From the NCBI GenBank assembly GCA_035604215.1, contig DATNIW010000104.1, forward strand, positions 1 through 60,261: a stretch of DNA of 60,261 bases, given 5' to 3'. Below the pieces are notes generated by a model, which did no database searches, was not told where the DNA came from, and worked only from the letters and a program-made list of their open reading frames with translations. Position numbers and translations under genes: made by a program. The stretch comes from Fibrobacteria bacterium (GTDB lineage: Bacteria > Fibrobacterota > Fibrobacteria > UBA5070). Below, in pieces: positions 1 through 60,261 of the stretch (positions are counted from its first letter, which is position 1; every line of letters begins with the position of its first letter).

Positions 1-1
1 C

Positions 2-1732
2 ATCGCCACCGTGGTTTCGGTGCTCCTCACCCTGCTCATCATGCTGGGCGTCTTCCGGAGGGCGGGACCCATCCTCCTGGTGCTGGGACAGGCGATCGTC
101 TCTTGTGCGCTCACCATGGGCTTCGCGACGCTGGTCTACGGCCGGCTCAACCTCTACACCGTGTTCGTGATCGCCATCCTCTTCGGCATGGGCACGGACT
201 ACTCGTTCTACCTGGTCGGCCATGCGCAGCGGCAAGTCCGCACCGGGGCATCCTGGGAGGACGCCCTGGCGCGGTCCTTCCGCGACCTGTCGCCTTCGCT
301 CGGGCTGGCGTGGCTCACCACGGTGGCGGGGCTTCTCGTCCTTCTCCTGTCGAAGTTCCCGGGATTCCACGAATTCGGCGTGATCGCTTCCGTGGGGATC
401 ACGTCCAGCCTGGTCCTCACCTGGATCTTCCTTCCCGCGGCCGTGCTCCTCGCCGACCGGATCTCCCGGCATCCCGCCGCGCGTTGGCTCTCCCCGGATC
501 CCGCTTCCCCTTGGCGCGGATTCGCGATGCGACCATGGATGTCCGCCCTGCCGCGCGATCTCGCCATCGCGGCCACGATCGGCGCCGCCTGCGCGCTGCC
601 TTTCGCCTTCCGCATCGGCTTCGAATACGACTTCGCCCGCCTCCAGGAATCCCCGGACGGATCGCAGAAGACACTTCCCGTCCAGGAGGCGTTGGGCACC
701 AAGCTGACCTCCAGCCAGCCGGTCGTGGTGCTGGTCCGCGATCCCGCGACCTTGGACAGGATCCACGACACCCTTCTCCACCGCCTGGGAGTGGAACACG
801 ACACCCTGCTCGCCGGCTTCCTGACTCCGCGCTCCTTCCTGCCCAAGCCGGATCTGCAGGCGGCCAGGATTCCCCACCTTCGACGGATCGCCGAAATCCT
901 GGAGGACACCGTCTTCGACCGCGCCGCGGGAGCCGATTCGCAGGCCGTCGCCAACCTGCGCGACATGGCCAAGGCCGACACCTTCGGATGGACAGGACTG
1001 CCCGAATGGGCCCGGGACCTGCTGCGGGAACGGGACGGGAGCACGGGCCGGATCGGATTCGTCTACGACAGGATCACCAACTCCGACTCGCGCGACGCCG
1101 AGAGGTTCGAGCGCCGATACGGGCATTTCGGCGGGGTGGGGGACTCCACGACCTGCTTTTCCTCGAGCTTCGTGTACGCGGATCTCGTGCGGCTGGTGCG
1201 GGACGACAGCCTGCGCATGACGCGAGCGATGGTCCTGGTCCTCTGCCTCCTGATCGTCCTGGTCTTCCGCAGGTGGCGACCCGTCCTGGTCTGCCTTTCC
1301 GGCATGGCCGTCTCCCTGGCGTGGATCCTGGGCCTCATGGGCATGTTCGACATCCGGTTGAACGTCTTCAATCTCATCGTCATCACCACCTTGCAGGCCG
1401 CGCTGACGGATGTGGTGATCTACATGGTCCTGGCCTGGGAGCGTCAGGGTCGCGTGGGGATCGGGCAGCTCTATTCCGGAATCGGAACCTTGATGACCGT
1501 CGCGATCGGCACCACCATCTCCGGATTCGCCGGGATGCTCTTCACGAGCCATCCTGGAATCCGCAGCATCGGATCCTTCGCCGTGGTGGGTCTGGCCTGC
1601 TGCCTGGCGGCGAGCCTGGCCGTCGTTCCTTGGCTGTGTTCCCGGCTGTTGACTCCGCCCCCAGCTCCGGATCCGACTCCGTCCCCGCTCTCGCCCCCCC
1701 GCCCGCGGACCCTCCCCGAAAGCCCGGAATGA
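2..1732 (+). CDS. MMPL/RND-superfamily transporter (5'-truncated by window edge)
   Basis: Two hydrophobic TM bundles separated by a soluble domain; GMGTDYSF motif (MMPL GxGxDY); frame is open from base 2; stop overlaps next ATG (ATGA at 1729-1732). Confidence 0.85.
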   Translation: MATVVSVLLTLLIMLGVFRRAGPILLVLGQAIVSCALTMGFATLVYGRLNLYTVFVIAILFGMGTDYSFYLVGHAQRQVRTGASWEDALARSFRDLSPSLGLAWLTTVAGLLVLLLSKFPGFHEFGVIASVGITSSLVLTWIFLPAAVLLADRISRHPAARWLSPDPASPWRGFAMRPWMSALPRDLAIAATIGAACALPFAFRIGFEYDFARLQESPDGSQKTLPVQEALGTKLTSSQPVVVLVRDPATLDRIHDTLLHRLGVEHDTLLAGFLTPRSFLPKPDLQAARIPHLRRIAEILEDTVFDRAAGADSQAVANLRDMAKADTFGWTGLPEWARDLLRERDGSTGRIGFVYDRITNSDSRDAERFERRYGHFGGVGDSTTCFSSSFVYADLVRLVRDDSLRMTRAMVLVLCLLIVLVFRRWRPVLVCLSGMAVSLAWILGLMGMFDIRLNVFNLIVITTLQAALTDVVIYMVLAWERQGRVGIGQLYSGIGTLMTVAIGTTISGFAGMLFTSHPGIRSIGSFAVVGLACCLAASLAVVPWLCSRLLTPPPAPDPTPSPLSPPRPRTLPESPE

Positions 1733-2922
1733 AGATCGCCATCGTCACGGACCAGTATTGGCCTTGCGTCAGCGGAGTCAGCGTTTCCATCGATTCGTTC
1801 CGGTCGGAGATGGAATCGATGGGACACGAGGTCCACATCCTGGCTCCCGGATACGGGGAGGACGGTGCGGACGCGGACGGAGCGTTGGACGGCGTGCATC
1901 GGTTCCGGTCCAGGAAGGTCCTGTTCAACGACGAAAACCGCCTGGTTCGCCGGTCCGAGAGGAAGTCCGTGCACCGGCTCCTGGAAAGCCTTTCTCCGGA
2001 CATCGTCCATGTCCAGACCGAATTCACCCTGGCCTCCATGGCCGTTTCGTGGGCTCGACGGAAAAACATCCCGCTGGTCATCAGCGCCCACACCAACTGG
2101 GCCGACCTGATCCACATCTACCTGCCGATGATCCCCTACGGCATCGCGCAGCAGCTCTGCCACTGGAAGATGTTCCTCGCCTTCCGGCGTGCGGACGCCA
2201 TCGTGGTCCCCACCGCCCTGATGGACGCCCTGATCAGCTCCTACTGGATCCGCAAGCCGGTGCGGGTCATTCCCACCGGAATCCGCGACGACCATTTCGT
2301 CTTCCTGCCCCACGAACTGGAACCGATGCGGCGGTCGGTCCTGGATGCGCACCCCCAGCTCCGTGGAAGCCGGGTGATCCTCTACGTCGGAAGGCTTGGA
2401 ACCGAAAAGGACATCCCCTTCCTGTTCGAGGTCCTCGCGCGACTGCTTCCCGGGCACCCGGACCTGAAGCTGGTCGTGGTGGGAGAAGGACCTGCGCGCC
2501 GGGAGATCGAGGAGAAGGCGTCTTCGATGGGGATGGAGCCCAACGTGGTGATGGTGGGGTTCATTCCGCACGACAGGCTCAAGGCCTACTACGGCCTCGC
2601 GGAGGCGTTCGTCTTCGCCTCCAAGGTGGAAAGCCAGGGCCTGGTGGTCCTGGAAGCCATGCAGTGCGGTCTGCCGGTGGTGGCGATCGGCAAGATGGGC
2701 ACCCGCGAGGTGATGGGCGGCAGCAACGGCGGTTTCATGGTCGACGACGACCTGGACGAATTCACCGCGGCCGTGGCCTCGCTTCTGGACGACCCCGACC
2801 TGCGCGAGCAGAAGCGTCTGGAAGCCATGGCCCACGCCTCCAAGTGGACCATGCGCTCCCAGGGACAGAAAATGGAACGATTCTACCAGATCGTGTCCAG
2901 GTGGAAGGGGATCCGCGGCTGA
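1729..2922 (+). CDS. Glycosyltransferase family 4 (diacylglycerol glucosyltransferase-like)
   Basis: MKIAIVTDQYWPCVSGVSVS N-terminus, YVGRLGTEK, FVFASKVESQGLVVLEAM (GT-B E-x7-E); true start is ATG 1729, not 103. Confidence 0.9.
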   Translation: MKIAIVTDQYWPCVSGVSVSIDSFRSEMESMGHEVHILAPGYGEDGADADGALDGVHRFRSRKVLFNDENRLVRRSERKSVHRLLESLSPDIVHVQTEFTLASMAVSWARRKNIPLVISAHTNWADLIHIYLPMIPYGIAQQLCHWKMFLAFRRADAIVVPTALMDALISSYWIRKPVRVIPTGIRDDHFVFLPHELEPMRRSVLDAHPQLRGSRVILYVGRLGTEKDIPFLFEVLARLLPGHPDLKLVVVGEGPARREIEEKASSMGMEPNVVMVGFIPHDRLKAYYGLAEAFVFASKVESQGLVVLEAMQCGLPVVAIGKMGTREVMGGSNGGFMVDDDLDEFTAAVASLLDDPDLREQKRLEAMAHASKWTMRSQGQKMERFYQIVSRWKGIRG

Positions 2923-2929
2923 GGGCCGG

Positions 2930-3943
2930 TCAGCGCAGGTCGTCCCTGTCGATCCCGTGGATGCGGATGTCGTCGAGCCAGAGCTGGGACCCGCCCTGGA
3001 CGAGGAACGTGACGTAGTTGACGGAGTCCCTCACGCCGGTCCACCCGATGTTCCCGGAAAGGCCATCTCCGGAATCGAAATCGGCGGGGGCGAGGCTGAT
3101 CCGCTGCCAGGAGGTGTCGAGGACGTGGGAAGCCCAGGCGCGCTTGGGTTGGAGGCTGTCCAACTTGCCTTGCTGGATCAGGAGGAGCTGGAGGCTGTCC
3201 ATGTGCTCCAGGGAGACCCAGACGGTGCCGGACCCGCGGGCCCAGAACTCCAGGGAGTCCATGGAACGCAACGACCTGGGGGAGGATGCAAGCAGGGTGG
3301 CCGCCAGGAGCACGCGTCCGGTGTCGCATTGGCCCGTGGCGCAGACGAGCTCCAAGGCGTTCCCCGACCGACCCGAACCCGCAGCCGCGAGTCCGGACTG
3401 CGGAAGCGCGCCCCCGATGTACCAGAACGAGGAATCGGGCAGCCTGTTGTGCAGGGTGCTGCCTCCTTCGAAATCGTCCACCAGCACGGTGTTCAGGGAC
3501 AGGGCCTGGGAGTCCGCGATGCCGGCCCATACGGCGGACGGATCCGATCGACGGGAAAGCGGCTGGTTCCAGCGGAGGAGGAATCTCGCCCCCGGCACCA
3601 GAAGCGGACCGGAGATCCTGACGTCGAGCCTCCCGCGGGCCGCCACGCGGTCCCAGTCGACGATCTCGAACGGGATGGGGTTGCCCTGGTAGGTCTGCAC
3701 GTCGATGTCCCGTCCCGAATCGTCGGTGCGGGTGAAGTCGAAATTTCCGGCGTCGAACCGGAGCACGGCCACGGTGGGTCCCGGGAAGGTCAGGTCGCCG
3801 GAGTCCACGACGGAGTCCACCAGGATGGACCGCGCCGACACGGCGTTCTCGGTCTCCGTGGACGTCCCGGCGGACTGGTCCTCGAAACAGCCCGCGAGGA
3901 CGAGGAACGGCAGGATCGCCAGGAGTCGCGCGGTCCGCTTCAT
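2930..3943 (-). CDS. Lipoprotein with C-terminal CBM11-like/jelly-roll domain
   Basis: MKRTARLLAILPFLVLAGC lipobox, GTSTETEN linker; C-terminal DDFEGG...W..ISL...DF...LWLDDIRI resembles carbohydrate-binding beta-sandwiches; start overlaps stop of upstream gene. Confidence 0.7.
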   Translation of the reverse strand: MKRTARLLAILPFLVLAGCFEDQSAGTSTETENAVSARSILVDSVVDSGDLTFPGPTVAVLRFDAGNFDFTRTDDSGRDIDVQTYQGNPIPFEIVDWDRVAARGRLDVRISGPLLVPGARFLLRWNQPLSRRSDPSAVWAGIADSQALSLNTVLVDDFEGGSTLHNRLPDSSFWYIGGALPQSGLAAAGSGRSGNALELVCATGQCDTGRVLLAATLLASSPRSLRSMDSLEFWARGSGTVWVSLEHMDSLQLLLIQQGKLDSLQPKRAWASHVLDTSWQRISLAPADFDSGDGLSGNIGWTGVRDSVNYVTFLVQGGSQLWLDDIRIHGIDRDDLR

Positions 3944-4767
3944 CCGATCCTCCCGGGGATGGCCGCGGCGGGGAAGAAGGCCATGGCCAATTGCATCACC
4001 CTGTCCGGCGAACTCGAATCCTCCACCCGCTTCTGGATCTGGCGTCGGCATTCGCGGATCAGCTCCCGGATCTCCGCGAAGGCCCTCTCGTCCATGGACA
4101 GGGTGAGCGTGGACACGTCGCGCACCCCTGGGGGGAACCTTTCCAGCGACTCGGAGGCCAAGGACAGGATCTGGCGTTGAAAGCCGTGGACGGCCTTCGC
4201 CTTCGCCGGGCCTCCCGCGGTGAGGTGCGCCTCGGAGGGCAGCAGCCTGCCCGAACTCGCCTTCTTGACGAGCTTGAGCTCCTCGAGGAGATCCAGGGCG
4301 GCCCGGACCTCGTCCTCGTCGACCGGCGGGAAGAGCTGGGCGGCCAGTTCCTTGGGCACGGCCCTTCCCCGGTTGACGTCGAGCAGGGCTCGCACCGCGG
4401 CCACCCGCCAGTTGGCGAAGTAGTCCAATTCCCTGTTCTCCAGGGGTTTGCGCGAGACGTCGCGCAGGGCGAGGGCCTTTTCCAGGATCGCCCCGCGGGA
4501 CCTCGAGGACTTCTCGCGGGCGTAGGCGATGAGGAGCTGGAAATACTCGGCCGACCTTCCCGACAATCCGAGCACTTCGAGCGCGCGGCTCTGGCATCGC
4601 GCCGGCAGATGGGCCTCGCCGTGGAGGATGCGGAACACGTTGCTCGGAAACAGCCCGAACGATTCCGCCATCACCCGGTAGGAATAGAAGGCCGACTCGG
4701 ACTTGCGCTCCTCGTAGGCGTCCTTCAGGTAGGCTCTGTAGTCCAGGTAGTCGAAGATCGGTTTCAT
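3940..4767 (-). CDS. TIGR02147 family protein (Fibrobacter paralogous family, HTH + DUF4423)
   Basis: MKPIFDYLDYRAYLKDAYEERK...FSYR-like start, YF..W...AVR, R.VSTLTLS, QLAMAFFP end; 275 aa. Confidence 0.9.
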   Translation of the reverse strand: MKPIFDYLDYRAYLKDAYEERKSESAFYSYRVMAESFGLFPSNVFRILHGEAHLPARCQSRALEVLGLSGRSAEYFQLLIAYAREKSSRSRGAILEKALALRDVSRKPLENRELDYFANWRVAAVRALLDVNRGRAVPKELAAQLFPPVDEDEVRAALDLLEELKLVKKASSGRLLPSEAHLTAGGPAKAKAVHGFQRQILSLASESLERFPPGVRDVSTLTLSMDERAFAEIRELIRECRRQIQKRVEDSSSPDRVMQLAMAFFPAAAIPGRIG

Positions 4768-5076
4768 GGGTCCCGGCGGTGATCGTACCGCTTCCGCGGC
4801 TGGATTTCGGCCAACCTCGTCTATCCACCAAATCTCGCAATCCCACCGCTCCACCAGCCGATTTCCCGGAAGTCGAGGCGTTACAGTTTCGCCAACACCG
4901 TCCGGTCGGGATCGGCGGAAAGTCGAGCGGACGCGGCATACCTTCGGAGCACGACGGAGTTTCCGGTGGCGGCAAGGCGGGCCCTTCCGAACCGGAATCC
5001 TCCTCCCAGCCACCCTCACAGTATCCTGTTCCAAAGGCGATGCACGATGAGAAATCCAAACATGGGCGAGATTTCG

Positions 5077-6495
5077 ATGCGGAAGGCGGTCGCGGCCTCC
5101 GCGGTCCTGGTGGGTTGCATGATCGGCCAATCCTGGGGATGGAGCGCGTCCGGCACGGTGAAGAACATGTCCGGCACGGTCCTTTCGGGGGTCGCGGTGT
5201 CGGTGCAGGATTCCAGCGGGATCAGCGTCACGACTTCCGCCGCCGGCGTCTTCTCGATCGGATCCACCACCGGGCTGGTCGAGGATCCCACTTCGGGTTC
5301 TTCCTGGGGCGTTCGCGCATCGGCAGGCGGACTGGAGATCCAGTCCCCGATGGACGGAACGTTGCTTCTTTCCCTGGTCGACGGATCGGGCAGACAGCTG
5401 TGGACGGGTTCCGCGCGGGCCCAAAACGGCTCGGCGTTCGCCAACCTGCCCTCCGGGATGCGCAGCGGAGCCGCCATCCTGCGGGTCCGGCACCCGGGAG
5501 GGGAGTTCGATGCGGCGGTGACGACGGGACCCGAAGGTGCGCGGGTGGCATCGCACATCGCCGCCGCCAGGGCGCTGGCCGCGAATCCGGTGCTTCTGTT
5601 CTCGAAGGCCGGATACCGCGACACCTCCTACGCCATGACCATGGCCACGGCCACGAACCTGTCCATCACCATGGGCGACACGGGCACCGTCGCCATGACC
5701 TGTCCTTCCGCCAAGCTCGCCTCCGGCGACCAGACCAAGACCCTCACCGTGAAAGGCGTCGCACGGACCTACATCCTCCACGTCCCCTCCGCCTACACCG
5801 GCAGCAGCAGCGTACCCATGGTGGTGGACTTCCATCCGATCGGGGGCTCGGCGTCCGGGGAAGAGAGCGGTTCCCCCTTCAAGGCGCTGACGGATGCGGA
5901 AGGGGTGGTCACGGCCTACCCGAACGGTCTCGCCAGCCCCAACCTGGGCCAGGCTTGGAACGTGCAGGGCTGCTGCACCACCGCCGACGACACGGACTTC
6001 GCCAGGGCCGTGGTGGCCGACGTCGAGAAGGTCGCCTGCATCAACACCAAACGCGTCTACGCGGTGGGCTTCTCCATGGGTGGGGGAATGACCCACTTCT
6101 CCGCCTGCCACCTGACCGACATCTTCGCGGCGGCGTCGCCTGCGGCATTCGACCTCACCCAGCAGAACGAGACCGACTGCCAGCCTTCCAGGCCCATCAC
6201 CATGGTCGATTTCCGGAGCACGGGCGATCCCGTGGTCGCCTACGCGGGCGGGCACTCCGCGCTGGTCACAGGCATGGCCATCGACTTCCTGGGCGCGGTG
6301 GGCACGTTCCAGAAATGGGCGGCTCTAGACCAATGCACCGGATCGCCCTCTGCCGCCGATGCCAACGGCTGTTCCACCTACTCCACCTGCGCAGGCGGCG
6401 TCCAGGTGACCCTCTGCACCAAGCAGGGCGGAGGCCACGACTACGGCAACGCCACGGTGGCGTGGCCCATCCTCAAGATGTACACGCTGCCCTGA
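5077..6495 (+). CDS. Secreted esterase, PHB-depolymerase/feruloyl-esterase (CE1/LpqC-like) alpha/beta hydrolase with N-terminal beta domains
   Basis: Signal peptide MRKAVAASAVLVGCMIGQSWG; RTYILHVP, GFSMGG nucleophile elbow, GGGHD catalytic His; start at 5077 chosen over 5047/5062. Confidence 0.8.
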   Translation: MRKAVAASAVLVGCMIGQSWGWSASGTVKNMSGTVLSGVAVSVQDSSGISVTTSAAGVFSIGSTTGLVEDPTSGSSWGVRASAGGLEIQSPMDGTLLLSLVDGSGRQLWTGSARAQNGSAFANLPSGMRSGAAILRVRHPGGEFDAAVTTGPEGARVASHIAAARALAANPVLLFSKAGYRDTSYAMTMATATNLSITMGDTGTVAMTCPSAKLASGDQTKTLTVKGVARTYILHVPSAYTGSSSVPMVVDFHPIGGSASGEESGSPFKALTDAEGVVTAYPNGLASPNLGQAWNVQGCCTTADDTDFARAVVADVEKVACINTKRVYAVGFSMGGGMTHFSACHLTDIFAAASPAAFDLTQQNETDCQPSRPITMVDFRSTGDPVVAYAGGHSALVTGMAIDFLGAVGTFQKWAALDQCTGSPSAADANGCSTYSTCAGGVQVTLCTKQGGGHDYGNATVAWPILKMYTLP

Positions 6496-6504
6496 CCTGA
6501 CATC

Positions 6505-6541
6505 GGGCGTCCCTCCGCACCGGCGCGGAGGGACCCGTTTC
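6505..6541 (+). terminator. Intrinsic terminator-like hairpin after esterase
   Basis: GTCCCTCCGC-ACCGGC-GCGGAGGGAC (10-bp stem, 6509-6534) followed by CCGTTTC. Confidence 0.6.
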
Positions 6542-6781
6542 ATCCGGGGCGGAATGTTCCCGGTCTTCCACTTCCCCCCCTTTGGCTGCGCGAGTGCCAC
6601 CGCGGTTCTGGACAAGAATCCGGATGTGGTGCGTCGTGAAATTTGGCGTTTCGACCAAAACATGCTGCGCAATCGAGCGCCTTTTCCCTGATACCTCGGC
6701 TTAAACTGGAAACAGGGTCGGCATCCCAGGCGAACTGCGGATTCCGACCATTTGGCCACGTTTCTTCGAGGTGCGACCAGG

Positions 6782-8371
6782 ATGAAGGCGGAAAACATGA
6801 GAACTGCATCGCTTGCCAATGGTACGGGTACGATCGGGAGCGGAGAGAAAAGGAAGTCCGGGAAGGCCGGACAATCCGTGGTCGCGGCGATCATCGGTCT
6901 CGCTCTGATGCCCTTGATCGGTCGATCGATGGTGGCCGATGCCACCGACGTCACGGTCAACGCGAACTCCCTGCACCAGGTCATCGACGGCTTCGGAGCT
7001 TCCAGCGCCTGGTGCGGGACCATCCCGAGCGTGGTGATGAACTCGCTCTACGGCGACTTGGGATTCAGCATCCTGCGCGTCCGCATCGAGGAAGGGATCG
7101 GAGACGCCAACTGGCCGAGCGGACCGTACACGAGTTGGGCGCCGGAACTCGCCAATGCCCAAAGCGCCACGTCCCATGGCGCCATCGTCTTCGCGACCCC
7201 GTGGAATCCCCCGCCCGGTTTGCGGCTGACGGGAGGTGGTGGGGAATACTCGATCGACACCACCAAGTGGTCCAGCTACCGCGACTACCTGAACGCCTAC
7301 GTGAAGTACTTCAAGACCAACGGCGTGAATCTCTACGCCATCTCCATCCAGAACGAACCGGACTACTCCTCGAGCTGGACCTACTGGAGCCCCGCCGAGG
7401 TCCACAACTTCGCGCTCGAGTACGGCGCCTCCATCACCACCAAACTGATCTCCGGCGAGTCGTTCACCTTCAACAAGCCCTACTACGACCCGATCCTCAA
7501 CGACACCAAGGCGCTGGCCAACGTGGCCATCTTCGGCACCCACATCTACGGGACCTCGGTGGCGAACTACGCCTATCCCCTCTTCCAGCAGATCGGCGTT
7601 CCCGCCGGCAAGAAGCTCTGGATGACCGAGCACTACCTGAACAGCGACGACAACATCACCACCACCATCATGCCGGTCGCCAAGGAGATCCACGACTGGC
7701 TGGTCACGGGGAACGGGGACGCCTACATCTACTGGTGGATCACCTACGGAAACGGCTTGGCCACGTCTTCCGGGACCATCTACAAGCGTGCGTACGTGAT
7801 CAGCCAGTTCGCGAAGTACATCCGCCCGGGCTACCACCGGGTGGACGCCACGGCGAACCCGGCGACCAACGTCTACGTGAGCGCCTACACCGGCTCCGAC
7901 TCCATGGTGATCGTGGCCATCAACACCGGCACCAGCGCGGCGAGCCAGACCTTCACCCTCCAGAACGCCTCCGTTTCCCAGTTCTCCTCGTGGAACACCA
8001 CCGCGAACACCAACATGGCCGCCGGATCCGCCGCCATGGTCTCCGGGGGCTCGTTCACGGCGAGCCTGCCCGCCCAGAGCATCACCACCTTCGTGGGCAA
8101 GAACACGTCGGCCTCCGTCGAATCGCGGTCGGTGGCCGCCACGTCCGCCAAGGAATTCAAGGCCAAGATCTCGGCCGGCAACCTGGTGATCACCCCGATG
8201 GACAACGACAAGACGTACGACGCGACGGTGTATGGGCTGAACGGACAGCAGGCGGTGACCAGGAACGGCAACAGGGGCGTCGTGGACATTCCCGTGAACG
8301 CCAAGGGCGTGTACGTGGTGGACATCGAGTCCGATGGCCGTGTCCAACGGGAACTCGTGCCGACATTCTAG
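6782..8371 (+). CDS. GH30 (subfamily 8-like) glucuronoxylanase with C-terminal T9SS-CTD-like domain
   Basis: IDGFGAS, SIQNEPDY (acid/base Glu), LWMTEHY (nucleophile Glu), YRVDATANP; tail VYGLNGQ...KGVYVV; start uncertain (6782/6797). Confidence 0.85.
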   Translation: MKAENMRTASLANGTGTIGSGEKRKSGKAGQSVVAAIIGLALMPLIGRSMVADATDVTVNANSLHQVIDGFGASSAWCGTIPSVVMNSLYGDLGFSILRVRIEEGIGDANWPSGPYTSWAPELANAQSATSHGAIVFATPWNPPPGLRLTGGGGEYSIDTTKWSSYRDYLNAYVKYFKTNGVNLYAISIQNEPDYSSSWTYWSPAEVHNFALEYGASITTKLISGESFTFNKPYYDPILNDTKALANVAIFGTHIYGTSVANYAYPLFQQIGVPAGKKLWMTEHYLNSDDNITTTIMPVAKEIHDWLVTGNGDAYIYWWITYGNGLATSSGTIYKRAYVISQFAKYIRPGYHRVDATANPATNVYVSAYTGSDSMVIVAINTGTSAASQTFTLQNASVSQFSSWNTTANTNMAAGSAAMVSGGSFTASLPAQSITTFVGKNTSASVESRSVAATSAKEFKAKISAGNLVITPMDNDKTYDATVYGLNGQQAVTRNGNRGVVDIPVNAKGVYVVDIESDGRVQRELVPTF

Positions 8372-8393
8372 GGGCCGCGCGGTTTCCGAACCG

Positions 8394-8420
8394 GGGATCG
8401 ACGCTCCCAGGGGCGATCTC
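8394..8420. terminator. Hairpin between convergent genes (possible bidirectional terminator)
   Basis: GGGGATCG...CGATCTCC arms between GH30 stop and convergent ORF stop; no U-tract. Confidence 0.35.
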
Positions 8421-8423
8421 CGG

Positions 8424-8933
8424 CTACGGGGCCTGGCGCCGATAGTCCAGCAGGTAGGTCAGCGGGACAGGGAGATGGGGTGAGTTGACCGTGACCACGA
8501 GCCGAAGTTCGGTTCCGTCGTCGCTCCAGCGGTACTCGTCCCTGCCTTGTCCATCCTTGCCCTTGATGACGAGCGTCAGTCGGCCGTTTCCGCGCTCGCA
8601 GGAGAGCCGGTAGACCCTCCCGCCGCGATCCGCCCAATTCGATTCCTTTCCGTCGTTCCGGCAGGTCGCCTCCGGATCCGTGCCCTGCGAGATCGCCAGG
8701 CCGTCGATCCGGGAGACGATGGAAAGCGTTTCCGCGGGGACATTGTCCTTCTCCAGGAGAGGACGCGCGATCACCCGTTTGATGATGCCCATGCGGGAAA
8801 CGCAGGAGTCGATGGCCGCGACCACGTTCGAGCTCCTGGAGCGATCCAGGGAATACCCCCCGACGAAGGTCGAATCCCCCGCCTCGGCCAGATGGGCGAG
8901 GGCCGCGAGAGCCAAGATCGAAGCCGTCCGCAT
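8424..8933 (-). CDS. Hypothetical secreted protein, possibly lipocalin-like beta-barrel
   Basis: Signal peptide MRTASILALAALAHLAEA; GGYSLDRSRS start and alternating beta-strand pattern; lies directly downstream of dnaE. Confidence 0.6.
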   Translation of the reverse strand: MRTASILALAALAHLAEAGDSTFVGGYSLDRSRSSNVVAAIDSCVSRMGIIKRVIARPLLEKDNVPAETLSIVSRIDGLAISQGTDPEATCRNDGKESNWADRGGRVYRLSCERGNGRLTLVIKGKDGQGRDEYRWSDDGTELRLVVTVNSPHLPVPLTYLLDYRRQAP

Positions 8934-8958
8934 TCCCGTCGAGCGTCCGTTCACCCGT

Positions 8959-11900
8959 TCACGTCCGGCGCGGCGGATAGCGGCGTTCGGGTTCCATCTT
9001 GGGCAGTTCCTGTCGCGAGCCGAAGGACACGTTCTTCTCTCCCAGCACCTCCCGCAGCTCCTTCATCAGGTCGGCGTCGGGCAAGGTCCTGGCCGAACGC
9101 GACTCCAGGACCCAGGCGCCCTGGGCGGTACGGACGTGGAAGAGGACGCGGCAGTGGCCGGGATGGGCGGAGAACGCCCCCTGGATGCGCCCCAGGACGG
9201 AATCCGGGATGGTCCTCGTGTCCACGTGCAGGTGCAGGGTGTCGGCGATCTTCGCGCGCGCCTTGGAGAGGGGGATCACCTTGACCCCTTCCAGGGCCTT
9301 GACCGAGGTCGATTCGTCGGAGGAATCGTCGGAGCGGTCCCGAGCCTCGCGGACGCGGGCCAGCAGCACGATCCGCGAGCCTTCCTGGGCCAGGTCCCGG
9401 ACCTTCTCGCCTTCGTCGGGATCGTCGGCGTTCCAGGCGTTGGGCCAGAAGGCGACCTCCACCACCCCCGAAAAGTCCTCCAGTTCCAGGAACGCGAATT
9501 CGCGACCGTCCTTGTTCAGCCGCGTCCGGCGCGAACGCACCAGGCCGCCCACGCGGACCACCCTGTCGACGGACATCTCGGCCACCTGGTTCAGCGGCGT
9601 ACAGAAACCGTCCAGGTCGTCGCGGAACGGATCCAGGGGGTGGCTGGACAGGTACATCCCCAGGACCTCGCGCTCCTTGTCCAGGACCTCGTCGAAGGGC
9701 CACGGATCCACGTCGGGAAGCTGGGGCGGAGCCGTCACCAGTCCCGCGTCGCCCATGTCGAAGAGGCTCACCTGGTCGCGGTCGCCGGAGCAGCTCGCCC
9801 AGGCCAGGGCCTCGGAGATGCCGTGGAACTGCTGGGCGCGCGTGCCGGGAAGCTCGTCGAACGCCCCCGCCATGGCCAGGGACTCCAGGCTGCGGCGGTT
9901 GATGTTCTGCGGACCCAGCCGTTTGCACAGGTCGAAGAGGTCCTTGTAGGGCCCGTTCGCCCGGCGGTCCGCGACGACGGCCTCGGCCACCGACTTCCCC
10001 ACGTTCTTCACGCCGGCGAGCCCGCAGACCACCCGTCCGTCCTGCACGTCGAACTTGGGCTCCGAACGCTGCACCGACGGCGGTTGCACGGGAATGCCCA
10101 GCCGCTTGCACTCGTGGACCAGCACCACCAGGCGGTCGGTGTTGTCCAGCTCGGAATTGCAGTTGGCGGCCAGGAATTCCGCGGCGTAGTTGGCTTTGAG
10201 CCAGGCGGTCTGGTAGGCGACCACGGCATAGGCGGCGGCGTGGCTCTTGTTGAAGGCGTAGGCGGCGAAGGGGATGAGCAGCTCCCAGAGCTTCACGGCG
10301 AGCTCCTGGGTGTAGCCGCGGGCCAGGGATCCCTGGATCCACTTCCCCTCCTCCTTCTTGAGCTTCTCCAGGTCCTTCTTGGCCATGATCCGCCGCAGCA
10401 GATCCGCTCCGCCCAGGCTGTAGCCCGCCAGGATCTGCGCGATGGCCATCACCTGCTCCTGGTAGACCATCACGCCGTAGGTGGTGCCGAGGGTGGCTTC
10501 CAGGTCCGGGTGGTAGCAGTCCACCGGCTCCCGTCCCTGCTTCCGGCGGATGTAGACCGGGATTTGTTCCATGGGCCCCGGGCGGTAGAGGGCGTTCATG
10601 GCGATCAGGTCTTCCAGGGTCTCGGGCTGGAGCTGGCGCAGGTAGTTCTGCATGCCGCCCGACTCGAACTGGAAGACGCCGATGGTGTCGCCGCGACCCA
10701 GCATCTCGTAGGTCCTGGGGTCGCCGTCCTCCAGCTTCTCCGGGTCGACCACGACTCCGTGGTTTCGCCGGATGGTGCGGCAGGCCTCCTGGATCACCGA
10801 CAGGTTCCGCAGCCCCAGGAAGTCCATCTTCAGGAGCCCGATGCTCTCCGCGTAGTCCTTGGCGAACTGCACCACCACCTGGTCGGGTTGGCCCTCGGGG
10901 CAGTAGAGCGGAGCGAAGTGGTCCACCTCGCGCGGAGCGATGATCACGGCGGCCGCGTGCATGCCGGCGTTGCGCACGTACCCCTCGATCTGCTTCGCGA
11001 TCTCCCAGGCCTGCTGGAACCGGGGGTCCGCTTCCACGGCGTCGCGCAGCGGGGGGCTCAGCTCGATGGCCTCGTCCAGGGTGGGCTCCTTGCCGGCCAC
11101 CGGAGGCGGGAAGAGCTTGGTGAGGCGGTTCACCTCGTTGTGGTCGATGCCCAGGGTGCGCGCGGTGTCCTTGAGGGCGGCCTTCGACTTCAGCCTGCCG
11201 TAAGTGATGATCTGGGCGACGCACTCCCGGCCGTACTTCTCCTTCACGTATTCGATGATCCGTTCCCGGTCCAGGTCCGAGAAGTCCGAATCGATGTCGG
11301 GCATCGAGATGCGCTCGGGATTCAGGAACCGCTCGAACAGCAACGAGTACTTGAGCGGGTCCACGTCGGTGATGCCGGTGCTGTAGGCCACCAGCGACCC
11401 CACCGCGGATCCTCGGCCCGGACCCACGGGAATTCCCATTTCGCGGGCCTTCCGCATGAAGTCGGCCACGATGAGCATGTAGCCCGCCACCTTCATGTCC
11501 TTCATCATCGCGAGCTCGTACTCGAGCCGGTCCAGGGCCTCCCGGGAGGGCTCCGCCCATCTGCGGCGCAGTCCCTCGCGGCTGATGTGGGCCAGGTATC
11601 CGTCGTCGTCGGAGAATCCCGGGGGCAGGGGAAAGCTCGGGTAGAAGTAGGCCCCGGTGGGGATCGCGGCCTTGCACCGTTCGGCGATCTCCAGCGTCGC
11701 GTCGCAGGAGGCGGGGTCGTCGCGGAAGATCTCCCGCATCTCCTGCGGGGTCTTGAAGTGGAATTCGCGGGCGGCGAGCTTGGGGTGGTCGGCGTCGGCG
11801 AGGCGCGTGCCGGTGCGGATGCAGCCCAGCACCTCGAGGGCCTCGTGCTGCTCGCGCTCCAGGCACAGGACGGAATTCGTCGCCACGGTGCGAAGCCCCA

Positions 11901-12534
11901 GGACCGCAGCCATCTCGGACAATTTCCGCCGGACCTCGGCTTCCTCGGGGAGTCCGTGGTCCTGGAGTTCCAGGAAGAACCGGTCCGCTCCCACCAGGTC
12001 GCGGTACCAGGCGCCCACCTCCTGGGCCCTGCGGTCCTTGCCCTCCCGCAGGAGATGGTCGATCTCGCCCTCCGGGCCTCCCGAAAGCAGGACGAGTCCC
12101 CCGTTGTGGGCCGCGAGCAGTTCGCGGTCGATGCGGGGCCGACCGTGGTAGCCTTCGATGTGCGCGCGGGAGACCAGTTTGGACAGATTCCGGTAACCCG
12201 GTTCCGTGTTCTCCACCAGCGCCACCAGCACGAACGGCTTCCGCCCCGGATCGGCGCTGGCGCGATCGCCCTGGGCCATCCAGAGCTCGGCTCCGTGGAC
12301 GGGCTGGATGCGGGCCTCGGCGCAGGCCGTCTGGAACTCGATGGCCCCGAACATGTGCCCGCAGTCGGTGAGGGCCACCGCGGGCATGCCGAACTCCGCC
12401 GCCTTCGCGGAAAGGGATCGGGCCGGGCCGATCCTGGCTTTCGTCTCCTTGTCCACCTTGCGGTTGTCCACCAGGCGGCAGGCTCCCTCGAGCATGGAGT
12501 ACTCGGAGCGTACGTGGAGGTGGACGAAGGACAT
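8959..12534 (-). CDS. dnaE: DNA polymerase III alpha subunit
   Basis: PHP N-terminus (HLHV..EYS), GPGRGSAVGSLVAY, LLFERFLNPERISMPDIDSDF (catalytic Asp), KMDFLGL, FNKSHAAAY, OB-fold C-terminus; 1191 aa. Confidence 0.99.
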   Translation of the reverse strand: MSFVHLHVRSEYSMLEGACRLVDNRKVDKETKARIGPARSLSAKAAEFGMPAVALTDCGHMFGAIEFQTACAEARIQPVHGAELWMAQGDRASADPGRKPFVLVALVENTEPGYRNLSKLVSRAHIEGYHGRPRIDRELLAAHNGGLVLLSGGPEGEIDHLLREGKDRRAQEVGAWYRDLVGADRFFLELQDHGLPEEAEVRRKLSEMAAVLGLRTVATNSVLCLEREQHEALEVLGCIRTGTRLADADHPKLAAREFHFKTPQEMREIFRDDPASCDATLEIAERCKAAIPTGAYFYPSFPLPPGFSDDDGYLAHISREGLRRRWAEPSREALDRLEYELAMMKDMKVAGYMLIVADFMRKAREMGIPVGPGRGSAVGSLVAYSTGITDVDPLKYSLLFERFLNPERISMPDIDSDFSDLDRERIIEYVKEKYGRECVAQIITYGRLKSKAALKDTARTLGIDHNEVNRLTKLFPPPVAGKEPTLDEAIELSPPLRDAVEADPRFQQAWEIAKQIEGYVRNAGMHAAAVIIAPREVDHFAPLYCPEGQPDQVVVQFAKDYAESIGLLKMDFLGLRNLSVIQEACRTIRRNHGVVVDPEKLEDGDPRTYEMLGRGDTIGVFQFESGGMQNYLRQLQPETLEDLIAMNALYRPGPMEQIPVYIRRKQGREPVDCYHPDLEATLGTTYGVMVYQEQVMAIAQILAGYSLGGADLLRRIMAKKDLEKLKKEEGKWIQGSLARGYTQELAVKLWELLIPFAAYAFNKSHAAAYAVVAYQTAWLKANYAAEFLAANCNSELDNTDRLVVLVHECKRLGIPVQPPSVQRSEPKFDVQDGRVVCGLAGVKNVGKSVAEAVVADRRANGPYKDLFDLCKRLGPQNINRRSLESLAMAGAFDELPGTRAQQFHGISEALAWASCSGDRDQVSLFDMGDAGLVTAPPQLPDVDPWPFDEVLDKEREVLGMYLSSHPLDPFRDDLDGFCTPLNQVAEMSVDRVVRVGGLVRSRRTRLNKDGREFAFLELEDFSGVVEVAFWPNAWNADDPDEGEKVRDLAQEGSRIVLLARVREARDRSDDSSDESTSVKALEGVKVIPLSKARAKIADTLHLHVDTRTIPDSVLGRIQGAFSAHPGHCRVLFHVRTAQGAWVLESRSARTLPDADLMKELREVLGEKNVSFGSRQELPKMEPERRYPPRRT

Positions 12535-12642
12535 GGGAGGGTTGGAAACCTAGATCCCGGACCCCCTGCCGGGCCAGACTTGAAAGGGCTGCCCCGAGGG
12601 TCTAATCGACCCACTCGTTCGCATCGCCCATCCCTCTTTCGC

Positions 12643-12760
12643 CAACCTCACCCCTCCCTCGCCTGAGGCGAGGGTCTCCCCTCTCCAACAAGTGGAGAGG
12701 GGAGAAACGCAACGAGCCCCATCTCCACTTGTTGGAGAGGGGGAATGGGGGTGAGGTGGG
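12643..12760. repeat. REP-like palindrome doublet (two inverted units)
   Basis: CCCCTCTCCA-ACAAG-TGGAGAGGGG at 12678-12702, reverse-orientation copy (1 mismatch) at ~12717-12743; extra hairpin CCCTCGCC-TGA-GGCGAGGG at 12656-12674. Confidence 0.85.
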
Positions 12761-12803
12761 TCCGGCGAATGGCGAGGAGCGAAAGTCCGTTCCTCGAGCT
12801 TGG

Positions 12804-13544
12804 CTATTCCGCGGAGGCGTGGGCGGAGATCTGGGAAATGGAACTTTCCTCGGCGTTGCCGGGTTCCGGTGGCACCGACATCGGTTCGTCGCTCTCGTTG
12901 CCGTCTTCCAGGCCGATCCTGCGGCGGGGTCGGAAGTCGCGGGGGTCCAGGCAAGCGTCGTACATCTCCCGATCCACCTGGATCCAGTCGGTGCGGTCGA
13001 TCCCCCGGAAGGTCCGGCTCGCGGTGGAATAGGGGTAGGCCGAGGCGATCTTGATCCATCTTTCCTGCTCGCGAGCCACCGCACGGATCTCGTCGGCCAC
13101 TTCGGCGAAGTCCTGGTCCTGCGAGAAGACCATGGCCACGTCGAAGGACTTGGCGTGGGCCCTCTGGACGATGTCCAGGGCGATGCGCATGTCCACGCCC
13201 TTCTCGATGCTCACCGGCATCATCAAGGTGTGCCCGTCGGGTTGCCGGACGGGGCGCTTGCGGGTGCGCCAGGTGCGCCACCACGTCATTGCCCCCTGGT
13301 GCTCCAGCGCGCGCAGCTTGTTCATCCAGAAGCGGTGCCAGTATTCGTTTTCCTCGATCGAAGGCACGGAGGTGTACACGCGCACCTGCTGCAGCGCCCA
13401 ACCCATCTGGGCCGAAACCTTCTGGGCGAGGAGGACGGGATCGTAGTCCGGGTAGTAGGATCCGAACGCCTGGCGGGCGGCGTGGAACAGACTCTGGGCG
13501 TCTACGAAGGCGATGCAGGTCTTTGTCTCGGGTTCTTGATACAT
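12804..13544 (-). CDS. NYN domain (LabA/DUF88, PIN-like) putative nuclease
   Basis: AFVDAQSL, EKGVDMRIALD, SQDQDF: acidic active-site motifs of NYN family are retained. Confidence 0.85.
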   Translation of the reverse strand: MYQEPETKTCIAFVDAQSLFHAARQAFGSYYPDYDPVLLAQKVSAQMGWALQQVRVYTSVPSIEENEYWHRFWMNKLRALEHQGAMTWWRTWRTRKRPVRQPDGHTLMMPVSIEKGVDMRIALDIVQRAHAKSFDVAMVFSQDQDFAEVADEIRAVAREQERWIKIASAYPYSTASRTFRGIDRTDWIQVDREMYDACLDPRDFRPRRRIGLEDGNESDEPMSVPPEPGNAEESSISQISAHASAE

Positions 13545-13629
13545 GGAGTAGAACCTGTTTCGGGCTGGAAGGGCGCTAGCTGGTCAACTTACAGCCGGAT
13601 GGCGCTTTGCGCAATCCGTTGCGCCCCCC

Positions 13630-15912
13630 TCAGCGCGCGGGCCGGGCCGGAATGGTGTTGGGAGGTGTCGCCAAGTCCGGTGGTCGAACCGTCCAAGCGG
13701 GGGCCGTCGTCGGGGCAGACGCGACGGAATCCCTCGGAAGCTGGGCCGGAAGCTGGATCGGATACTGGACCGGCACCCGTGCATCCGGGGGCTGGATCGG
13801 GGAGGTCCGGATGGATTGAGTCGTGTCGGAAACCATTTGACTCGTGCGGGTTTCCGGACGCATCAGGATCACTCTCGATCTGGACTCGATCCGAGAATTG
13901 GAGGAGTCGATTTCGTCGGTTTTCGTTCTGGCGGGCTGTGGGACGCCTTCCGGCACCGGCGCCAGCGGGTCGTCCTTGTGGAAGGGCAGATCCACCGTCG
14001 GGCCGTCGATCCGGTTCTCCATGATCTGCATGGCCTTGCGCACGTCCGTTCCGGTGTCGGCATCGCCCATCACGTGGGGCGTGATGTAGATGGCAAGTTC
14101 CGTCGTCTGCTTGTTGCGGGTGCGGTAGGAGAAGAGCTTCCCGATCAGGGGAATGGCCGAGAGTATGGGGAGTCCCTGGTCGGAGACCAGGTCCACCGTC
14201 TGGATGAGGCCGCCCAGCACCAGGGTCTGGCCGTCGCGGAGCCGGACGTTGGTGGAAAGGCTCCGGGTGGACGTCGAGGGCGGCTTGTTCGGGTCGCCGC
14301 TGGCGGTGGAGGAAGGCGTGCGCACCTCGGGCTTGATCTCGGCCGTGATGTATCCGGATTTTGTCAGGTACGGCGTGATGGTCAGCGTGATTCCCGAATT
14401 GAAGGCCCGGTAATCCGTCGAAACCACTCCGAGGGAGCTGGTCGAGCTCACCTGGAAGTAGTCGGAGTTCCCGATGTTGATGGTGGCCGGCTGCCCGTTG
14501 AGGGTCGTGAGCCGTGGCCGCGCCAGCACGCGCGCGAGGTCGGCGCTTTCCAGCGCGTTCAGCTGCAGCCCGAAGTCCTGGGGAAGAACTGTCACCGTGG
14601 CCAGGTCGAACGGTCCCAGCCTGGCCAGGCGCGAAGCCGATCCCGGAACCACCGTGTTGGCCACGATCGCCGGGCCGCCGATGGCCGTTCCCGGCGTGGA
14701 AGCGCCCGAATAGGTGCGGATGCCGTACTCGCTGTTCTTGTTGCGGGTGTACTCCACGATGATGGCCTCCACCACCACCTGCGGAACTTCCTGGTCCAGC
14801 GTCCGGAGGAAGGCCTTCACCTTGTCGTTGGCTTCGCTGGTCCCGGTGAGCACCAGGGCGTTGAGTTCGGGCACCGCCTGCACCGTGGACTGGTTCTTGG
14901 GCAGCAGAGGCAGGACCTTGTCGGCCCGGAGATGCCGCAGGTAGTAGATCTCGGTGTTGGCCAGCGCCTCACCCGACGCGGAGGCCGGATTGCGGTCCCC
15001 GATCACCAGGACGGAATCCTGGATGGCGAAGGTGAACGGCGTTCCCTGCAGGACCAGTTCCAGCGCCTGGCGCAGCGGAACGTCCTTCAGGTTCGCGTCC
15101 ACCGTCCCGCCCAACTGCCCCCAGGTGATGGTGTTGTAGCCTCCCTGGTCGGAAAGCTGCTGGATCACGTCGGCCAGCGACGCCTGCCGGAGATTGGCCG
15201 TCACCAGGCCCTTGCGCACCGAGAGGTCCACGCGTCCGGACCGCGGTTGGAACCCCATCGGTCCCTGCGGCTGCTGGTTGTCGGTGGAAGACACGATCCA
15301 CGCCTCCCCTTCCGTGCGCAGATCGAAGCCCGAGGCAAGGAGGATCGCCTTGAGGCCGTCGATGGGATCCACGTCGCGCAGGGTTCCGGAGACCTGCCCC
15401 TTGGCGTTGTGGTCCACCAGGATGTTCAGGCCGGTGCGGCGACCGTATTCGTCCGCGAACTGGTGGATGTCCTGGTTCTTCACCGTCATCGTGATGGCGT
15501 TGCGGCCCATTTCGATCGTGCCCTGGATCCGCTGCTGGGGTGGACGGACCTGGTAGGCTTCTCCATCCCAGGCCAATTCGTAGCCGAGCGGTTCCACGAT
15601 GTTCCGAAGCGCGTCCAGAACCGGCATCCGGTTCAGGGACACCGTGACCTTTCCCTTCACCTCGGGGTAGGGGAAGATGTTGAGGTCGTAGGCCTTGGCG
15701 ATGGCGCGGAGGACGTCGCGGATGTCCTGGTCGACGAACTCCGTGGGCTCCATCTCCTGGCCGCCGTGCACCGAAGTGTCGGCCTCGCCGACATGCATCG
15801 CGTTGGAAGGCCGTCCGCCGCCGTACGGGGCCGCCGTCGGTGCAAGGCCCGCTCCATTCGAAATTCCCGCGAGGAAGCCGATCGGGGCGAGGAAGAAAAA
15901 CGCGCGACGCAT
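13630..15912 (-). CDS. Secretin (GspD/PilQ-like) with STN/N domains and Pro-rich C-terminal tail
   Basis: Signal peptide, FVDQDIRDVLRAIA (STN), PQVVVEAIIVE, LARPRLTTLNGQPATINIG, GQTLVLGGLI, GLPILSAIPLIGKLF, ELAIYITP. Confidence 0.9.
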   Translation of the reverse strand: MRRAFFFLAPIGFLAGISNGAGLAPTAAPYGGGRPSNAMHVGEADTSVHGGQEMEPTEFVDQDIRDVLRAIAKAYDLNIFPYPEVKGKVTVSLNRMPVLDALRNIVEPLGYELAWDGEAYQVRPPQQRIQGTIEMGRNAITMTVKNQDIHQFADEYGRRTGLNILVDHNAKGQVSGTLRDVDPIDGLKAILLASGFDLRTEGEAWIVSSTDNQQPQGPMGFQPRSGRVDLSVRKGLVTANLRQASLADVIQQLSDQGGYNTITWGQLGGTVDANLKDVPLRQALELVLQGTPFTFAIQDSVLVIGDRNPASASGEALANTEIYYLRHLRADKVLPLLPKNQSTVQAVPELNALVLTGTSEANDKVKAFLRTLDQEVPQVVVEAIIVEYTRNKNSEYGIRTYSGASTPGTAIGGPAIVANTVVPGSASRLARLGPFDLATVTVLPQDFGLQLNALESADLARVLARPRLTTLNGQPATINIGNSDYFQVSSTSSLGVVSTDYRAFNSGITLTITPYLTKSGYITAEIKPEVRTPSSTASGDPNKPPSTSTRSLSTNVRLRDGQTLVLGGLIQTVDLVSDQGLPILSAIPLIGKLFSYRTRNKQTTELAIYITPHVMGDADTGTDVRKAMQIMENRIDGPTVDLPFHKDDPLAPVPEGVPQPARTKTDEIDSSNSRIESRSRVILMRPETRTSQMVSDTTQSIRTSPIQPPDARVPVQYPIQLPAQLPRDSVASAPTTAPAWTVRPPDLATPPNTIPARPAR

Positions 15913-15974
15913 GGTCGCAGCAATGTAGTAGGGCGAAATGGAGATGGCCCGAATGGGGGAATCGCCTCATCATC

Positions 15975-16022
15975 CCCACCTCACCCCCATTCCCCCTCTC
16001 CAACAAGTGGAGAGGGGGCTCG
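15975..16022. repeat. Third REP-like unit (48-bp reverse complement of 12713-12760)
   Basis: CCCACCTCACCCCCATTCCCCCTCTCCAACAAGTGGAGAGGGGGCTCG matches the reverse complement of 12713-12760 with 1 mismatch. Confidence 0.85.
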
Positions 16023-16042
16023 CTTCGGTTCTGCCGGCTCCA

Positions 16043-16073
16043 TTGCAATCCACCATCGCAGGTTCTACATTTG
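16043..16073 (+). promoter_or_regulatory. Sigma70-type promoter of rpsA
   Basis: TTGCAA (16043-48), 17-bp spacer, TACATT(TG) (16066-73). Confidence 0.7.
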
Positions 16074-16178
16074 CTCCCCTTCGCACCCTCACCGCCCAAT
16101 TCCGGGCAACCGAGGATCCATCGGGCTTCGCTTTTCGGGCGGGGACCGAATGTGCGGGACACAACGAAGGAACACGCA

Positions 16179-17903
16179 ATGGCCCAGTTGCTCTACGGGA
16201 CCGAAGAAGATCTGCTCGAGATCGAAGGCAAGATCTCGCACCTGACCGAGGAGGAGAACGAAGCCCTCCTGACCGCCTACTCCGCCACCCTGGAAGGCGT
16301 CGAGGAAGGCAAGATCGTCGCGGGGACCATCCTCCTGTTCGACGACACCAACGTGATCGTGGACATCTCCTTCAAGTCCGAAGGCGTCATCCCCCGCCAC
16401 GAATTCAAGAATCCCGAAGAGCTGGTCGTGGGCGCCCATGTGGACGTCTACATCGAGCAGATCGAGGGCGACGACGGCGCCATCGTGCTGTCCAAGCAGC
16501 GCGCCGACTTCATGAAGGTCTGGGAACGCATCCGCGACGCCTTCGAGACCGGCGAAGTGGTGGACGGAACCCTGTTGCGCCGCATCAAGGGCGGCATCGT
16601 CGTGGACCTGTTCGGCATCGAAGCCTTCCTTCCCGGATCGCAGATCGACCTTCGGCAGATCCCCGACATGGACGCCCTCATCGGCCAGGCCATGGGCTTC
16701 CGCGTCATCAAGGTGCACAAGAGCCGCCGCAACATCGTGGTGTCCCGCCGCATCGTGCTGGAAGAGGAGCGCTCCCGCCTGCGCGACCAGATCATCGACA
16801 CCCTGGAGCGCGGACAGGTCCGCGAGGGCGTGGTCAAGAACATCACCGACTTCGGCGCGTTCATCGACCTGGGCGGCGTGGACGGCCTGCTGCACATCAC
16901 CGACATGACCTGGGGACGCATCGCGCATCCCTCGGAACTGGTCCACATCGGGCAGAAGCTCACGGTCAAGGTCCTGGACTTCAACGACCGCAAGGAGCGC
17001 ATCTCCCTGGGCCTCAAGCAGTTGCAGGAACACCCCTGGAAGACCGTCGCCACCAAGTATCCGGAAGGGACCAAGGTCAAGGGCCGCGTGGTCTCCATCA
17101 CCGACTACGGCGCCTTCATGGAGCTGGAGCAGGGCGTGGAAGGTCTCATCCACATCTCCGAGATGAGCTGGACCCAGCACGTCAAGCATCCCTCGCAGGT
17201 CGTGAAGGTGGGAGACACCGTGGACGCCGTGGTCCTGCGCATCGACACCGAGAACGAGAAGATCAGCCTGGGCATCAAGCAGATCGAGCCGGATCCGTGG
17301 AGCACCATCGAAGCCGACCTCCCCCTCAACACCGTGATCACCGGCTCGGTGCGCAACCTGGCTCCGTTCGGGGCCTTCGTGGAGATCAAGGAAGGCATCG
17401 ACGGCCTCATCCACGTTTCGGACATGAGCTGGACCAAGAAGGTCAACCACCCGTCCGAGGTCCTGGCCAAGGGCGACACCGTCACCTGCATGGTGCTGTC
17501 GGTGGATAAGGAGAAGCGCCGCATCAGCCTTTCGCTGAAGGCCATGGGCGAGGATCCCTGGAAGGTGGTCCCCAACAAGTATCCCCTGGGGCAGCAGTTG
17601 GAAGCGCCCATCGTGCGGCTCCTGGACCGCGGCGTGGTGCTGGAGCTGGAAGAGGGCATCGAAGGATTCGTGCCCTTGTCCAAGCTCACCGAGGAGCCCA
17701 TCCGGGTGCCCTCCGAAGCCTTCCGCGTGGGCCAGACCCTCAAGGTCACCGTGGTCGAGCACGACGTGGACAGCCGCAAGCTGACCCTGTCGGCCATCGA
17801 CACCGCCGGCGACTGGCGCGCCTACGTCTCGGGCAGCCGTCCGGACGAAAACCGCACCACGCTGGGCGACATCTTCCGCGCGGCGCAGGACTCGCAGCAG
17901 TAA
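16179..17903 (+). CDS. rpsA: 30S ribosomal protein S1
   Basis: Six S1 repeats (KSEGVIP, AFLPGSQID, ITDFGAFIDLGGVDGLLHITDM, GLIHISEMSW, GLIHVSDMSW); AAGGA RBS upstream; 574 aa. Confidence 0.98.
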   Translation: MAQLLYGTEEDLLEIEGKISHLTEEENEALLTAYSATLEGVEEGKIVAGTILLFDDTNVIVDISFKSEGVIPRHEFKNPEELVVGAHVDVYIEQIEGDDGAIVLSKQRADFMKVWERIRDAFETGEVVDGTLLRRIKGGIVVDLFGIEAFLPGSQIDLRQIPDMDALIGQAMGFRVIKVHKSRRNIVVSRRIVLEEERSRLRDQIIDTLERGQVREGVVKNITDFGAFIDLGGVDGLLHITDMTWGRIAHPSELVHIGQKLTVKVLDFNDRKERISLGLKQLQEHPWKTVATKYPEGTKVKGRVVSITDYGAFMELEQGVEGLIHISEMSWTQHVKHPSQVVKVGDTVDAVVLRIDTENEKISLGIKQIEPDPWSTIEADLPLNTVITGSVRNLAPFGAFVEIKEGIDGLIHVSDMSWTKKVNHPSEVLAKGDTVTCMVLSVDKEKRRISLSLKAMGEDPWKVVPNKYPLGQQLEAPIVRLLDRGVVLELEEGIEGFVPLSKLTEEPIRVPSEAFRVGQTLKVTVVEHDVDSRKLTLSAIDTAGDWRAYVSGSRPDENRTTLGDIFRAAQDSQQ

Positions 17904-17927
17904 TTCCTTCCCCGCTGGAACAGGATC

Positions 17928-17971
17928 GGAAGCCCTCCTTGGCCATCGCGCCGGGGAGGGCTTTTCGTTTT
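17928..17971 (+). terminator. Rho-independent terminator of rpsA
   Basis: AAGCCCTCC...GGAGGGCTT stem followed by TTCGTTTT. Confidence 0.8.
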
Positions 17972-17996
17972 CTGCGACCGGTTAACTTTCCCGTCC

Positions 17997-18965
17997 ATGT
18001 TGGACCTGGAAGCCCTGTCCGCCTTCGTGGCGGCTTGCGAAGACGGATCCGTCAGCCGCGCGGCGCAGCGCCTGTTCCGTTCGCAGCCGGCGGTGACGCG
18101 CCAGATCGCGACCCTGGAGAGCGAATTGGGCACGGCGCTCCTGGACCGTTCCTCCAAGGGGGTGAAGCCGACGGCCGCGGGCCGCGAAGTGCTGGAGCGG
18201 GCGCGCCGCCTTATCCGGGACGCCCAGGCCCTGCGCCAGGCGGCCGGCGCGGGAGGGGAGATGTCGGGCACGTTGCGCATCGCCTGCAGCGACACCGTGG
18301 CGCGCTACTGGCTGGCCCCACACCTCGGGAGCTTCGCCGCTCGTTTCCCGGAGGTTGGCCTGGAGCTCGATCTTTCCGTCTCTCCGGAGATCGCCGACCG
18401 CGTGGCCCATGGACTCTCGGACGTCGGGTTCGTGTTGCTGCCGCTCCAGCATCCCTCGCTTTCGCAGCGGGTGGTCCTGCGCTACCGGCACGTGGCAGCG
18501 TTCGCGCGCGGCGCCGCCCCGAAATCGGAAGGGGCCGTGGCCCCGCAGGATCTCGCGGGCTCGACCCTGGTGCTCCTGGGGAAGCGGACCCGTTCGCGCC
18601 AGCTCATCGAAGACGGATTCCGTCGCAAAGGGCTGCGCCCCGACCGGATCGTGGAGGTGGGGAACGTGTCGGTCCAGAAGGAACTGGTTCGGGTGGGATT
18701 GGGCGTCGGTGTCCTCCCGGACTACGCCTGCGTCCGGGGCGACGGGCTGGAGTACCGGCCCATCGCCGACGCCAGCGTGCGCGAGGTGGCGCTGACCACA
18801 CACAAGACGGATTTCGTGGCCGGCCCGGCAGACGCCTTCGTGCGGATGCTTCTCGAAGAGGTGGCGGACGGATGTCCTACGGACCTTTCGGGTTCGCCAG
18901 GGAGCGCAGGAAGGCCAGCAGGCGGTCGCGGGATTCGCGGTCGGGCATGGCGTCGTACAACCTGA
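17997..18965 (+). CDS. LysR-family transcriptional regulator
   Basis: LEALSAFVAACEDGSVSRAAQRLFRSQPAVTRQIATLESELG HTH; GTLRIACS substrate domain; C-terminal tail overlaps convergent gene. Confidence 0.93.
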   Translation: MLDLEALSAFVAACEDGSVSRAAQRLFRSQPAVTRQIATLESELGTALLDRSSKGVKPTAAGREVLERARRLIRDAQALRQAAGAGGEMSGTLRIACSDTVARYWLAPHLGSFAARFPEVGLELDLSVSPEIADRVAHGLSDVGFVLLPLQHPSLSQRVVLRYRHVAAFARGAAPKSEGAVAPQDLAGSTLVLLGKRTRSRQLIEDGFRRKGLRPDRIVEVGNVSVQKELVRVGLGVGVLPDYACVRGDGLEYRPIADASVREVALTTHKTDFVAGPADAFVRMLLEEVADGCPTDLSGSPGSAGRPAGGRGIRGRAWRRTT

Positions 18966-19251
18966 GCAGCTCCAAGCGGTCGGCCGACAGGCCGGGTGCG
19001 CATTCTGCCGCCATCCAGTCGTCCTCCGGGAAGGCGAGCGAGGAAGGCGAAACCCCCAGCGCCGCGGCATAGGAACGGATGCGCTCCAAGGGGAGAGCGT
19101 TGTCGCCCCTCTCGTACTTCTGGATCTGCTGGTGGGACAATTCCAGGCGCATCGCCAACTCACGCTGGGAGAGACCGGCGTTTCTCCGGAAGGCCCTCAG
19201 CTTGTCCCCGACCAGTTTCTGGAAGTCTTCTCTGTTTCCCGCTCCGCGCAC
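18877..19251 (-). CDS. XRE/Cro-family helix-turn-helix regulator
   Basis: VGDKLRAFRRNAGLSQRELAMRLELSHQQIQKYERGDN HTH_3 motif; start uncertain (GTG 19251 proposed). Confidence 0.85.
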   Translation of the reverse strand: MRGAGNREDFQKLVGDKLRAFRRNAGLSQRELAMRLELSHQQIQKYERGDNALPLERIRSYAAALGVSPSSLAFPEDDWMAAECAPGLSADRLELLRLYDAMPDRESRDRLLAFLRSLANPKGP

Positions 19252-19297
19252 TGGGATGACAGGTAGAATCCATCCACCCTTCCGGTGAGCCACGTTC

Positions 19298-19339
19298 GGT
19301 TGCCAAACTCCCGGGGAAATGGCTATCTTTGGTTGCCAA
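19298..19339 (+). promoter_or_regulatory. Putative promoter with duplicated GGTTGCCAA operator-like boxes
   Basis: TTGCCA (19300-05), 18 bp, TATCTT(TG) (19324-31); GGTTGCCAA at 19298-19306 and 19331-19339. Confidence 0.5.
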
Positions 19340-19382
19340 CGATGGACCAACCCCGATTCCACCTCCTTCCAAAGGATCCCGC

Positions 19383-19703
19383 ATGCATTGTTTCCTCGTC
19401 CTGTGGCCTATCGGCGACCCGGATTCCCTAGCGGACTTTCTGGAGGAGGCAGAAAATCACGGACATCGGGTCCATCGCCCAGTGGTGTCATCCGATCCCT
19501 GCGCCATCGAAACCACCGATCCCGCCCTGATGCTCGGTGCCATGCCCGAGAGACTTCGCGAACATCTGCGTTCGGGCGAATGGAAGGGCCAAGTCCGCTT
19601 TTACGGCGAGGGCGACCTGGACGTCCCGCCGCGATTGATCTCCGTCTGCGCGGAGCTGGGAGTGGGAATTTCGGTGTGGAGGTCGATTCCGACGTTCGGG
19701 TAG
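19383..19703 (+). CDS. Small hypothetical protein (weak DUF4279-like C-terminus)
   Basis: 106 aa, AAGGA upstream of ATG 19383; C-terminal LDVPPRLISVCAELGVGISV resembles DUF4279 end. Confidence 0.55.
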   Translation: MHCFLVLWPIGDPDSLADFLEEAENHGHRVHRPVVSSDPCAIETTDPALMLGAMPERLREHLRSGEWKGQVRFYGEGDLDVPPRLISVCAELGVGISVWRSIPTFG

Positions 19704-19757
19704 GAATCCCATCCCGCCGATCCCACCTCCCCCCCGATTCTCCTACTTTCCTCGGAC

Positions 19758-21182
19758 ATGGCACCCAAGATCCGCAAAGGCAGCGGGGGGACCTCCGGCA
19801 CACCCTCCCTGGAGGAACTGGAAGCCGAGCTCGAACGCCGACGCAGCCCTGCGGCTTCAGCCTTGTCCGAAGCGCGGCGGCAGGCCCCGCCCAACGAACT
19901 CCGTCTGCGCTACTCCGGAGTCGGGAAGCGACTGAAGGCGAAAGTCGTGCGCGACGACCTCCGGTTCGGGTTCCCCTTCCTCTCCTGGGACGCTTGGATG
20001 GTGCTCCTCCACATCTCCAGGGAACCGCTGGAACACAACCGGGACGGTTCCATTCCCGCGCGCTGGATCAAACCGCTGGAGCGTCGGCTGGTTCCGTTGC
20101 CCTCGTGGGTCGGGATTGAGGATTCCATCGGTCGCCGCGTGCCCCACGCCCTCAACCTGCTCCTGGACCTCAAACTGCTCTCCTCCCGCCGGGGACCGAT
20201 GCCCGAAGTCCCGAACCTGGGGATTTCTCCCGGCGGCTCGGAGGTGGTGAAGGCCGGGCGTCCTGCGTTCTTCGAACGCTGCATGGATTGCGAAGAACTC
20301 CGCTCCTTCGACCCCGCTCGGGATCTGCTGGGCGCGGCCAACCAAGGCAGCATCGACGTGGTCTGCTGGAGGATGGGACACGAACCCGATGAATTCGAAG
20401 GTTTGGGACGCCGCCTGGCCCAGCGGGTATTGGAGGTCCTTCCACCGGTCGGGGCCGTGCGGATGTCCGACATGGAAAGAGCCTTCGCTCCCTCCCATCC
20501 CCACGACTTCGTCCGCGGCGTCCCCATGATCGAGCGCAGGATCGAGGTCTCCTCGGAGGATTTCTTCGATCGCATCCAGGAATCCTCCGCCAGGGCGTTG
20601 ATGGTCGGAGCCCTGATCCACCCCTACTTCCTGGGTCTCGTCGCCCGCGGCATCACCGCCGAGGGAGCCATCACATGGAGCTTGACGGAGTCGGGCAGGA
20701 ACTGGCTGGGGCTTCCGTCCGACCCCCATCCCGCCGCGCCGCGCCACGCCAAGGTCACCCCCGCCTTCGACCTCTATTTCGGGCGCGTGGACCCGAACCT
20801 CCTGGCCGAGTTTTCGCTCTTTTCGGATCTCACCTCGCAGGACCACGGGATCGTCGGACGGCTCACCCGTTCCAGCGTGCAGGCGGCCTCGACCTTGGGA
20901 CTGTCCGCTGCCGAGATCCTGGCCTCGCTGGACGGCCATGTCGCGAGTCCTCTGCCCGACAACGTACGCCTGACCCTGGCGGATTGGAGCAGGGGTGCGC
21001 AGCCCGTCCGCGTCCTGGAAGGCTTGGTCCTGGTCTGCCCGGACGAGTCCAGCGCATCCACCTTGGAACGCTTGGCCAAGGGATCGGCGGAACGACTGTC
21101 CGAAGCGATCCTGCTGCTTCCCGATCGCAGCACCCTCGCCGCATTGCGCCGGAAGGCGGCCGAATCGGGCATCCTCCTGTAG
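19758..21182 (+). CDS. Helicase-associated domain protein (XPB N-terminal-like, Helicase_C_3)
   Basis: C-terminal VTPAFDL...RLTRSSVQAA..GLSAAEILASL..H...PLPDNVRLTLADW; no Walker motifs. Confidence 0.8.
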   Translation: MAPKIRKGSGGTSGTPSLEELEAELERRRSPAASALSEARRQAPPNELRLRYSGVGKRLKAKVVRDDLRFGFPFLSWDAWMVLLHISREPLEHNRDGSIPARWIKPLERRLVPLPSWVGIEDSIGRRVPHALNLLLDLKLLSSRRGPMPEVPNLGISPGGSEVVKAGRPAFFERCMDCEELRSFDPARDLLGAANQGSIDVVCWRMGHEPDEFEGLGRRLAQRVLEVLPPVGAVRMSDMERAFAPSHPHDFVRGVPMIERRIEVSSEDFFDRIQESSARALMVGALIHPYFLGLVARGITAEGAITWSLTESGRNWLGLPSDPHPAAPRHAKVTPAFDLYFGRVDPNLLAEFSLFSDLTSQDHGIVGRLTRSSVQAASTLGLSAAEILASLDGHVASPLPDNVRLTLADWSRGAQPVRVLEGLVLVCPDESSASTLERLAKGSAERLSEAILLLPDRSTLAALRRKAAESGILL

Positions 21183-21196
21183 CGGCCCCCGCTTTC

Positions 21197-21709
21197 CTAT
21201 CCGGGCTTCCTCGCGTCGGCGATGGCCTGGAGGAGGGCCGGTTCCTCCGCTCCCCCGGTGAAGGACCCGCGCACGATTCCCTTCCCGTCCAGGACGTAGA
21301 CCTGGGGGATCTCCTCCAATTTCAGGTCGTAGAAGAATCCGTTGGCCCCGACACCCACGGGGTAGGGGATCTGCAATCGGTCCACCAGCAGGGGCACCGC
21401 GGCGGGGCTGTCGTCCACGGACAGGCCGATGATCTTCAGTCCCGAAGGGCCCTCCTCCTTCAACACCCGCTCCAGGGTGCCGACTTCCTCGCGGCAGGGT
21501 GCGCACCAGGTCGCCCAGAAGACCACGATCGAGGGCGAACCCAGGAGATCGGTGCTCCGGACCGAATCCCGGCCGGGAATGGACGCGAATGCGAAGCTGG
21601 GGAAGGGGTGGTTCAGCAGGTTCTCCGGCGACGGGCGGAGGTGGATGCCGGGGATCCGGCATCCGAACAGCAGGAGGATTCCCAGGATCGATGCGGCGAA
21701 GGGCTTCAT
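21197..21709 (-). CDS. TlpA-like disulfide reductase lipoprotein
   Basis: LLLFGC lipobox; VVFWATWCAPCREE CxxC; IPQVYVLD cis-Pro motif. Confidence 0.9.
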   Translation of the reverse strand: MKPFAASILGILLLFGCRIPGIHLRPSPENLLNHPFPSFAFASIPGRDSVRSTDLLGSPSIVVFWATWCAPCREEVGTLERVLKEEGPSGLKIIGLSVDDSPAAVPLLVDRLQIPYPVGVGANGFFYDLKLEEIPQVYVLDGKGIVRGSFTGGAEEPALLQAIADARKPG

Positions 21710-21809
21710 GGCGGACAGAAGATAGAACCGCGGGTCGGCGCCGCGATCGACACCAACGAAAGGCGAGCCGGATGTAAGTTTACCACCAGTCCTTTCGCCC
21801 GGAGGTTCC

Positions 21810-22508
21810 ATGCGCATCCGCCTTACGCCCGTCTTGTTGGCTTTCGCCGCTGTCCAAGCGGTGGAGATCGTTCCCCCCTCCCCCTACATGTCCTCTCCGC
21901 CACCGGTGCAGGCGGACACCAGCGTGATCGATCCCGGACGGTTGCCCAAGGTCTACACCGTGGAACCCGGCATCAAGGAACAATGGTTCTCGGGCTGGAA
22001 CCTCACCAGCGACCATCCCCTGTCCGCACCCTTGGGGATCGAAGCGCCTCAACGGGACAAGGTGACCTTCCATGTCGCATTCAACGACCATGGGTGGCCC
22101 ACGGACGTGAACTACTTCGACGCCTCCGGCTCGCCCCGCTGGACCAAGCTGTTCCGGTATCCCACCAAGATTCCAGGCGGGCCTGGAGACGTCTCCTTCA
22201 CTTCGACCTGGATCAATTCCAAGGGCGAGGCCGTCTCGATGTCCGACATCGCGTCCACCTACAAGGCCACGAGCTGGAAGTTGGGCCTGAAGAAGTACAA
22301 GGTTTCCGATCTCCTCGGCGAGCCCATGCTGGTGGACCGTTCGACGGGATCCGGCGTGGTCGCGGAGGTCTGGAGCTACCTGGTGGACGGGCAGGAAGTC
22401 CGTTTCTCCTTCGACAAGGACAACAAGCTCGTGGCCCTTCCGGCCTACGCCGAAGTGGCAGCGCCGGTCGACGAGGCCAAGCCCGCGGGGACCTCCACCA
22501 AGAAATAG
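21810..22508 (+). CDS. Hypothetical secreted protein with C-terminal SmpA/BamE-like domain
   Basis: GGAGG RBS; signal peptide; KVSDLLGEP...EVWSY...VRFSFDKDNKLV pattern. Confidence 0.65.
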   Translation: MRIRLTPVLLAFAAVQAVEIVPPSPYMSSPPPVQADTSVIDPGRLPKVYTVEPGIKEQWFSGWNLTSDHPLSAPLGIEAPQRDKVTFHVAFNDHGWPTDVNYFDASGSPRWTKLFRYPTKIPGGPGDVSFTSTWINSKGEAVSMSDIASTYKATSWKLGLKKYKVSDLLGEPMLVDRSTGSGVVAEVWSYLVDGQEVRFSFDKDNKLVALPAYAEVAAPVDEAKPAGTSTKK

Positions 22509-22521
22509 CGACCAGTCGGGT

Positions 22522-22555
22522 CCCGGCTCCCTTCCAGGCGGTTCCGGAAGCCGGG
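22522..22555. terminator. Hairpin between convergent genes
   Basis: CCCGGCT...AGCCGGG arms between stops at 22508 and 22575. Confidence 0.4.
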
Positions 22556-22574
22556 CACGGGCACGGAGATCAGG

Positions 22575-23462
22575 TCAATTCCTGACCCAGGGGAAGACCT
22601 CGAGTCCCGAGACGAGGCGGGGACCCGATTCTCCCCACTCCATGGGGCGAGGCAGCAGGTGGCCGAGCTCCCGGCTTGTCGTGAGTCGTCCCGCCCGTTT
22701 GAGGGACTCCAGGAGCGCCACCATGGTCCGGAAGGCGCGCCCGGGCTCGAGCCGAGGGTCTCGAACCTCCCATTCCAGGGGATCCAAGCGGACCTGGGCC
22801 AGGGAATCCAGTCCGTTCGCTGCGCAGCAATCGACGACCAGGGCGCTTTCGTAGCCCCCTGTCAGGGCCAAGGGAAGCTCGCGGATCGCGGAAGTTCGCA
22901 ACGCCAGCAGAGGCGTGGTGGGATCGACGACCACGGCGAGGTCGGGATGGAGGGCCGAAAGAACCGGCCGCGTGCCCAAGGCCGACAGCGGGCCTCCGTC
23001 GATCTGCGATGCCCCAAGGCACAGCTTGACGTCCGGATCGTCCAACAGCACCCGGACCATGGTCGCGATCCCGGCCACGTCCAACCGGATCAAGTCGGCC
23101 GGCAGAACCAGAAGGATGTCGGATTTCGTCTGCTTCAGGGCGCGGGCGAGACCGTCCCCGTCGGCGGAGGGGTCCAAGGCTGCGGCGAGCCGATCGGCGG
23201 GCTCCAGGATCGTGGCTCCATGCTCCCGTCCGATCTCCAGGGTGGTGTCCGTGCTGCCCAGGTCGGCCACCAGGATTTCGGACCACGGGGCGGTCCCCTT
23301 CGGCCAGCCGTGTTTGAGCAGGAGCAGATGCCTGCCGAGAGTGGCGGCCGCGTTTCGCGCCAGGATGCACAGGTCGATCCGGACCTCCGACCCCCGCAGT
23401 CGGGATGCCGCGTCCCGCGAGGGCAGGAACGAGTTGCGGAAAAGCCAGGCTTCGGGCGTCAT
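22575..23462 (-). CDS. GpgS-like (glucosyl-3-phosphoglycerate synthase fold, GT-A) protein with degenerate active site
   Basis: EILVADLGSTDTT, RPVLSALHPDL, GLDSLAQVRL match GpgS family layout; DxD reads PAD; start ATG 23462 overlaps upstream stop. Confidence 0.75.
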   Translation of the reverse strand: MTPEAWLFRNSFLPSRDAASRLRGSEVRIDLCILARNAAATLGRHLLLLKHGWPKGTAPWSEILVADLGSTDTTLEIGREHGATILEPADRLAAALDPSADGDGLARALKQTKSDILLVLPADLIRLDVAGIATMVRVLLDDPDVKLCLGASQIDGGPLSALGTRPVLSALHPDLAVVVDPTTPLLALRTSAIRELPLALTGGYESALVVDCCAANGLDSLAQVRLDPLEWEVRDPRLEPGRAFRTMVALLESLKRAGRLTTSRELGHLLPRPMEWGESGPRLVSGLEVFPWVRN

Positions 23463-24583
23463 GGGGTGTTCCGCCCCGCCACCTGGACGAGCACGGCGTA
23501 GGCCTGCCGCAGCCCGAGGGGAAGGCTGTCCAGATACAGGGTCTCCATGTGGGTCTCCAGACCCACCACGCTCGCCAAACCGATGGTCACGGCGGCAACT
23601 CCGTAGTGCAGGCAGACCGATGCATCCGAACTCGACGCTCCAAGACGCGGGACCAGTCCCGCCCAGCTCTGCGCCTCCCGAGTTCCGATCACCAACGGGT
23701 GGTCGGGGTACAGTCCGGTGGCATGGCGGAACCCCTTCTGGGACAGTTCCGCCCGGCAACCCGACAATCCCTTGCACAGGGTGCCGGCCGCGCGCTGGGC
23801 TTCGCGGATGAGTCGCTGCAATTCCTCTTCCCCGTCCGACCGGAGTTCGAAGCGCAACACCGCCTTGGAGGGAAGCGTGTTCCACGCGTCGCCGGATTCC
23901 AGTTGGGCCGGGTTGTAGAGGGTTCTCGGGAATCCGGGCTTGTGGATGGCTTCCATCTGGCTGGAGAATTCCATGGCCAGACGAAGGGCGTTGGGACGAC
24001 CCGAATCGCGCCAGCAGTGGCCTCCGGGAGCCCAGACGGCGAGTTCCCCGCGGTAGGTCCCCACCGACCAATGGTCCAACCGGCCCAAACCCGGTCCCTG
24101 GAGGCAGACCACCCGTTCGGCGACGGTGGGAAGCCATGGGAACAGATGGCAGATGCCGCGCAGATCGCCGGACATCTCCGAACCCACGGTGGCGACGAAC
24201 CAGATGTCGCCCAATCCCTGGACTTGACGTTCCCGGAGGGTACGGGCCAGGGCCACCAGCACCGCCAAGGCGATGGACTGGCCGGCGATGCCGGGTCCCG
24301 TCAGGCGGTCGGGTCGGACCTGGATGTGGGGGTGGTCGATCGAGTCGTACCAGGAATCCAGGGGCGCCAGCACCACGGTTCCGGGTCTGCCCTTCGTCCC
24401 TGCCAGGACCGAGGCCACATTTCCCGCCTGGTCGACACGGGCCATGCCCAGCGCTTCTTCCAGCAGGTAGCGGACGCTTTGGGCCCTGGCTTCCTCGAAA
24501 CCGGTCGGAGCCGGAATCTCGGCCAACTGGACGGCTTGGGCCACGATGCGCGGGACCTCCGACTCCAGCAGGGTCAGGCCCAT
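23459..24583 (-). CDS. M20/M25/M40 metallopeptidase-fold protein lacking zinc ligands
   Basis: EIPAPTGFEEARA, GNV, PGI, FVATVG.E..GDLRG, PGGH.W...G.P.A, ELRS; start uncertain (24583 or 24625). Confidence 0.75.
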   Translation of the reverse strand: MGLTLLESEVPRIVAQAVQLAEIPAPTGFEEARAQSVRYLLEEALGMARVDQAGNVASVLAGTKGRPGTVVLAPLDSWYDSIDHPHIQVRPDRLTGPGIAGQSIALAVLVALARTLRERQVQGLGDIWFVATVGSEMSGDLRGICHLFPWLPTVAERVVCLQGPGLGRLDHWSVGTYRGELAVWAPGGHCWRDSGRPNALRLAMEFSSQMEAIHKPGFPRTLYNPAQLESGDAWNTLPSKAVLRFELRSDGEEELQRLIREAQRAAGTLCKGLSGCRAELSQKGFRHATGLYPDHPLVIGTREAQSWAGLVPRLGASSSDASVCLHYGVAAVTIGLASVVGLETHMETLYLDSLPLGLRQAYAVLVQVAGRNTP

Positions 24584-24670
24584 CCAGAAACCGGGTCGAC
24601 TGGAGGCTTCCGGAATGCTCAGCAAGGGGAAACGCTCAAGTCCGACGAGAATTCGACCGATGGGAGCAAC

Positions 24671-24844
24671 ATGGACCCTTCTTCCGTTTCCATGTCAGCC
24701 AACGGCAGTGGCTTGGTGGGCCAGATCCAGGTTTCGCTCCTCAAGACGAGCCAGGACCAGCAGGCCAGCCAAGTCGCGCAACTCCTCCAGTCCGCCCAGG
24801 TGAGTCCGGCGAATTTGGGAAAAGCGATCGACGTCACCGCCTGA
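24671..24844 (+). CDS. YjfB-family small protein (putative motility protein)
   Basis: 57 aa, GGGAG RBS; SLLKTSQDQQASQVAQLLQS...NLGKAIDVTA matches YjfB pattern; appears only as tail of a shadow ORF in the supplied track. Confidence 0.75.
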   Translation: MDPSSVSMSANGSGLVGQIQVSLLKTSQDQQASQVAQLLQSAQVSPANLGKAIDVTA

Positions 24845-25289
24845 GCTCCAGCGGGCTCCTTCCCCCCCGACTTCCACCCCGCAGTCCCGGGGGTGGGGAG
24901 AGGATGACCTGTGCCAGGACCAGATCGCGCAATTCCGGAAGGATCGTCTCCGGAAGGCGTGGAGTGGGATCCGCGGGAATTTCCGATAACGCGGAGATCG
25001 GTTTGTAGGCGATTGGCGGCGTGGACCCGATCCCGCGCCGGATCGCCGGGATCGGCACCGTTTCCGAACCGGTTTCCCGCGAAGGCAGGGGTTCCGGAAC
25101 CGGCTGGGATTCCAGGACCGGCTCGGGTCGAGGCTCCCACCAGGAATTCTCCGGCTGGCTTTCCGTGGCGACCGGCCCCGCGGGTCGCGGGTCCTGGGTC
25201 TTCGCCTTCTTTCGCCAAGCCTTGACGACCTGGTATCCCACCACCGCCACCAGGACCAGGATCTTGAACAGGCCGACGGAATCGTGCAT
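24834..25289 (-). CDS. YqfB-like membrane-anchored protein (floA operon)
   Basis: N-terminal TM, Pro/Glu-rich linker, C-terminal LVLAQVILSPP motif; 3 bp after floA stop. Confidence 0.65.
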   Translation of the reverse strand: MHDSVGLFKILVLVAVVGYQVVKAWRKKAKTQDPRPAGPVATESQPENSWWEPRPEPVLESQPVPEPLPSRETGSETVPIPAIRRGIGSTPPIAYKPISALSEIPADPTPRLPETILPELRDLVLAQVILSPPPGLRGGSRGGRSPLELRR

Positions 25290-25292
25290 CCG

Positions 25293-26273
25293 CTACACCT
25301 TGGGCGGAAGTTCCTTGCCCTGCGACAAGGATTGGCGCATTTCCGTATCGGCCTGGAGATTCCGGAGCCCGTAGTAGTCCATCACCCCGATCTTGCCGGT
25401 GCGCAGCGCCTCGGCCATGGCCATGGGAATCTGGGCTTCGGCCTCCACCAGGCGGGAGCGCATCTCCTGGATGCGCGCCAGGTTCTCCTGCTCCAGGGCG
25501 ATGGCCATGGCGCGGCGCTCCTCGGCCTTGGCCTGAGCGATGTTCTTGTCGGCATTGGCCTGGTCCATCTGGAGCTTGGCCCCGATGTTCACGCCCACCT
25601 CGACGTCCGCGATGTCGATGGACAGGATCTCGTAGGCCGTGCCCGCGTCCAATCCCTTGCCGAGAACGGTCTTGGAGATCGAATCCGGATGCTCCAGCAC
25701 GTCCTTGTGCGATTCGGCCGACCCGATTGTGGAAACGATGCCTTCGCCCACGCGGGCCAGGATGGTGGCTTCCCCCGCACCGCCGACCAGGCGGTCGATG
25801 TTGGTGCGCACGGTGACGCGTGCCAGGGCCTTCACCTGGATGCCGTCCTTGGCCATGGCCGCGACCACCGGGGTCTCGATCACCTTGGGGTTCACGGACA
25901 TCTGCACTGCTTCCAGGACGTTGCGACCGGCGAGATCGATGGCCGTGGCCTGCTTGAAGTTCAGGGGGATGCTCGCCTTGTCCGCCGCGATCAGCGACTG
26001 GACCACCCGCATCACGTTTCCGCCGGCCAGGAAATGGGCTTCCAGCAGGCCCACCGGGATCTCGATGCCGGCCTTCACGGCCATGATCTTCGAGGTCACG
26101 ATCAGGCGTGGATTCACCCTCCGGATCCGCATCCCCACCATGGACAGCAGGCCCACGTGCGCTCCGGAGAACAACGCCTGGATCCAGAGTCCCAGGAAAT
26201 TGAAGACCAGGACGACGACGACCAGGAGGAGAATGACGAGGACGACGATCAGGGCGGTGGAAATGTCAGGCAT
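25293..26273 (-). CDS. floA: Flotillin-like protein FloA (UPF0365/YqfA)
   Basis: [75 protein letters not shown]; GGAGG RBS. Confidence 0.97.
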
Positions 26274-26325
26274 GGGACCTCCGGTGGGGGTTGACGAGCG
26301 GACAGGAAGCTACCAACCGCGCGTA

Positions 26326-26784
26326 CTACGGCAAGGGGCGAACCAGAAGTCTCCCTTTTTCCTCTCCCACCACGCGCGCGGTTTCGCCGGGCTCCACGAA
26401 GCGTCCGGTGGACCTCGCTTCGTGACGGATCCCGTCCAAAACGACGCGCCCGACCGGCCGCAGGCCGGTCTCGGCGACGACGGCCTTCCCGATCACGGAG
26501 GGATCGCCGGGATTTTCGCCGCTGTCCAGGTGTTCCTGGAGAGCGAGTCGCGATCTCGCCACCTTCCCCACCCCCCACCAGCCCAGCAGCGGGAACAGGA
26601 CCAGGTCGGCCAGGCCGAAGGTCCAACCCAGGCCAGCGGAATGCCCGAACGCCACGGCCAGGGAACCGATCAGGGTCCCGACGGTGGCGATGGCCAGAAG
26701 GCCTCCGGAGGGAAGGAAGATCTCGGCGAGCAGGAGCGCCGCGGAGACGATCTGCAGGACGGTGGCCAAGGTGGCGTCGTTCAC
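26326..26784 (-). CDS. Short NfeD-like protein (TM + C-terminal OB fold)
   Basis: LLAEIFLPSGGLL, G.AVVAETGLRPVGRV.LDG..HEARS.G.FV..G; GTG start overlaps upstream stop. Confidence 0.85.
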   Translation of the reverse strand: MNDATLATVLQIVSAALLLAEIFLPSGGLLAIATVGTLIGSLAVAFGHSAGLGWTFGLADLVLFPLLGWWGVGKVARSRLALQEHLDSGENPGDPSVIGKAVVAETGLRPVGRVVLDGIRHEARSTGRFVEPGETARVVGEEKGRLLVRPLP

Positions 26785-28262
26785 GCGTCGGCCACGGGTT
26801 CCACCAGGAATTCGGTGCCTCGACGCCCGGTGATGCGGACACGGGTTCCCGCCACCAGCATCCCGGTGATGGAGATGGCCGGGAATTCCCGACCGTCGAT
26901 GTCGATGCTGCCCACCGGTCGAAGGACGGAACGGACCGTCGCGAGGCTGCCGGTCAGGGCGTCGGGAGGTGGGGAGATGTCCGCTGGCATGTCGGCCAGG
27001 GTGGCCTTCAGGTAGGGGCCCTCGTGCAGGGGAAGCAAAGGAACCAGCCATCGCACCGCCGCGATGCTCAGCACACCTGCGCCAAGCGCGCTGGCGAGGA
27101 CCGTGATCAGGCTGTGGCGCATCTGGATGGCCTGCCAAGGGAGTTTGGGGTCGGGGAGAGCGAACCCCTGCAGGGAAAACACCAGCGCCACCAGCAGGCA
27201 ACCCAGTCCCGCGAAGGCCAGGACCACGGTTCCGGGAAAGAGCAGGATCTCCACCGCCACCAGCAGGACGCCGATGCCGGCCAGCACCAGCGCCGTGTAG
27301 GAGGCCATCCCGAGCAGGAATTGGGAACCCAGGGCCAGGGCCAGGAAGAGGGCGCCCGCGACCCCGAAGATCGCGGTGCCCGGCATCTTGTACTCCAGGT
27401 AGAGCCCGGCGAGACCCAAGACCAGGAAGATGCCCACGTAGTTGGAGAGCCATCGAAGCGAGGACTCGCTCCAGGTGGGATCCAGTCGCTTGGCCTCGCT
27501 CCACCCCAGGGCCTTTTCCATGGCGGGAAGGTCGGCGTAGGTCCCGCCCGAGAATCCCCATTTGGCCGCTTCCTGGTCGTCGAAGGTCAGGAGCTGACCT
27601 TCCGGCACCACCGTGACGGGGTCGTGGTAGCGGGCGCGGGCGGAATCGTCCAGGCCTTCCCACGACTGCTCGGTGAACCAGGCGAGGTTTCCGTCCCGGT
27701 CCTTGGCGCAGAGGGCGGACAGGTCCTTGGACACCATCTTCTCGGCGAGTTCGGCGGGCAGGTGGGAGCGTCTCGCCAAGGCTCGGAAACGCGCCCTGAG
27801 GGGGCTTTCGACCTTCTCGCCCACGAAGATCGGGCCGGTTTCCGACTGCACGATGGGAGCGCAGTCGCCGATGGTGGCGCCCGGGGCCATGTACACCCGC
27901 TGGGTGGAGAGCGCGATGAGGGCGCCGGCCGAAATGGCCTTTCGGGCCACGAAGGCGGCCGTGGAACAGGTCTTGATGGAGGTGATGGCGTCCGAGATCT
28001 CGAAGGCGGCGTCGAGTTGTCCGCCCCAGGTGTCGATGTCGAACACCACCATGTCCGGGTGCGCGGCCACCGCGTCCGCGATGGCCCGTTTCACGAAGTG
28101 TTCCAGGCCTCCGTCGATCTCGCCGTGGATGGGCACCACCTGGATGGTCCGGATCCCCGGGAGCGGACCCGCAGGAGGGGCCGAAGCGGCGGAGACGGAG
28201 GTGCCGCCCCATCCGAGGGCTGCGGCGAGGAGGAACGGCTGGACGACGGCACGGTGGTTCAC
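26781..28262 (-). CDS. nfeD: Long NfeD (ClpP-class serine protease + TM + OB fold)
   Basis: IHGEIDGG, IDTWGG, AISAGALIAL (Ser), GEKVES (Lys), EYKMPG..FG, LRPVGSI.IDG; GTG start 28262. Confidence 0.9.
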   Translation of the reverse strand: MNHRAVVQPFLLAAALGWGGTSVSAASAPPAGPLPGIRTIQVVPIHGEIDGGLEHFVKRAIADAVAAHPDMVVFDIDTWGGQLDAAFEISDAITSIKTCSTAAFVARKAISAGALIALSTQRVYMAPGATIGDCAPIVQSETGPIFVGEKVESPLRARFRALARRSHLPAELAEKMVSKDLSALCAKDRDGNLAWFTEQSWEGLDDSARARYHDPVTVVPEGQLLTFDDQEAAKWGFSGGTYADLPAMEKALGWSEAKRLDPTWSESSLRWLSNYVGIFLVLGLAGLYLEYKMPGTAIFGVAGALFLALALGSQFLLGMASYTALVLAGIGVLLVAVEILLFPGTVVLAFAGLGCLLVALVFSLQGFALPDPKLPWQAIQMRHSLITVLASALGAGVLSIAAVRWLVPLLPLHEGPYLKATLADMPADISPPPDALTGSLATVRSVLRPVGSIDIDGREFPAISITGMLVAGTRVRITGRRGTEFLVEPVADA

Positions 28263-28311
28263 GCCCTGGAAGATACCTCCGCGAAGGGGACCCGGGCCCT
28301 GGGGATCTCCG

Positions 28312-28977
28312 TCAACCGGCGAACGGCAGGACCCCCACCAGGATGGACAGGAAATGGCAAACGCTCCCGCCCAGCACGAACAGGTGCCACACCGCGTGGC
28401 CGAAGGCGAGCCTCTTGTCCAACACGTAGAACGCCGCCCCGAGGGAATAGGCGAGACCCCCGGAAAGCAGCAGGACCATCCCCGCCGGAGGGAGCGCGGC
28501 GGCCAGCGGACGGACCACCGCGAGCATGGTCCAGCCCATGGCCAGATAGAGCAGGGTGGACAGGATCTTGAACCGACCGGTGAAGAACGCGTCGGCCACC
28601 ATCCCCGCTCCGGCAAGCCCCCAGACGATTCCCAACACCGTCCAGCCCAGCGGGCCGCGCAGATTGACCAGCATGAAGGGGGTGTAGGTCCCGGCGATCA
28701 GCAGGTGGATCGACATGTGGTCCAGGATGCGCAGGATCTTCCGGACCCCGGGCCGGTGGGCGGCATGGTAGAGGGAGGACGCCGCGTAGAGGAGGACCAG
28801 GCAGGTCCCGAAGATGCTGACGGACACGATCTTCCAGGGATCGCCGCCGCGGCTGGCCAACACCACCAGGACCGCCGTCCCCGCGACGCCCATTCCCGTC
28901 CCGGCGGCGTGGCTGAGGCTGTTGGCCATGTCCTCCAGGTCCAGCAGGGCGGAGGATTTCGCGACTCGTGCCTCCAT
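28312..28977 (-). CDS. Hemolysin III/PAQR (TrhA-like) membrane protein
   Basis: ANSLSH, SSLYH, LDHMSIHLLIAGTYTP, YLAMGW, HAVWHLFVLGG. Confidence 0.95.
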   Translation of the reverse strand: MEARVAKSSALLDLEDMANSLSHAAGTGMGVAGTAVLVVLASRGGDPWKIVSVSIFGTCLVLLYAASSLYHAAHRPGVRKILRILDHMSIHLLIAGTYTPFMLVNLRGPLGWTVLGIVWGLAGAGMVADAFFTGRFKILSTLLYLAMGWTMLAVVRPLAAALPPAGMVLLLSGGLAYSLGAAFYVLDKRLAFGHAVWHLFVLGGSVCHFLSILVGVLPFAG

Positions 28978-29030
28978 GGAAGGAATCAACCTTCCCGAAG
29001 GCGTCGGGGGAAGTAAAAGTTTGTCACATC

Positions 29031-29810
29031 TCAGTGCAGGGCCCAGACCAGGAGCCCGATCCCCAGCGCGAGCCTGTACCACGCGAAGGGGATGAAGCTC
29101 CTGGAGCGCACGTAGCCCAACAGCCACTGGACCACGAAGAAGGCGACCACCGTGGCCACCGCGAAGGCCGCCAGCGAATCCGGTGCAACCAATTCCTGTC
29201 CAGCACCCTGGCGGACCGCCTTGAACAGCTGGTAGCCGCCGGCCGCGAACATGGTCGGGATGCCCAGGAGGAAGGAAAATTCCACCGAGGACGAGCGCGA
29301 GACCCCGATCAGGAGCCCCGCCATCACGCAGGCCCCGGATCGGGAAGTCCCGGGAAAGGCGGCGGCCAGGAGCTGGGCCGCGGCCATCACCAGGGCGAGA
29401 TCCCATGAGAAGCCGCGGGAAGGGCGGTCGCGGATCGCGCGGCGCTCCACCAGCAGGATGACGGGCACGCCCACCAGGGTCGCGATGGCCACCGGCAGGA
29501 CGGATTCGGGAAGCTTGAGGCCCATCTTCTCCAGGGCCAGTCCTCCGATCCCGGTGATCACGAAGGACAGGAGGATCTGGAAAACCTCGGCGCGCACGGC
29601 GGGATCCCAGAACTTCAGCGCCCAATTGGCCAGCCGATGGCGGAACACCAGTGCGGAAGCCAGGATGGGCCCCACCTGCACAAGGACGTTGAAGGCGTCG
29701 CTTCGCTGGTCGTTCAGCAATTTCTCCGCGATCAGAAGGTGGCCTGTGGAAGAAACGGGGAGAAATTCGGTGGCGCCTTCCACGACGCCCAGTATGATGC
29801 TGTTGAGCAT
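29031..29810 (-). CDS. uppP: Undecaprenyl-diphosphate phosphatase
   Basis: GVVEGATEFLPVSSTGHL, PGTSRSG, EFSFLLGIP, FAWYR. Confidence 0.97.
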   Translation of the reverse strand: MLNSIILGVVEGATEFLPVSSTGHLLIAEKLLNDQRSDAFNVLVQVGPILASALVFRHRLANWALKFWDPAVRAEVFQILLSFVITGIGGLALEKMGLKLPESVLPVAIATLVGVPVILLVERRAIRDRPSRGFSWDLALVMAAAQLLAAAFPGTSRSGACVMAGLLIGVSRSSSVEFSFLLGIPTMFAAGGYQLFKAVRQGAGQELVAPDSLAAFAVATVVAFFVVQWLLGYVRSRSFIPFAWYRLALGIGLLVWALH

Positions 29811-29837
29811 GGACCCGGGAAGATAGGTTTCCCGGTC

Positions 29838-30755
29838 ATGGTACGGATCCTGGTCCTGGGCGCGAACCCCGCCTGGCAGAAGAACGCCACCTGCACCGGG
29901 TTGCGCACAGGTTCCGTGGTCCGGATGCGGACCGCCGAAGGGGGGGCGGCCGGCAAGGGCTTTAATTGCGCCTTGGCATTGGGCAGGTTGGGAAGACCCG
30001 CCGTCCTGATCTCCGGCATCGGCACGGACGGAGACGCCTGGGAACAGGCCTGCCGCGAGGAAGGGATCGCCTTGCGGGGATTCCCCCTCTCGGGGCCCGT
30101 CCGCCGCGCCACCACGCTCCGTGACCTGGAGACGGAGGAAGTCACGGAGCTCGTGGAGGAGGGGCCACCGGCGGCCGAAGGTGCCCAACGCGCGGTGGAA
30201 GAGGCGCTGGGCTCCGATCGTTCGGCTTCCGTCTGCTGCTGCGGCACCCTGGCGCAAGGCCTGGATGCCGACCGGATTCTCGCGTCGCTCTCTGCTTGGA
30301 CGGAAAACGTCATCATCGATTCCGTTCCTCTCGTGCGCGCCGCCATCTCGGGAGGCGCGGTCCCCGAACGGCTCGTCCTCAAGCTCAGCGGAGCGGAGTG
30401 GACGGACCTTTGCGGTCCCGATCCGGAATCCTCCCTGGCGATGGTCCGGGCCGTCCTGCCTCGCGCCTTCCTGGTGGCCACGGTCGGGTCGCGCGGTTCC
30501 CTGGCGGTCCCGCCCGACGGTCCCCTCTTCCGGGTGCCGGCACCGGCCATCGCCGCGGATGTCCGCGTGCATCCCATCGGGGCGGGCGATGCCTATACCG
30601 CGGGCATGGCGGCGGCCCTGGCCGGTGGGCTGGAATTCCCGGATGCCTGCCGGTGGGGCGCGGCGGCGGCGCGGGCGTCCTGCCTGGATCCGCTGCCCTC
30701 GCGGTTTTCCCGCCGGGATTTCGAGGAATCCCTGAAGCTGGTGCAGGATGCCTGA
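29838..30755 (+). CDS. PfkB-family carbohydrate kinase (1-phosphofructokinase-like)
   Basis: LGANPA, EGGAAGKGFN, PIGAGDAYTAG anion-hole motif. Confidence 0.88.
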   Translation: MVRILVLGANPAWQKNATCTGLRTGSVVRMRTAEGGAAGKGFNCALALGRLGRPAVLISGIGTDGDAWEQACREEGIALRGFPLSGPVRRATTLRDLETEEVTELVEEGPPAAEGAQRAVEEALGSDRSASVCCCGTLAQGLDADRILASLSAWTENVIIDSVPLVRAAISGGAVPERLVLKLSGAEWTDLCGPDPESSLAMVRAVLPRAFLVATVGSRGSLAVPPDGPLFRVPAPAIAADVRVHPIGAGDAYTAGMAAALAGGLEFPDACRWGAAAARASCLDPLPSRFSRRDFEESLKLVQDA

Positions 30756-31368
30756 AGGCGTGCTCCAGCCGGTCGGCCGGGTGCTCTGGGTGGCGGCCAC
30801 CCGGGCCGAGCTCGCGGGGCTTCCCGAGTCGGCATGGTCCGTGACCACGGGTTGCGGCCCGGCGGCGGCGGCGGCCGGTCTGGCCCTGGCCCTGGCGGCG
30901 GGACGACCGGACCGGATCGTGGGCGTGGGGATCGCCGGTGCCTATCCATCGTCGCCATTCCGGCCTCCCCAGGTGGTGCGGGTGGACGAGGACGCCTTCG
31001 CGGACCTGGGTGCGGAAAGCCCGTCCGGATTCCTCGACCTCTGGTCCTTGGGCGTCCCCGACCCCGGAGTCGAGAAACGTTATCTGTCCGAGGTCCCCGC
31101 CTTCCTGTCCCACCTGCCCGGCGCCCGCGGCGCCACCTGTTCCACCTGCACCGGAACCCTCGCCACGCAGCGCCTGCGCGAATCCACGGGGGCGCAGATC
31201 GAGACCATGGAGGGTGCGGCCTGGGCCCTGGTCGCGAGCCGCTGTTCCATCCCCTTCCACCAGGTCCGGGCGATCTCCAACGCGGCCGGGCCCAGGGATC
31301 GCGGTGGGTGGAGGATCCCCGAAGCCCTGTCCGCCTTGTCCACCTTCCTGGGGAGTCTCCCGAAATGA
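30748..31368 (+). CDS. mqnB: Futalosine hydrolase
   Basis: GCGPAAAA, GIAGAY, FADLG, ETMEGAA, RAISN..GPRDR..W.I..AL; next to mqnD. Confidence 0.88.
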   Translation: MPEGVLQPVGRVLWVAATRAELAGLPESAWSVTTGCGPAAAAAGLALALAAGRPDRIVGVGIAGAYPSSPFRPPQVVRVDEDAFADLGAESPSGFLDLWSLGVPDPGVEKRYLSEVPAFLSHLPGARGATCSTCTGTLATQRLRESTGAQIETMEGAAWALVASRCSIPFHQVRAISNAAGPRDRGGWRIPEALSALSTFLGSLPK

Positions 31369-32213
31369 ACTTCCGCCTGGCCATCAGTCCCTGTCCCAAC
31401 GACACCTTCCTCTTCGAGGGTCTGGTGGGAGAACTGGGCACCGGCGGCGGTTCCGTGCAATACCTGGACATCGCCGAGCTCAACGCACTGAGCGCGAGCC
31501 CGGATCCTCCGGACGTGATCAAGGTTTCCTGCGCGAGCGTCCCGCTCTTCCTTCCGCGCTTCCGGATCCTCCGCTGCGGGGGCGCCTTCGCGGACGCCGT
31601 GGGTCCGCTGGTCCTTGCGCTTCCCAGTCCCGGCGGGGAGGGCGTCGTCCTTCCGGGGTGGCGCACGAGCGCGCACATCCTGTGGCGCCTGTGGTGCGAA
31701 CGCACCGGTCTCGAAGTGCCGCGCGAGGAATTCGAAAGGTTCGACCGGATTCCCTCCGCGGTCGCCTCGGGACGTTTCCGGCGCGGAGTGGTGATCCACG
31801 AATCCCGGTTCACCTACCGCGAACTGGGCCTGGTGGAGGAAGTGGATCTGGGCGCGTTCTGGGAACAAGAAACCCGGACCCCCGTCCCGTTGGGGTGTCT
31901 GGTGGTCCGGGCCGACCGCGGCGAAGCCTTCGCCCGCGAGGTGGCACGGTTCATCGTCGCCTGGGCGGGAAAGGCCATGGAGCGGGAGGATCCCGTCACC
32001 CCCTTCGTCTCCTCGCTCGCCTCCGAGATGGAGCCCTCGGTGCAGAGGATGCATATCCGGACCTACGCCACCCGCCGGTCCATCGACTGCGGGGATGGGG
32101 GACTGGAGGCGATGGGGAACCTCTGGGAAATCGCCGAAGGCATCTCCCCCTGGCAGGTCGGGAAAAGCGAACGCGACAAGGCGTTGAAGGACGCCGTCGG
32201 AGGTCTGGCTTGA
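31365..32213 (+). CDS. mqnD: 1,4-dihydroxy-6-naphthoate synthase
   Basis: ISPCPNDTF, DIAELN, KVS, VIHESRFTY, DLG.FWE..T..PVPLG, HIRTY; ATGA overlap. Confidence 0.92.
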   Translation: MNFRLAISPCPNDTFLFEGLVGELGTGGGSVQYLDIAELNALSASPDPPDVIKVSCASVPLFLPRFRILRCGGAFADAVGPLVLALPSPGGEGVVLPGWRTSAHILWRLWCERTGLEVPREEFERFDRIPSAVASGRFRRGVVIHESRFTYRELGLVEEVDLGAFWEQETRTPVPLGCLVVRADRGEAFAREVARFIVAWAGKAMEREDPVTPFVSSLASEMEPSVQRMHIRTYATRRSIDCGDGGLEAMGNLWEIAEGISPWQVGKSERDKALKDAVGGLA

Positions 32214-33139
32214 AACGGACCTGGTCCCTGTTGTTCGCCGTTCCAGCGCTGGTCTTCTCCGGTCCGCCCTTGTCCGAGGTGGATCCGGTCGCGGTGCGAA
32301 CCCTTCCGACCTGCCTTTCCATCAGCCCCTTCCGCGCGATTCCCGCTCTCGGGCGCGGGCCCTCCGGTCCGGAAGACCTGCGGGACCAGGTTCTGGAGGC
32401 CTTGAACCGCGGAGGTGATTCTTCCTGGATCGCCCGCTCGGCGGGGTCCTGTCCGGAATCCATGGCCGTGCTGGACATCTTCCAGGCGGCCTCCGACGTC
32501 GTCGCCGCCCCCGAGGGTCCCACCTTGCGCTTCCGGCTCGAATGGCGCCACCAACCCGGGCAGACGGAATTCTTTCTTCCCTGCCCGAACCGCATAGCGC
32601 CTCCGGTGGACTCCATCGCCCAGCAACTGCGCGCCGTGGCGCGGCAGATGTCGGCGCAGGTCTCGGTGCGATCCACCCCCGAAGGCATCCCGTTTCGGGT
32701 GGAGGGGTGGTCGGGATCCGATCTGGATCTGGTGACGCCCTTGGTCCTGAAGACGCCCCCGGGTGCATTCTCCGTGGAATTCAGCCGAGGGGGATTGGTC
32801 CGGCGAGTGGACACGGTCGTGTCCACCGGTGGTCTCTACGAGATCGACGCGGATTTCCGGACCTCGCGCATCGACCCCAAGGTGGTCGGGTCGATGCGCA
32901 GGACCTGGCCCTGGTGGGGCGCCACGGCGGTTGCCGCCGCCACCACGATCTTCTTCGAATGGAGACAGACGCAGGCCCAGAGCGCCTATTCCGCTTTGGG
33001 TCCTGGAGATCCTCCCGGTCGCTTTTCGGCCAGATGGAGCGATCTCCGCGAAGCGAACCTCCTGCGCAACGGATTCCTCGGCCTTACCTTGGTTCTGGGA
33101 ACGGGATCGGCTTGGCTGGAATGGGGCCGAAGTCGTTGA
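32210..33139 (+). CDS. Exported PEGA-like domain protein with C-terminal hydrophobic/membrane segments
   Basis: TTG start after GGAGG; signal peptide; VSVRSTPEG..F.V.G...TPL PEGA pattern; WPWWGATAV and terminal hydrophobic stretch. Confidence 0.6.
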   Translation: MKRTWSLLFAVPALVFSGPPLSEVDPVAVRTLPTCLSISPFRAIPALGRGPSGPEDLRDQVLEALNRGGDSSWIARSAGSCPESMAVLDIFQAASDVVAAPEGPTLRFRLEWRHQPGQTEFFLPCPNRIAPPVDSIAQQLRAVARQMSAQVSVRSTPEGIPFRVEGWSGSDLDLVTPLVLKTPPGAFSVEFSRGGLVRRVDTVVSTGGLYEIDADFRTSRIDPKVVGSMRRTWPWWGATAVAAATTIFFEWRQTQAQSAYSALGPGDPPGRFSARWSDLREANLLRNGFLGLTLVLGTGSAWLEWGRSR

Positions 33140-33197
33140 CGGGGAAGTCGTTTTCGGTTTCCTTGGGTGGAACGTCCATTCACTTTCCGCAGGCGCG

Positions 33198-33800
33198 ATG
33201 AACCCAACAGTCCAGCACGGCGACACAACCGGCATGACGGCCAGCGACGAAGATCTCGCCGCGAAGGCCGCTGCGGGGGATGATCGTGCCTTCCTGGAAC
33301 TCTACAGACGCCATCGACGCTATGTCCTCACCTTGGTGGTGCGCACATCCGGCCGTCCCGAGGACGCCGAAGATCTCCTCCAGGAATGCTTCTACCAGCT
33401 CCACAGGAGCCTGGCGTCCTTTTCCAGACGGGCCGCTTTCCGCACCTGGTTCCACGGGATCGTCGTCCGGGTCTGCCACAGCGCGACCCGCAATCGCCTG
33501 GCGCAGCGTCGGCGGGGCGACGCGGACGCCGAACACATGGACGAGGAACGCCTGGAAACCGAGGCCGGCGGCGATGGCCGCGACCTGGCCCGCCAGCACG
33601 CCCTCCGCGACTGGATCCAGGGTTGCCTGGACAAGATGCCCCTCCTCCATCGGCTTCCGCTGGTCCTGCACCTGTACTCCGGCCTGGAACTGGCGGACAT
33701 CGCTCGGATCCTCGCCATCCCGGAGGGCTCCGTGAAGTCGCGGCTCTTCCACGCCCGCAAGCGCATGGCGCTTTGCCTTCGCGATCGCGAGGAGGATTGA
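33198..33800 (+). CDS. ECF sigma-70 factor
   Basis: SDEDL...GD..AFLELY, DAEDLLQECF, FRTWF..I, DIARILAIPEGSVKSRLFHARK; start 33198 or 33234. Confidence 0.95.
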   Translation: MNPTVQHGDTTGMTASDEDLAAKAAAGDDRAFLELYRRHRRYVLTLVVRTSGRPEDAEDLLQECFYQLHRSLASFSRRAAFRTWFHGIVVRVCHSATRNRLAQRRRGDADAEHMDEERLETEAGGDGRDLARQHALRDWIQGCLDKMPLLHRLPLVLHLYSGLELADIARILAIPEGSVKSRLFHARKRMALCLRDREED

Positions 33801-34975
33801 TGTCCACCCACCGCGATTGGGAGCGCACGCTCAAGGAAACATCCTTCGATCTTCCCGAGGATCGTTGGCTGCGCCTGGAAAACGACATGCGCGGCTGGCT
33901 CGCCGGAGAGGCCCGGGTCGCGAAGGCACCGCGCCCCGGATGGGAGCGTTTCCTGGAAGGTTTCCGCGGATGGCACCTGGGATTGGCGGGTGCGGCCGCC
34001 GCTTGCGCCATCGGCTTGGGTGCCTGGATCTGGGCCGCGGCTCCCTCCCGGGAAGATCGCCTGTCCTGGTCCACCGGCCAGGTCCTGGACACCCGGGGCA
34101 GGGCGGATTGGAACTGGGTGGACGAGAGTTGCCGCATCGAGGCGAACGACGCGCGGCTGCTCTTGTCCTACCGCACCGACAGCTCGGTGGGGATCCGGAT
34201 CGAGCGCGGAGAAGCCACCTTCCATGTGCGGCACCGCCGCCCCGGCGACTCGTTCGCGGTGGAAGTGGGGGACTGCAAGGTCCATGTGGTCGGGACCGTG
34301 TTCACCGTGGGAGTGGATTCCCTGAAACCCTGGGTGGCCGTCCAGGAAGGCAGGATCCGGCTGGAGGGTTCCCGCGACCAGCGGTTCGTGGGCGCCGGTC
34401 GGAAATCGACTTGCAGCGATGGCGGTTTCGCGGAGACGTCCCGGGACCCCCAGGCGGCGGTGCCGTCGGGAAAGCCGGATGCAGCGGCGGTTGGGCGACC
34501 CCTGGTTCCCGCCGTTTCGGCCCAGCCGGCCGCCACGCCGAGCGCGATCGATTCGGTGGCCGTGCCTTCCTGCCAGGAGGGGTCGAACTGCGTGAGGACC
34601 CTGTCCGAATTCGTCTATCGCCACCCCAAGCATCCGGCCACTGCCAGTGTCGCCATGCGGTGGGCGCGACTGGCGGCCAGGGAAGGCGACGCCCGGGATG
34701 CGCTCGTGGCCTACGGCTTCGCTTCCGCTTCGCCCGCCCTGGCCGATCCATCCCGATTGGAATCGCTTCGCTTGCGCGCCGAGGGCCTGTCGCAGGAAAA
34801 AGCCGTCGCCGATTCCCTGGATGGATGGATTCCTCGTCTCGCCGAAGGCTCCGCCACCTGGCACGCCGCCTGGATGCTCCGGGAGGAGGTCGCTCGACGC
34901 CTGGGAGACGCGGGTTCGATGGCCAAGGCGCGAAAGGCCTTGCACGAACCGGTCACGGCCGAAAGCGGACCGTGA
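33800..34975 (+). CDS. FecR-domain anti-sigma factor with C-terminal TPR-like region
   Basis: Single TM (WHLGLAGAAAACAIGLGAWIW), ERGEATFHV, VHVVGTVF, VAVQEGRI; coupled to sigma via TGATG. Confidence 0.88.
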   Translation: MSTHRDWERTLKETSFDLPEDRWLRLENDMRGWLAGEARVAKAPRPGWERFLEGFRGWHLGLAGAAAACAIGLGAWIWAAAPSREDRLSWSTGQVLDTRGRADWNWVDESCRIEANDARLLLSYRTDSSVGIRIERGEATFHVRHRRPGDSFAVEVGDCKVHVVGTVFTVGVDSLKPWVAVQEGRIRLEGSRDQRFVGAGRKSTCSDGGFAETSRDPQAAVPSGKPDAAAVGRPLVPAVSAQPAATPSAIDSVAVPSCQEGSNCVRTLSEFVYRHPKHPATASVAMRWARLAAREGDARDALVAYGFASASPALADPSRLESLRLRAEGLSQEKAVADSLDGWIPRLAEGSATWHAAWMLREEVARRLGDAGSMAKARKALHEPVTAESGP

Positions 34976-34994
34976 ACCCGGTTCCGGGGCGGGG

Positions 34995-35627
34995 ATGAAG
35001 ACCTGGGGATTGCTGCTCGTGGCGTGCCTATGGGGGTGCGCCGAGAGGGACAACCCCTACGACCCGGCGAACCTGGTGTCCCGAGCCGTGGACACGGCGG
35101 CCAAACTGCCCGTCCCGGGGGAGGGAATCCGCGTCGTGCTTCCGGATTCGGCCGGAAGGGCCTCGGCCTACTACGGCAACATCCAATCGGCCCTGGCCGA
35201 CCTGAACCCCGGCGACACCCTCTGGGTGCAGGGTGGGATCACCTATCCCACCATGGGGCTGAACCTGTCCCATGGCGGAGCGCGACTTCTGCCGGTGGTG
35301 ATCCGATCCTTCGGGGGGGAGGCGCGGATCCTGGCGCGATCCACCGTGCCCAACTGCCTGATCATCAGCCAGGGTTGGGCGAAGATCACGGGTTTCGCCT
35401 TCGTGGGGGCCACCGGCCCCGCCGTGCGCACCGTCGGAGACAGCACGATCACGGGAGATGTCTGGATCGATTCATCCCGCATCGACAGCAGCTACACCGC
35501 ACTGGACCTCCGCAACCTCGCGGGTACGGCGCATCTCCTGGACCTTTCGATGACCGCGGATTCCCTGGTGCCGCCGGTCTATTTCCAGAACGTCTCCGCA
35601 TTGGACACTTCCCAGATTCGCTGGTGA
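34995..35627 (+). CDS. Lipoprotein with parallel beta-helix-like domain
   Basis: MKTWGLLLVACLWGC lipobox, ERDNPYDP motif, NIQSALADLNPGDTLWVQGG pectin-lyase-like cap. Confidence 0.7.
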   Translation: MKTWGLLLVACLWGCAERDNPYDPANLVSRAVDTAAKLPVPGEGIRVVLPDSAGRASAYYGNIQSALADLNPGDTLWVQGGITYPTMGLNLSHGGARLLPVVIRSFGGEARILARSTVPNCLIISQGWAKITGFAFVGATGPAVRTVGDSTITGDVWIDSSRIDSSYTALDLRNLAGTAHLLDLSMTADSLVPPVYFQNVSALDTSQIRW

Positions 35628-35680
35628 GGCAGGTTTCCGTGCGGAGCCGTACCGCCTCGCTTGTAACTTTGCCAGCCTCC

Positions 35681-37519
35681 ATGGACATCGACATCCTTGT
35701 CATCGGCGGCGGCCACGCGGGCATAGAAGCGGCTTCGGCCGCGGCGCGCATGGGATGTTCCGTGGTCCTGGCCACGCAGGATCTGTCGGCCATCGGACGC
35801 ATGAGCTGCAACCCCGCCATCGGGGGGGTGGCCAAGGGCCAGTTGGTCAGGGAAATCGACGCCCTGGGAGGCCTGATGGGCCGCGCCGCCGACGTGAACG
35901 GCATCCATTTCCGCATGCTGAACTCCAGCCGGGGCGCGGCGGTGTGGGGCCCCCGCGCCCAGCAGGACATGGACGCCTACTCCCGCTGGATGCGCGACGC
36001 GTTGGAGCGGCACCCGGGGATCTCGCTCCTGGAATGCGAGGTGGTGGACTTGGATCCCGTGGACGGCGCATTCCGTCTGCGGTTGTCGGATGGACGGATC
36101 CTGACGGCCGCCAAGGTCGTGGCCACCACGGGGACCTTCGCGCGGGGAAGGCTTTTCCGGGGCGAGGAGGCCTGGGACGGCGGCCGGGTGGGCGAAGCCC
36201 CCTCCAAGGGACTCTCCGATTCGCTCCGACGCCTGGGTCTGGCACTCCGACGCCTGAAGACGGGCACGCCTCCGCGGCTCCGGCGTGATTCCATCGACTG
36301 GTCGCTGGCCGAACCCCAGGAGGGCGACGTCCGGCCCTGGCCCTTCTCCATTTTGACGGATTCCGTCCAAAATCGGATCCGGTGCCACATCGTGCGCACC
36401 GGTCCGCCCACGCACGACCGGCTGCGGGAGGGGTTTGCGCGAAGCCCCCTGTTCAACGGAGCCATCTCCGGAACGGGGCCGCGGTACTGCCCCTCCATCG
36501 AGGACAAGGTCGCGCGCTTCCCTGAACGCGACGGCCACCAGCTCTTCCTGGAGCCCGAGGGCCTGGAGAACGACCGCATCTACGTCAACGGCTTCTCCAG
36601 TTCGCTCCCTTCGGACGTCCAGGACGCGGCCCTGCGGACGATTCCCGCCCTGGCCGGATGCGAGGTGATCCGCTACGGGTACGCGGTGGAGTACGACGCC
36701 GTGGACGGAACCGCGCTCCACCCCACGCTCGAGGTGCGCGGGATACCCGGCCTCTACCTGGCCGGTCAGACCTGCGGGACCTCGGGCTACGAGGAGGCGG
36801 CGGCCCAGGGATTGGTGGCGGGCGCCAACGCGGCGCTGTCGATTTCCGGCAAGGATCCCTTCGTTCCCGAGCGGACCTCCAGCTACATCGGTGTCCTGGT
36901 CGACGACCTGACCAGCATCCCCCTGGTCGAGCCCTACCGGCTGTTCACCTCGAGGGCGGAGTACCGGCTGCATCTCCGCCACGACAACGCCGAAGCGAGG
37001 TTGACCCCCCTGGGACGCGAACTGGGGCTGGTGGACGACCTCCGCTGGGAGCGGCTCGTGGAGCGGGCGCGCGCCTGCGAGGGACTCCGCGCCGGGTTGG
37101 CCGCCCGCAAGCTGGAGCCCGACCGCCTCCGCGGTTTCCTGGAGTCTCGCGGGGAGTCCGTGCCGGAATCCGTCGTTCGGGCGGAGGCCATCGCCAGGCG
37201 CCCCCGCGTGGAGCTGGAGGACCTGGTCGCGGAGCTGGAGTTCCCCGACCTCCCCGACCGCATGGGCATCCTGGAAGTGGAGAGCGGTCTGCGCTACGAG
37301 GGCTTCTTCCTGCGCGAAGAAAGGGACATCGAGAGGGTGCGACGCCTGGGATCGAAGCCGTTTCCCGCCGATCTGGATTGGTCTTCGCTGGAGGGCGTCT
37401 CCATCGAGGCTCGGCAGGCATTGGCCAAGGAACGCCCGCTGACCTTGGCCCGCGCCGCGAAGCTGCCCGGCGTGCGTCCCGCGGATGTCGCCGTGCTGAT
37501 GATGCGGATCCATTCCTAG
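35681..37519 (+). CDS. mnmG: tRNA uridine-5-carboxymethylaminomethyl(34) synthesis enzyme MnmG (GidA)
   Basis: VIGGGHAGIEAA, MSCNPAIGG, RLKTGTPPRL, GPRYCPSIEDK, AGQ..GTSGYEEAAAQG, YRLFTSRAEYRL. Confidence 0.99.
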   Translation: MDIDILVIGGGHAGIEAASAAARMGCSVVLATQDLSAIGRMSCNPAIGGVAKGQLVREIDALGGLMGRAADVNGIHFRMLNSSRGAAVWGPRAQQDMDAYSRWMRDALERHPGISLLECEVVDLDPVDGAFRLRLSDGRILTAAKVVATTGTFARGRLFRGEEAWDGGRVGEAPSKGLSDSLRRLGLALRRLKTGTPPRLRRDSIDWSLAEPQEGDVRPWPFSILTDSVQNRIRCHIVRTGPPTHDRLREGFARSPLFNGAISGTGPRYCPSIEDKVARFPERDGHQLFLEPEGLENDRIYVNGFSSSLPSDVQDAALRTIPALAGCEVIRYGYAVEYDAVDGTALHPTLEVRGIPGLYLAGQTCGTSGYEEAAAQGLVAGANAALSISGKDPFVPERTSSYIGVLVDDLTSIPLVEPYRLFTSRAEYRLHLRHDNAEARLTPLGRELGLVDDLRWERLVERARACEGLRAGLAARKLEPDRLRGFLESRGESVPESVVRAEAIARRPRVELEDLVAELEFPDLPDRMGILEVESGLRYEGFFLREERDIERVRRLGSKPFPADLDWSSLEGVSIEARQALAKERPLTLARAAKLPGVRPADVAVLMMRIHS

Positions 37520-37532
37520 GTTCTCCGGCACC

Positions 37533-38687
37533 ATGCTCCGGGAATTGCCTCCCGTGCCGCGCCGGATCGCGTGGCTCCACTTCCTGAACGACCTGAGCCT
37601 GGATTTCCTCACGCCGCTGCTGCCCGCCGGAGTTGGGGTGGCGTGGATCGGAATCATGGAAGGTCTGGCGGACGCCACGGGCCAACTCCTGAAGGTCGCG
37701 TCGGGGAGGCGTTCCGACGCCACGGGCCGAAGGGTCCTCTGGGTCGGTTCCGGGTATGCGGCCAACGCGTTCGCGCGGCCATTGGCCGCCGTCGGTCTGG
37801 CGCTGGGCTGGCCGTTGTGGGTGGTGGTTTGTCGGATCGGCGACCGGGTGGGCAAGGGTTTGCGCGGTTCGGCCACCGACGCCTTGGTGGCCGATTGGAC
37901 CGAGGGCCGGATCAGGGAGCAGGCCTTCAACGCGATGCGCGTGCTGGACAACCTGGGCGCCACCGTCGGCGCGCTGCTGGCCGCCCTGGTGGCTTGGCTC
38001 GCGCCCGCCAGGATTCCATGGGCGGTGGGCTTGCTGGTGGTTCCCGCGCTTTGGGTGGCGTGGCTGTGCCGGGGTCTGCGCGACGCGCCGGTGATCGAAA
38101 TGGACAGGTCGAAGGCCGCTGCCCCGCCGACTCCAGGCTGGTGGCCGCGTTCGAGGGCATTGCAGATGCCGCTCCTGGCGCTCGCTCTCTCCTCCGCGGG
38201 CACGAAGTTGAGTCCACTCCTGGTTCTCTTGCCCGCGGTCGGGTTGTCCGCCGGTTCCATCCACCGCGCCCCGCTTTGGGCGCTCTGCCTCGGATGGGCC
38301 GCGTTGGGGTTGGTCCAGACCCTGGCGGCGACGGCGGCCGGTCCACTGCTTTCCCGACTGGGAGCGGCATGGCTTCTGCGGGTCGGATGGATCTTGGGGG
38401 CGGTGGCCTTCGCGGGTTTGGCCTGGGGCCACGGGGCCTGGTTGTGGTTGGCGGCACTCGGATGGGGCACTCTGTCGGGCGCGACCGAGGGGGCCGAAAA
38501 GGCGCTGCTGGCCGAACTCGCCCCGGCGAGCGAGCGAGCGCTGTCCTTTGGTGCCTTGGCACTTGTCTCCGCCCTGGGCGCTCTTGCCGGCAGCGGTCTT
38601 TGTGGTTTGGGCCTGGATCGGTGGGGAGCGGAGATTTTTTCGGTTCCCGCTCTATTGCTGATAATAGGATCTATAACTATTGTGTAA
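37533..38687 (+). CDS. MFS transporter
   Basis: GRRSDATGRR loop motif, GDRVGKGLRGS..DAL, FNAMRVLDNLGA; about 12 hydrophobic segments. Confidence 0.88.
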   Translation: MLRELPPVPRRIAWLHFLNDLSLDFLTPLLPAGVGVAWIGIMEGLADATGQLLKVASGRRSDATGRRVLWVGSGYAANAFARPLAAVGLALGWPLWVVVCRIGDRVGKGLRGSATDALVADWTEGRIREQAFNAMRVLDNLGATVGALLAALVAWLAPARIPWAVGLLVVPALWVAWLCRGLRDAPVIEMDRSKAAAPPTPGWWPRSRALQMPLLALALSSAGTKLSPLLVLLPAVGLSAGSIHRAPLWALCLGWAALGLVQTLAATAAGPLLSRLGAAWLLRVGWILGAVAFAGLAWGHGAWLWLAALGWGTLSGATEGAEKALLAELAPASERALSFGALALVSALGALAGSGLCGLGLDRWGAEIFSVPALLLIIGSITIV

Positions 38688-38808
38688 AACTGTATCGATT
38701 CTCCGTTTCCGTTTTGGCCATATTCAAACGGATCCCTGCCGCAGGTTCTCCGGCAAGAAGTTTTCTCTGGATTCCCGAGCAAATGGCATTTGGACGTTTG
38801 GAGCGTAT

Positions 38809-38843
38809 CGGACTTGAATCCGAGTCCGAAAAGACGTTAAATT
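38809..38843 (+). promoter_or_regulatory. Candidate promoter with palindrome upstream of giant adhesin
   Basis: TTGAAT (38814-19), 18 bp, TAAATT (38838-43); CGGACT-N8-AGTCCG inverted repeat (38809-38828) over the -35; AT-rich region. Confidence 0.45.
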
Positions 38844-39000
38844 TTTGGGTGATTGCTCAGCCAAGGATGTTCCCCGCCTGCCCTGGAGGCCGTGTACTCG
38901 CGGTGCGAACGTGTTTTCCACCAATGCTCTGCGCGAGGCCCCTGCGAATTTGATGCGTGGTACTTTCCAGGTATCGTTGCTCCCACGAAGGATTATCCAA

Positions 39001-42000
39001 ATGTCGCCAAACAGAGATCCGATCAGCCGGGGGGGAATCATCCCAGTTCTCCTGTTCTCTGGGGTTGCCAGTTTCTGTTGGGGGGCGACAAGCGTTGACC
39101 TGAGCCAGTTCACGCCAGCGAACAGCATCATCGGCTATTCCGTGTACACGTCGGACTCGATCAACCTCCCCAACCAGTCCGGACTCGCCGACGGAGGACT
39201 GTTCGGTTCCGGGGGAGGGATCATCCTTGGTTCCGGGATGAAACTCCGCGCGCCATATGTCGGAGCGGGGCACAATCTGTCCATCGGTCCGAACGTCAGC
39301 GACAGCTTCAACCTGCCGAAGACGGATGTGGGGAACAATCTGTACCTGGGGAGCTCGACGTTGTCGGACTCGCTGATCCAGGTGGGAGACACCCTCTCCT
39401 TCGGGGGACAGCCCATCGTTCTTTCCGGCGCATCCACCTCCGCGGGCACCTTCGCCAACATGGTCGCCGGCGACGCAGTGACGAACCAGATCCACACCTC
39501 GAACATGGGGCCTCCGCTCCAGGTGGCCAACACCTCGCTGCCGGGGTACACGATCGCCGGGTACGCTCCTCCGACGACCCCGCCGAACCTGGACCTCTCC
39601 GGACCTGCGACCACGACCAACCCCGTGGCGACCTTCCTGTCGCCGACCTCCACCACGGCGTACTACTGGAACTGTTCGACCGCGGGACTGCCTGCGGGTT
39701 CCTGCCATGGTGACACATTGCTTCCCGGCTACTACGGAGACCTGAACGTCACCGGGAACCAACAAGCCATTCTTCTGACGGAAGGGTTCTACTCCTTCAC
39801 ATCCATCGAACTCAGCGGTGGGAACGCGATCATCGCCGCCCAGCCCACGGGTGGGCGTACGGTGGTCTACGCCTCGGGCAACGTGACGGCCAGTTCCTCC
39901 CACGCCTTCATCGGCCCCGATGGTGGTCGTCTGGCCACCGCCTTCGGGAGCGGGCCGGGCCAGTTCCTGGGCGGCACGATGATGCTGGCCAGCGGAGGAA
40001 ACATCGTGATCCCCAGCGACAACCGCATCTGGGCCACCATTTCCGCGCCCAAGGGCGACGTCCACCTTTCCAGCCAGGTCACACTGTTCGGACAATTGTT
40101 CGCGAAACGGCTGTTCGGCGACAACAACATCGATTTCGGCGCCGGAGCCTTCATCCCCTTCCGGGGTCTGGTGCCCACGCTCATCGGTCTCACCAACTTC
40201 ACCGTCAAGTCCAAGACGGACACCTCCTGCCACGACGCGACCGGCAAGCCCTGCCGGGACACCACCCTCACCGTGTCCATGCCCAACACCACGGCCTATC
40301 CGGTGATCTTCGAATGGTTCACGGTGGCGATGCCCGCAGGGATCGGCCACGCCGGACCGGGTCTGAATTTCAAGGTGGACAGCGGCTGGGACACGATCCA
40401 GCCCCAAGGACTCACCGCACCCGTCACTGTTCGCATCTACAACGACTCGTCCTACGCGCCGCCGGAAAGCCTGTGGGTGGTCCTGACCAACGCCACGGCG
40501 GCCGGTTTCGCCAACAAGAGCGGCGTCCTGGACACCACATTGAGGGCCGACACCGTGGTGGGGGTGATCGTCAACGACAACCAGCCCCCCCTGATCCGCA
40601 TCCAGAGAGCCTCCCCGCGCGACTCCTTCCCCGAGGGGAATTCGGTCACGAGGCCGGAAGCCTTCACGGTGACCTTGCTGGACCCGGTCACGGGGCTTCC
40701 CCTCACCTCCAGGCTGGCGCCCCAACTGCCCGTCCTGTTCGAATGGGGAACTTCGGACGGGACGGCCACGGTGGCGAACAACGACTATCTCCCGGTGTCG
40801 GGTCGGTGGGACACCATCGCCGCCAACGCGGTGTCCACGACGGTTTCCGTCCAAGTCGTGGGAGACACCGTCTACGAGCCCGACGAATGGTTCCTGGTCC
40901 ACATCGACTCCCTGGTGCACGCGATCAAGACCAGCGCGAACGGACACCGGAGCCTGCTCTCCGACACGGGCTGGATCACCAACGACGACGTTCCCCCCGT
41001 CTGGATCTCGGGCGACACCGTCCAGCAGCCCGCCAGCGGATTCGTGAACGCCCGCTTTCCCGTCCACCTCGCGGGCCCGAGCAAGGTGGCGACCTCCTTC
41101 GTCTGGCGCACCGCCCCGGGAACGGCGGTGCCCGGCCTGAACTACACGGCCGTCGACTCCACCGTCGTGGTTCTTCCTCCGGGCACCACCGACACCGCGT
41201 TGGTTGTGCGGGTCCTGGCGGACTCGCTGGCCGGCGAGGGCGTGCAGACGTTCCAGGTGGTCCTTTCCCACCTGAGCGGGCTCACCTTCGGGAACGGAAA
41301 CGCGACGGGAACCATCCTCCCCGCGCACGGGTCGCTCTCCCTGGCCTTGGATTCGGTGGGACGCGTGGTGGAATCCGACACCACGGTCCATTTCCATCTG
41401 AGCCTGGACTGGTATCCGGCGGACACCGTGCGGGTGGTGTTCCACACCGTCTCGCTCGGGGCGCATCCGGGCGAGCAGTATCGCGACACCACCGGCGTCC
41501 TGCTCTTCCTGCCCGGACAGCGGCTGGATTCCATCCCCGTGTCCATCTTCCAGGACACGGTGTGGGAACCCGACCTCTCCTTCGAGTTGCGCCTGGATTC
41601 CGTGGTTTCCCGCATCCCCCTGGTGACGGATTCTGTTGGGCTGGCCACGCTGACGGACGGAGGCCCGATCCCCACGGTCCAGTTCACCACCCGCGACACG
41701 GCCCTCTACGAGCACAAGGCCGGCACCGTCCAGGTCCAGGTGGCGCTCTCGCGCCCCTCCGGCGTCGCCCTCTCCACCCTGATTCCGGTGCTTCCGGCCA
41801 GCACCGCGGCCCTCGGGACCAATTTCACCTTCTCGAAGCTCGCGGGCGACACGCTGACATTCCCGGCCCGTTCCGAGACCGGCCTGTTCGCGGTGGTGGT
41901 GATCCCCAACGGGGTCCTGGGTCCCGACCGCGAGGTGGTCCTGGGCCTCTCCCCCTTCGCTCCGCTGGGCAAGGGCGCGGATTCCGTGTGGACCCTGACC

Positions 42001-43947
42001 ATCATCGACGACAACGCGATTCCAAACGTGAAGATCACCTCGCCTCGCGACAGCCTGCGCACCAGACAGATCGTCCAGAACATCTGCTACACGGTGGACG
42101 GCGTGGCCCAGCCCTGCAAGGATTCCACCTTGACTCCCGGGTGGGACACCATCACCCGCTGCTCCACCAACCAATTCGGGAACACCGGCTGCGACACGGT
42201 GCACGTGTGGGTGGACACCACTCCTCCGGTCCTGCAGGTCTTCAAGATCATGGGACCCAACACCCACAACCCCGCCCTGGACACGACCTGGTGGGGAAAG
42301 ACGGCCCGCACCCGGTTCGGCGTGGACACCGTCTGGTACTGGGTGCGCGACTCCATCGAGAACCCGGACCACACCTGGCGGGTCCTGGTCGACACGTTCA
42401 GCATCCCCACGAACTTCAAGGGCGACGGACTGTACCCGGTACCCGCCCGTTACTGCGATTCGGTGGGGAACTGCGCCGAGGACACGGGTTGGATCAGCCT
42501 CAAGCAATCCCTCCCCATCGTGGACATCGTCACGCCGCCGGAAGGAGCCGTGGTCCAGATCGGGGAAATCGGGGTGATCTGGACCGTGGACAATGCCGGC
42601 CCTCACCTGCAACTGCAGGACACCCACGACGTGACCACGCCCGGCGTGGACACCGTGACGCGCTGCTACACGGACGACGTGGGAAACACGGGCTGCGACA
42701 CCCACCACATCCTGGCCAACCCGATCCAGGCCTTGTCCGGATACTACCTGGACACCAACGGAGACGGGCGCATCGACGCCCTGGTGGTCAACCTGAGTTC
42801 GCCCTGGACACTGCCCCTCCTGCCGTCCTTCACCGCGCCCCTGGACAGCGCGGTGCGCACCGGCCAGTCGCCCGACTCCGCAAGGCCCTTCTACAAGCGG
42901 CCGGGGGCGGTCCTGGTGGACAGCACCCGGCTCCTGGTCCCCATCGATCCTCCCTTCGCCTACGGAGTCACCGGCTTTCCGGTGCAAACGGGAATCATGC
43001 AGGAGATCTGGAGCTCCGGTCTTGGAAACGTGGTGTTCAAGGACTCGTTCCCCATCTACGACAGCGTGCCTCCCGTGATCCGCTCGGCGACCATCCACCG
43101 GGTGGAGAACTACACGGACCCGGACACCCTGGTGGTTGTGCCTTCCGAGCCGTTGGACCTGTCCAAGGCGAAGGACTGGCTCCAGGTGGGCATCTGCAAG
43201 AACGACTCCGCGACCTGCCCCGATTCGCTCCTGGCCTGGCACACCGTCCCAGCGGATTCCGTCCACGCGATGGGTGATTCCGCCTGGTGGTTCCTGGTGC
43301 CTCCCGGTCAGCCCGGTTCGGTGTCTCCGGGATACAAGCTGCGCTTCCTGGCCGGGGTGACCGATTCCCTGGGAAACCAGGTGGACACGGCCAACCTGCA
43401 CTGGGCCACCGTGGTCCAGGGACCTCCACGCCCGCCGCTCCTGCAGGTATCGGAGCCTGGGAAGATTCCGTACATCCCGTCCAGCGAGCAGAACCGGTCG
43501 GGACCCGGCGGGATCCTGCTCCAGGCGACCGACGGCTCGGAGAACGCCGATTCCACGAACCTGCAATGGTGGGACCCCAACCGGGGATACCTGACCAGCT
43601 CCGACCCCCAGGTGCAGGCCGTCTGTCCGGACGACGGGAATTATTGCAACGGTCCCAGCCTCTACCTGAACTACCCGGTCCGGATGATCCTGTACATCTA
43701 CGACCACGAAGGAGTCTTCGTGATCTCCAAGACGGTTGACATCACGCAGGCAAACCTGGATGCCCTGAAGGGCGACAAGATCGGCCGGGTGCGGATCTCG
43801 CTCCGGTGGAACCACCGAACGATCGCCGGCCAGGTGGTGGCATCCGGGGTCTACCATTGGCGCGTGATCAGCTATGTGCACATCCCCGGAAATCCGGTTC
43901 CGGTGATGGACAACGAGTTGTTCAACCTGGGAGTGAAGGTGCAGTAG
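39001..43947 (+). CDS. Giant secreted adhesin-like protein (beta-solenoid head, ~5 Calx-beta repeats, Cys-paired Ig-like repeats, DTNGDG motif, FlgD/T9SS-like C-terminus)
   Basis: Signal peptide from ATG 39001; repeats ending I.NDN/ITNDD/IIDDN with GTA...DY; C..D..GN..C repeats; [11 protein letters not shown]; [18 protein letters not shown]; 1648 aa. Confidence 0.85.
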
Positions 43948-43984
43948 TTCGCGAACCCGGCCCCGGTCTCCCGAATATCGGAGA

Positions 43985-46915
43985 ATGGGTTCCGTGAGTG
44001 GGATCGCTGAGAGCTTCAACCCGAGGTTCCTGTTCGAGGAGAACCCTTCCAGCCGACGTTCGATGGTCCGGCTCCTCTACGCCATATTGATCCCGGTTTC
44101 GTGCATCGCACTCGGTCTCAGGACGCGAGGCCCCCATGTGGATTGGACCCCCGTCGCCGCCATCCTTGGGCTCGCGCTTTCCATGCTCGTCCAGTCCGCC
44201 CTCCGCAAATCTCCGACGACGTTCGACTGGATCCTGTCCCTCTCGCTGGTGCCGGCGCTCTGCGGGGCCATCGTGGGTCTGGCCACCGGCGAATCGGGAA
44301 TGCTCTTCCAGGCCTTGCTGATCGGACCCATCCTCTTCGCCGCGGTCCAATTTCCGGTTGCCGTCTGCTGGACCACGTGGAGTTTCGCGATGGCGGTCGT
44401 CTTCGGGGTGGTCTGGAAGGAAACCGGGGACCCGATGTCCCTGGCCGCCACGACGTTGCTGTTCGGAGCCAAGAGCGGCATCGTCTGCGGTGTCGTGTTC
44501 TCGAAGGCGGAATCGCTCCGCCGCCAGTCGGCCTTGTTGCGCGAACGGGACGCCCGTTGGAATTCGCTGTTCACGGCGCTGTCCGAAGGCGTCGTCTTCC
44601 ACGACGCGTCGGGTCGGATCGTCGAATGCAACCTCGCTGCGGAGAAGATCCTGGGGATGGACAGGGACCAGGTGCTCGGGCGCACCTCCGTGGATCCCCC
44701 GTGGCGCTCCGTCCGCGAGGACGGGTCGAACCTCCCGGGGCAGGAGCACCCCGCGATGCGCACACTGGCAAGCGGAAAGCCGGTCCACGACGTGGCGATG
44801 GGCATCGAGAAACCGGACGGCACCAGGACGTTGATCCGGGTCAACGCGGAGCCCATCGTCGATCCCGCGAGCGGGAGAATCACCTCCGTGGTCACTTCCT
44901 TCCACGACGTGACGGAACAGAGGCACACGCGCAGGCAGTTCGAACAGGTGTACCGCAGGAATCCGACGGCGATGCTGCTGACCTCCAAGGCGACGAGGGC
45001 GTTCATCGACGTGAACGACGCCTTCACGGAGCTGTTCGGATTCTCCACGGAGGAGATGGAGGGGAAGACCAACGACGACCTGGGCATCTTCTCGCCCGGC
45101 GCCGACCGCCAGCGGTTCTTCGAACAGATGGAGACGAAGGGATCCCTGCGGGACATGGAGATCGGCATGCGCGACAAGGAGGGACGTCCGATGGACGTTC
45201 TCGTGTCCAGCGAGGTCCTCTACCTGCTTGGCAAGCCGGTCATCCTCAGTTCGATCGTGGACATCACCGACCGCAAGCGGATGGAGCGGGAGCTGCAGGA
45301 GGTCAACCACCACCTGGAAGCCCAGACGGCGCGCGCCAACGCCATGGCCGCCCAGGCCGACGAGGCGAACCAGGCCAAGAGCGCCTTCCTGGCCACGATG
45401 AGCCACGAGATCCGCACCCCCATGAACGGCGTCATCGGGATGGCCGATCTCCTGCTGGCAAGTTCCCTCGACGGCCAGCAGGAACACTACGCGCAGATCG
45501 TGAAGAGCAGCGGCGAGTCCCTTCTCTCCCTCATCAACGACATCCTGGACTTTTCGAAGATCGAGGCGGGAAAGCTCCTGTTGGAATCCATCGAGTTCGA
45601 TCTGCACGAGGTCCTGGACGGCTGCGTGGAAGCGGCGGGCATCCAGGCGGGGGCGAAGGGGCTGTCCTTGGACCTCGCGGTGGATCCTCGCATTCCGCGT
45701 TCGGTGTTCGGCGATCCGGTCCGGCTGCGCCAGATTTTGACAAATCTGGTCGGGAACGCGCTGAAGTTCACCGAGAAGGGAGGGATCGGCGTCTCGTGCG
45801 GCATCGTGTCGCAGGGGGCGGACTCCTGCGTCGTGCGGATCTCGGTGGCGGACACCGGCATCGGAATCCCTCCCGACAAGCAGGAACGGCTGTTCCGCAA
45901 GTTCAGCCAGGTGGACGCTTCCACCACCAGGCAGTATGGCGGAACTGGCCTGGGACTCGCCATTTCCCGGCAGCTCGCGGAATTGATGGACGGGGAGATC
46001 GGGGTGGAAAGCGCGGCCGGAAGCGGCGCCACCTTCTGGTTCACGGCCGTTTTCGGGATCCGGGCCGGGAGCGACGCCACAACAGGTTCGTCCCGCGAAC
46101 CGGAGCCCTCGCCGGAGTCTCCGCACCGGGAGGCTCTGGGGGCCAGGATCCTGCTCGTGGAAGACGTTCCGGTGAACCAGGAGGTCGCCGTCGGGATCCT
46201 CCGCCACCTGGGATTCGATTCCGTGCGGGTCTGCGGCAACGGCAAACTCGCGATCCGCGCCTTGGAGCGGGAAATGTTCGATCTGGTCCTGATGGACGTG
46301 CAGATGCCGGAAATGGATGGACTGCAGGCGACGCGCATCATCCGGGATCGGGGCTCCGCGGTTCTCCAGCACTGGATTCCCATCGTGGCCATGACCGCCA
46401 ACGCGATGTCCGAAGATCGCGCGCGGTGCCTGGAGGCCGGGATGGACGACCACCTCTCCAAGCCCATTTCGCCGAACGCCCTGGCGAGGCTGCTGGACAA
46501 GTGGCTGGTCGGCAACCTCGTCGAATTCGGAAAACTCGCGGTACCTCCGGCCCGGCGGAGTCCGGTCGACCCGGAGAATGCGGCGGTATTCGACTATCCG
46601 GCGATGCTGGAGCGGGTCATGGGCGACGAAGATCTCGCCAGGGCGGTCATGGACACCTTCGTCCAGGAAATGCCCAGCCTCCTGGAAACGCTGAAGCAGA
46701 GCCTGTGCGATGGCGACCTCGGGAGGATCGAGCTGTACGCGCACTCCATCAAGGGAGCGGCGGCGAATCTCGGAATGGACAGGTCCAGCAATGCCGCCTG
46801 CCGGATCGAAGCCGCGGCGAAGGCGAAGGATCCGGCTTGTGCCGCCGCGGGACTTCCCGAACTGGAAAGGGAGTTGGCGTCCGCCTTCTCCGAGATCGGC
46901 AGGATGAGATCCTGA
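43985..46915 (+). CDS. Membrane hybrid sensor kinase (TM-PAS-PAS-HisKA-HATPase-REC-Hpt)
   Basis: [62 protein letters not shown]. Confidence 0.95.
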
Positions 46916-46933
46916 ACCCCGGTGCGGGCTCTG

Positions 46934-47119
46934 CTACTCCGGAGGGAGAAGCCACCAGAGCAGCAGGTACGCGACCACCACGGGAACCGTGGCGGCTCCG
47001 GTGAAGGCGAGAACACCTGCGGCGACCCTGACCCACAGAGGGTCGGTCCCCCACGACTCGGCCAGTCCCGCGCAGACGCCGGCGATCTTCCTGTCCTTTG
47101 ACCTGTGCGGTGCGCTCAT
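46934..47119 (-). CDS. PspC-domain protein
   Basis: RSKDRKIAGVCAGLAESWGTDPLWVRV...AYLLLWWLLP; 61 aa. Confidence 0.9.
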   Translation of the reverse strand: MSAPHRSKDRKIAGVCAGLAESWGTDPLWVRVAAGVLAFTGAATVPVVVAYLLLWWLLPPE

Positions 47120-48624
47120 CGCACGAAGTTAGATCGTCTCAGCCTGGCCGCGAGTTCGATCGGGTCCGGCCACGACGCGTCGGGATGGACCCAGATCGAG
47201 AAACCGGAATCGTCGGCGGGAGGAATCCATTGGGCGGCGCGGGTGCGCAGGAGTTCTTCCACCGACGGAAAGTACTCCTGCGGCATGGGTCTGGGCAGAC
47301 GCGAGGTCTCGAACGCGTGGGGTTCCACCGTGGCGACGCCCACGAGGCCCCGGGCGTTGTGGCTCTCCGGATAGGGCAGGACGAGTTCCTCCAACCGGTG
47401 CGAAAGCAGTTCCGCGAACCGGGCGGCCCCGGCAGCCCCGGTGTGCGAAAGCAGCAGGAGAAGCTCGTCCTGGTTCCCACGACCGGCGAGATCGGATCCC
47501 CGGATGGAGCTGCGCAAAAGATGCCCCACGTGCTCCAGCGAGATGTCGGCGTGCCGGGGATTCATGGCGCGCATGTCGCCCATCCCCTCGATGGACACCA
47601 TCGCGAAACTGACCGAGTGGCCGAATCGGAAGGCTTGTCGCAGTTCGCGAACGGCGATTTCCCGCCAGAACCGACGCGACTGCAGTCCCGTCACCGGATC
47701 GAGGGTCGCGCCCTGGCGCACCAGGCAACCATTCGCGATCTGCAGGGCCAGGAAGGAGAGGATCTCGGCCTGGGGCGAATCCGGCAATGGGGCGGGACGC
47801 GCCAGGATGCAACCGAGCCACCGGCCGTCGGCGCGCAGCGGCACGACCCCGAGACCGTGCGCCAGGATGGTGCTTTCCGTTCGCGGAGCGCGCGCCACGG
47901 CTCGTGCCAATTCGTGGCCGATCTGCGACTCCAGGCTGTCCTCGCGGCTCCACGCCCCCTTTGCGGCCACCACTTGGAGGTCTTCCGGACCTTCGGGCCC
48001 CTGGGGATCCCAGAAATCGGATTCCTCTTCCAGACGGGAAGGGGGGAGGTAGGTGGGCTGGATCGGGGCGAGCGCCACCAGAACGTCGTCCAGAGCCAAG
48101 GTTTCGGAGGCCTCGGCGAGGATGGCTTCCATCTCCATTTCCAAGGGCATCTTCTCGTCGGGGCGAAGGCAGCTTGAGATCACCTGGCGCAGCCCCTTGG
48201 AGGAAGCCTCCAACTGCCGCACCACGGCTCCGTGTCGCAGCGCCAACCCCACCCAGAGGAGCAATTCGTCGGGACCCCGGCTCTTGTCGCAGTAGCCCTG
48301 GATGTCCAGTCGGTCGATCAGCTCCCGGGGAGGACTTTCGGAGGAGTAGCCCGTCAGCAGCACCACCTGCAAGGTGGGATCGCGCACCTGCACCAGGATG
48401 TCCGGGGCCGAGAGTCCGGGCATGAAGTAGTCCAGGAGCAGCAGGTCGACCTGTTCCGATTCCAGGGCGGCCAGGCACTGGACGCCGTCCAGGGCGGTCA
48501 GGACCCGGTGACCTTCCCGTTCCAGGAGCGCTCGGGTGGATTCCAGGAATTCCACCTGGTCGTCGACGCAGAGGATGGTGCGTCCGGTCGAGGGCCGGTT
48601 CCCGGAATTCGGTCGCCGGCCCAT
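47116..48624 (-). CDS. Response regulator REC-GAF-like-degenerate GGDEF (probable c-di-GMP receptor)
   Basis: CVDDQ, LLDYFMPG, YCDKS; LDPVTGL; RGSD (RxxD) followed by RGNQDE instead of RYGGDEF; metal-binding DxDxFK replaced by SIEGMG. Confidence 0.85.
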   Translation of the reverse strand: MGRRPNSGNRPSTGRTILCVDDQVEFLESTRALLEREGHRVLTALDGVQCLAALESEQVDLLLLDYFMPGLSAPDILVQVRDPTLQVVLLTGYSSESPPRELIDRLDIQGYCDKSRGPDELLLWVGLALRHGAVVRQLEASSKGLRQVISSCLRPDEKMPLEMEMEAILAEASETLALDDVLVALAPIQPTYLPPSRLEEESDFWDPQGPEGPEDLQVVAAKGAWSREDSLESQIGHELARAVARAPRTESTILAHGLGVVPLRADGRWLGCILARPAPLPDSPQAEILSFLALQIANGCLVRQGATLDPVTGLQSRRFWREIAVRELRQAFRFGHSVSFAMVSIEGMGDMRAMNPRHADISLEHVGHLLRSSIRGSDLAGRGNQDELLLLLSHTGAAGAARFAELLSHRLEELVLPYPESHNARGLVGVATVEPHAFETSRLPRPMPQEYFPSVEELLRTRAAQWIPPADDSGFSIWVHPDASWPDPIELAARLRRSNFVR

Positions 48625-48625
48625 C

Positions 48626-50155
48626 TCACTGCTCCTCGCGGGACAGCAGGGTGGAGGCGATGGAAGAATCCTGCGAGGCTTCCCACAGGTTCGGGTCGGG
48701 CCAGTCGGATGTCTCGTCGAAGTGGAAGCAGTGTCCTCCGCACTTCTTCGATGCGTACACCATGCGGTCCGCGCGGGAAAAGGTCATGTGGAGCACTTGC
48801 TGGAAGTACCCGTTGGGGATGGGGCGGGGCAGGGTGTTCATCTCGAAGGAATGGGGCAGCAAGGTGGAAAGTCCCATGCTGGCGCGCAGGTCGTACGGGC
48901 CCATGGTGCCCTGCATGTCCTGGCGCTCCATCTCCCGCAGCACCCGGTTGCAGAACACCGTCGCTCCCTCCTGCGAGGTCCGCGGCAGAGCTGTGACGAA
49001 CTCGTCTCCGCCGTACCTGCCCACCACGTCGGACGACCGGGAGGATGCGCGCAGGATCCGGCCCACGGTTTCCAGCGCCTTGTCGCCGGTGAGATGCCCG
49101 TGGTGGTCGTTGATGCTCTTGAACCGGTCCAGGTCGAAGATGGCGAGGGTGATCGGATGGCGGAACCGGAAGGCGGTGCGGATCTCGCGCAGCGCCATCT
49201 GCTCCCAGAACTTCCGGGCGTAGACCCCGGTGAGGGGATCCAGCGTGGCCATCTGGTAGAGCTGGGCGTTCTGCACGGCCACCGCCGCCTGGTTCGCGAA
49301 CACGTTGAGCATCTCGATGTTTTCCGGTGCGATGCTCGGGACGTCGTCCAGGTAGATCACCCCGATGGTCAGCGCCCCGATCCGGAGCGGGACGCTGGTG
49401 CTCCGGGCCGCCCGCATCAGGGCGCCATCCTTGAGGGAATGCCGCACCTGCTCCAGCGCGTCGTCCTGCAGGGCCACCTCCACCCGTTCCTGCCCCTCGA
49501 AGCGGCCGATCCCGGCGTGGATGACGAGTTCCCGCTCCTCTTCCACCATGGCCAGGAAGGCGTCGGAGGCGCCGTCCTTGCGGTCGGTGCCGGCCTGGAC
49601 GGCCACGAACGAGTGCACCGCTCCGACCAGGCCCGCGATCTGGTAGAGGATGCCCTGAAGGAGCTCTTCCAGAGGTTGGATCCGGTGGAGATCGGGAGTG
49701 ACGTCCAGGATGTAGCGCAATCCCTGGCGGCTCATGTCCAGGGTGCGGACCTGCTTGGCGAATTTCAGCCCCACGTCCACCCAGAGCAGCAGCTCCTCGG
49801 GCCCTCCGCTCTTGTCGCAGTATCCCTGGATGTCCAGCCGGGCCAGCATCTCCCTGGGCGGGCGCTCGCTCGCGTATCCCGTCTGTAGGACGATCTGGAC
49901 GCGGGTGTTGAAGGTCCGCAGTTCGTTCACCACCTCTTCGCCGGTCATGCCCGGCATGAAGTAGTCCAGCAGCAGCAGCTCCACGTCCTCGCGCCGGAGG
50001 ATCGCCAGCGCGTCGGGACCGTTGTCCGCCACCAGGACGGTGTGTCCCTCGCGCTCCAGCAGGGCCACGGTGGAATCCAGGATCTCCTGGCTGTCGTCCA
50101 CCAGGAGGATGGTCCGTCCCGTGCCTTCGCGCCTCGCGTTGGTCTTTCGCGCCAT
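48626..50155 (-). CDS. Response regulator diguanylate cyclase (REC-DUF3369/GAF-like-GGDEF)
   Basis: LVDDS, LLDYFMPG, LDPLTGV, FDLDRFKSINDHHGHLTGD, RSSD I-site, RYGGDEF. Confidence 0.93.
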   Translation of the reverse strand: MARKTNARREGTGRTILLVDDSQEILDSTVALLEREGHTVLVADNGPDALAILRREDVELLLLDYFMPGMTGEEVVNELRTFNTRVQIVLQTGYASERPPREMLARLDIQGYCDKSGGPEELLLWVDVGLKFAKQVRTLDMSRQGLRYILDVTPDLHRIQPLEELLQGILYQIAGLVGAVHSFVAVQAGTDRKDGASDAFLAMVEEERELVIHAGIGRFEGQERVEVALQDDALEQVRHSLKDGALMRAARSTSVPLRIGALTIGVIYLDDVPSIAPENIEMLNVFANQAAVAVQNAQLYQMATLDPLTGVYARKFWEQMALREIRTAFRFRHPITLAIFDLDRFKSINDHHGHLTGDKALETVGRILRASSRSSDVVGRYGGDEFVTALPRTSQEGATVFCNRVLREMERQDMQGTMGPYDLRASMGLSTLLPHSFEMNTLPRPIPNGYFQQVLHMTFSRADRMVYASKKCGGHCFHFDETSDWPDPNLWEASQDSSIASTLLSREEQ

Positions 50156-50158
50156 GGT

Positions 50159-52687
50159 TCAAGCCTCCTGGATCGCGGGCAGCCGGACCGTGAAGGTGGT
50201 TCCGTCGCCGATGCGGCTGTCCACCTCGATGCGGCCGCCGAAGTCGCCTTGCACGATGTCGTGGATGATGGTGAGCCCGAGGCCGGTTCCCTTGCCGACG
50301 GGCTTGGTGGTGAACAAGGGATCGAAGATGCGGCCCATGTCCTCGTCGGAGATCCCCGTGCCCTGGTCGGAAACCAGCACGCGGACCTCGGACGCGTCGG
50401 CCTGGACGGAAATCGTCACGACTCCGCCGCCTCTGCGCTCCATGGCGTCGATGGCGTTGGTCACGAGGTTGGTGACCACCTGCGCGAAGCGGTCGGGGAT
50501 CCCCAGCACCGAGGCCGGTCGCGACCGGAAGTCCGTGCGCACTTCGCACTTCGCGCTCCGAAGCGTGTGGGACAGGAGGAGGACCGCCTCCTCCACGACC
50601 CGCACCAGGTCGAAGACCTGCTTGTCCTTGGCCCCCATGTCCCGGGTCTGGCTCTTGATGGACCGGACGAATCCGGCCGCCTTCTCGCTGGCGCGGGAGA
50701 CGATGTCCAGGGTCTTCAGCATGTCGCCGGCGATCTCGCGGTGGTCCTTCTCCTCCACGCCCGGGTCTCCGATGGAGTCCCGGTACTCCTCGACGAGCTT
50801 CCTGAGCTCGTCCACCGATCCGCGCACGGCGGCGAGCGGGGTGTTCATCTCGTGCGCGATTCCCGCCGTGAGCTTGCCCAGGCTCGCCATCTTCTCCGAG
50901 TGGACCAGTTGGCCCTGGTTCTTCCGCAGGTGGTCCAGAGCCTCCTCGAGCTCGTGGGTGCGGGTGCGCACCTCGCGCGACAGCCGCTCGCCCATCAGGG
51001 CGGCCGATATCTGGGTCCTGAGGGCGTCCAGGAGAACTCCGCGGCGCGGCGCGAGCTCCATGAGGGCGAACCCGAGAGGCGTCTCCTCGAAGAACAGCGG
51101 CTCCATGGCGAGGGAGGCGCGCACGGGCGATTCCCCGACCAGTGACCGCAGGAGTCCGCGGATGCGGACCAACCGGCCTTCCGGAGGAAGCTGGGCGCGC
51201 ACCCCCCTGGCCCAGGAAAGGATGAGGCGGAAATTGTCATCGGATGCGCCGGTCCGGTCCACGTCGCCCTCGGTCTTCTCCCTGAGCAGCAGGTGGCAGC
51301 TCGAGAGCTGCAGGAGAGGGAGGTCGGTCGCCAGGTTCTCGATCAGGTTCCCGACGTCGAAGCTCGTGATCAGGTGTCCGCCCGTCTCCTGGAGCTGTCG
51401 CGTCCAGCGTTCGATCTGGAGCGACTTGTAGGCCGACCTCTGGACCACGCGCTCGTGCGCCAGCAGCCGCAGCTGGTGGAAGATGCCCTCCACCGAAGGG
51501 GTCTCCGGTGATCCGGGGGGCAGGAAGGGAAGCGTCGCCTTGCGAAGCCGCGATACCAGGATCTGCCATCGGTCGGAATCGTCCGCGAACCCGGCGCTCT
51601 CGTCCAGGAGCGCTTCGAAGGAGCGCAACGAGGCCTCGCCTCCGGAGCCGGCGCGCGCATCCGAGGAGATCGCCGCGACCAGGGTGGAGAGGGCGGGGGA
51701 TTCCGCGAGGGCGGGATCCAGGGACTCCAGGGAAGACCGCACCGCGGCGAGGTGTCCTCCCGAGCCCAGCGACGGCTCGCGCGAAGTCCCGTCGCCGCGG
51801 GGCCGACCTTCCTCGATGGAGAAGGAATGGCAGCCGCAGGAGCCGCGCGCCACCAATGAGGCGGCCTGGAGCGTGATGTGCGGCGCGGTGCGGCCCGCCA
51901 TGAGGTCGAGAGCCAGCCGCATGCAGGTGCGCCCCTGCTCCACCACGGGTTGGCGCACCGAAGTGAGCGCGGGAGTGGAGAACATCGCGTCCTCGATGTC
52001 GTCGAATCCCGTCACGACGACGTCGTCCGGGACCCGCCGACCCGCCGCCTTCAGGGCTTCCATCGCTCCCAGGGCCATCTCGTCGTTGGCGGCGATCACG
52101 GCGTCGAAGGGAACGCCCCGTTCGAGCAGTTCTCGGATCCGGAGCCGCCCCAGGCCGAAGTCGAATTCACCCACCAGTTCCAGCTCGGGGTCGAGAACCA
52201 ACCGGTGCCTTTCCAGCACGGCGTGGAACGCCTGCCTGCGTTCGATGGCTTCGGGGTTGCGGACAGGTCCTCCCAGGAACACCGGCCTGCGGCGACCGTG
52301 GTGCCCCACCACGTGCTCCACAACCGATTCCATTCCCGCCGCGTTGTCCACCATCACGCAGGCCGAACCGGGGATCTCCATCCCGGCGACCACCACGGGG
52401 ACGGCGGGAAGCTTCCCGAGGAATTCGACGACCTGGTCGGGCGACAGCGAGTTGGCCACCGCGGGGGCCATCAGCACCAGGGCGTCCACGTCCTGGGCAT
52501 CCACCAGATGGAACGCCTGGTTCCGCATGCGCTTGACGAGGTCCGTGGATCCCACCTCCCCGCCGTTGAAGCTGATCAGGTCGCATCCCGCCGCGGTGGC
52601 TTCCGCATCGAGCCCGAGCCAGTGGCCGTACTGGTAGGAGCCCACCAGGTCGTTCACCAGCAATCCCACCACGGGACGTGCTTCCAT
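50159..52687 (-). CDS. Soluble histidine kinase with N-terminal LacI/periplasmic-binding-protein-like sugar sensor domain
   Basis: VMVDNAAGM..VVEHVV..HGRRR.VFLGGP..N.EA.ER, FDAVIAANDEMALGA, VPDDVVVTGFDD, PALTSVRQP; GIAHEMNTPL, NLVTNAIDA, FTTKPVGKGTGLGL; no HTH, TM or signal peptide; start 52687. Confidence 0.92.
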   Translation of the reverse strand: MEARPVVGLLVNDLVGSYQYGHWLGLDAEATAAGCDLISFNGGEVGSTDLVKRMRNQAFHLVDAQDVDALVLMAPAVANSLSPDQVVEFLGKLPAVPVVVAGMEIPGSACVMVDNAAGMESVVEHVVGHHGRRRPVFLGGPVRNPEAIERRQAFHAVLERHRLVLDPELELVGEFDFGLGRLRIRELLERGVPFDAVIAANDEMALGAMEALKAAGRRVPDDVVVTGFDDIEDAMFSTPALTSVRQPVVEQGRTCMRLALDLMAGRTAPHITLQAASLVARGSCGCHSFSIEEGRPRGDGTSREPSLGSGGHLAAVRSSLESLDPALAESPALSTLVAAISSDARAGSGGEASLRSFEALLDESAGFADDSDRWQILVSRLRKATLPFLPPGSPETPSVEGIFHQLRLLAHERVVQRSAYKSLQIERWTRQLQETGGHLITSFDVGNLIENLATDLPLLQLSSCHLLLREKTEGDVDRTGASDDNFRLILSWARGVRAQLPPEGRLVRIRGLLRSLVGESPVRASLAMEPLFFEETPLGFALMELAPRRGVLLDALRTQISAALMGERLSREVRTRTHELEEALDHLRKNQGQLVHSEKMASLGKLTAGIAHEMNTPLAAVRGSVDELRKLVEEYRDSIGDPGVEEKDHREIAGDMLKTLDIVSRASEKAAGFVRSIKSQTRDMGAKDKQVFDLVRVVEEAVLLLSHTLRSAKCEVRTDFRSRPASVLGIPDRFAQVVTNLVTNAIDAMERRGGGVVTISVQADASEVRVLVSDQGTGISDEDMGRIFDPLFTTKPVGKGTGLGLTIIHDIVQGDFGGRIEVDSRIGDGTTFTVRLPAIQEA

Positions 52688-52689
52688 GC

Positions 52690-55689
52690 CTATTTCTCCT
52701 TGGCGGTGTGGATTCCGTCCCACGAGGACGGGGGTGTTTCCATGTAGGAGGCGCAGCGTACGGCGAAGACCTCGCTGGGGTTGGTCTTGGCTCCGGGCTC
52801 CCCTCCGTTCGGCTCCAGGTCCAGGCACGCCAGGAAGCCGTCGCGCGCGCTCCCGAATTCGCCGGCCTGGTAGAGGGCGCGGGCCTGGCCAAAGGTCCGG
52901 ACGCATTCCACCCAGGTCCCGGGTGCGTTCTCCTCGAGTCCCAGGATCTCGTGGACCACGACGGCCTCTTCCCTACCCACCACGCGCAGAAGATCCAGCT
53001 CGCGGGACAGGATTCCGCTTCCGGCCGCGTCCAAGGTGGACGAGGTGGTCAGGATCCAGACGCCGTACTGCTTGGATGCGCCCTCCAGGCGTGCGGCAAG
53101 GTTCACGTCGTCCCCCATCATGGTGTAGTTCATCCGCAGGTCAGACCCCATGTTGCCGGTGACGATCCGACCGGTGTGGACGCCGATGCGCATGCGCATC
53201 CGGTGCACGATCTCCGGCCATCTCGGTGCTTCATTCTCCCATTTTTCCCGGAGACGGGCCAGCCGCTCCTGCATGGCGATGGCGGCGAGCAGGGCCTGGC
53301 GGGGGTGGTCGGGCAAGGGAATCGGGGCGCCGAACATGGCGACGATGGCGTCCCCGATGTACTTGTCCAGGCAGCCTTGGCGCTGCGTCAGGATGTCCGT
53401 CATGGCCTTGAAGTACTCGTTGATCAGTTCCACCAGGTCGGGAGGGGAGAGGACCTCCGAGAAGGTGGAGAAGCCCTGGATGTCGCTGAAGAAGGCGGTG
53501 ATCTCGCGTTCTTCCCCGCCCAGCCTGGGGAGCATCCCCGAGGACACCATCTGGTCGATCAGTTCGGGGCTGATGTAGGTGCTGAACGAGGTGTGGAGGA
53601 ATTTCCGCTGCCGCTCTTCCAGGACGTAGCGGACCGCGAGGACGGCGACCAGGGCGAAGGGCATGGCGAGCATCGGACCCAGTTGCCGGATCCAGAGTCC
53701 GCGGTCGAAGGCCATGGTGGAGCCCGCGAAGAACGCGGGAGCCAGGAGCAGGAGGGCGAAGATGGCCCATCCCGGCGGCAGGAGGATGGTGGCGAGGCCC
53801 ATGACCATGGCGGCGGCCAGGACCAGGAGAAGGTCCACCCAGGCGGGAACGGGGGCCAGCGAATCGCCCCAGGCCAACGCCAGCGCCTCGGTGGCCTGGA
53901 GGTTCACGCCGGGATGGTGGCGTTGGATGGGGACGTCGATGAAGTCCGCCAGGGCCGGCGCGGAGGACCCCAGGACGAAGATCCGTCCCGGGATCTGGTC
54001 GGGATCGTACCGGCCTTCCAGCACGTCCAGGTAGCTGACATGCCGGATCCACGCCTGGTCGGGTCCCCGGTTCTCCCATTGCGAAGGCGCCTGGAAAGGG
54101 ACGTACGCGGCGCCGCTCCCGTCCAGGGGAACGACGATGGGATCGCCCAGGGCCAGGGTGTCGCGCGGTCCCAGGGATTCGACCCGCAGGGGATCCAGGG
54201 CCAGGAGCGCATCGAGGGAGCTTCCGCGCAAACAGGGGATGGACGAGGCCAGGCGGCGGCGCACCGGATCCCACCAGACTTCGATCCAGTTCGAGATGCG
54301 CACTTCGGAGTCCGGGGGGAACCCCTTCCATCCGTCTCGGGACAGGTCCATCAAAGGCTTGCGGAGCCGTTCCAGGGTGGAGGAATCCAGGGCCGGTCCG
54401 TCCACGAACGAATCCCTCGCGACGCGTCGCGACAGGACGAGCCCGTCGGGGGTCATGGAGGCTGCGACGGAATCCGTCGGCATCGTCCGGCCCGGGGCCG
54501 GTGGAATCCCGGCGGGAAACGCGCCGTCGCGCAGCAGGACGGCCAGGGCGCGGACCCGGGCGTCGTCCAGGCTGTCGGGGTAGGGGAGGGCCACCCGGAG
54601 CCTGCCCGCGGAATCGCGATCGATCCAGAGCTGGCGCGTGGGTTCGAGCACCCCGGCCCGGACCCGCCGCAGGCTGTCCAACGCGGATTTGGAGGCGAGA
54701 AGGTCCCGGCACATGGGCCAGGTCAGTTCGGGGGCCGAAGTCTCGATTCCCGCGGTGCCCTTCCAGATCCTGAGGGGCGCTCCCAGCAGGAGACGATCCC
54801 CCTCCAGCCGGAATCCGTCGGCAGGCCTGCCCAGGAGGACCAGGGCGGAGGAGAGGGAAAGGGCGGGGTAGGCGGCTTCCCGGGCCTGGGAAGTGTCGGG
54901 CGACGCGTCGATCGAATCCGGAAACCGCCACAGCAGCTGGACGCGGCGCACGGTGCCGTCGGGGTCGGGTTCCACGTTGGCGAGACCCAGGCGGGAGGCG
55001 GACCGGGCGAGGTCGGGGTAGAGGTTGTCCAGCGTCGCGCGTGCGCGCAGGCCGGCGAGGCACGAATCGGGAAGGGAGATCCCCTTCCAAAGCGAATCCT
55101 GCCACGAACGGGTGGCCCGGGGGATCCAGTCCGAGGGATTCGGGTAGTCCAGCTTGTTCCCCAACTGGGCGGCCACCACCGCCCTCGGGGAGCGGCGCAC
55201 GGCGGTTTCCAGGGTCCGCGACCAGTCCAGGCGACGACGGAGCCTTTCGCGGGACTCCGCGGAAGAGGGGACCGGCCATCCGGCTTCCCTCAGGTCCTGC
55301 AGCGTGGACTCCAGCCGGGCGGCGCCGGAATCGGAGGTCTTGAACAGGATGTCGAAGACCACGGCGCCGGCACCGTGCCGCGAGAGACGGTCCAGCACCG
55401 CGGCGTGCTGGACCCGGTAGTTCTCCCCGTAGACGCCCAGGGCGCGCAGCGAGCGTTCGTCCACGTCCACCACCGTGACGGGAGCCGGAACGTCGTTTTC
55501 CGTTGGTCCGCGGACCACCATCCACGTCCAGTGGCGGAAATCGTCCAGGACTCCTTCCAGGCGGCTGGAGGGACCCTTGAGCGCGAACTCGACGGCCAGG
55601 GAGGCGAAGGCGGCCAGGATGGACGCGGCCATTCCCCAGGCGAACCGACGAACGCGGGGAGAGAGTCGTCTGGCGGCGGAGTCGGACAT
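52690..55689 (-). CDS. CHASE2-domain adenylate/guanylate cyclase (class III)
   Basis: VVDVDERSL, VVFDILF, PDPDGTVRR, GVNLQA, 3 TMs, FFSDIQGFST, DKYIGDAI, MGDDVNLAARLEG; TPR-like tail. Confidence 0.93.
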   Translation of the reverse strand: MSDSAARRLSPRVRRFAWGMAASILAAFASLAVEFALKGPSSRLEGVLDDFRHWTWMVVRGPTENDVPAPVTVVDVDERSLRALGVYGENYRVQHAAVLDRLSRHGAGAVVFDILFKTSDSGAARLESTLQDLREAGWPVPSSAESRERLRRRLDWSRTLETAVRRSPRAVVAAQLGNKLDYPNPSDWIPRATRSWQDSLWKGISLPDSCLAGLRARATLDNLYPDLARSASRLGLANVEPDPDGTVRRVQLLWRFPDSIDASPDTSQAREAAYPALSLSSALVLLGRPADGFRLEGDRLLLGAPLRIWKGTAGIETSAPELTWPMCRDLLASKSALDSLRRVRAGVLEPTRQLWIDRDSAGRLRVALPYPDSLDDARVRALAVLLRDGAFPAGIPPAPGRTMPTDSVAASMTPDGLVLSRRVARDSFVDGPALDSSTLERLRKPLMDLSRDGWKGFPPDSEVRISNWIEVWWDPVRRRLASSIPCLRGSSLDALLALDPLRVESLGPRDTLALGDPIVVPLDGSGAAYVPFQAPSQWENRGPDQAWIRHVSYLDVLEGRYDPDQIPGRIFVLGSSAPALADFIDVPIQRHHPGVNLQATEALALAWGDSLAPVPAWVDLLLVLAAAMVMGLATILLPPGWAIFALLLLAPAFFAGSTMAFDRGLWIRQLGPMLAMPFALVAVLAVRYVLEERQRKFLHTSFSTYISPELIDQMVSSGMLPRLGGEEREITAFFSDIQGFSTFSEVLSPPDLVELINEYFKAMTDILTQRQGCLDKYIGDAIVAMFGAPIPLPDHPRQALLAAIAMQERLARLREKWENEAPRWPEIVHRMRMRIGVHTGRIVTGNMGSDLRMNYTMMGDDVNLAARLEGASKQYGVWILTTSSTLDAAGSGILSRELDLLRVVGREEAVVVHEILGLEENAPGTWVECVRTFGQARALYQAGEFGSARDGFLACLDLEPNGGEPGAKTNPSEVFAVRCASYMETPPSSWDGIHTAKEK

Positions 55690-55815
55690 CGCACCATCTT
55701 ACCTCAGGCAGGTCGGTTCCGGCAAAGCCGGGCCCGGGGGGGAACGGCGGGGCGGTGTAGATTTTCGCGGCACCGGTCCGCGGACGGATCCGGTGGAGCC
55801 CGGGGAGAACGAGAC

Positions 55816-56154
55816 ATGGACCTCATACGCATCCTGGAGATCGACCAGCTCGGGGAATTCCTGCGCGGGCACGTCACCAGGGTTTCCTACGCCATGGCGA
55901 CGAGCCTGGTCGTGGTGGTCTCCGGACCGGTCAACGCGCTCCTTTCCCGGATCGTCGCGCGCTGGAACTTCCTGGTCCGGACGGTCTTCTACGTGCTCCT
56001 GTTCGCGGCGGGCTACCCCTTCTTCGCCTTCTGGAGCGAGCGGATCCTGCGCCAATTCCTGTCCGACCAGAAGCCGGTGCCGCTGGTGGTCCTGACCCTG
56101 CTCGCCTTCGTGGGCTTCGGGGTGTGGGTGGGGCAGAGGAAGCCGTTCAAGTGA
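55816..56154 (+). CDS. DUF3392-like small membrane protein
   Basis: 112 aa; I/VS.AM.A..LVV.G..VN...RI..W.F..R...YV pattern; GGGGAG RBS. Confidence 0.7.
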   Translation: MDLIRILEIDQLGEFLRGHVTRVSYAMATSLVVVVSGPVNALLSRIVARWNFLVRTVFYVLLFAAGYPFFAFWSERILRQFLSDQKPVPLVVLTLLAFVGFGVWVGQRKPFK

Positions 56155-57062
56155 GGATCGCCGTCCTGGGATCCGGGGCGGTGGGCGGATACTACGGGGC
56201 CCGCCTGGCCCAGGCCGGGCAGGACGTCCGCTTCCTGTACCATTCCGAGTACGAGGCCGTCCGCGAGCGCGGGCTCCGGCTGGACAGTGTCGACGGAAAC
56301 TGGCAGGGGCCGGTCTCGGCCTTCAGGGACCCCGGTTCCCTGGGTCCCTGCGACGTCGCCCTGGTCTGCTTCAAGTCGGCGCAGTCCGACCTGTTCCCGG
56401 ATCTGCTGCCCGAGGTGCTGCACCCCGGGGGGACGGCGGTCTGCCTGATGAACGGGCTCGGCCACGAGGAACTGCTGGCGGGGGTGGTCGGGCCGGAAAG
56501 GGTGGCGGCGGGAGCGGCCTTCATCTGCTCCGAGCGGACCGGTCCCGGGACCATCCTCCATACCGCGGCGGGAGGACTCGCCCTGGCGCCGTATTTTCCG
56601 CAGGGACGGTCGCATGTCCGGGAGGTCTGCGAGGACCTGGCCGGTCGCTTCCTGTCGGCCCGGGTGCCCTGCCAGGCGGGAAGCGACGGCCATGCGGTCA
56701 AATGGGGGAAGCTCGTCTGGAACATTCCCTTCTCGGGACTCTCCGTGTACGCCGGCGGAATCACCACGGACAAGATCGTCGCGGACCCCTCGTTGCGCGC
56801 CTTCGCCACGGACCTCATGGCGGAGATCCTCCGCGCCGCGGCGGCCTGCGGCGTGGAGCTGGATCCGCGCCTGCCGGCCCGGAACCTGGCCCAGACCGAG
56901 TCCATGGGCGCCTACCGCCCGTCCATGCTGGTGGATTTCCTTCTCGGACGCCCGTTGGAAGTGGAGGCCATCGTGGCCGAACCTCTTCGGCGCGGCGAGG
57001 CGGCGGGGGCCCATCTTCCCCGGATGCGCGAACTCCTGGACGGGATCCGGGCGCGGATCTAG
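56151..57062 (+). CDS. panE: 2-dehydropantoate 2-reductase
   Basis: IAVLGSGAVGGYYG, VCFKS, MNGLG, KWGKLVWNIPF, PSMLVD...RPLEVEAI; GTGA overlap. Confidence 0.9.
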   Translation: MRIAVLGSGAVGGYYGARLAQAGQDVRFLYHSEYEAVRERGLRLDSVDGNWQGPVSAFRDPGSLGPCDVALVCFKSAQSDLFPDLLPEVLHPGGTAVCLMNGLGHEELLAGVVGPERVAAGAAFICSERTGPGTILHTAAGGLALAPYFPQGRSHVREVCEDLAGRFLSARVPCQAGSDGHAVKWGKLVWNIPFSGLSVYAGGITTDKIVADPSLRAFATDLMAEILRAAAACGVELDPRLPARNLAQTESMGAYRPSMLVDFLLGRPLEVEAIVAEPLRRGEAAGAHLPRMRELLDGIRARI

Positions 57063-57111
57063 GCCGACAATCCGCGAGGGAGTCCATCGACCGCGTCCGC
57101 GGGAACGGGGA

Positions 57112-58398
57112 CTAGTCGACCGATCTCGCCCAGCGTTCGACTTCCCGTCGGAGTCTGCCCAGTTCCACGGGTTCCCTCCAGTCGCGCAGGAGGGTCCAGG
57201 CCGCCAGCTTCGACAGGCGGACGATCCGATCGACCCAAAGGGGCTTGGCGTCCCTGTGCTGCAGGGCGAACGCCCCGACTTCGGCGTAGAGGATGTGCCA
57301 CCGGACCAGGTTCATGCCCCATCCCCAGATCACGCCGCGTCGGGAAAGCCTCCAACGCTCCGCATCCTCGGGTCCGGGACGGTGGAGCCCCGCTAGGAAG
57401 AACAGATCCTCCATCCCCGGAGGGCAGGTCGCCAGGAGCTGCTGCGCCCCGGAGGTCAGGAAATGGCGGATCACCTGTTCCCAGAGCCCGAAGAAGACGT
57501 CGGGAACCACCCACTCGCGGCGGAGCTTCAGGAAGACGACCTTCCGCAAGCTGTCGGCCGGGGTTTCCAACAGCGCGGCCCCGACCAGCAGGTGTCCGTC
57601 CCACACTCCGATCCTCTCGCCCTGCCCGTCTTCCGACTGCTCCAGGAAGCCGTCCACTTCCTTCCGCTCGCCCACCTCCTCGACCTTGCGGAACCGGAAC
57701 TGTCCCTCCATGGTCGAGGTGCGGAATCCCAGGTCCTGCAGATCCAGCGGTGGACGGAGCCGGTCCAGTTCCAGCCACTCCCCCAGGGCCGAAGCGAGGT
57801 CCGGATCCGGGTCCAGGATCCGCAGACCCATGCGCACGGTCTGTCCGGTCCCCGGGCGCCACCAGAGGATCTGGCATTCCCAGGACCGACCGGTCAGGAG
57901 GGGGATGTCCAGGTGGAACGGCGCTCGATGACCGGGAAGCAGGTAGCCCGGACCACCGATGGTTTCCACCTGGAAACCGAGGTCGGAGGCGATGTCCACG
58001 ATCCGCAGCCGGCTCCAGACGCGGTGCGCATGGCGAAGGGGCATGCGGGCGAACAGCGAGTCCTGGGGAAGGTACACCCTGGTTCGACCGCGCCTCTCCA
58101 GGCTGGACCACGCGGAGGGCTCGCAAGGCCAGGAAAGGCCCAGCGCTCCGGACACGGGATCGTAACCGCGCACGAGCCCATCGCGCAGGACCGTGGGCTG
58201 GCCTCGGAAGGCGATGCGGACGGGGATGGTTTCGCCGGCCGGAAGCATCGAGAGCGGGGGAAGCGTGAGACCGATCCCGCCGGGGGAAAGATCCCTCAAC
58301 TCGGGCATCAGGCGCGTCCCCGGGATCCTCACCCGGCAGGCGGTCAGGATCTCCGGGCTCAGCCGCGTCCAACGCCGCTGTTCGATCGTGGCTGGCAT
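57112..58398 (-). CDS. Tandem PilZ-domain protein with C-terminal GNAT/FeeM-like domain
   Basis: QRRWTR + DLSPGG (PilZ 1); ERRGRTR + DIASDLG (PilZ 2, atypical); C-terminal FRFRKVE...GVWDGHLLVGAALL...L acyltransferase-like strand pattern. Confidence 0.75.
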   Translation of the reverse strand: MPATIEQRRWTRLSPEILTACRVRIPGTRLMPELRDLSPGGIGLTLPPLSMLPAGETIPVRIAFRGQPTVLRDGLVRGYDPVSGALGLSWPCEPSAWSSLERRGRTRVYLPQDSLFARMPLRHAHRVWSRLRIVDIASDLGFQVETIGGPGYLLPGHRAPFHLDIPLLTGRSWECQILWWRPGTGQTVRMGLRILDPDPDLASALGEWLELDRLRPPLDLQDLGFRTSTMEGQFRFRKVEEVGERKEVDGFLEQSEDGQGERIGVWDGHLLVGAALLETPADSLRKVVFLKLRREWVVPDVFFGLWEQVIRHFLTSGAQQLLATCPPGMEDLFFLAGLHRPGPEDAERWRLSRRGVIWGWGMNLVRWHILYAEVGAFALQHRDAKPLWVDRIVRLSKLAAWTLLRDWREPVELGRLRREVERWARSVD

Positions 58399-58441
58399 GG
58401 ATCTGTCATCCAAGGTAGCTCGCGGGAAACCGGGAAGACCG

Positions 58442-59460
58442 CTACAGCAGCTCCCAGGCCAGATCTTCCCTCAGGAGGTCCAGGCGATCCACGGCGAGCA
58501 GATGGCGGATCTTCACGGCGAGCGAGGGCCAGGCCTGGTTCGGGGCGATCGCGACGCCCGCGTCCAGCAGGTCGTCCCGACCGGCGTACGGAAGTCCGGG
58601 TCTGGCAGGTCCGAGGAACACGGGAACACCCGCTTCCCTCGCGGCCAGCGCGAGTTCGAGGAAGGACCCGCTCCCCCCCGTCGACGCAGCCGTCCCCGAA
58701 TGGTGGGCGATCTGCAGGATGGCCTTCCAGCCCCGGAGGCCCGGCAGGAGAGGGGAATGGTCCACCCCGGGGTGGGCGGGAAGGACCAGCACCCGGTCCT
58801 CGAACAGGTGCGCCGCTCCGAGGGATCGCAGGCTCCGGCCCCAGGCCTCGGGGGCGGCCCGGGAGGCGAGATCCGAGCGCGACGGGTTTCGCGGGTGGGA
58901 TCCGCGGGAGAACATGCCGTCCGAGACCGTTCCGTAGGCCGCATCCAAGGGTGACCGGAATCTGTCCAGATGGGGATCCGCGGGAAGAAGCCGGGTCCCC
59001 AGGTGGATGGCGGCCGGTTCGCCGGGGTTCCGCCAGGCAACGAAGACGCCGGGAAGCCTTTCGGAGAGGGAGAACGAAATGCCGGATCGGAAATTGTCGG
59101 CCCCGTTGGAGCACGGGTCCGCGAGCGGTCGGTCGGAGCCGAAGAGCACGATGGGAACGGGCGCGCCCCGCAGGGCGAAGGAGAGCGCCGAGGCGGTCCA
59201 TGCGAAGGTGTCCGAGCCGTGCGCCACGAGCACGGCGTCCAGGCGGTCCAGGGGCAGGGCCGCGATGTGCCGCGCCAGTTCCGACCAGTGCGCGCCGGAA
59301 GCGTCCTCCGACAGGATCCAGAAGGGTCGGCTCCAGGCGCACTCGACGCCGTCCGGCAGGAAATCGAGGATCGCGGGGCGTTCCGCGGAGTCCAGCGCGA
59401 TGGTGCCGTCGCGATTCGCGGATCCCACGGTCCCTCCGGTGGCCACCAGGTGGACCCGGT

Positions 59461-59464
<4 letters not shown>
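58442..59464 (-). CDS. L-asparaginase type I-like protein with altered catalytic residues
   Basis: ATGGTV, HGSDT (normally HGTDT), PIVLFGS, DG..NF; GTG start overlaps tgt stop. Confidence 0.8.

Positions 59465-60261
<797 letters not shown>

Follow-up and report, generated by a model that had tools for sequence, protein, structure and literature searches.

The question raised by this locus is what two adjacent genes are kept for when the product of each resembles an enzyme and neither product retains the catalytic residues of its family. The genes were found in a stretch of 60,261 nucleotides from a contig of an uncultured Fibrobacteria lineage, and this stretch is called the window. Selection is known to maintain dead enzymes, but it is unusual to find two of them, with unrelated folds, as a conserved and translationally coupled pair, and it offers a clean system for asking what enzyme scaffolds do without catalysis.

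The upstream gene, M20L, encodes an M20-fold pseudopeptidase and the downstream gene, GT81L, encodes a pseudo-glycosyltransferase of the GT81 (GpgS/MpgS) fold. Both are minus-strand genes with intact reading frames, and together they probably constitute their own bicistronic, translationally coupled operon (Table 1). The initial annotation had described both open reading frames as full length and joined by an ATGA overlap, which was borne out. It had also placed the start of M20L at ATG 24583, but this codon is most likely internal. The TTG is the most likely start, because homologs conserve the 14 extra N-terminal residues that it adds, and in one ortholog the codon corresponding to ATG 24583 is not a start codon. 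The only exact-sequence match of GT81L was a single 990-bp contig without gene context.

Table 1. Coordinates of the gene pair and of the neighbouring features in the window
Feature	Position	Strand	Remarks
GT81L, GT81 (GpgS/MpgS)-fold pseudo-glycosyltransferase gene	22575..23462	-	295 aa
ATGA stop/start overlap of M20L and GT81L (translational coupling)	23459..23462	-	
M20L, M20-fold pseudopeptidase gene	23459..24625	-	388 aa; TTG start at 24625
Divergent spacer between M20L and yjfB-like gene	24626..24670	.	45 bp
YjfB_motility (PF14070) gene	24671..24844	+	57 aa; Pfam 3e-8, 34 bits (cut-off 27)
Single-pass membrane protein gene	24834..25289	-	151 aa; last gene of nfeD-floA unit
floA	25293..26273	-	Pfam
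nfeD	26781..28616	-	Pfam

The yjfB-like gene diverges from M20L and lies inside a long spurious open reading frame; the corresponding spacers of the family conserve both its start and its stop codon. What appeared to be a conserved noncoding spacer upstream of M20L proved to be this opposite-strand gene. The true spacer probably holds or abuts the promoter and ribosome-binding site of the pair, and a conserved GAG-type motif is found about 12 nt before the TTG. The promoter scan did not find a sigma-70 consensus, and terminators were not above background. A riboswitch or other RNA element upstream of the pair was also considered and rejected, as Rfam gave one sub-threshold chance match. Beyond the yjfB-like gene, tblastn synteny showed that nfeD-floA keeps its place upstream of the pair throughout the family. 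The last gene of this unit encodes a membrane protein that belongs to no Pfam family and has equivalents in 8 genomes. Its linker is rich in Pro, and an LRDxxLxQVIL motif is conserved at its C-terminus. Co-transcription of the pair with nfeD-floA was rejected as the default because the opposite-strand yjfB-like gene intervenes. Membership in a defence system was likewise rejected, with no PADLOC matches.

M20L matches the Pfam family M20_dimer (PF07687; 5e-7, score 30 against a gathering threshold of 21) and scores 17.2 against Peptidase_M20 (PF01546), for which the gathering threshold is 24.6. Its match in the PDB is PahZ2 (7LJH, 1e-33). The AF2 model of M20L has a pLDDT of 81.5, and Foldseek of this model retrieved PahZ2 (6.5e-37) as well as CPG2, PepT and DapE at TM 0.68-0.74. 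As judged from the model, the two-domain M20 fold, with its catalytic and dimerisation domains, is intact. Alignment of the window protein with active relatives showed that AHxD, GEE, the bridging Asp and the fourth ligand (IDG/LEG) have become APLD, GSE, Gly and LQG, respectively. The loss of motif residues claimed in the initial annotation holds for these four sites and fails for the terminal His, which is present by position (ETHME aligned with RAHSL of PahZ2), though not conserved in the M20L family, where it lies at the 86th percentile of variability. The bridging-Asp position lies at the 91st percentile. A census of the M20L family found the ligand His and the bridging Asp in 0/41 sequences and the ligand Glu in 41/41, with the catalytic Glu replaced by Ser and the fourth ligand by Gln throughout (41/41 each), whereas all five metal ligands and the catalytic Glu are present in 26/26 active M20 relatives. 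Of the five metal ligands, one is invariant in the family. Among 47 sequences, 116 of the 388 M20L columns (about 30%) are invariant, and the newly invariant residues are S149-E150, Q176, H203 and D334. M20L is predicted to have neither a dinuclear metal site nor a general base, and its ancestral reaction should not be possible.

GT81L scores 96.3 bits (1.7e-27) against the NCBIfam model of GpgS (NF010496), the curated cut-off of which is 262. Its PDB matches are MpgS (8e-13) and GpgS (1e-10). The AF2 model (pLDDT 88.7) retrieved only MpgS and GpgS among the top 41 Foldseek matches (TM 0.7-0.82), and by this model the GT-A fold of the GT81 type is intact. The residue roles of GpgS, including those of Asp-x-Asp and His258 for the divalent metal, have been described (PMC2581804). 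Motifs of GT81L were read from an alignment with intact GpgS sequences and with the GpgS of M. tuberculosis, which upheld the previously listed losses of GKG, DxD, GRVTE and the C-terminal His. GKGE is replaced by ADGD (Lys114 to Asp, at a position variable in the GT81L family), DSD by PAD (Asp134 to Pro, with the second Asp, Asp136, in only 20/42 family members), GGRVTE by GGPLSA (variable in the family) and PLSGE by PTTPL. GGRVTE and PLSGE are motifs of the acceptor and sugar sites. His258 is replaced by Trp and Glu54 by Ala, and a 12-residue deletion has removed VKAFYDRPL. Glu232 alone is kept from the Lys114-Asp134-Glu232 network. Former catalytic positions are rather variable, with Lys114, Asp136, Arg185 and Glu188 at the 61st, 79th, 72nd and 84th percentiles, respectively. 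New invariant motifs are PE.WL, RH..L..HGWPGG..PW and EVFPW. The metal site, the Lys-Asp-Glu network and the 3-phosphoglycerate site are thus predicted to be absent from GT81L, and sugar transfer of the ancestral kind should be impossible.

Both genes are under strong purifying selection and are not decaying, in agreement with the initial annotation. Homologous pairs were found in 10 genomes, and dN/dS was 0.057 and 0.051 for M20L and 0.139 and 0.089 for GT81L. The genes are adjacent in 10/10 genomes of the window's Fibrobacteria family that hold both, and within a contig of these genomes neither occurs without the other. The 4-nt overlap is present in 7/9 orthologous loci examined, the remaining two overlapping by 11 and 14 nt, and it is kept across lineages with saturated synonymous sites (dS > 1). 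Frames are intact in every ortholog of both genes. Identity across the genus is 70-96% for M20L and 46-89% for GT81L. With 4 clusters in a set of 1.84 billion proteins, the family is a small one. By the operational definition, the two products can be classed as pseudoenzymes, that is, enzyme homologs under purifying selection whose alignments indicate missing catalytic residues.

Active counterparts of the two proteins were sought in the same genomes. In the window's genome, which is 87.5% complete, tblastn with intact GpgS, MggA-like, HAD and active M20 queries matched only the pair, and no homolog of the pathway genes (GT4-like/MggA-like, HAD phosphatase) was found. None of the 12 family genomes, a closed 5.8-Mb chromosome included, yielded a GpgS that passes the curated cut-off of 262 bits, and M20L has one match per genome. 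By the GpgS HMM, GT81L orthologs of the family score 58-95 bits; among 41 Fibrobacteria genomes, intact GpgS was detected only in two distant ones (G018 and G034, 366-383 bits).

A related gene pair was identified outside the family and is named here GAM-GpgS, the gene of an M20-like protein coupled to gpgS. The GAM-type gene lies directly upstream of intact GpgS in 9/9 loci checked, in mannosylglucosylglycerate-type operons of at least five phyla (Fibrobacterota, Spirochaetota, Balneolota, Lentisphaerota and Planctomycetota-like). Start and stop codons overlap in most of these loci, and one locus has a 38-nt gap. The catalytic Glu, present in the active relatives, is replaced by Ser in 112/120 GAM sequences as it is in the entire M20L family. 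No GT81 gene lies next to the genes of the active M20 relatives from Anaerolineae and Betaproteobacteria. Operons of the gpgS-mggA-mggB type are known (PMC3736172), and the M20-like gene is mentioned neither there nor in the GpgS paper (PMC2581804). GAM-GpgS is a widespread module of compatible-solute operons and, judged by these two papers, an undescribed one. In several phyla, gpgS/(mannosyl)glucosylglycerate operons conserve as their first gene that of an M20-like protein without the catalytic Glu. If this protein were a subunit or regulator of GpgS, the study of glucosylglycerate synthesis, and of how salt or nitrogen stress controls that synthesis, would change.

Most likely, the pair in the window is a sister of this module that has diverged strongly and whose transferase has died too. 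Descent from GAM-GpgS rests on gene order and one shared substitution because the trees nest neither protein. The M20-like tree has three separate groups, with the M20L family outside the GAM clade on a branch of 2.0 substitutions per site, and GT81L lies outside the GAM-associated GpgS clade on a branch of 2.3 substitutions per site; long-branch effects were flagged for these very long branches, and composition bias also affects the placement.

A ligand-sensing or scaffold complex, as originally suggested, is the best reading. In this explanation, to which a probability of about 0.55 is given, the coupled operon would encode two soluble cytoplasmic pseudoenzymes that keep their folds without the ancestral catalysis and form an obligate hetero-complex that serves in binding, scaffolding or regulation. 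The ancestor would have been a module of the GAM-GpgS type, which opens (mannosyl)glucosylglycerate operons. The initial annotation had proposed a coordinated loss, and catalytic residues have indeed gone from both proteins; the losses were probably not simultaneous. The peptidase most likely died first, because GAM coupled to intact GpgS already has Ser for the catalytic Glu. Transferase activity would have been lost later and only in the window's lineage. Since the unit is kept without an active GpgS and pathway genes, the function of the complex would not need sugar transfer. Columns that were once catalytic now rank with the more variable ones and new invariant motifs have arisen, which counts for a non-catalytic role.

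The same invariant residues can be read differently. The polar residues invariant in GT81L (H45, H51, D67, D72, D103, R126, R165, R189, E205, Q223 and H268) and in M20L (S149, E150, Q176, H203, D334 and E361) could build new active sites, and the pair might then be a two-step pathway, for example with a metal-independent transferase or nucleotidyl-binding enzyme of the GT-A fold and a non-metallo hydrolase of the M20 fold. The nucleotide-subsite remnant of GT81L (DxGSxD and Glu232) is invariant, and dN/dS of both genes is as low as in enzymes. However, GT81L has relaxed, and not re-fixed, the positions at which GpgS contacts the metal, diphosphate and acceptor; HGWPGG lies in the helix 1-strand 2 loop, which by GT-A topology would be on the face opposite the catalytic cleft; and no neighbouring gene suggests a substrate. 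No M20 enzyme is known to work with one of the five ligands. New enzymatic functions are accordingly considered rather unlikely. A smaller chance still is given to two independent pseudoenzymes or binding proteins that are neighbours by inheritance and form no complex. The two genes do evolve at different rates, as seen from their identity ranges, and no M20-GT81 fusion was found among the long GT81 proteins from a representative search, which carry Usp, GT2 or GT4 domains. Against mere inheritance stand the overlap kept despite saturation, the strict co-occurrence within contigs and the recurrence of gene order and overlap in GAM-GpgS across phyla.

Dead enzyme copies commonly end up as regulatory subunits, and inactive subunits of active paralogs had been named as an alternative in the initial annotation. 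As no active paralog was found in the 12 family genomes, and as the window's genome (87.5% complete) showed no further GT81 protein and no further close M20 relative, this reading is largely refuted and its probability is very low. Early decay into pseudogenes would account for the lost catalytic residues, but it is scarcely credible given the intact frames of all orthologs, a dN/dS of 0.05-0.14, the share of invariant M20L columns and the confident AF2 models.

The non-catalytic hetero-complex thus remains the preferred explanation, and a more tentative idea may be added to it, which is considered possible though doubtful. The M20-like/GT81 complex might have an ancestral function that is independent of glucosylglycerate synthesis and masked in most phyla by the GpgS activity that it regulates; it might, for instance, sense a metabolite or a stress signal and relay it to a partner. 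If so, the stripping of catalysis from both partners in the Fibrobacteria family would expose a non-enzymatic function that can be tested separately, the pair would represent a naturally occurring signalling or scaffold module made of two pseudoenzymes, and in many bacteria the M20-like protein would prove to be a GpgS subunit or regulator that has so far been overlooked.

Several known systems can be compared with the pair. GT81L has the same GT-A/GT81 fold (TM 0.75-0.82) as GpgS (M. tuberculosis Rv1208, PDB 3E25/4Y6N) and MpgS of R. xylanophilus (3F1Y/3O3P), and retains from them the N-terminal W-L motif, DxGSxD, the RP.L helix, Glu232 and the Q of AQxDL. It differs from GpgS by the absence of Glu54, Lys114, Asp134, His258, GGRVTE, PLSGE and the 12-residue loop; Asp136 is present in the window protein, yet not conserved across its family, and a phosphatase or MggA partner is absent from the window's genome. 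The GAM-GpgS module shares with the pair the gene order (M20-like, then GT81) and the Ser at the catalytic Glu, whereas its transferase is intact and followed by pathway genes. GAM keeps the His, Asp and Glu of one metal site and ends in an IDKGxCDE motif that M20L does not have, whereas M20L keeps a different remnant, with GGH, the second Glu and the STD-like Asp, all absent from GAM. M20L shares the two-domain fold of PahZ2, PepT, carboxypeptidase G2 and DapE and keeps GDLRG, GGH and STD-like motifs, but its family differs from the dinuclear M20 peptidases in having Pro or Ala for His, a variable bridging Asp, Ser for the catalytic Glu, Gln for the fourth ligand and no conserved C-terminal His. 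The ectodomain of the transferrin receptor is an M28-like fold without ligands, in which a peptidase scaffold has been reused for binding. Its lineage and context are unrelated to those of M20L, which is instead coupled to a second dead enzyme of a different fold.

The genes M20L and GT81L encode an M20-fold pseudopeptidase and a GT81 (GpgS/MpgS)-fold pseudo-glycosyltransferase, respectively. The window that contains them has a G+C content of about 66%, and its proteins have named database matches from uncultured Fibrobacterota/Fibrobacteria. Translation confirmed that the pair consists of two intact open reading frames joined by an ATGA overlap, as described in the initial annotation. The start assigned there to M20L (ATG at 24583) was corrected; the TTG at 24625 is the likely start because homologs in the databases keep the N-terminal MLSIPEASSRPGFW, one ortholog lacks a start codon where the window has this ATG, and the upstream start is an ATG in two orthologs. 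When the translations were read by eye, no hydrophobic signal-like or membrane-spanning stretch was seen at either N-terminus.

Coordinates of the pair, of neighbouring genes and of the GAM-GpgS loci (L0xx, locus handles)
Feature	Position	Strand	Remarks
M20L	23459..24625	-	intact ORF, 388 aa, TTG start; internal ATG at 24583
GT81L	22575..23462	-	intact ORF, 295 aa
M20L/GT81L stop/start overlap	23459-23462	-	ATGA
YjfB_motility (PF14070) gene	24671..24844	+	57 aa; Pfam 34 bits vs 27
151-aa protein after floA	24834-25289	-	N-terminal transmembrane helix, Pro/Glu-rich linker
232-aa ORF	21810-22508	+	convergent with the pair
605-aa ORF	29031-30848	-	BacA/UppP domain confined to residues 351-597
GAM-GpgS	L060 6001-8173		cross-phylum locus
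GAM-GpgS	L061 6001-8158		cross-phylum locus
GAM-GpgS	L062 6001-8131		cross-phylum locus
GAM-GpgS	L063 5001-7161		cross-phylum locus
GAM-GpgS	L064 5001-7150		cross-phylum locus
GAM-GpgS	L065 5001-7155		cross-phylum locus
GAM-GpgS	L059 623-2771		cross-phylum locus
GAM-GpgS	L022 8809-10969		cross-phylum locus
GAM-GpgS	L023 8462-10580		cross-phylum locus

Both fold assignments made earlier were correct, and the two folds are intact as predicted by the models. M20L matches M20_dimer of Pfam (5e-7), with a Peptidase_M20 match below threshold. Among solved structures its best relative is PahZ2, an enzyme with a dinuclear Zn site (7LJH, 1e-33), and the AlphaFold model of M20L (pLDDT 81.5) can be superposed on PahZ2, carboxypeptidase G2, PepT and DapE. 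For GT81L, the NCBIfam GpgS model gives 1.7e-27, yet with 96 bits against a cut-off of 262 bits. The protein also matches solved MpgS and GpgS, and the best 41 Foldseek matches of its model (pLDDT 88.7) are all GT81 structures (TM 0.7-0.82).

GT81L was aligned to intact GpgS and to Mycobacterium tuberculosis GpgS, for which the residue roles were taken from PMC2581804. It contains Ala at Glu54, ADGD in place of GKGE (so that Lys114 is gone), Pro-Ala-Asp in place of Asp134-Ser-Asp136, GGPLSA in place of GGRVTE, PTTPL in place of PLSGE and Trp at His258, and VKAFYDRPL is missing owing to a deletion of 12 residues. The protein retains Glu232 and, in the nucleotide subdomain, the DxGSxD motif. The proposed absence of catalytic motifs from this protein was thus borne out. 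M20L was compared with 26 active relatives, each of which keeps every ligand. The ligand His, bridging Asp, catalytic Glu and fourth ligand Asp/Glu are replaced by Pro, Gly, Ser and Gln, respectively, and M20L retains the second Glu of the EE pair. The reported ligand loss holds for these four residues and not for the C-terminal His, which is positionally present in the window's M20L, although not conserved among family M20L.

Orthologs of M20L occur in 11 of the 12 genomes of the window's Fibrobacteria family (identity 61-96%), and those of GT81L show 41-89% identity. The genes are adjacent in all ten family genomes holding both; GT81L is not visible in the eleventh because M20L ends the contig there. 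The 4-nt overlap is found in seven of nine loci, and in the remaining two the genes share 11 and 14 nt. Nei-Gojobori dN/dS of M20L is 0.057 between the window and its closest relative and 0.051 in a second comparison (GT81L: 0.139 and 0.089), and 116 of 388 M20L columns are invariant (n = 47 distinct sequences). With homologous pairs, coupling and purifying selection of this kind, pseudogene decay is barely credible, as the initial annotation had held. Its further suggestion, that the two are inactive partners of active paralogs, failed and is very improbable. In the window genome (87.5% complete), tblastn with intact GpgS, MggA-like, HAD and active M20 queries recovered the pair only; genes of the pathway are thus missing from that genome as well. 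The GpgS HMM exceeded its cut-off solely in G018 and G034, two distant genomes among 41 Fibrobacteria; in the 12 family genomes, including a closed 5.8-Mb chromosome, matches were sub-threshold at best (47-95 bits), and in the ten holding GT81L the best match was GT81L itself (58-95 bits). The absence of a second GT81 or M20 relative from the window genome and of any GpgS above cut-off from the 12 family genomes removes this option. On balance, the initial interpretation is supported in part.

We favour, with a probability of roughly 0.55, an obligate non-catalytic M20-fold/GT81-fold complex that is a stripped-down sister of the GAM-GpgS module described below and has been retained to bind, scaffold or regulate. 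The two proteins would interact physically and catalyze no new reaction. The main rival is neofunctionalisation to new chemistry; it ranks so because many polar residues are invariant, and is nevertheless unlikely. Former catalytic columns of GT81L are variable (percentiles: Lys114 61st, Asp136 79th, Arg185 72nd, Glu188 84th), as are those of the bridging Asp (91st) and C-terminal His (86th) of M20L, whereas PE.WL, RH..L..HGWPGG..PW and EVFPW are fixed in GT81L, and Ser149-Glu150, Gln176, GGH203 and Asp334 in M20L. This pattern fits loss of the old chemistry with selection on something else, and is at odds with re-tuning of the old active site. That the two proteins act independently is less probable still.

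The pair is preceded upstream, on its own strand, by uppP/bacA, nfeD, floA and the gene of the 151-aa single-pass membrane protein; this order is kept across the family, whereas the downstream side is not. The yjfB-like gene, with start and stop codons that other family members share, sits inside a 479-aa spurious ORF and occupies the ~210-bp "spacer" before M20L. It is divergent from M20L (45-bp spacer) and convergent with the 151-aa protein gene (11-nt overlap). Because this opposite-strand gene intervenes, the pair is a bicistronic unit of its own, and its placement as the tail of a floA operon was rejected. The 151-aa protein has a conserved C-terminal LRDxxLxQVIL.PP motif and equivalents in eight related genomes; its position presumably resembles that of the small gene which follows floA in the Bacillus subtilis yqeZ-floA-yqfB operon. 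The 232-aa ORF has no Pfam or PADLOC family and is conserved (88% identity) solely in the closest relative. The N-terminal ~350 residues of the 605-aa ORF have no Pfam match, and it may be over-extended or a fusion. Rfam, PADLOC, promoter-consensus and M20-GT81 fusion searches gave nothing further.

G018 and G034 each have, directly upstream of an intact GpgS gene and overlapping it, an M20-like gene that lacks ligands; next come a ~500-aa GT4-like gene, a HAD hydrolase gene and one more gene (in G034, a putative glycosyltransferase). A search seeded with this M20-like protein (GAM) revealed a large family (35-62% identity) in Planctomycetes, Spirochaetaceae, Victivallaceae, Balneolaceae and others. 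In nine of nine contexts examined, G018 and G034 included, the GAM gene is immediately upstream of a ~330-aa GT2/GpgS gene, usually overlapping it, and usually followed by GT4-like and HAD genes and sometimes a GH13 gene. These GAM-GpgS loci come from Fibrobacterota, Spirochaetaceae, Balneolaceae, Victivallaceae and planctomycete-like contigs, and all six GpgS partners translated out of the nine are fully intact. Among 120 GAM proteins, the His is kept in 111, the bridging Asp in 101 and the fourth ligand Glu in 102; at the catalytic Glu position, 112 have Ser and none has Glu, and the ligand Glu is missing in all. A C-terminal IDKGxCDE motif is present. The GAM-type protein P0090 (L059 623-1792), adjoining the intact GpgS P0111, keeps the AHLD His and bridging Asp and lacks the EE pair and C-terminal His. 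Separately, three proteins of a representative library (P0290, P0307 and P0360) combine GT81/GpgS-like with universal stress protein (Usp) domains, a fusion which suggests that some GT81 enzymes are controlled directly by stress or nucleotides.

The catalytic Glu position is Ser in 41 of 41 members of the window's M20L family, as in GAM, and active M20 relatives (Anaerolineae, Betaproteobacteria) have no GT81 neighbour. The common gene order, coupling and Glu-to-Ser change argue that the pair and GAM-GpgS share an ancestor with an already inactive peptidase. After the split, each lineage would have lost a different half of the metal site, and loss of the transferase site would be confined to the window's family. 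GAM, active proteins and the window's family form three clean groups in the M20L tree, and the family falls outside GAM and, for GT81L, outside GAM-associated GpgS; its branch measures 2.0 (M20L) and 2.3 (GT81L) substitutions per site, and with long-branch and composition effects flagged by the tree tool, the trees neither confirm nor exclude shared descent. The family is small: when 1.84 billion representatives were searched with a profile, only four clusters reached ≤1e-30, followed by a gap to ordinary intact GT81 enzymes.

Pseudoenzymes are a known kind, and the pair would also be a stripped-down derivative of a compatible-solute module. The gpgS-mggA-mggB clusters for mannosylglucosylglycerate have the GAM-GpgS layout, and the peptidase-like gene goes unmentioned there (PMC3736172). 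A dead M20-like GpgS partner across phyla may be a more broadly useful lead than the pair itself. GAM mostly keeps the His, Asp and Glu of one metal site and lacks the ligand Glu, whereas the window's M20L keeps the second Glu; the transferase is intact in GAM-GpgS, whereas its site is lost in the window's family.

Follow-up and report, generated by a model that had tools for sequence, protein, structure and literature searches.

A genus-wide degenerate GGDEF response regulator of uncultured Fibrobacteria as a candidate phosphorylation-gated c-di-GMP binder

Gene B (P0001) lies on the reverse strand at positions 47116..48624 of the window, i.e., the whole stretch of 60,261 nucleotides that was analysed, and encodes in an intact open reading frame a protein of 502 aa with REC, GAF-like and GGDEF-fold domains, a degenerate paralog of the canonical diguanylate cyclase encoded by the adjoining gene A. 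On balance, we consider it probable that B is an old, genus-wide pseudo-cyclase, a phosphorylation-gated c-di-GMP binder that has lost catalysis while its receiver and its RxxD motif have been kept. The comparisons described below support the view that B is a GGDEF paralog that is conserved, under selection and unable to catalyse, and whose phospho-acceptor receiver is intact. By analogy, the best reading is that B would be to A, in functional terms, what PopA is to PleD, although independently derived.

Both the Pfam profile (GGDEF PF00990, 48.2 bits for a cut-off of 23.8) and the predicted GGDEF fold place B in the GGDEF superfamily, and the Response_reg profile scored 52.7 bits. The AF2 model had a mean pLDDT of 84.1, with blocks of the GGDEF domain mostly at 82-97; its best Foldseek matches were PleD, WspR and DgcR, while the GGDEF domain also matched GcbC and the first half of the model matched the REC-GAF structures 6oap/6ob8. 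Along the protein, the REC domain (48229..48579, reverse strand; residues 16-132) is followed by a middle GAF-like, DUF3369-related domain (47710..48219, reverse strand; residues 136-305), by the degenerate GGDEF-fold domain (47290..47709, reverse strand; residues 306-445) and by a C-terminal W485-P-D-P motif (47161..47172, reverse strand) that is common to A and B in the alignment, W485 being invariant in 76/76 aligned A and B sequences and P486 being present in 100% of B. The middle domain is the fastest-evolving part of B (mean pairwise identity of 0.42 vs. 0.64 in the co-resident A proteins). It aligned with the DUF3369/GAF domain of A along its full length and was predicted to adopt an alpha/beta fold, with a low-confidence loop at residues 186-216; the DUF3369 profile was not detected in P0001, although it is on record for two other members of the B clade, P0042 and P0043. 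The architecture and the full-length homology to A (37% identity in BLASTP, E=1e-93) make B a member of the REC-DUF3369(GAF-like)-GGDEF response regulators. We found no output domain beyond the GGDEF fold in B, and no transmembrane segment in its model or its sequence.

To describe the loss of catalytic residues, conservation was compared between 42 representatives of the B clade (41-100% identical) and 75 A-type proteins. Fourteen residues of the catalytic domain that were conserved at 99-100% in the A-type proteins (D341, D343, K346, N349, D350, G353, H354, G357, G382, G383, F386, D463, Y467, and K470, in the numbering of A) were retained in 0-12% of the B proteins. The preliminary description of this DNA had read the GGDEF signature as replaced by GNQDE. 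That string is present (residues 383-387) but the register was off by one: GGDEF aligns with N384-Q-D-E-L388 (47461..47475, reverse strand), and G383 of B aligns with the Tyr/Phe preceding GGDEF in A. The Gly pair of the signature (G382/G383), found in 100% of A, was retained in 0% and 10% of B, and the slot itself varies among B orthologs (NQDEL, DHDEI, DQDEI, DKDEI/L, TDSQI). The replacement of DLDRFK by SIEGMG was recovered as first described, residues 341-346 of A aligning with residues 344-349 of B; the former metal/transition-state motif DxDxFK thus reads S344-I-E-G-M-G349 (47578..47595, reverse strand). Here D341, D343 and K346 of A, 100% conserved among A-type proteins, were retained in 0-10% of B, and N349 and D350 were also lost, the substitutions being D341 to S/G/T/A/V, K346 to D/G/E, N349 to R/P, and K470 to a variable residue or a gap. 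We take the metal-binding Asp, the transition-state Lys and the guanine-binding Asn to be the equivalents of D327, K332 and N335 of PleD. As for the AD..Y.AK helix, reported earlier as lost, its motif residues are indeed gone (A-D-x-x-x-Y-x-x-K, residues 462-470 of A, aligns with AAQWIPPA in B) but AlphaFold still predicts a helix at residues 451-464. Judging from its sequence, B, in which we found neither GG[DE]EF, nor the Asp, Lys and Asn of DxDxFKxxND, nor the Lys of the C-terminal ADxxLYxAK, is no longer able to make c-di-GMP.

The RxxD motif announced for the I-site position (around 47490-47502) was located at residues 375-378 (RGSD, 47491-47502), within the stretch I374-R-G-S-D-L-A380 (47485..47505, reverse strand) and five residues upstream of the GGDEF slot (N384), which is the canonical I-site spacing. 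In the alignment of 42 B sequences, R375 was conserved at 98%, G376, D378 and L379 at 100%, and A380 at 93%. The window 374-380 (consensus IRG[ST]DLA) ranked first among the 135 seven-residue windows of the B GGDEF domain and was tighter in B than in the co-resident A proteins (entropy of 0.32 vs. 0.87); RxxD was kept even in the outlier P0074, although Pfam did not detect a GGDEF domain there. The composition of the I-site includes a third arginine on the following helix, R390 in PleD (PMC7288161). On the helix that follows the signature strand of B (residues 397-412 in the model), the stretch from R402 to R410 (47395..47421, reverse strand) contains L406 (47407-47409) in the column of PleD R390 and A R404; this column is Arg in 100% of A but Leu in 60%, Met in 33% and Arg in 2% of B, so that the third arginine of the site is missing. 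Two arginines flank L406 at i-4 and i+4, one helical turn on either side: R402 (47419-47421; Arg in 88% of B) and R410 (47395-47397), which is Arg in 98% of B and clade-specific (Glu in 40% of A). The canonical I-site of B is by this alignment two-thirds intact, and Arg410 and Arg402 would probably help RxxD bind c-di-GMP in place of the lost third arginine, a suggestion drawn from helical periodicity only. The presence of Leu/Met at the R390-type position counts against reading B as a c-di-GMP receptor, all the more as this arginine is kept in most of the other degenerate members of the family, and so does the lack of an output domain. Some residues of the former active site are still fairly conserved in B (D360 and R382 at 95%, D386 at 79%, and E387 at 71%), which could mean residual nucleotide binding at the A-site and in this respect counts against the I-site reading.

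The genomic setting of B suggests with which proteins it might work. Gene A (P0002; 48626..50155, reverse strand) encodes a canonical REC-DUF3369/GAF-GGDEF diguanylate cyclase of 509 aa with an RSSD I-site (Pfam GGDEF at 105.7 bits, DUF3369, and REC), in which the full set of catalytic and I-site residues is present. The two genes belong to a cassette whose order, CHASE2-cyclase, soluble PBP-histidine kinase, A, and B, is kept in G005, G006, G008 and the JGI contig L031. The first gene (52690..55689, reverse strand), directly upstream of the kinase gene in these same four cases, encodes a CHASE2 / class III nucleotidyl cyclase (Pfam CHASE2 and Guanylate_cyc), and the second (50159..52687, reverse strand) a soluble histidine kinase whose N-terminal sensor domain resembles LacI-type periplasmic binding proteins (Pfam Peripla_BP_3/1/4, HisKA, and HATPase_c) and whose start is likely M74 of a long ORF. 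The gap between the kinase gene and A is 3 nt; the A stop codon is separated by 1 nt from the B ATG, which has GAGGAG 7 nt upstream, and the adjacency of A and B is kept throughout the B clade. On the other side, the ATG of a 61-aa PspC-domain membrane protein (46934..47119, reverse strand; PF04024, E=4.6e-19) overlaps the B stop codon (ATGA), a coupling that was also found in G003, G005 and G007 and was absent in G001, G006, G008, G009 and L031. Scans of the operon for promoters and terminators gave nothing above shuffled expectation. The c-di-GMP network genes of the genome comprise 8 GGDEF, 1 EAL and 2 PilZ hits.

In the mechanism that we favour, the kinase would phosphorylate both A and B, A~P would make c-di-GMP, and this would be bound by B at RxxD, probably aided by the clade-specific Arg410/Arg402. 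Since it has no output domain, B would then relay the combined phosphorylation and c-di-GMP state through protein-protein contacts. Candidate partners are A, the kinase or both, which would amount to feedback, some other protein or, where the translational coupling exists (part of the clade), the PspC-domain membrane protein. The covariation of co-resident A/B pairs in helix alpha-1 of the REC domain was counted in favour of a shared kinase: these pairs were more alike than non-co-resident ones (0.603 vs. 0.527, permutation p=0.0001), although this p-value overstates the support because there were few independent substitution events (three subclades). There was no such effect in other domains.

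The tight linkage of A and B could also be explained if B were an inhibitory (dominant-negative) or regulatory subunit of A, which we regard as a real possibility without thinking it likely. Phosphorylated B would form a heterodimer with A via REC alpha4-beta5-alpha5, giving one GTP half-site and no synthesis, and the RxxD of B would cross-link the GGDEF domains via (c-di-GMP)2 as an operon-built, product-sensing brake. Cyclase activity requires two GTP-loaded GGDEF domains, which is consistent with such a role. The 1-nt gap with its internal Shine-Dalgarno suggests co-translation at matched levels, and the conserved adjacency points in the same direction, as do REC residues 91-120, the part in which A and B are most alike (77% vs. 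37% overall), and the R/K that 91% of B keep where the xRRF turn carries the trans-acting I-site arginine (architecture per PMC7288161). However, distant A-type proteins conserve alpha4-beta5-alpha5 just as well, so that its similarity between A and B is not specific to a heterodimer; moreover, related degenerate proteins occur without an active neighbour, and one outlier contig carries two neighbours that are both degenerate. A related scheme, which we consider unlikely, is that A and B assemble upon phosphorylation into a heteromeric cyclase that leaves catalysis to A and product sensing to B. The remodelled I-site (RxxD with R410/R402) would then give it another threshold for c-di-GMP or another ligand preference, and in part of the clade PspC would couple the complex to the membrane. 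If true, a second-messenger synthase would here be built in the manner of a kinase and its pseudokinase.

The reading of B as a phosphorylation-gated c-di-GMP binder has precedents. Dead GGDEF domains that keep RxxD, such as those of PopA and PelD, act as c-di-GMP receptors, and PopA arose through the duplication of an active REC-GGDEF cyclase (PMC10333796). Like B, PopA (Caulobacter vibrioides) is a response regulator with a dead GGDEF domain and a kept RxxD, the duplicate of an active cyclase (PleD in its case), and it has no separate output domain but works via protein-protein contacts. The architecture differs, REC-REC-GGDEF in PopA and REC-GAF-like(DUF3369-related)-GGDEF in B, which, by this and by its descent, falls outside the PopA family. 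B also differs from PopA by having the cyclase of its own lineage as its source (37-39% identity to A-type proteins, 16-19% to PleD), by standing in one operon with the kinase and the active sister, immediately behind the latter, by the loss of the R390-type arginine and by the strict conservation of its phospho-acceptor machinery. PelD (Pseudomonas aeruginosa) binds c-di-GMP via R367, D370 and R402, and the R402A mutation, at the counterpart of the arginine that B has lost, abolishes binding (PMC2170427). The degenerate, RxxD-bearing GGDEF domain of PelD comes after a GAF domain, as that of B comes after a GAF-like one, and R410 of B is found 32 residues downstream of the RxxD Asp, which is the D370-R402 spacing of PelD, a lead based on sequence spacing only. 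Unlike B, PelD is membrane-anchored, has no receiver and is part of the Pel polysaccharide machinery; the combination of transmembrane helices, GAF and degenerate GGDEF in a pel operon that marks the PelD family was not found in B, whose N-terminal domain is a REC and whose operon consists of signalling genes. CbrR (Campylobacter jejuni), in which mutation of the I-site abolishes c-di-GMP binding (PMC8779298), is, like B, a response regulator whose active-site and I-site motifs are both variant, but it is a REC-REC-GGDEF protein with a KGRD I-site that reportedly makes a little c-di-GMP and has no paired active paralog. Finally, PleD, WspR and DgcR, the best structural matches of the B model, share with B the REC-linker-GGDEF logic and RxxD five residues before the signature; they are active enzymes with feedback through the I-site and have a full GG[DE]EF, the R390-type arginine and the metal Asp, Lys and Asn, whereas B is without all of these residues.

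Within the REC-DUF3369-GGDEF family, other degenerate members (P0125, P0127, P0128, P0132, P0159, P0166, P0167, P0169, and P0205) have the architecture of B, an eroded GGDEF and a kept RxxD. One of them, P0127, follows a PBP-histidine kinase of the kind encoded ahead of A and B; because it sits alone behind a kinase of the same type, dead members of the family can apparently work without an adjacent active sister. The two other degenerate lineages that were checked (P0127 and P0128) were single genes with no adjoining active sister, which suggests that the tandem active/dead layout is confined to this genus-level clade.

The nearest relatives of B outside its own clade were A-type REC-DUF3369-GGDEF proteins, with at most 39% identity, compared with 16-19% for PleD in fold alignments, in agreement with the earlier proposal of a PopA-like but independently evolved origin. 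In the FastTree phylogeny, B formed one clade with 100% support and a long stem. When this tree was midpoint-rooted, B fell outside all A-type sequences, a placement that we regard as a long-branch effect because B has the Cys of 'IQGYCDKS' and the WPDP tail in common with the co-resident A clade. Descent from the local cyclase lineage, and not from PopA or PelD, is the origin that these sequence comparisons support. Orthology with PopA or PelD was excluded by the A-type relatives, the separate B clade, the fold matches and the lack of a PelD-chain match among those listed, PelD chains giving no significant sequence match among the best 60 of 86 PDB sequence matches (E<=0.001). The preliminary description had further presented B as a tandem duplicate with near-identical REC DNA. 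The full-length neighbouring paralog is there but the REC domains of A and B are 58% identical in protein, 63% in DNA and 46% at third codon positions. The duplication is therefore old, and with these DNA values neither gene conversion nor a recent duplication can account for the REC region; outside helix alpha-1, co-resident A/B pairs were no more alike than non-co-resident pairs, which argues further against gene conversion.

That dead GGDEF domains with an I-site serve as c-di-GMP receptors is textbook knowledge, so that B is most likely a c-di-GMP sensor of a well-known kind and the general idea is already known; nor would B be a new kind within its family, since degenerate members keeping RxxD recur there. 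What this case adds is the presence of an active cyclase, its pseudo-enzyme paralog and a kinase in one operon across a genus of uncultured Fibrobacteria, the about 44 clusters of B providing a clean natural experiment. From the A/B pair one could learn how a sensor evolves out of a feedback site, down to the replacement of the third I-site arginine by flanking ones, and whether pseudo-cyclases are receptors or inhibitory subunits. The label 'diguanylate cyclase' given by JGI/NCBI would be wrong for B proteins.

It is quite unlikely, in our view, that the site of B has been remodelled for another ligand (pGpG, GTP, (p)ppGpp, or another cyclic dinucleotide), or that its former active site still holds a guanine nucleotide through D360, R382, D386 and E387. 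The replacement of an invariant Arg by L/M while the clade-specific R410 became nearly fixed would be consistent with this, as would the conservation of D360 and R382, and the titles of PDB entries 9g85/9g86 mention PleD with (p)ppGpp as well as c-di-GMP. However, RxxD at canonical spacing is a hallmark of c-di-GMP binding, and the residues that bind guanine (Asn), metal (Asp) and phosphate (Lys) have all been lost.

The receiver of B has all the features of a phosphorylatable domain (acidic pair, Asp, Thr/Ser, and Lys), namely D21/D22, the phospho-acceptor D65 (48430-48432), T91 and K114. In 76 aligned A and B sequences, D21, D22, D65 and K114 were invariant and T91 was conserved at 90% at least, and the four most conserved 7-mers of the whole B protein all fell within REC active-site motifs. 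Such an intact and highly conserved active site, in the same operon as A and with the alpha-1 covariation, would also suit a phosphate sink that competes with A for the phosphoryl groups of the kinase and shapes signal kinetics, the GGDEF fold being a ligand-less structural remnant. Branched two-component pathways are known to use response regulators as such sinks. We nevertheless give this explanation little credence, since a sink needs neither an I-site as its best-conserved C-terminal stretch nor the clade-specific invariant residues Q315, L379, R410 and L414 of the C-terminal domain, and since the GGDEF domain is under purifying selection.

Relaxed selection, which would have spoken against a function of B as first proposed, was contradicted by dN/dS values of 0.12-0.16 across all domains, which also rule out a pseudogene. 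These values (0.159 in G000-G003 and 0.12 in G006-G009) indicate that B is under purifying selection; for the GGDEF domain in particular, dN/dS was 0.154 in B (G000-G003) vs. 0.060 in A. That B is a decaying duplicate without function is hardly credible: it does evolve faster than A (dN about 1.5-2.2 times that of A, and lower identity in the middle domain), but its ORF is intact in 8 genomes, constraint extends to every domain, and the clade has its own invariant residues. B orthologs were found in 8/10 genomes of the genus and in about 44 protein clusters, down to 41% identity, and the sister genus has a single canonical copy only.

The degenerate paralog B (P0001; 47116-48624, minus strand) is an intact open reading frame of 502 codons, in which Pfam recovered a receiver (residues 17-122, 52.7 bits) and a GGDEF domain with a low but significant score (residues 306-437, 48.2 bits; cut-off 23.8). 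The gene immediately upstream, on the same strand, is A (P0002; 48626-50155, 509 aa), a canonical diguanylate cyclase with a REC / DUF3369-GAF / GGDEF architecture, whose GGDEF domain scored 105.7 bits. The alignment of A and B spans the full length of both proteins (37% identity, E=1e-93). They are thus full-length paralogs, as the preliminary description had proposed in calling them tandem duplicates, but, contrary to that description, their REC regions are not near-identical in DNA. Identity between the receivers is 63% at the nucleotide level and 58% at the protein level, and only 46% at third codon positions, which makes the duplication an old one.

The active site of B is dead. D341-L-D-R-F-K346 of A aligns with S344-I-E-G-M-G349 of B, and the A462-D-x-x-x-Y-x-x-K470 motif of A with AAQWIPPA, confirming both losses noticed earlier. 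The GGDEF signature is also replaced, although the replacement had been read as GNQDE, one residue off, since GGDEF aligns with N384-Q-D-E-L388. When 42 B and 75 A-type sequences were aligned, D341, D343, K346, N349, D350, G353, H354, G357, G382, G383, F386, D463, Y467 and K470 were present in 99-100% of the A-type proteins and kept in 0-12% of B. They cover the metal-binding Asp, transition-state Lys, guanine-binding Asn and phosphate-binding Lys as well as the two glycines of the signature; without them B cannot be an ordinary cyclase. The receiver of B is intact: across A and B, D21, D22, D65 and K114 are invariant, and conservation of T91 is 90% or higher.

The RxxD motif of the I-site, the allosteric c-di-GMP site of GGDEF domains, is conserved. 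As previously described, B has an RGSD at this position (R375-G-S-D378; 47491-47502), with exactly five residues between it and the signature slot. Among B sequences, G376, D378 and L379 are 100% conserved, R375 98% (with one Lys) and A380 93%, position 377 being Ser or Thr. No other 7-mer of the GGDEF domain is as conserved as the 374-380 stretch (rank 1 of 135), which comes fifth across the whole protein, preceded only by four REC active-site motifs; its mean entropy is lower in B (0.32) than in the co-resident A clade (0.87). RSSD is still present in a highly divergent outlier, P0074, where Pfam detects no GGDEF domain.

Besides RxxD, the canonical I-site comprises a third arginine, PleD R390, on the next helix, and an arginine supplied in trans, R313 (PMC7288161). 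The retention of the I-site is strict for the RxxD stretch but not for the R390-type arginine, a change that had gone unnoticed: this position is Arg in 100% of A (R404), whereas in B (L406) Leu (60%) or Met (33%) takes its place. The arginine is kept by most of the other degenerate proteins of the REC-DUF3369-GGDEF family. In PelD, the mutation R402A abolished c-di-GMP binding (PMC2170427). On one predicted helix of B (397-412), R410, which is clade-specific and 98% conserved, and R402 (88%) lie at i+4 and i-4 from L406, presumably on the same helix face. In the xRRF turn, the source of the trans arginine, 91% of B sequences have Arg or Lys at the first basic position. The loss of the R390-type arginine together with the presence of R410 and R402 suggests an I-site that is conserved yet remodelled. 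This leaves room for a changed affinity or specificity, and canonical binding is predicted less confidently.

Purifying selection on B is clear in every domain; relaxed selection, raised beforehand as an argument against a function, was not observed (overall dN/dS of 0.12-0.16). Using the Nei-Gojobori method on the least saturated pair of genomes (G000-G003, dS 0.3-0.4), we obtained a dN/dS of 0.159 for B (REC 0.159, middle 0.121, GGDEF 0.154, tail 0.293) and 0.094 for A (GGDEF 0.060), the pair G006-G009 giving 0.12 and 0.09, respectively. Non-synonymous change was roughly twice as fast in B as in A. An AlphaFold2 model of B, built from a 76-sequence alignment, had a mean pLDDT of 84.1, with mostly 82-97 in the GGDEF-fold domain. 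The best Foldseek matches in the PDB were PleD, WspR and DgcR, and the N-terminal half matched the REC-GAF sensor kinases 6oap/6ob8. The pLDDT values and these matches indicate that the fold is intact.

Among the 40 related genomes searched, 8 of the 10 congeneric ones had orthologs of B (43-88% identical), each adjoined by an A ortholog or with A at an adjacent contig end, and the sister genus had one canonical copy only. The protein database contained about 44 B-type clusters down to 41% identity, with A-type proteins only below that (<=39%); one B-type protein carries the NCBI label 'Fibrobacteria bacterium'. Phylogenetic analysis of 42 B sequences, 75 A-type sequences and the outlier P0074 placed B and P0074 in one clade, with 100% support and a long stem. 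The A-like gene upstream of P0074 on a Logan contig, P0122, is degenerate (GGDEF to SWSEF, DxD..K lost, RSSD kept), both members of this pair being dead (L032:3-926 and L032:941-2383).

B is linked to A in an operon. The order CHASE2-class III cyclase, PBP-type histidine kinase, A and B is identical in three genomes (G005, G006 and G008) and on a 238-kb JGI contig carrying the most divergent B subclade. Both junctions around A are tight: 3 nt lie between the kinase stop and the A start, 1 nt separates the stop of A from the start of B, and GAGGAG lies 7 nt upstream of the B ATG. At its longest (50159-52906, minus strand, 915 aa) the kinase ORF runs into the cyclase gene upstream of it, and the start is likely M74 at 52687 (MEARPVV...), giving 842 aa, which agrees with the 814 aa called for the ortholog on JGI contig L031. 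The kinase has no hydrophobic segment, which places its LacI-type binding-protein sensor domain in the cytoplasm. The CHASE2 / class III adenylate-guanylate cyclase (52690-55689, minus strand) opens the conserved cassette and ends 2 nt before the kinase start; a cNMP input into the GAF-like domains of A and B is conceivable.

The alpha-1 helix of response regulators is their contact surface for the kinase. For 12 A-B pairs placed on the same contig, by direct inspection or by contigs of identical length, alpha-1 of REC (residues 22-38) was more alike than in non-co-resident pairs (0.603 versus 0.527; permutation p=0.0001), an effect absent in these pairs from the rest of REC (p=0.24), the middle domain (p=0.16) and GGDEF (p=0.09). 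This covariation fits A and B tracking one kinase, although with few independent substitutions and three subclades it is only suggestive. Examples (A residues 21-37, B residues 22-38; 48520-48560) are LES[TM] with LES[TS] and LEA[IV] with L[EMAD]AN.

We propose that the soluble kinase with its LacI-type binding-protein sensor would phosphorylate both A and B, that phosphorylated A would make c-di-GMP, and that B would bind it at the predicted I-site and, without an output domain, act via protein contacts. B may be a downstream receptor or adaptor, PopA-like and standing alone; the single degenerate RxxD-keeping relatives found elsewhere alone behind the same kind of kinase (P0127, P0128) favor this possibility. 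B may also be a brake on A, through an inactive heterodimer cross-linked by c-di-GMP, as the translational coupling of the two genes and the 77% A/B similarity of the alpha4-beta5-alpha5 face (residues 91-120) would suggest.

GGDEF domains devoid of catalysis but keeping the I-site are established c-di-GMP receptors, as in PopA and PelD (PMC10333796, PMC2170427) and CbrR (PMC8779298). The general idea is thus already known, and what is distinctive in B is the conserved tandem with an active sister and the swapped third arginine. By analogy B could work like PopA, yet it falls outside the PopA family, has one REC and a GAF-like domain, and descended from the cyclase of its own lineage, with which it shares an operon. 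Near B, 21 of 68 full-length REC-DUF3369-GGDEF representatives scored as degenerate but RxxD-positive, under a strict scoring that also flagged GGDEL/GGEEL variants, so that loss of catalysis with RxxD kept is a recurrent trajectory in this family. Such proteins also occur in other lineages (among P0125-P0239); one of them, P0127 (NGNLF, RSSD), follows the same type of PBP-histidine kinase as its only response regulator (L034:3496-7485, JGI contig).

Downstream of B, a 61-aa membrane protein with a PspC domain (46934-47119, minus strand; PF04024, E=4.6e-19) has its start overlapping the B stop (ATGA), as also in G003, G005 and G007; this ORF was not found downstream of B in G001, G006, G008, G009 and JGI contig L031. 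In part of the clade this protein could be a partner of B at the membrane, and its occurrence roughly follows the B C-terminal tail RS[TN][LF]. Across the genome (2.8 Mb, 87% complete), 8 hits to GGDEF, one to EAL and two to PilZ were counted. One of the two PilZ proteins is in the window, 8.5 kb from B (57112-58413, minus strand; PF07238, E=7e-8), and lies upstream of the kinase-cyclase cassette at a distance of about 4.4 kb.

A conserved B-specific motif, [LV]PPSx[LF]EE (residues 194-200; 48025-48045; E200 100%), occupies a low-confidence loop of the GAF-like domain in place of the A strand F[LV]AMxEE and could serve as a short linear motif or a remodelled lid. Past the GGDEF domain, the family has a further feature, the C-terminal W485, which none of the 76 A- and B-type sequences lacks, distant phyla included; in the genus it lies in a WPDP motif (47161-47172 in B, about 48692-48703 in A) followed in both paralogs by an S-T-[LF]-[LFW]-like tail.
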